This document shows, in pieces, positions 1 through 19,552 of a stretch of 19,552 nt of DNA. The first letter of the stretch is position 1. Each line of letters begins with the position of its first letter. Source of the DNA: an uncultured archaeon (GTDB lineage Archaea > Asgardarchaeota > Lokiarchaeia > Sigyniarchaeales > SOKP01); contig CAZGJX010000086.1 of the NCBI GenBank assembly GCA_964525635.1, forward strand, positions 1-19,552, read 5' to 3'. The position numbers and the translations under genes were made by a program. The notes beneath the pieces are model-generated. The model was not told the DNA's origin and made no database searches. It was given only the letters and a program-made list of their open reading frames with translations.

Positions 1-302
1 TTAATTGAGGGTATTTTAGAATTTAGGTAGTGAATCTAAAATTAAAAATCATTCAAATAATAGCGACAGAAATCCCCTTTATATCACCTCGAAATTTGTC
101 GGAGTGAAAAGATCTTACAAGAATGAGGAAAAACGGCAATTTTATTATCGAAAATGGATAAAATGGCGATTTTCATTCAAAAAACATCACCCATATTCTT
201 CCGACACTAAACGATTTGATATAGTCGAAATTAATGTCGGCTTTAAATTAATGATTCTTAAATTTCAATCAAAATGAAAGAATCAAAAATACCCTCAATT
301 AA
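1..302. mobile_element. MITE-like/foldback non-autonomous element with long imperfect terminal inverted repeats
   Basis: 1-17 TTAATTGAGGGTATTTT is the exact reverse complement of 286-302 AAAATACCCTCAATTAA. Ungapped symmetry (coordinates summing to 303) continues in blocks to ~103/200 and again at 139-145/158-164. No ORF was called inside. The left flank is not visible, so a target-site duplication cannot be assessed. Confidence 0.65.
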
Positions 303-372
303 TGATATTTTTTAATTTTTTATTCTTACTTATAATATTAAAATATTATAATATCAACTTACTTTACTACTT

Positions 373-1188
373 TTAATTTTTCAGTATTTTATATGCTTTC
401 TGGAGTTTTAAAAAAATATAATTTCTCAAAAAGCAAAATGTCAAATTAAATAAATAGCTTCTAAATTTAATAAATGACTTACCATTTTTTCTCTGATTAA
501 CTTTAGTTGGTAGTTCTCTCCATTTATATTCAGGAATTAGTTTTAATAGCATTTCTTGAGTAATAGAATATTTGGAGTTTAAATTTAAATATTGAATAAC
601 ATTTTTCGATAGTGCTCTGAAGCCATTTGTTGGATCTGAAATTTTTTTATGAAAAAGAATAAAATAAAAAGCAGTTAAAAGTTTAGAAAATAATTTTTTA
701 TATGAATTCATCTCATAGGGAAATTTAAACCTATTTCCTATAATAAATTCATAATCATGGTTTAATATTAAATCAATAAATTCTGGGATGTATTTAGGAT
801 TATGTTGGCCATCAGCATCCATAATTATTACTATATCAAAATGCCTTTTTTTACAATACTTTAAACCTGTTATTATAGCGGCACCGTTTCCTTTATTGAT
901 TTTATGTGTTAATAAAGTCACATCGAAAATCTTCACAACTTCAGCAGTATTATCAGTTGAACCATCATCAATGACAATGATCTCGGATTGATTTGAAAAA
1001 TCGTCAAGAAATTTTGATAATACATTTGCAATGTTTTTTTCTTCATTATATGCGGGGATAATTATTCCAATCTTGATATTTTGAATTATGTTGTGTTTAG
1101 AGACTAAATCCTGACTAATTAGATTCTTTTTAAATGTTTTCTTTGTATCAATTGTCATCTGAACATTCAATCTATTATTTTTCAACAC
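373..1188 (-). CDS. Family 2 glycosyltransferase, DPM1/dolichol-phosphate glycosyltransferase-like
   Basis: Motifs IIIPAYNEE, IIVIDDGSTDNT, NKGNGAA, MDADGQH (DxD), IGNRF, ISDPTNGFRAL. The called start is GTG; the ATG of MTIDTKK (~1158) or a later codon may be the real start. Confidence 0.9.
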   Translation of the reverse strand: MLKNNRLNVQMTIDTKKTFKKNLISQDLVSKHNIIQNIKIGIIIPAYNEEKNIANVLSKFLDDFSNQSEIIVIDDGSTDNTAEVVKIFDVTLLTHKINKGNGAAIITGLKYCKKRHFDIVIIMDADGQHNPKYIPEFIDLILNHDYEFIIGNRFKFPYEMNSYKKLFSKLLTAFYFILFHKKISDPTNGFRALSKNVIQYLNLNSKYSITQEMLLKLIPEYKWRELPTKVNQRKNGKSFIKFRSYLFNLTFCFLRNYIFLKLQKAYKILKN

Positions 1189-1645
1189 TATTATGAAATT
1201 TTTTACTTATTAATTATTGCAATTTCACCTTTATAAATAATGAATAATAATAAATATTTTTCCCCTCTTTGCTAAAAAATTTTTTTTTTTATATTTCTCC
1301 ATTTTTCACTTATTTTTAAATTTGTAATTTATTTTATGCTTATAAGTTATTCTTTAAAAATTGATAAATAGTCTCTTAAATTAAAATCCTTAAAATTAAA
1401 TTATTTATATTAAAATAGATTTTTCTAAAGATTGAGATATCAAATGGGTATTTTCTATATCTCTCCTGACTATTATCAGATTTTTCATATTTATAACCAA
1501 TTCTAATTACATTATATGTGTTTTTTTAATTTCCCAACAAAGATAAAAATTATGTAAAAAAGCATTAGATATATAAAAAAGAATGAATGAACGTAATTTT
1601 AAAATGAAAAGACTATATGATACTATAATAGGCTAATTAGTTATT

Positions 1646-1677
1646 GAAACAAAAAAAAAAGAAAAAAAAGGAAAAAT
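1646..1677 (-). terminator. Probable archaeal oligo-T terminator of the 1683-2198 gene
   Basis: Long A-tracts on the + strand (T-tracts on the - strand) immediately after the stop codon at 1683. Confidence 0.4.
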
Positions 1678-1682
1678 TTTAA

Positions 1683-2198
1683 TTAATACGAACTTTTTCC
1701 ACTCGCTAATATCGCTAAGAAAGAATATGCAAGTCCTACAACTGCAGAAAAACCAAAATAGGTTACATAAATACTATTATTTAGATAGTTTGTATCAAAA
1801 TCAACTTGAGCTAGATATCCTATAAAGAGGATAACTCCAGAAATCATTGCTATTAAAAACCAAGCTCCAAAAGCATTAAATTTCTCCTCAGCAAAGAATC
1901 CAGCTAATATAGCAGCGATACCACATGTTACAAATGGCATTATACCCCAATATAAATATTCTTCAATTTCTACTGTTCCTGAGGCACCAAAGGGAGTAAG
2001 AGCAAGAGTTGGTGTCCAAATAGCATAACCAAAGAAAGCTTCTGTTACCAGCATTGGGTTGTCTTTCCACGCTTCAAACCAATCTGCAAGTGTAACCACA
2101 TCCGAAAGAGCATAGTAGATTATATGTGACACAAAGTTAAGTGCTACAAAAACTACTAATCCAATTAATAATCCTTTAAGTAAATTTAAGCCTCCCAT
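1683..2198 (-). CDS. Hypothetical multi-pass (~4-5 TM) membrane protein
   Basis: ATG start and 171 aa with several long hydrophobic segments (LLIGLVVFVALNFVSHIIYY, WGIMPFVTCGIAAILAGFF, FGAWFLIAMISGVILFIGYL, YFGFSAVVGLAYSFLAIL). Confidence 0.8.
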   Translation of the reverse strand: MGGLNLLKGLLIGLVVFVALNFVSHIIYYALSDVVTLADWFEAWKDNPMLVTEAFFGYAIWTPTLALTPFGASGTVEIEEYLYWGIMPFVTCGIAAILAGFFAEEKFNAFGAWFLIAMISGVILFIGYLAQVDFDTNYLNNSIYVTYFGFSAVVGLAYSFLAILASGKSSY

Positions 2199-2265
2199 TT
2201 TTAATCAAAAATTCTTTTATTTTTCAATCTTGTTTAAGAGATATGTATTATTTAAATTAAACCCA

Positions 2266-2280
2266 TATATAAAGGTTTCT
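2266..2280 (-). promoter_or_regulatory. Candidate BRE-TATA promoter for the 1683-2198 gene
   Basis: The minus strand reads AGAAACC-TTTATATA, a purine-rich BRE next to a TATA box, about 70 nt upstream of the ATG. The AT-rich background limits confidence. Confidence 0.4.
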
Positions 2281-2428
2281 TAAGATCAAAATTGTTTAGC
2301 CCCAAATCTGAATATTAAAAATAATATTAATTATAATTAAAGATAAAAAAAAATAGATTAACTTTTTATTAAAACGAATTTGAATATAATTTAATCAATA
2401 TTCTAAAAAAACTTAGAGTAAAAAAATT

Positions 2429-2947
2429 ATGGGCGCTGGAAAAGCTTTAGCAATTATTGCTGCTTTATTGACAATTCTTGGAACATTTGTATTTGCTATG
2501 TTTGAAGCTCTCGCTCCTGATTCAGTAGGTTCAGGAATAGCTATTTTCCAAGACCTAAATGGTACTTTTGAGAATGTAGAAAATTATGATACTGTAGGTC
2601 CTGCATGGCTTTTATACATCCTAATTATAGTATTGATCATCTTTGCCATTTCTGGTTTTGTCCAGTTTATAGGGATTAAAAGTAGAGCAGGGATTTTTAT
2701 ATTCTCTCTTTTTCCATTGACTATTGCCATATTAATATTAATCATAGGCGCGGAAAACAGTCAGGTTAATTATATGATGCTTGTTATGTCGGATGAACAA
2801 GTCATTATAGATGTATACCCATATCTCATACCTATATATGAACTAGATACTGGTTATAATATAGGATTAGGGACCTATCTTGTATTAAGTGGTGGAATTA
2901 TTGGAATAATAAGTGCGCTTCTTCCGAGGGAAAATAGCAAATACTAA
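2429..2947 (+). CDS. Hypothetical 4-TM membrane protein
   Basis: 172 aa with four hydrophobic helices, polar loops after TM1 and TM3, and C-terminal GLGTYLVLSGGIIGIISALL. Its stop overlaps the convergent mobA stop by 4 nt. Confidence 0.8.
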   Translation: MGAGKALAIIAALLTILGTFVFAMFEALAPDSVGSGIAIFQDLNGTFENVENYDTVGPAWLLYILIIVLIIFAISGFVQFIGIKSRAGIFIFSLFPLTIAILILIIGAENSQVNYMMLVMSDEQVIIDVYPYLIPIYELDTGYNIGLGTYLVLSGGIIGIISALLPRENSKY

Positions 2948-3627
2948 TTAAGTTCTTTTTTTTTTATCTTTTTTTTAATAAACTGAAGGTCATCTATTTG
3001 ATTGAGATTAAAAAATGTTAATAGTTCTTTATCATAAAATGCAATTTCCTTTTCTATTGATATATATCGTATTTTTGAATTATTATCAATAAGGTTTGCT
3101 AATTTAAACTGTTCATTTTTTAAATAATATTCTGCCCTATTAAGACCTTGTTCTATTGGATATATAGCGAATAGAGGCTCTATATATCTATTATTCCATT
3201 GTGGAATACAATAATCAATATTTATAGAATTTGAAATTATTAATTTAATCACTTCTCTCTGTATTAATGGCATATCACAAGAGATTGAAAATAATTTCTT
3301 ATAATTTAGTTTATTTAATTCTTTAAAAGCTGAATATAATCCAATCATAGGACTTCTGATGTTGTTGTCCTGAATAATATCATAATCATCTAAAATGAAT
3401 CCTATAATTTTTTCATACTCTATTTTATCAATATAGTTTTGAACCTGATTTTTATTATGGGCAACTATAAAAATATCCAAATTAAATCTGGATAGTACAT
3501 CAAGTTGATAAGAAATAATGGATCTATTATTTATTTTATAGAGTCCTTTATCACTACCAAAACGATTACTTTTTCCTCCAATTAATATTACAAAAGCGAG
3601 TTCTTTATTATTATTAATTGTTATTAT
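2944..3627 (-). CDS. mobA: Molybdenum cofactor guanylyltransferase MobA (ORF extends beyond the called 3480 start; exact start uncertain)
   Basis: Reading in frame upstream of 3480 gives ELAFVILIGGKSNRFGSDKGLYKINNRSIISYQLDVL, the MobA N-terminal (L/I)xGGxSxRFGxDK nucleotide-binding motif. Downstream motifs are SPMIGLYSA, SCDMPLI, EPLFAIY and FFNLN. The frame is closed by TAA at 3628-3630. Confidence 0.85.
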   Translation of the reverse strand: MITINNNKELAFVILIGGKSNRFGSDKGLYKINNRSIISYQLDVLSRFNLDIFIVAHNKNQVQNYIDKIEYEKIIGFILDDYDIIQDNNIRSPMIGLYSAFKELNKLNYKKLFSISCDMPLIQREVIKLIISNSINIDYCIPQWNNRYIEPLFAIYPIEQGLNRAEYYLKNEQFKLANLIDNNSKIRYISIEKEIAFYDKELLTFFNLNQIDDLQFIKKKIKKKELN

Positions 3628-3741
3628 TTATCACATCTTACCGAAAAATTATTAATTTAACATTAAGCTAATGATTAAAAATTATAAATTATTTTAATCA
3701 CTTGTAGTTAAAGAAAATTTTCTATTATTTTATATATCAAA

Positions 3742-5283
3742 ATGAGTCCTAAAATCAAAAATTATCTAATGAGGGATAAGCCAAAGGAACATTGCGCTGT
3801 TTTTGGGGTTACATGTGATGATATTGGATTCTCTATATCTCAATTATTATATAGGGGTTTGATTGCACTTCAACATAGAGGTCAAGAATCAACAGGAATC
3901 TCAATTCTTAAAGCTGGAGGAAAAATTACGACATATAAGAGAAAAGGATTAGTTTCAAAGGTTTTAAATGATAAAGTATTATCACATTTCTGGGGAAATG
4001 TAGGTATTGGTCATAATCGATATGCAACTACAGGTTCTGAAGAATTTACTTCATCTAATTATATTCAACCATATCATTTCAAAAATAATGAAATAGAATT
4101 TTCATTTGCTTTTAATGGAACAATCCCTAACTATGATGAAATTAAAGAAAAAATGGAAGATATGGGGAGGATTTTCTTAACTGATACTGATACAGAGGTA
4201 ATTGCCCAATTATTGGCTTCGATTTCTTTAGGTACAGAAAGTTGGCCTGAAATTCTTAAAGTAGCAGCAAAATTTTTAGATGGTTCATATTCTCTTATAA
4301 TTTTAACCTCGAAAGGTGATATATATGCTATAAGAGATCCATTAGGATTCAAACCTTTATGTATTGGAGTAAAAAGGATTGAATTACGAAATTTCTGTTT
4401 TATTGCGTCTGAATCCTGTGCTTTTGACGCAGTTGGGGCGAAATTGGTTAGAGATGTTAAACCAGGTGAAATTATTCATTTAAGTCATCAAAAAGATACT
4501 CATTCAGAATTACAATTACCCTCAGATAAAACAGCTTTATGTCAATTCGAATTTGTATATTTTGCAAGACCTGACTCTATCATTGATGGGATTTCAGTTG
4601 CAGAAGCTAGATTACGTATGGGAGAAAATCTAGCGCGGCGAGATCCTCTTTTATTAATTCCTGAATTCAAGAATAATGCAATAGTTGTTCCTGTTCCTGA
4701 TTCTGGGAGAAGTGCTGCTGTTGGATATGCAAATGAGGCAAGACTACCATATGTTGAAGGATTGATGAAAAATCGATATGTTTGGCGAACTTTCATAATG
4801 CCTGGTCAAAAAAAGAGAAAATCTGCAGTAAATGAAAAATTAAATCCAATAAGAAGTCTCATAGATGGGAAAGATGTAATTTTAATAGATGATTCAATTG
4901 TTAGAGGGACTACTACAAAACAAATAATTTCTTTAATTAAACAAGCAGGAGCCAAATCTGTGAATGTTAGGATTAGTTGTCCTCCTGTGATTAATGCATG
5001 TTATATGGGTATTGATTTTCCTACATGTGATGAATTGATTGCTGGACGATATCTTAAGCAATATGGCAATACAGATTATATTGATAAGATTAAGGAAATA
5101 ATAGGTGCCGATTCCTTACTTTATCAAACGATAAGTGATTTAGAAAAAGCAATCGGCCTAAAAAGCGATTTATGTAAAGCATGTTTAAATGGTTCTTATC
5201 CACTTAAATCAGTTGGGAAAATAACTGAATTAGAACAATCAATTAAAGCATCGCGATTTCTTAAATCCTCCAATAGATCATAA
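3742..5283 (+). CDS. purF: Amidophosphoribosyltransferase (propeptide- and [4Fe-4S]-containing type)
   Basis: Ntn nucleophile Cys after a propeptide (EH-CAVFG), LQHRGQES, GHNRYATTG, RDPLGFKPL, CQFEFVYFARPDS, PRPP-binding LIDDSIVRGTT, CYMGID, CKAC. Confidence 0.97.
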   Translation: MSPKIKNYLMRDKPKEHCAVFGVTCDDIGFSISQLLYRGLIALQHRGQESTGISILKAGGKITTYKRKGLVSKVLNDKVLSHFWGNVGIGHNRYATTGSEEFTSSNYIQPYHFKNNEIEFSFAFNGTIPNYDEIKEKMEDMGRIFLTDTDTEVIAQLLASISLGTESWPEILKVAAKFLDGSYSLIILTSKGDIYAIRDPLGFKPLCIGVKRIELRNFCFIASESCAFDAVGAKLVRDVKPGEIIHLSHQKDTHSELQLPSDKTALCQFEFVYFARPDSIIDGISVAEARLRMGENLARRDPLLLIPEFKNNAIVVPVPDSGRSAAVGYANEARLPYVEGLMKNRYVWRTFIMPGQKKRKSAVNEKLNPIRSLIDGKDVILIDDSIVRGTTTKQIISLIKQAGAKSVNVRISCPPVINACYMGIDFPTCDELIAGRYLKQYGNTDYIDKIKEIIGADSLLYQTISDLEKAIGLKSDLCKACLNGSYPLKSVGKITELEQSIKASRFLKSSNRS

Positions 5284-5319
5284 TTTTCAAATTTTAAATT
5301 AAAAAAAAATAAAATATTC

Positions 5320-5949
5320 TCATTTTTTACAATATTCAATGAAATTCTGATACATTATAATCCCATATTTACTTGATTTTTCTGGATGAAATTGTGTCCC
5401 AAAAATATTTTTTTTAGATACAATCGAACAAAATTCTATATTACCATATTGAGTACTTCCTATGATATTTTCTTTATCTTCTGGAATTGTATAGAAACTA
5501 TGGACAAAATAGAAAAATGAATTATTTGGGATATCCTGTATTAAAAAATGATCTTTATTTTGAAAATTAACAGAATTCCATCCAATTTGAGGTATTTTAT
5601 CCACTTTATTTAAATCAAATGAAATAACTCTTCCTTTAATTAAGTCTAATCCTTTATATATTCCCATTTCTTCACTTTTTGAGAATAATAATTGATGTCC
5701 TAAACAAATACCAAATAAAGGTATATTCTCTGATACTATTTCATTAATAGTAGGGATAAGATTTATTTCATTTAAATGTGTCATAGCATCTCCAAATGCA
5801 CCAACTCCAGGTAAAATAACACCATTAGAATTAATAATCTCTTTATATTTTGAAGTTATAATGCTTTTTACATTAATATATTGTAAAAGTTTACTAATAC
5901 TTTTTATATTCCCTCTTTCATAATCTATAATAGCAATATAGAATGTCAT
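5320..5949 (-). CDS. hisH: Imidazole glycerol phosphate synthase glutaminase subunit
   Basis: ILPGVGAF oxyanion strand, GICLG nucleophile, PQIGWN, FYFVHSF, QFHPEKS (His-Glu of the triad). Lies 4 nt downstream of hisF. Confidence 0.96.
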   Translation of the reverse strand: MTFYIAIIDYERGNIKSISKLLQYINVKSIITSKYKEIINSNGVILPGVGAFGDAMTHLNEINLIPTINEIVSENIPLFGICLGHQLLFSKSEEMGIYKGLDLIKGRVISFDLNKVDKIPQIGWNSVNFQNKDHFLIQDIPNNSFFYFVHSFYTIPEDKENIIGSTQYGNIEFCSIVSKKNIFGTQFHPEKSSKYGIIMYQNFIEYCKK

Positions 5950-5953
5950 TTTC

Positions 5954-6775
5954 TCATAACCTCATTGGTATTCCTTCATCCTGGCATAATTTTTTAACTT
6001 CTGCTATTGAATATTCATCGTAATGGAAGATTGAAGCTGCTAATGCGGCATCAGCTTTTCCAATTTTAAATGCATCAATTATATGTTGAGGATTTCCAGC
6101 ACCCCCCGAAGCGATTATAGGAATATCTAATTTTTCACTAAAAGTTCTTGTAAGTTCTAAATCAAATCCCTCCTTTACACCATCCATATCCATAGAAGTT
6201 AATAATATTTCTCCACTTCCCAAATTCTGAACTTTTATTCCCCATTTTACAGCATCTCTGCCTGTTGGTGTTCTTCCTCCGTGAATATAAACTTCCCACC
6301 AACAATATTTATTTTTATTTGGTAATTCAGCAATAATTTTATCCTTTGCTTCTTCTGGGTAATCAATATAAACTCTTTTTGCATCAATTGCAGTTACCAT
6401 ACATTGAGAACCAAATATTGTTGCTCCTTCAGTAATTACATTTGGATTTTGAACTACGGATGTATTCAATGATACCTTATCTGCACCCGCTCTTAAAATC
6501 TCCTTGATATCATTAACAGTACGTATACCTCCACCTACAGTAAAAGGTATAAATATTTGTTCGCTTGTTCTTTCAACTAAATCAATTAAGATTTTTCTTT
6601 TATCAGAAGAAGCTGTTATATCCAAGAAAACAAGTTCATCTGCTCCTTGATTATCATATATTTTGCCTAGTTCAACAGCATCCCCCGCATCCTTTAATTG
6701 AAGGAATTTAACACCCTTTACTACTCTACCTTCCGTTACATCTAAGCATGGAATAATACGTTTAGTTAAAACCAT
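5954..6775 (-). CDS. hisF: Imidazole glycerol phosphate synthase cyclase subunit, copy 1 (canonical)
   Basis: [78 protein letters not shown]. The likely start is the ATG at 6775 (MVLTKR) rather than the TTG at 6787. Confidence 0.95.
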
Positions 6776-7028
6776 TTTTTTTTTCAAATGTTTTTTAGAA
6801 ATTATTTATCCATTAAATAAATGAGGGAAATTATTTTATCTTTCTCATTATTTTTTGAAACTGTATTAAAGGAATAGATATATTAATTTAACTAATATAA
6901 TTAGATCAATATTATAAATTAAAAATTTTAGTTTTCTATAAATCTATATATTTAATGGAATTATTTAAAAAAATAAATATAATATATTTTAGGTTTTGAA
7001 AAAAAAAATAAAGTATTAAATAAAAAAA

Positions 7029-7844
7029 CTATAATCTCACTGAAATTCCGTTTTTTAAACAATATTCTTTAACTTCTTTAATTGTTATTTCTTTAAAATG
7101 AAATATTGAGGCTGCTAAAGCAGCTGAAGCTTTACCGATGGTGAATGCTTCAAGAATATGTTGAACCGTCCCAGCACCACCAGAAGCAGTAACTGGTAGA
7201 TCAGTGGTCTCAGCAATTGCTTTTGTCATCTCTAAGTCATACCCATCTTTTGTTCCATCATAAGTTTTAGAGGTTGGTAATATTTCTCCAACTCCTAGCT
7301 CTTTAACTTTTTTTGCCCAATTAATTGCATCCATTCCAGTTGATTTTGTACCACTGTGAGTCATTACATCAAACCAACAGAATTTTCCATCGACCTTTAC
7401 TAAAGATTTATCTGGTGCATCTTCTTCATTATCCACATATACTCTATTTCCATCAATAGCACATACTAACCTTTGATTTCCAAATTCATTTGAAATTTTA
7501 GCTAATAATTCTGGTTCTTTTACTGCTGCACTATTTAAAGATATTTTATCAGCACCTGCATCTAAAATTGCTTTTGCATCTTCCATTGATCCAATTCCAC
7601 CTCCTACTGTAAAAGGTATTGAAATACCGTCAGCAATTTTTTTTACAAGATTAACAACTGTTTTTCTTTTCTCAATAGTTGCCGAAATATCTAAGAATAC
7701 TAATTCATCAGCACCTTCTTCTTCGTAAAATCTTCCAAATTCTATTGGATCTCCTGCGTCTCGTAGATTTACAAATTGAATTCCTTTAACAACACGACCA
7801 TCTTTTACATCTAAACAAGGTACTATTTTTTTATAATCAGACAT
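7029..7844 (-). CDS. hisF: Imidazole glycerol phosphate synthase cyclase subunit, copy 2 (divergent paralogue)
   Basis: [80 protein letters not shown]. Confidence 0.9.
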
Positions 7845-7915
7845 ATTTTTTTTTTCAATTAGTATTTTTTAATTAGAATTAGAAATATTTTTTCCTTTTT
7901 TAGATTGTGTAATAT

Positions 7916-7927
7916 TATATAAAGTTA
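7916..7927 (-). promoter_or_regulatory. Candidate TATA box for hisF copy 2
   Basis: The minus strand reads TAAC-TTTATATA, about 72 nt upstream of the ATG at 7844. The box and spacing match those upstream of 2198. Confidence 0.3.
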
Positions 7928-7933
7928 ATAATC

Positions 7934-10318
7934 TCATAAGACTGAATGCTTGAATAGACCACCAACTAACTGTCCTATACTAATACCTCCATCTCCTGGA
8001 GGGATAAGATTATGTTCTATAAATGAGAATCCTGATTCTAAAATATTCTTTTTTATAGTTTGGGAGAATAAATAATTATAAGCCACTCCACCAGATAATC
8101 CGATATTTTCTATTCCATATTTTTCTGCATTAATTATAGCGATGTTCGCAAAACTATTGGCTAATTCTATTTGACATTTAGCTGCTATATCATTTTTCAA
8201 ATTATTTTTATTCTTTATTAAATCTAAGATGTCTTTAGTTAATTTAGATGTATTTATTACATAACTTCCATTATTATTTGAATAATCGACAGAAAGAGCT
8301 ATGTTATTAGGATTTCCTCTTGATGCAAGGCCTTCAAGGCGCATAGCTGGTTCTCCCCTATAAGTTTTAAATTTACAAGCGTTTAATAAATATGAAATTG
8401 TATCTAAAATTCTTCCCGTAGAACTTGTTAATGGAATATTATCTGATAAAAAGGGGTTATTATCATTTTCAAATTGCTTTAATATTACTTCTAGTTCGAC
8501 ATCTTTATATTCTAAATCTTCCTCTAAATTTAATTCTTGAAATATTTTTTTCGCCTCATTGATATCATAATTCTTTAAAATAATTGATGCTACCATTCTT
8601 GCTGGATATTTTGTACATCTATCTCCACCGATCATAGGTTGGTATTCTAAATGTCCAAGTCGTTTATAATTTCTATAAGAACATAATAAAATTTCTCCTC
8701 CCCAAATATTACCATCATCACCAAATCCTATTCCATCAGTACTAATACCTATGATTTTTTCATCTAGTTTTATTTTATTTTCTATCATCAAACTTAATAT
8801 GTGAGAATAGTGATGTTGTATTTGATATAAAGGAATAGTGAATTGTTTTGATAGATCTTGGGCATATTTAGTAGTAAAAAAAGAAGGGTGTACATCACAA
8901 ACAATATATTTTAAATCTTGATCTGAAATTTGTAATAAATTTTTCATATGAAATAATGCATCCTTGTAAAAATTAAAAGTTTCAAGATTGGTTATATTTC
9001 CTATATATTGGGTTGGAAAGATACGATTAAACCGTAATATAGCTCCAGATACAGATAATTCTGGACCTGTTGCTATAGCTCCAGATATATCATTTTTAAA
9101 AGGTAATGTAATGTATTCTGGTATATATCCTCTTGACCTTCTGATTAACTTGATTTTATTCATATGTACTCTTAAAACACTATCATCGGCTCTCTGAAAT
9201 ATCGTCCTATTATGTAATAAAAAAAAATCAGCTAAACCTTTTAATTGATTAAAAATTTTTTCATTTTCTATACTCATTGGGATATTAGAAAGATTTCCAC
9301 TTGTATATACTAAAGGTATATTACCAATAAGATCAAAAAGAATGTGATGAATTCCACTATATGGTAACATAAATCCAATATTATTTAGTCCTGGTGCTAT
9401 CCATCTACTTAAATTTAATGATAGTTCTTTCTTTTTTTTTTCAAGTAAGATTATAGGACGCCGGAAAGATTCTAATAATTCTTTTTCTTTTAAAGAAATT
9501 TTAAAATCATTTTCTATGATTTTTATATTGGGTATCATCAATGCAAAAGGTTTATTCTTCCGATTTTTTTTTTTATTTCTTAATTTAATTATAATATCAT
9601 CATTATCTGCTAAACATACAAGATGAGTACCTCCGATTCCTTTTATTGCTGCTATTTGACCATCCTTTATGCGCTTAACTGTTTCTATAAAAATATCTTT
9701 CATTGAATTAAATTTAGAAATTTCTTTATTTTTTAAGTAAAATGAGTAGTTAGGACCACATTTAGAACAAGAGAAAGTTTGCGCATGAAAACGGCGATTA
9801 TTAAAATCTAAATATTCTTCATTACAAGACTTACATAGAGGAAATTCGGACATTGTCGAATTTTCTCTATCATATGGGAGATTTTTGACTGTAGTAAATC
9901 TTGGTCCGCATATTGCACAAGCTATAAATGGATAAAAATAATATTTCTTTAAACGAGCATCTCGAAACCCATTTATGCAATTCTGACATATAGAGATATC
10001 CGGAGGAAGTGTTAAACTAATACCTTGGCTATTTTGACTTTTTATTATTTCTAATTTCTCATATATTTTATTAGTCTTTATTTTTTTTTGATTTATATCT
10101 TCAATATAAGAATATTTAGGTTGTTTTTTTTTAATTTGTTCAAGAAAATCTAATATTTTTTTATTCAACCCTTGAATAATTAATTTAATACCCAAATTTC
10201 CATCATTATATATAAAACCTTTTAGTTCTAAACTTTTTGCTATCTTGTATAAAAATGGACGAAATCCAACTCCTTGAACAATTCCATTAATAATAATCTC
10301 AACAGTATCTATTGTCAT
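7934..10318 (-). CDS. hypF: [NiFe]-hydrogenase maturation carbamoyltransferase HypF
   Basis: Acylphosphatase motif GIVQGVGFRPF, two CxxC..CxxC zinc fingers (CQNC/CAICGPRF, CKSC/CSKCGP), KGIGGTHL, TSGN, DDSV, DVHPSF, QHHYSH, DGIGFGDDGNIWGGE, TSSTGRILD, PPGDGGISIGQ. Confidence 0.97.
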   Translation of the reverse strand: MTIDTVEIIINGIVQGVGFRPFLYKIAKSLELKGFIYNDGNLGIKLIIQGLNKKILDFLEQIKKKQPKYSYIEDINQKKIKTNKIYEKLEIIKSQNSQGISLTLPPDISICQNCINGFRDARLKKYYFYPFIACAICGPRFTTVKNLPYDRENSTMSEFPLCKSCNEEYLDFNNRRFHAQTFSCSKCGPNYSFYLKNKEISKFNSMKDIFIETVKRIKDGQIAAIKGIGGTHLVCLADNDDIIIKLRNKKKNRKNKPFALMIPNIKIIENDFKISLKEKELLESFRRPIILLEKKKKELSLNLSRWIAPGLNNIGFMLPYSGIHHILFDLIGNIPLVYTSGNLSNIPMSIENEKIFNQLKGLADFFLLHNRTIFQRADDSVLRVHMNKIKLIRRSRGYIPEYITLPFKNDISGAIATGPELSVSGAILRFNRIFPTQYIGNITNLETFNFYKDALFHMKNLLQISDQDLKYIVCDVHPSFFTTKYAQDLSKQFTIPLYQIQHHYSHILSLMIENKIKLDEKIIGISTDGIGFGDDGNIWGGEILLCSYRNYKRLGHLEYQPMIGGDRCTKYPARMVASIILKNYDINEAKKIFQELNLEEDLEYKDVELEVILKQFENDNNPFLSDNIPLTSSTGRILDTISYLLNACKFKTYRGEPAMRLEGLASRGNPNNIALSVDYSNNNGSYVINTSKLTKDILDLIKNKNNLKNDIAAKCQIELANSFANIAIINAEKYGIENIGLSGGVAYNYLFSQTIKKNILESGFSFIEHNLIPPGDGGISIGQLVGGLFKHSVL

Positions 10319-10417
10319 CTAAATAATCATAAAAGCGAAAAATATAAAAACCAAATTGTTTCATTAAATTAATAAAAAAATTTAATAATATCATCAATTT
10401 AAAGGGAGAAATGCAAT

Positions 10418-10801
10418 TTAAATTCCATTTGTTGCTTTTATTAAGAATTCTTTTGATTGTTCATCTAAAATATTTGAACGATTTAACTCATAAAGTCTAG
10501 GTTTAATTTGGTTTCTATATTCTTTAGTGAAAAAATATTTGTAAAGATGGGCTTCTTTTATTAAATTTAATATGTATATTATTTCAAAATCTAATTCATT
10601 ATTTTCAAGAATTACTCTTTCTAGTTGTTCATATATTTGCTTTTGAATTTCTGGTTTCATAAAAAAGAACCTTAATATTGATAAATTTTAAAATTTTTTT
10701 ATTTTTTTACATTCCATAATTCCTTGTTGTTCTAATTGTTTATAGAATTTAATATAGAAATTATTATATCTCTACGATAATCTACTTATACAGCTATTTT
10801 A
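10418..10801 (-). pseudogene. Decayed tandem paralogue of the GPP34/GOLPH3 domain (the called 80-aa ORF is its C-terminal remnant)
   Basis: The 80-aa ORF aligns without gaps to the C-terminus of the upstream 400-aa protein (PEIQKQIYEQLERVI vs PEMQNEIIRKLEKLI; LNLIKEAHLYKYFF vs LKLLEETKIYKKYF). Homology continues upstream in the same frame through stops at 10688-10690 (TAA) and 10772-10774 (TAG); a further TAA lies at 10799-10801. Confidence 0.75.
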
Positions 10802-10836
10802 TTTTTTTTCTTTTTTCAATGAGAATTCTATATCAT

Positions 10837-12039
10837 TTAATCAAATAAGTCATCATCTATATCTTCTAATGCTTCTAATCGCTTTTGATAAAGATACTGA
10901 TTTTTATGTTTATTAATATCTTTTATAAAAATGTATTTTTTTTTATCAAATAAATGTGTTTTTCCTATATTATCAACTCTTTTTGAAAAAGTTCTTATGA
11001 CGTTCGGAGGAAAATATTTCTTATAGATCTTTGTTTCTTCCAATAATTTTAATAAACATAATGAATCGTAGTCTGGATTCTTATTAATATATATTAGCTT
11101 TTCCAATTTCCTAATTATCTCATTTTGCATTTCAGGAATTAAAAAATAATATCTTATAAATATTAATTTATGAATTTTTCTTTTTTTTATTCTAAGAATA
11201 CCCTCTTTATCCAAAATATCATAAAATTCAGATGAAAGTTCCTTATATCTTCTTTTGATTTTATCAATTAAATTGACAACGGATATTTCCCATTCTTCTT
11301 TTTTGTTATTGTTTAAATTGACGATTGTTTTAAGAATCTTATTTAAAATAATATTCTCAGTTTGAGCATAATCTTCTATTTTTATAAGACCGTCCTTGAT
11401 TGTAATTTTTTTTTTAGCATATAAATCATAAAGTAATGCTATAGCGAATCCTACATCTCCATCGACATCTCCCCAACAAAAATATATTTTATTTTTTTTT
11501 TGATTTATAAGCAAAATAAGGTACTTTTCATGAATAAGCCATTTTTGTTCTTCTATTGATAATGATTCTGGGAAATCATGAATAGTTTTTATATGATTTT
11601 TGGATGTTTTGATATTATATTTATTAAGAAAAGCACTAATAAAACCTAAGAAAATTGAAAAAGAGCTAAATATTATAATAATGCTGTAATAATATAATGG
11701 TTCAATATAATATGGATAATAATCTATTATAAGCTGATCTGAACTCAATATGAAGATAATTATTGTTATAACTATTACAATATTATTAATTGAGCAAATT
11801 AAACATTTATTAAATCCATTTTTCATCCAATATCCAATCCAAAAGAAAAGTATGATTGAAATACACATTATTATTGAACTTATAATAGATAAAAAAAAAA
11901 TAAATGAATTAAAAAAATATCCAAATTCTAAGATAGTTCCTATTATATATTCCCAAATATTTAAAAATCCTATTATACTACCAAAAAATAATAAAATTCC
12001 GCCAATATATTCAAGAACCCATTCTTTATCCTTTATCAA
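10837..12039 (-). CDS. N-terminal ~4-TM domain fused to a GPP34/GOLPH3/Vps74-family domain
   Basis: Residues ~8-138 form four hydrophobic helices. From ~170, IHEKYLILLINQKKNKI..DVGFAIALLYDLYAKKKITIKDGLIKIEDYAQTENIILNKILKTI and later LDKEGIL match the GPP34 pattern (LxEELLLL..GLAGAxLxEL..grI....v.v.d..pTgd.lLd..L). Recognised by eye, not by HMM. Confidence 0.7.
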   Translation of the reverse strand: MIKDKEWVLEYIGGILLFFGSIIGFLNIWEYIIGTILEFGYFFNSFIFFLSIISSIIMCISIILFFWIGYWMKNGFNKCLICSINNIVIVITIIIFILSSDQLIIDYYPYYIEPLYYYSIIIIFSSFSIFLGFISAFLNKYNIKTSKNHIKTIHDFPESLSIEEQKWLIHEKYLILLINQKKNKIYFCWGDVDGDVGFAIALLYDLYAKKKITIKDGLIKIEDYAQTENIILNKILKTIVNLNNNKKEEWEISVVNLIDKIKRRYKELSSEFYDILDKEGILRIKKRKIHKLIFIRYYFLIPEMQNEIIRKLEKLIYINKNPDYDSLCLLKLLEETKIYKKYFPPNVIRTFSKRVDNIGKTHLFDKKKYIFIKDINKHKNQYLYQKRLEALEDIDDDLFD

Positions 12040-12235
12040 ATTAACATTACCAATGAAATGATTAAAATTTATAACAATCTATTGATGAAATTAATCTCTA
12101 ATTGAATAATTATATATTTCATTTTTAAAGTTTTGAGGTACTCTTTTAGAACTTTGTAATAATTAAGAAAATAACGAAATGATTTTATTTATTACCATAA
12201 ATTCTTTTATTTATTCTCTCTACCTTTAATTAATT

Positions 12236-13285
12236 ATGAGTGAAAAAGAGAGATTGCAAGTTATAAGATTAGCTCATGGTGCTGGAGGTATATTACAAGA
12301 GGAATTAATTAGATATATTACTCAAAATATATCCCAGAAAAATGTAAATCAAGGGATTGGTGTGGATGAATTAGATGATGGAGCAACAATACCCATAGAC
12401 AATCATGATAAAGAATTAATTATTACATCTGATGGACATACTATCTCTCCAATCATTTTTCCTGGGGGTGATTTAGGAAAATTAAGTATATGTGGTACTG
12501 TAAATGATATCTTAATGATGGGAGGTACTCCTTTAGCCTTAACTTCATGTTATATTATAGAAGAAGGATTGGATATAAAAAAACTAGATCAAATTGTATC
12601 ATCCTTTAATAAAACAGCATCTCAAGCAAATATCGCAATAATTGCTGGAGATACAAAAGTTATGCCACGAGGTACTCTAAATGAAATAATCATTACAACA
12701 ACAGGAATTGGAATAAGAGATAAAAGTATAAAATTACAAGATAATAATATTCAAATTGGAGATAAAATCATATTAACAGGTTCTATTGGCGATCATGGGA
12801 CTTCTTTAATTGCTTCAAGAGAAGGATTTAATATTTCTACTGATTTAAAATCTGATGTATCATTCCTGATAGAAGTCATAAACTCAATAAAACAAGAGAT
12901 ACAAAAAAATTATATACATGCGATGAAAGATCCAACAAGAGGTGGAATAGCTGGAGCGTTAAATGATTGGGCAAAAAAAAATAATATAAGTATTATAGTA
13001 GATGAAGAAAAAATACCAATTAAAAAGGAAGTAAAAGCAATTTGTGATATGTTGGGATTAGATCCTTTTAATATTGCTAATGAAGGAAAAGCTCTTTTAG
13101 CTGTTGATTCAATTCATGCAGAGAAAATTTTAGAAAAATTGAAACAAACTAAATTAGGAAAAGATGCTCAAATAATAGGAATTGTTAGAGATACTAATCC
13201 TAAGATGGTTCTTTTAAATACAATAGTAGGAGGTACTCGTTTTTTAGATATGCCACTTGGAGAACCTATACCTCGAATTTGTTAA
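12236..13285 (+). CDS. hypE: Hydrogenase maturation carbamoyl dehydratase HypE
   Basis: IRLAHGAGG, LDDGA, DGHTISPIIFPGGDLGKL, GTVND, GDTKV, MKDPTRGG, ANEGK, and the diagnostic C-terminal PRIC. Confidence 0.97.
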   Translation: MSEKERLQVIRLAHGAGGILQEELIRYITQNISQKNVNQGIGVDELDDGATIPIDNHDKELIITSDGHTISPIIFPGGDLGKLSICGTVNDILMMGGTPLALTSCYIIEEGLDIKKLDQIVSSFNKTASQANIAIIAGDTKVMPRGTLNEIIITTTGIGIRDKSIKLQDNNIQIGDKIILTGSIGDHGTSLIASREGFNISTDLKSDVSFLIEVINSIKQEIQKNYIHAMKDPTRGGIAGALNDWAKKNNISIIVDEEKIPIKKEVKAICDMLGLDPFNIANEGKALLAVDSIHAEKILEKLKQTKLGKDAQIIGIVRDTNPKMVLLNTIVGGTRFLDMPLGEPIPRIC

Positions 13286-13303
13286 TAAATTAAGTGAGAA
13301 AAA

Positions 13304-14398
13304 ATGGAAATTCCAGGAATTGAAATATTAAGAAATAAGAAATTTACAGAAAAACTTATATCAGCAATAAAAGATTTAATAGATGATATAGATAAGCCAA
13401 TTAAACTAATGCATGTCTGTGGAACTCATGAACATACAATTTCTAAATATGGATTAAGATCTCTTCTTCCAAAAAAGATTGAGATTATATCAGGACCTGG
13501 TTGTCCTGTTTGCGTCTGCCCAGCTGCTGATATTGATAAAGTAATTGAATTAGGTAAAAAAGATAACACAATAATTACTACTTTTGGAGATATGATCCGT
13601 GTTCCTGCTACAAATATATCATTGGCTGATTTGAAAGCAAAAGGATCTGATATTAGAATAGTATATGGTCCCAATGATGCTGTAAAAATTGCAGAAGAAA
13701 ATCCAAATAAAGAAATTATCTTTCTTGCTATAGGATTTGAAACCACTGCTCCTTTAATCGGATATGAGATTCAATCTAATCCTCCCGATAATTTTTCAGT
13801 TTTATGTGCACATAAATTAATTCCTGCAGCATTAGAATTATTATTAAGCCAATCTCAAATAAAAGTAGATGGTTTTATATCACCTGGTCATGTAAGTGCA
13901 ATAATAGGATTAAAACCTTTTGAAATATATTCACAAGGATATCATATCCCAAACGTAATTACTGGATTTGAACCTAATGATGTTTTACTTTCAATTTTGA
14001 TGCTTTTAAGTCAAATTAAAGATAAAAAATATGAGATATTAAATGAATATTCTAGGGTTGTTAAACCTGAAGGAAATAGATTGGCTCAAAAAATAATCTC
14101 GGAAATATTTCAAATTAAATCTTCTCCTTGGAGAGGTATAGGAAGAATCTTAGATGGTGGTTTAGCTATAAAAGAAAAATATCAAGAATATGATGCTGAA
14201 AAAAAGTTTGAAATTCAAATAGATACTTCTCAAGATATCCCTCCAGGATGTTCTTGTCATCTAGTCATGGTTGGGAAATTATATCCTTATGAATGTAAAT
14301 TATTTCGAGAAAAATGTACTCCAATTAATCCAATAGGACCTTGCATGGTGTCTATGGAGGGAACTTGTAGTATCTATTATAAATACTATAAAAAATAA
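13304..14398 (+). CDS. hypD: Hydrogenase maturation protein HypD
   Basis: MHVCGTHEH, SGPGCPVC, TFGDM, GFETTAP, PGHVS, GFEP, WRGIG, C-terminal Fe-S Cys and GPCMVSMEGTC. Confidence 0.97.
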   Translation: MEIPGIEILRNKKFTEKLISAIKDLIDDIDKPIKLMHVCGTHEHTISKYGLRSLLPKKIEIISGPGCPVCVCPAADIDKVIELGKKDNTIITTFGDMIRVPATNISLADLKAKGSDIRIVYGPNDAVKIAEENPNKEIIFLAIGFETTAPLIGYEIQSNPPDNFSVLCAHKLIPAALELLLSQSQIKVDGFISPGHVSAIIGLKPFEIYSQGYHIPNVITGFEPNDVLLSILMLLSQIKDKKYEILNEYSRVVKPEGNRLAQKIISEIFQIKSSPWRGIGRILDGGLAIKEKYQEYDAEKKFEIQIDTSQDIPPGCSCHLVMVGKLYPYECKLFREKCTPINPIGPCMVSMEGTCSIYYKYYKK

Positions 14399-14417
14399 AA
14401 AAAAGTAAAAAAAAAAA
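14396..14417 (-). terminator. Probable oligo-T terminator of the vhu-hdr transcript
   Basis: A-tracts on the + strand (long T-tracts on the - strand) just past the hdrB stop, at the convergent hypD/hdrB junction. Confidence 0.4.
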
Positions 14418-14433
14418 TTAATTTATTACCATA

Positions 14434-15303
14434 TTATCCTAATTTTTCAAGGACGGAATTAAGGCGTACTCTATGAAATCTTAAACCAATATCGTCTGCA
14501 CTAATTCCCATAGCTAAAGCTAGTAATTCAGTGATATATAATACAGGTATATTATATTCCGTTTCAAACTTCTTTGAAATATTTCTCTGTAATGTATCAA
14601 ATTGTTGAAAGCATGCAGGACAATTAACACAAATAACATCCGCATCAACTTTTTTCATAGCATCCAATTTTTTCTTTAGAATTTGGGAACCATGTTCTTC
14701 ATAAACATTATTTACAGCAGATCCACAGCATAATATTTCTAATCCATAATCTACTACTGTAGCTCCTGTAGTCAATACAATTTCCCTTAATGTAGTTGGA
14801 TTCATTGGATCATCCGATTCCATCCATTCTGCTGGTCGCATATAATGACATCCCGGATGACATGCAACTTTTAATCCATTTAATTGTTTACTAATAGCAC
14901 CTTTAATATCATGAATCTTATCTTTTAGAACATCTACAAAGTGCTTAACATCAATCGAACCTTTAAATTTCTTACCTATTTTTGCTAATTCTAAATTTAT
15001 CTTTTCTTTTTTTAAAGAATCATGATTTAACTGATGTTGTACTCCTCTTAAAGTATTAGTACATCCGTTACATAATGAAATAATATCTTTTCCTTCAGCC
15101 TCAGCTAGACATAAATTTCTAGCTCCAATTGTTAACCACGCATTGTTATCGAAATTTTTCATACCTGTAGGGTCAGGACAACATGAAAAAGGAGCTTGGG
15201 ACGTTTGTATGTTCATTTTCTCAAATACTTTTCTAGATGCAGCTTCTATAAATGGAATCCTATTCCCAATCGTACAACCCTCAAACATTTTATATTCTGT
15301 CAT
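14434..15303 (-). CDS. hdrB: Heterodisulfide reductase subunit B
   Basis: Two CCG domains: GC..FSCCP..LCNGC and HPGCHY..LCCG..NCPACFQQFD, plus IPVLYITELLALAMG. Confidence 0.95.
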   Translation of the reverse strand: MTEYKMFEGCTIGNRIPFIEAASRKVFEKMNIQTSQAPFSCCPDPTGMKNFDNNAWLTIGARNLCLAEAEGKDIISLCNGCTNTLRGVQHQLNHDSLKKEKINLELAKIGKKFKGSIDVKHFVDVLKDKIHDIKGAISKQLNGLKVACHPGCHYMRPAEWMESDDPMNPTTLREIVLTTGATVVDYGLEILCCGSAVNNVYEEHGSQILKKKLDAMKKVDADVICVNCPACFQQFDTLQRNISKKFETEYNIPVLYITELLALAMGISADDIGLRFHRVRLNSVLEKLG

Positions 15304-15309
15304 TTTCTT

Positions 15310-15825
15310 TTATCCTTCATTCTGTTTTATTTTTGAATCTGCCCCAATATTCTTTAATAATGTTTGTATTTCATTAACATCAGGTTTTATAACTGAAGGC
15401 AATCCTAATTGTTCTCTTCTTCTCTCAATTGCTGATTGTGAAGGAATAGCTTTTGCATTGTCAAAAATTGTTTTTGCTTGTCTATAAATAAAATTAGGAG
15501 CCTCACCCTTCTTTACACTTTCATTTTTTAAGAATGTAAAAATTTCTGTTAATTCGATATTTTGAGGACAAAGCTCATTACAAGTATCGCAGACAGTACA
15601 ACCCCAAATTGTAAGTGGATCAGCTGAAAAAATAGCATCCTTATTTCCTAATAAAGCATTTAAGATATTAAGCCTAGGGTCATATCCGGTTGTACCATAA
15701 AAATCTTTTGAAACATTAGATACGGGACAATTATCTGTACATCGACTGCACTGATAACAATATTTAATAATATCAGAACCCATATGGTAATCCATAACTT
15801 GTTTTCTAAATTCAAAATCGATCAT
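15310..15825 (-). CDS. hdrC: Heterodisulfide reductase subunit C (2x[4Fe-4S])
   Basis: CYQCSRCTDNCP and IWGCTVCDTCNELCPQNI, plus C-terminal RREQLGLP. Directly upstream of hdrB. Confidence 0.93.
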   Translation of the reverse strand: MIDFEFRKQVMDYHMGSDIIKYCYQCSRCTDNCPVSNVSKDFYGTTGYDPRLNILNALLGNKDAIFSADPLTIWGCTVCDTCNELCPQNIELTEIFTFLKNESVKKGEAPNFIYRQAKTIFDNAKAIPSQSAIERRREQLGLPSVIKPDVNEIQTLLKNIGADSKIKQNEG

Positions 15826-15883
15826 TATTTATTCTCACTTTTTAGATCTTTTTTTCTATTTTCTAAATTTCTTTTTATATATT

Positions 15884-15957
15884 TGTTAGCTATAACCTAA
15901 GCAAGGTAAGTTATGTCCAATCTATTATTTTTATTGGACAATCATCCTAAGCCAACA
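15884..15957 (-). promoter_or_regulatory. Candidate SECIS element (eukaryote/Loki-like) for vhuU
   Basis: The mRNA reads UAGG-AUGAU-UGUCCAAU-AAAAAUAAUAG-AUUGGACA-UAA-CUUA: an AUGA core, a perfect 8-bp stem and an A-rich apical loop, enclosed by UGUUGGCU/AGCUAACA. The 3' core has AA instead of the canonical GA. Confidence 0.5.
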
Positions 15958-16091
15958 TTTAAATTCCGAGAAAAAATCTCTTTACCTTCCTCATTAACAA
16001 CAGTAATGTGGGCGGCACAAGATAGTCAACAATCAAAACATCGTACTATCATTTCTAAGAAATTTATAACTCCTTCCGGTACATCACTCAT
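15942..16091 (-). CDS. vhuU: Selenocysteine-containing [NiFeSe]-hydrogenase peptide subunit VhuU (not in ORF track)
   Basis: ATG at 16091, translating to MSDVPEGVINFLEMIVRCFDC-U-LSCAAHITVVNEEGKEIFSRNLNVGLG*. The in-frame TGA at 16026-16028 (codon 22) sits at the first Cys of the L2 motif DPCxSCxxH that the upstream large subunit lacks. AAGTGA lies 8 nt upstream of the ATG. Confidence 0.92.
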
Positions 16092-16144
16092 TTGATAATT
16101 CACTTTTCTATTTTATTTTGATTTTTATATAAATTTCATTTAAG

Positions 16145-17449
16145 TTATTTAATCCATGGGGTTGGTAATTTTAATCCATCTAAAGCTTTGTCCTCAAATA
16201 TTTGCTTTGCTACATGCATCAATGTTTTCTCTATACCTGCTATATTATGATTTGTTGCAACAAGAAGATTCATTTTTTTACAAATTCCTTCAGCATCAGA
16301 CCAAATATGATAAAGAAGAAGACCACGAGGAGCTTCTGTTACCCCTATTCCTTCTGCTTCTCTTGGTTCGATATCTAAAGTTTTACAATCTGGATTACAT
16401 ATGTCTGGATCTTCTAAATATGTTTTTATTAGTTCAATAGCTTCTACAGTTTCAATCAAACGTGCCCAATGATATGCAAACGTATGATGTGAAATTTTCC
16501 CTACCTTATCTCTAAATGCCTTTAACGCCTCATCTGCCAAGGGTGTAGCCATTTTATCAGCTGCATTAATCATTGCTAAACAATTAGCTCTATATATACC
16601 TTCAGGGTATCCTGCTGGTTTATAATATATATGAGTAGCATAAGAATGTTTAGGAATATGCTCACCTAAAACATCTAGATATTTATGAACATCATAATCG
16701 ATTTTTTTTCCTTCAGGAGTGACAATACGTATATCTCCTTCATAAATATCATGTACCCCATTTTTTGCTAATCCAACATAATAAGTTGGAACTATTCCTA
16801 CATTAGCTACAACATCCCAATAATCTTCTATAATTTTTAATCCAATATCTACAGTTTTTTTAGTGAATTCAATTTGTTCATCTATTTCTTTTAAGAATTT
16901 ATCTCGAATATCTTCATCTAAAGGTTTTTTCATACCTCCTACAATTGCTGAGATTGGATGAACAGATTTACCACCGATAGCAGCACATAGTTTCTGTCCA
17001 AAATCCATCATTTTTAATGCCATGGCTCCTACTTCAGGCATTTTATTTATAACATGAACAACATTCCTCAATGCTGGATCAGCCATAGGCCCTAATAAGA
17101 AATCTGGCGCAGCTAATGCATAAAAGTGCAAAAGATGAGAACTATATTGTTTTGCATTTATCAATAATTTTCTCAATTTTAATGCTGGTGTTGGAATTTC
17201 AACCCCCCAAGCATTTTCAACTGCTTTTGTTGGAGTTAGATGATGTGGAATTGGACAAATACCACATATTCTTGGTGTTATCCTAGGTATATGTTCACAA
17301 TAACGACCTTCACAAAATTTTTCAAAAAACCTTGTTGATGTTATATTAAATTGAACATCTTGTACTTTTCCATCATCTCCTAATACTAACCTTAATCCAC
17401 CATGACCTTCTAATCTTGTTATAGGTTCTACTTCTATTTCTTTTACCAT
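16145..17449 (-). CDS. vhuA: Group 3c (Mvh/Vhu-type) hydrogenase large subunit, split form lacking the C-terminal L2 motif
   Basis: EPITRLEGHG, RFFEKF, L1 motif RICGICPIPH, GGKSVHP, HWARLIE, EAPRGLLLYH, LVATNHN. It ends at LPTPWIK with no DPCxxC. Confidence 0.92.
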   Translation of the reverse strand: MVKEIEVEPITRLEGHGGLRLVLGDDGKVQDVQFNITSTRFFEKFCEGRYCEHIPRITPRICGICPIPHHLTPTKAVENAWGVEIPTPALKLRKLLINAKQYSSHLLHFYALAAPDFLLGPMADPALRNVVHVINKMPEVGAMALKMMDFGQKLCAAIGGKSVHPISAIVGGMKKPLDEDIRDKFLKEIDEQIEFTKKTVDIGLKIIEDYWDVVANVGIVPTYYVGLAKNGVHDIYEGDIRIVTPEGKKIDYDVHKYLDVLGEHIPKHSYATHIYYKPAGYPEGIYRANCLAMINAADKMATPLADEALKAFRDKVGKISHHTFAYHWARLIETVEAIELIKTYLEDPDICNPDCKTLDIEPREAEGIGVTEAPRGLLLYHIWSDAEGICKKMNLLVATNHNIAGIEKTLMHVAKQIFEDKALDGLKLPTPWIK

Positions 17450-17451
17450 TT

Positions 17452-18777
17452 TTATTTGCCTCCTTTAAATTCTCTATTTGATGCTAATGTAAATTTTTCA
17501 AAGGTTCCAATATGATCTTTCACTTGTGATAATAAATCCTCTTTTGAAATAGTTACATTAAAGTTTTTTAGAATGGTATCTGTAAATCTTTCAGCTTGAT
17601 TAACGCCCCATTTAGTTTGTCCATAACATCCAGTACATGGAGCATTAACATTGATACATAATGCACCACAGCCTGCCTTTGTGACAGGCCCCATACAAAT
17701 ATATCCTTGTTCAATTAGACAATCTTCCATATTAGGAAGCCCTTCATAATCTCTCTTAACTCTTATCATTGATGATTTACTACCTATTATTCTAGAACAT
17801 GTATCACAGACATTAGAAATTTCATGGAAGTTTCTATTATCTCTTAAATAATTCAACAACTTAGTCACAATTTCCTCAATTGATGGTGGAAGATTTGCTA
17901 AAGGGGTTTCGATATTTCCCTTATTATTTATTTGTTTTAAAATATCACCTTTTAGATCAAATCCTGACATTAATGGGACATTTAAGAATAAAGTTAAGAA
18001 TTCAAAGAGATTTTTTTTATCACCAGAACTAATTGAACTTAGATCTCTTGCAATGTTATTTAATTTATCGATTTTAGAGGAAACAGTCTTCGAAGGACCC
18101 ATACAACCGACACATACTCCTCCATTGTTAGTACATTTAAGTGTACATCCTATGCTAGTGATTGGCCCGAAACATATTTTCCCTGCATCTAATATACATC
18201 CTTCTTGATTTAGCGAACATTCATTACAAAATGCTAATTCATTCATAGGAAAAGGTTTTTGTCCCAATAAGAATAGTATAGAACCAACAATTTGTTCAGG
18301 TTTAGGTGGACATCCTGATAAATATGCATCAACTTTAACAATATCATCAATAGGAACAATTTTCTCGATAAAACCTGGAACATGTTCAAAAGGTTCTCCT
18401 TGACTATCATCTGCTATACTTTCAACTTCTGTAAATTTCCTTTTTACGAGGTTATCTTTATTCCATTGATTAGCTAATCCATGTACATTACCATAACATG
18501 AACAACTACCAAAAGAAATGATAATTTGGCATTTTTGTCTCATTAATTTTGTAGCTTCTATATCTTCATTGGTTCTTAGACTTCCTTCTATAAAACCTAC
18601 AAGTATTTCTCCGTCTTCCCGGTTTTTTAAAGAATCATACTTGAAATCAACAACAGCTGGCCAATAGACAATTTCTAATGCTGGGAGAACATCCAGCAAA
18701 CCTAAATGTACATTTAAAAGGCTCTGATGACACCCCCAACAATCAGAGTTTTGCCAAAACGCAACTTTCACTGCCAT
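17452..18777 (-). CDS. vhuG: Group 3c hydrogenase small subunit (MvhG/VhuG) with a duplicated C-terminal Fe-S domain
   Basis: Proximal-cluster motifs DCWGC, FIEGS, FGSCSCYG and SGCPP, followed by two 8-Cys modules (C184-C225 and C324-C384). Confidence 0.9.
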   Translation of the reverse strand: MAVKVAFWQNSDCWGCHQSLLNVHLGLLDVLPALEIVYWPAVVDFKYDSLKNREDGEILVGFIEGSLRTNEDIEATKLMRQKCQIIISFGSCSCYGNVHGLANQWNKDNLVKRKFTEVESIADDSQGEPFEHVPGFIEKIVPIDDIVKVDAYLSGCPPKPEQIVGSILFLLGQKPFPMNELAFCNECSLNQEGCILDAGKICFGPITSIGCTLKCTNNGGVCVGCMGPSKTVSSKIDKLNNIARDLSSISSGDKKNLFEFLTLFLNVPLMSGFDLKGDILKQINNKGNIETPLANLPPSIEEIVTKLLNYLRDNRNFHEISNVCDTCSRIIGSKSSMIRVKRDYEGLPNMEDCLIEQGYICMGPVTKAGCGALCINVNAPCTGCYGQTKWGVNQAERFTDTILKNFNVTISKEDLLSQVKDHIGTFEKFTLASNREFKGGK

Positions 18778-18991
18778 TTTTTATTTATCACTTTTTTTAT
18801 AATAAATATGTATTTATTTTGAAAAAGTAAGTTGTATAGAAGTATTTTTCAGATTTTATAAAAATTACTGGTATAAAAATAAGGTTTAGTAATGTATTAA
18901 TGAGTCTATCGAAATATTGAATAAGTAAAATAAAAAAATCAATAAATAATATTATTGCAGAGTTAAAATCATCATTTAATAATTAGGAATA

Positions 18992-19402
18992 TTATATTTT
19001 GCTAATTATTTTATCAATAATAGATTGAAAATCGGTAAAAAGGGAGACTTCTGAATAATCCTTACAATCATATTTTAAAAAAAAATTATCTATGATATTT
19101 TTAAGGATTATCATAATTTTATCTTTCCACTTTTTTTCAAAATTTTTCATTTTTTCAATTACGATATAACCAAAATAATCTAATTCTGAATCCTCAGATT
19201 TAATTTTATCTTTTTTAAATACAATATTGAATTTAGCACTTTCAAAATATTCAATTGGAGACATAAGATTCTCTGCAAAATCTAAAAAACTTGAAATTAA
19301 TGCACTTTTACAAGTGACATCTACAGAATTGTTCTTACTGATATAATTTCTACTAATAACAGGAATGCTTTCAATTAATATACCGACTTCATAAATTTGC
19401 AT
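18992..19402 (-). CDS. Standalone longin-fold protein (putative eukaryotic signature protein)
   Basis: 136 aa with a beta-beta-alpha-beta-beta-beta-alpha-alpha pattern: IYEVGILI / IPVISRNY / SALISSFLDFAENL / IEYFES / FNIVF / YFGYIV / IILKNIIDNFFLKY / LFTDFQSIIDKII. The fold is inferred by eye. Confidence 0.65.
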   Translation of the reverse strand: MQIYEVGILIESIPVISRNYISKNNSVDVTCKSALISSFLDFAENLMSPIEYFESAKFNIVFKKDKIKSEDSELDYFGYIVIEKMKNFEKKWKDKIMIILKNIIDNFFLKYDCKDYSEVSLFTDFQSIIDKIISKI

Positions 19403-19552
19403 ATAAATATAATTCTCTTTATAAGTTTTATAAAAAATTCATATATTGAAATCATAATCTCGAAAAACGATCTTTATCTTATCTTCATTTATATTAGTAA
19501 CTTAAGTTATGTAAATTTTAAAAATCACTTTTTTAAATAGTTTCTTATTTTA

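Follow-up and report, generated by a model that had tools for sequence, protein, structure and literature searches.

The closest described counterparts of the locus presented here come from its own lineage. VhuU is among the five Lokiarchaeota selenoprotein families reported by Mariotti et al. (2016; PMC4989117), a protein of ~50 residues with one selenocysteine (Sec), and a selenoprotein of the FrhA/MvhA/VhuU type is present in 68.3% of Sec-using Asgard genomes (Huang et al., 2024; PMC11227280). The published Lokiarchaeota VhuU.1 gene lies beside vhuA and vhuG, and the SECIS of Lokiarchaeota VhuU overlaps the UGA stop codon, in that the UGA of its AUGA core is the stop; it continues into a 9-bp stem, an 11-nt loop that starts with five A and ends in AG, and a closing AA in place of GA (PMC4989117). 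For stop UGAs that lie near a SECIS and are not recoded, the same authors proposed a minimal-distance rule, and Huang et al. (2024; PMC11227280) described lower stems of the form [U/C]GG_C[C/U][A/G] in frhA/vhuU SECIS elements as well as AUGA_AA cores in Lokiarchaeial frhA genes. The locus described here is like the published Lokiarchaeota VhuU in the length of its product, its single Sec codon, its two neighbors and the build of its hairpin, and we see no difference in kind, as it represents another genome of the lineage, in this case a salt-marsh metagenome-assembled genome (MAG). Both the gene and its recoding signal had thus already been described for the lineage in 2016 and 2024, and no new principle is involved.

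A more distant comparator is the VhuU of the Methanococcales (Methanococcus voltae and relatives; 9sfi_M and 9sfi_g), in which VhuU and VhuD are known selenoproteins (PMC2933860). As in our locus, the large subunit is split, with a VhuA of 418 residues compared with 434 here, and Sec occupies the first L2 ligand position of a small peptide that has the same U-x-x-C-x-x-H spacing and aligns with ours from end to end; VhuD, too, is a selenoprotein and has two Sec residues. The motif differs, reading RAYDP-U-YSCAAH in Methanococcales VhuU and RCFDC-U-LSCAAH here, and so does the recoding element, which in the methanococcal case is a SECIS of the GAA_A archaeal type and in the present case is of the AUGA/kink-turn-like type (PMC4989117, PMC11227280). 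In addition, and unlike in the Methanococcales, vhuU is followed here by hdrC and hdrB, and the host is no methanogen. The MvhA of Methanothermobacter (5odc_F) and the other group 3c [NiFe] hydrogenases belong to the same enzyme family and have Hdr subunits as partners, but MvhA is a single large-subunit chain of 473 residues that has Cys in place of Sec and needs no recoding. Finally, the periplasmic [NiFeSe] hydrogenases of Desulfovibrio and Desulfomicrobium (e.g. 2wpn, 1cc1) contain Sec at the same terminal Ni ligand position, within a C-terminal motif; these are group 1 enzymes with an unsplit large subunit, and they depend on a SelA/SelB system and a SECIS within the coding sequence. Sequence matches of vhuU and vhuA to these bacterial enzymes are weak.

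Taking the comparisons together with the evidence set out below, we read the locus as encoding the VhuU of a split cytoplasmic Vhu/Mvh-type [NiFeSe] hydrogenase, with a UGA recoded to selenocysteine, in a Lokiarchaeial host, and we put the probability of this reading at roughly 0.93.

The vhuU gene within its hydrogenase cluster

The window, by which we mean the whole 19,552-nt stretch of DNA that was analyzed, belongs, as contig C86, to a Promethearchaeota (Lokiarchaeia) MAG that was assembled into 245 contigs with a total of 4.45 Mb. The hydrogenase genes form a co-oriented cluster on the minus strand, and its features are as follows.

17452..18777, minus strand: vhuG-type hydrogenase small subunit, 441 aa, first gene of the co-oriented cluster (Pfam PF01058 Oxidored_q6, E 2e-23)
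16145..17449, minus strand: vhuA, [NiFe(Se)]-hydrogenase large subunit, 434 aa, without a C-terminal L2 ligand motif (Pfam PF00374)
16100..16103, minus strand: Shine-Dalgarno-like GTGA, 9-12 nt ahead of the vhuU start codon (read from the sequence)
15942..16091, minus strand: vhuU, predicted 49-codon selenoprotein gene, coordinates including the TGA stop (translation; match to the MvhA C-terminus and to a solved VhuU chain; conservation)
16026..16028, minus strand: in-frame TGA, read as putative selenocysteine codon 22, first L2 ligand position (opposite the X of 9sfi_M and, in MvhA, the first Cys of DPCLSCATH)
16008..16034, minus strand: L2 metal-ligand motif D-C-U-L-S-C-A-A-H (translation)
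15945..16007, minus strand: 21-codon C-terminal extension past the His, presumed substrate of a maturation endopeptidase (tail conserved, changes mostly synonymous)
15310..15825, minus strand: hdrC-like 4Fe-4S dicluster protein, next gene downstream of vhuU (Pfam Fer4_8 and related families)
14434..15303, minus strand: hdrB-like protein with CCG domains, last gene of the cluster (Pfam PF02754 CCG, E 1.7e-25, two stretches)
15913..16095, plus strand: antisense 60-aa ORF, not a gene, which a caller may report instead of vhuU (ORF list; frame not conserved)

The product of vhuA, which starts 2 nt past the end of vhuG, contains the N-terminal RICGIC ligand motif, and its alignment with full-length MvhA (5odc_F, 473 aa) ends at residue 416, ahead of the DPCLSCATH that provides the second pair of ligands; the first-pass annotation, which had the large subunit stopping before this pair, was therefore correct on this point. 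The best solved match of vhuA is 9sfi_g, itself a split large subunit of 418 aa (E 1.1e-123). The vhuU frame begins 53 nt past the vhuA stop codon (16147-16145) and runs on the minus strand from an ATG at 16091-16089 to a TGA stop at 15944-15942, with 49 sense codons when the first TGA is counted as one. Its translated product is MSDVPEGVINFLEMIVRCFDC-U-LSCAAH followed by 21 residues, with the ligands spaced U-x-x-C-x-x-H, and translation thereby bears out the 49-codon frame, the in-frame UGA and the 21-residue tail that had been proposed. The purine-rich element ahead of the start codon, in the form of (A)GTGA, GGTG or GGAG, recurs at a like distance in most of the orthologous vhuU loci.

When the vhuU peptide was compared with 177,635 PDB sequences, with Sec entered as Cys, it matched residues 424-454 of MvhA (E 1.2e-5), the C-terminus of which, EMLIRAYDPCLSCATHI, aligns with it, and it thus covers the L2 ligand motif that is missing from the VhuA-type large subunit, which is the role that had been suggested for it. 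Chance does not come near to explaining a match of this order. The mature peptide aligns to residues 2-27 of the 27-residue chain 9sfi_M (E 1.6e-3), entitled 'F420 non-reducing hydrogenase subunit', with the TGA opposite an X in that chain. As 9sfi_g is the large-subunit chain of the same entry, the peptide and the large subunit each match partner chains of 9sfi, and we identify the peptide as VhuU for this reason, in agreement with the homology originally claimed. A Pfam scan gave no family for the 50-residue peptide, which is too short a piece of PF00374 to be matched.

From these sequence relationships, vhuU is a real gene, the UGA of which is very probably read as selenocysteine, and its product provides the nickel-binding end that the split hydrogenase would otherwise lack. 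It is missed by gene finders. The ORF on the plus strand that overlaps it exists, but the antisense frame is open in just 4 of 94 distinct vhuU orthologues, so that it is not a conserved gene, and its early dismissal as spurious is upheld.

The remainder of the cluster and its surroundings fit a hydrogenase of this kind in several details. HypD, HypE and HypF are encoded in the window, as judged by Pfam, and the genome has one gene for a maturation protease of the HycI family (G000:C105) and two VhuD-type genes, on contigs C87 and C109, each with two in-frame TGA codons. In the vhuG product the Oxidored_q6 domain spans only residues 13-168 of 441, and the long C-terminal part is without a Pfam match. 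The gene order is not the same throughout the phylum: about ten other Promethearchaeota loci (L067:2501-5500, L069, L077, L080, L107, L109, L111, L118, L120 and others) have the order vhuG-vhuA-hdrC-hdrB-vhuU, which places vhuU ~1.5 kb from vhuA, past both hdr genes. Elsewhere in the window, a 400-aa protein at 10837-12039 (minus strand) contains a GPP34 (Golgi phosphoprotein 3) domain (E 2.6e-10), a eukaryote-like family that fits an Asgard host. The sole metatranscriptome run with sequence words in common with the window (X17) yielded short contigs over parts of the stretch, vhuU included, and since these are mostly under 90% identical they probably derive from relatives, and they are not counted as vhuU expression.

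Conservation across the TGA and accuracy of the codon

The vhuU peptide was searched in six frames, with stops read through, in 41 genomes of the same order, and it was found in 37 of them (E down to 5e-25), nearly always with exactly one internal TGA. Among 30 loci that were fetched, 29 have the TGA at the identical codon, and the consensus EM(I/V)(V/I)RC(F/Y)DC-U-LSCAAH is nearly invariant. A second sample consisted of 80 Promethearchaeota loci from public genomes that were found via VhuA; the peptide is present in 73 of these, all with TGA, and 72 of the 73 have an identical DCULSCAAH. The other seven are not evidence of absence, since six had a match ahead of the position filter and the seventh, L089, has only ~1.2 kb of sequence behind vhuA. 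Variants of the motif are few. In L040 (G034:C76) it reads D-P-U, and in L139, a locus cut by a contig end, D-F-U. One relative (L044, on G027:C117) has a Cys form, with TGT at the codon, DCCLSCAAH, a TAA stop and no SECIS hairpin downstream, and the alternation of UGA and Cys among orthologues that the first-pass annotation had suggested looking for is therefore real. An exhaustive protein search with the vhuU peptide gave only 10 matches at E up to 0.001, which comprised Sec forms with a miscalled W, one fused fragment of a large subunit and several split Cys forms.

Behind the TGA it is the third codon positions that vary most, and the single-nucleotide codon differences between distinct orthologues come to ~40,000 synonymous and ~8,700 non-synonymous pairwise counts, figures that show the pattern only, as the pairs are not independent. 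On this comparative evidence, protein-coding constraint acts on the ligand motif as well as on the tail, and a stop at codon 22 is thereby excluded. We accordingly regard as highly improbable the alternative that the UGA is a true stop and vhuU a decayed remnant with a 21-residue product, the hydrogenase then being either inactive or completed by another protein. Standard decoding does stop at codon 22, and the genome has other large-subunit-like matches that are weakly similar to the peptide (G000:C149, E 1e-3), but over 100 loci conserve the frame, the LSCAAH motif and the tail, with changes that are mainly synonymous, and a decayed gene would not retain the same DCULSCAAH in 72 loci out of 73. 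The existence of a Cys form at the same codon also speaks against a true stop, as does the maintenance by this genome of Sec machinery and of a covarying SECIS, which are described below. In two loci, L030 (G013:C49) and L072, a TAA occurs six residues past the His, with the remaining tail frame and the SECIS still downstream; unless a sequencing error is responsible, these loci tolerate a shorter tail and have their SECIS in a true 3' UTR.

The TGA might in principle be an assembly or sequencing error of a TGT or TGC codon, as the window is taken from a MAG of modest coverage, and the first-pass annotation had named TGT or TGC at 16026-16028 as an observation that would overturn the recoding. 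However, contigs from three other runs, X2 (covering 15892-16600), X3 (15600-16124) and X4 (15740-16417), read TGA without a differing letter at these positions, and TGA is found in ~100 independent assemblies, so that the likelihood of an error is close to negligible. The X2-X4 sequences are contigs and not raw reads, and all three are from 2019 salt-marsh metagenomes that may belong to one sampling campaign; the DNA runs that contain the stretch are salt-marsh metagenomes.

The lokiSECIS element and the selenocysteine machinery

The recoding signal overlaps the stop codon of vhuU and has the following parts, the last of which is tentative.

15911..15945, minus strand: lokiSECIS (stem-loop in the minimum-energy fold; covariation)
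15942-15945, minus strand: AUGA core of the lokiSECIS, its UGA being the vhuU stop (sequence)
15941-15933 with 15921-15913, minus strand: 9-position stem, with eight pairs above a U.U foot (fold)
15932-15922, minus strand: 11-nt A-rich loop AAAAAUAAUAG (fold)
15912-15911, minus strand: AA closing the lokiSECIS (sequence)
15904..15948, minus strand: possible lower SECIS stem, AGG (15948-15946) with CCU (15906-15904) (minimum-energy fold)

Judged by its sequence, the hairpin is a lokiSECIS as described by Mariotti et al. (2016), including the U.U foot and the AA in place of GA. The AUGA lies 80 nt past the Sec codon, a spacing that 89 of 106 loci share and that the 21-codon tail also fixes. When 22 orthologous regions are aligned, 92% of the stem cells pair, compared with 18-53% after the partners are slid, and six of the nine pairs have changed on both sides; the covariation score was not attained in any of 500 shuffles. 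The region folds with an energy just modestly lower than that of shuffled sequence (z -1.69). When 15750-16200 was scanned with Rfam at E values up to 10, there was no SECIS family among the matches, which were chance snoRNA-like ones far under the cut-offs; this result is not counted against the lokiSECIS because Rfam has no model of the element.

A simple pattern consisting of [A/T]TGA, a 9-bp stem, an A-rich loop with a final G, and then GA or AA was also scanned across the genome, and it matched only nine times in 4.45 Mb. Four of the matches sit 0-24 nt behind genes that contain in-frame TGA, namely vhuU, both VhuD genes (each having two TGA) and one further gene with a C-U-U motif, the latter three at 15-24 nt. 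This further gene is an unannotated 138-aa ORF at G000:C37:13763-14176 (plus strand; identical to L141:764-1177), ending LQLDPGC-U-U-DKIKKK with two adjacent in-frame TGA codons and with its lokiSECIS 24 nt behind. It adjoins a gene for an ACR3/SBF-type transporter and has no Pfam family, and the ORF is found with 2-3 TGA codons in 35 of 41 genomes of the order.

The pairing of AGG with CCU below the core may constitute a lower stem, as in the modeled fold it fits the description of Huang et al. (2024; PMC11227280). The columns involved are nearly invariant, which puts the pairing beyond a covariation test, and the lower stem faces competition from a local hairpin 3' of the SECIS. A second short hairpin of this sort is found right behind all four of the lokiSECIS elements in the genome (window 15891-15910, minus strand; G000:C87, C109 and C37), with a UUG-containing loop in three of the four.

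The first-pass annotation had predicted that the genome would encode tRNA-Sec, SelD, PSTK, SepSecS and SelB, and matches were found for all of these, with the limitation that PSTK is represented only by a gene of the KTI12/PSTK family. The tRNA-Sec, at 59.9 bits (cut-off 47), is also called as SeC, with anticodon tca, by ARAGORN. SepSecS (379 bits, E 1.8e-113) is encoded ~330 nt downstream of it, and the SelB/EFSec match on the same contig scores 255.9 bits against a curated cut-off of 242; these three lie within ~8 kb (G000:C50:9907-18017) and represent a partial Sec gene cluster. The SelD match reaches 182 bits (cut-off 125), and this gene likewise contains an in-frame TGA, a single one. In the case of PSTK, the gene on C96 matches PF08433 (KTI12/PSTK, 138 bits), a family that also holds Kti12, and because the control genome of Methanosarcina acetivorans is above the cut-off as well, a match to PF08433 alone is not proof of PSTK.

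These components bear on another alternative, which is that the UGA is read as Trp or Cys, through near-cognate decoding or a genome-wide change of the code, and not as selenocysteine. Four proteins in a public collection (P0002, P0003, P0005 and P0010) do have Trp at the Sec position, but they also read on through the UGA stop into the SECIS, and the W forms are evidently an artifact of gene calling with a table in which TGA is Trp, so that they show the use of that table and nothing more. The vhuU gene itself ends on TGA, which implies that TGA is not a general sense codon here, and the other genes of the window match their families over the full length under table 11. Moreover, the position is that of a Ni ligand, is Cys in homologues and alternates with no residue but Cys, a function in which Trp cannot serve, and a Sec-specific tRNA, SepSecS, EFSec and a SECIS are all present. 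We consider a reading as Trp or Cys very unlikely.

With the UGA read as selenocysteine, the locus suggests the following mechanism. VhuA carries the first pair of ligands of the Ni-Fe site, and VhuU contributes the second pair (Sec22 and Cys25) together with His28. The peptide is translated separately from its own start codon, with the short Shine-Dalgarno-like element ahead of it, and we infer that UGA22 is decoded, under the direction of the hairpin, by EFSec with Sec-tRNA-Sec. The parts of the system would be a tRNA-Sec, PSTK, SepSecS, SelD and EFSec of archaeal/eukaryal type, acting with a eukaryote-like lokiSECIS. Two UGAs must be told apart by such a system, and the rule that separates them may be one of distance: the second UGA, within the SECIS core, would be too close to be recoded and would terminate translation, and the first, 80 nt upstream, would be recoded. 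The Hyp proteins, as their families indicate, would load the Ni-Fe(CN)2CO center, and the HycI-type endopeptidase would presumably remove the 21-residue tail past His28 to leave a peptide of ~28 residues. In M. voltae, VhuU is cleaved after the His, and in the present case the tail is conserved and a gene of the HycI family is present. The mature VhuU peptide would then stay on VhuA and VhuG, as it does in the Methanococcales, and electrons would pass toward the HdrC- and HdrB-like proteins, with VhuD, and presumably HdrA, supplied from other loci.

The D-C-U motif and the significance of the locus

The one respect in which the locus may be called mildly unusual is its D-C-U in place of D-P-U. 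The peptide has R-C-(F/Y)-D-C-U compared with the R-A-Y-D-P-(C/U) of other group 3 enzymes and of methanococcal VhuU, and the Cys before Sec is conserved across the order and is also found in the Cys form and in some of the split Cys-type peptides. These split Cys-type relatives have C, P, N or L ahead of the first ligand, and it can be argued from this variation that the site is simply tolerant, which weakens the case for D-C-U as something special. The motif may have passed without remark in the portion of PMC4989117 that was available.

One possibility is that the Cys before Sec, together with the second extra Cys (that of R-C), could form a reversible selenenylsulfide with Sec22 and so protect or gate the Ni site under oxidizing conditions. 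Thioredoxin reductase, with its Cys-Sec pair, offers the comparison. We think this idea unlikely to be right, though if it were true, the enzyme would represent a lineage-specific variant of [NiFeSe] chemistry.

For annotation, the consequence is that the hydrogenase looks defective unless the uncalled 49-codon vhuU is added, and there is a risk that the antisense ORF is reported in place of vhuU or that public pipelines place Trp at the Sec position. The results that are useful for comparison are the Cys form without the hairpin, the fixed 80-nt spacing from the UGA to the core, and the retention of D-C-U across the order. Finally, Sec-containing VhuU and the eukaryote-like SECIS elements of the Lokiarchaeia underpin the current view of the origin of the eukaryotic SECIS, and the locus provides one more clean example of the two together.
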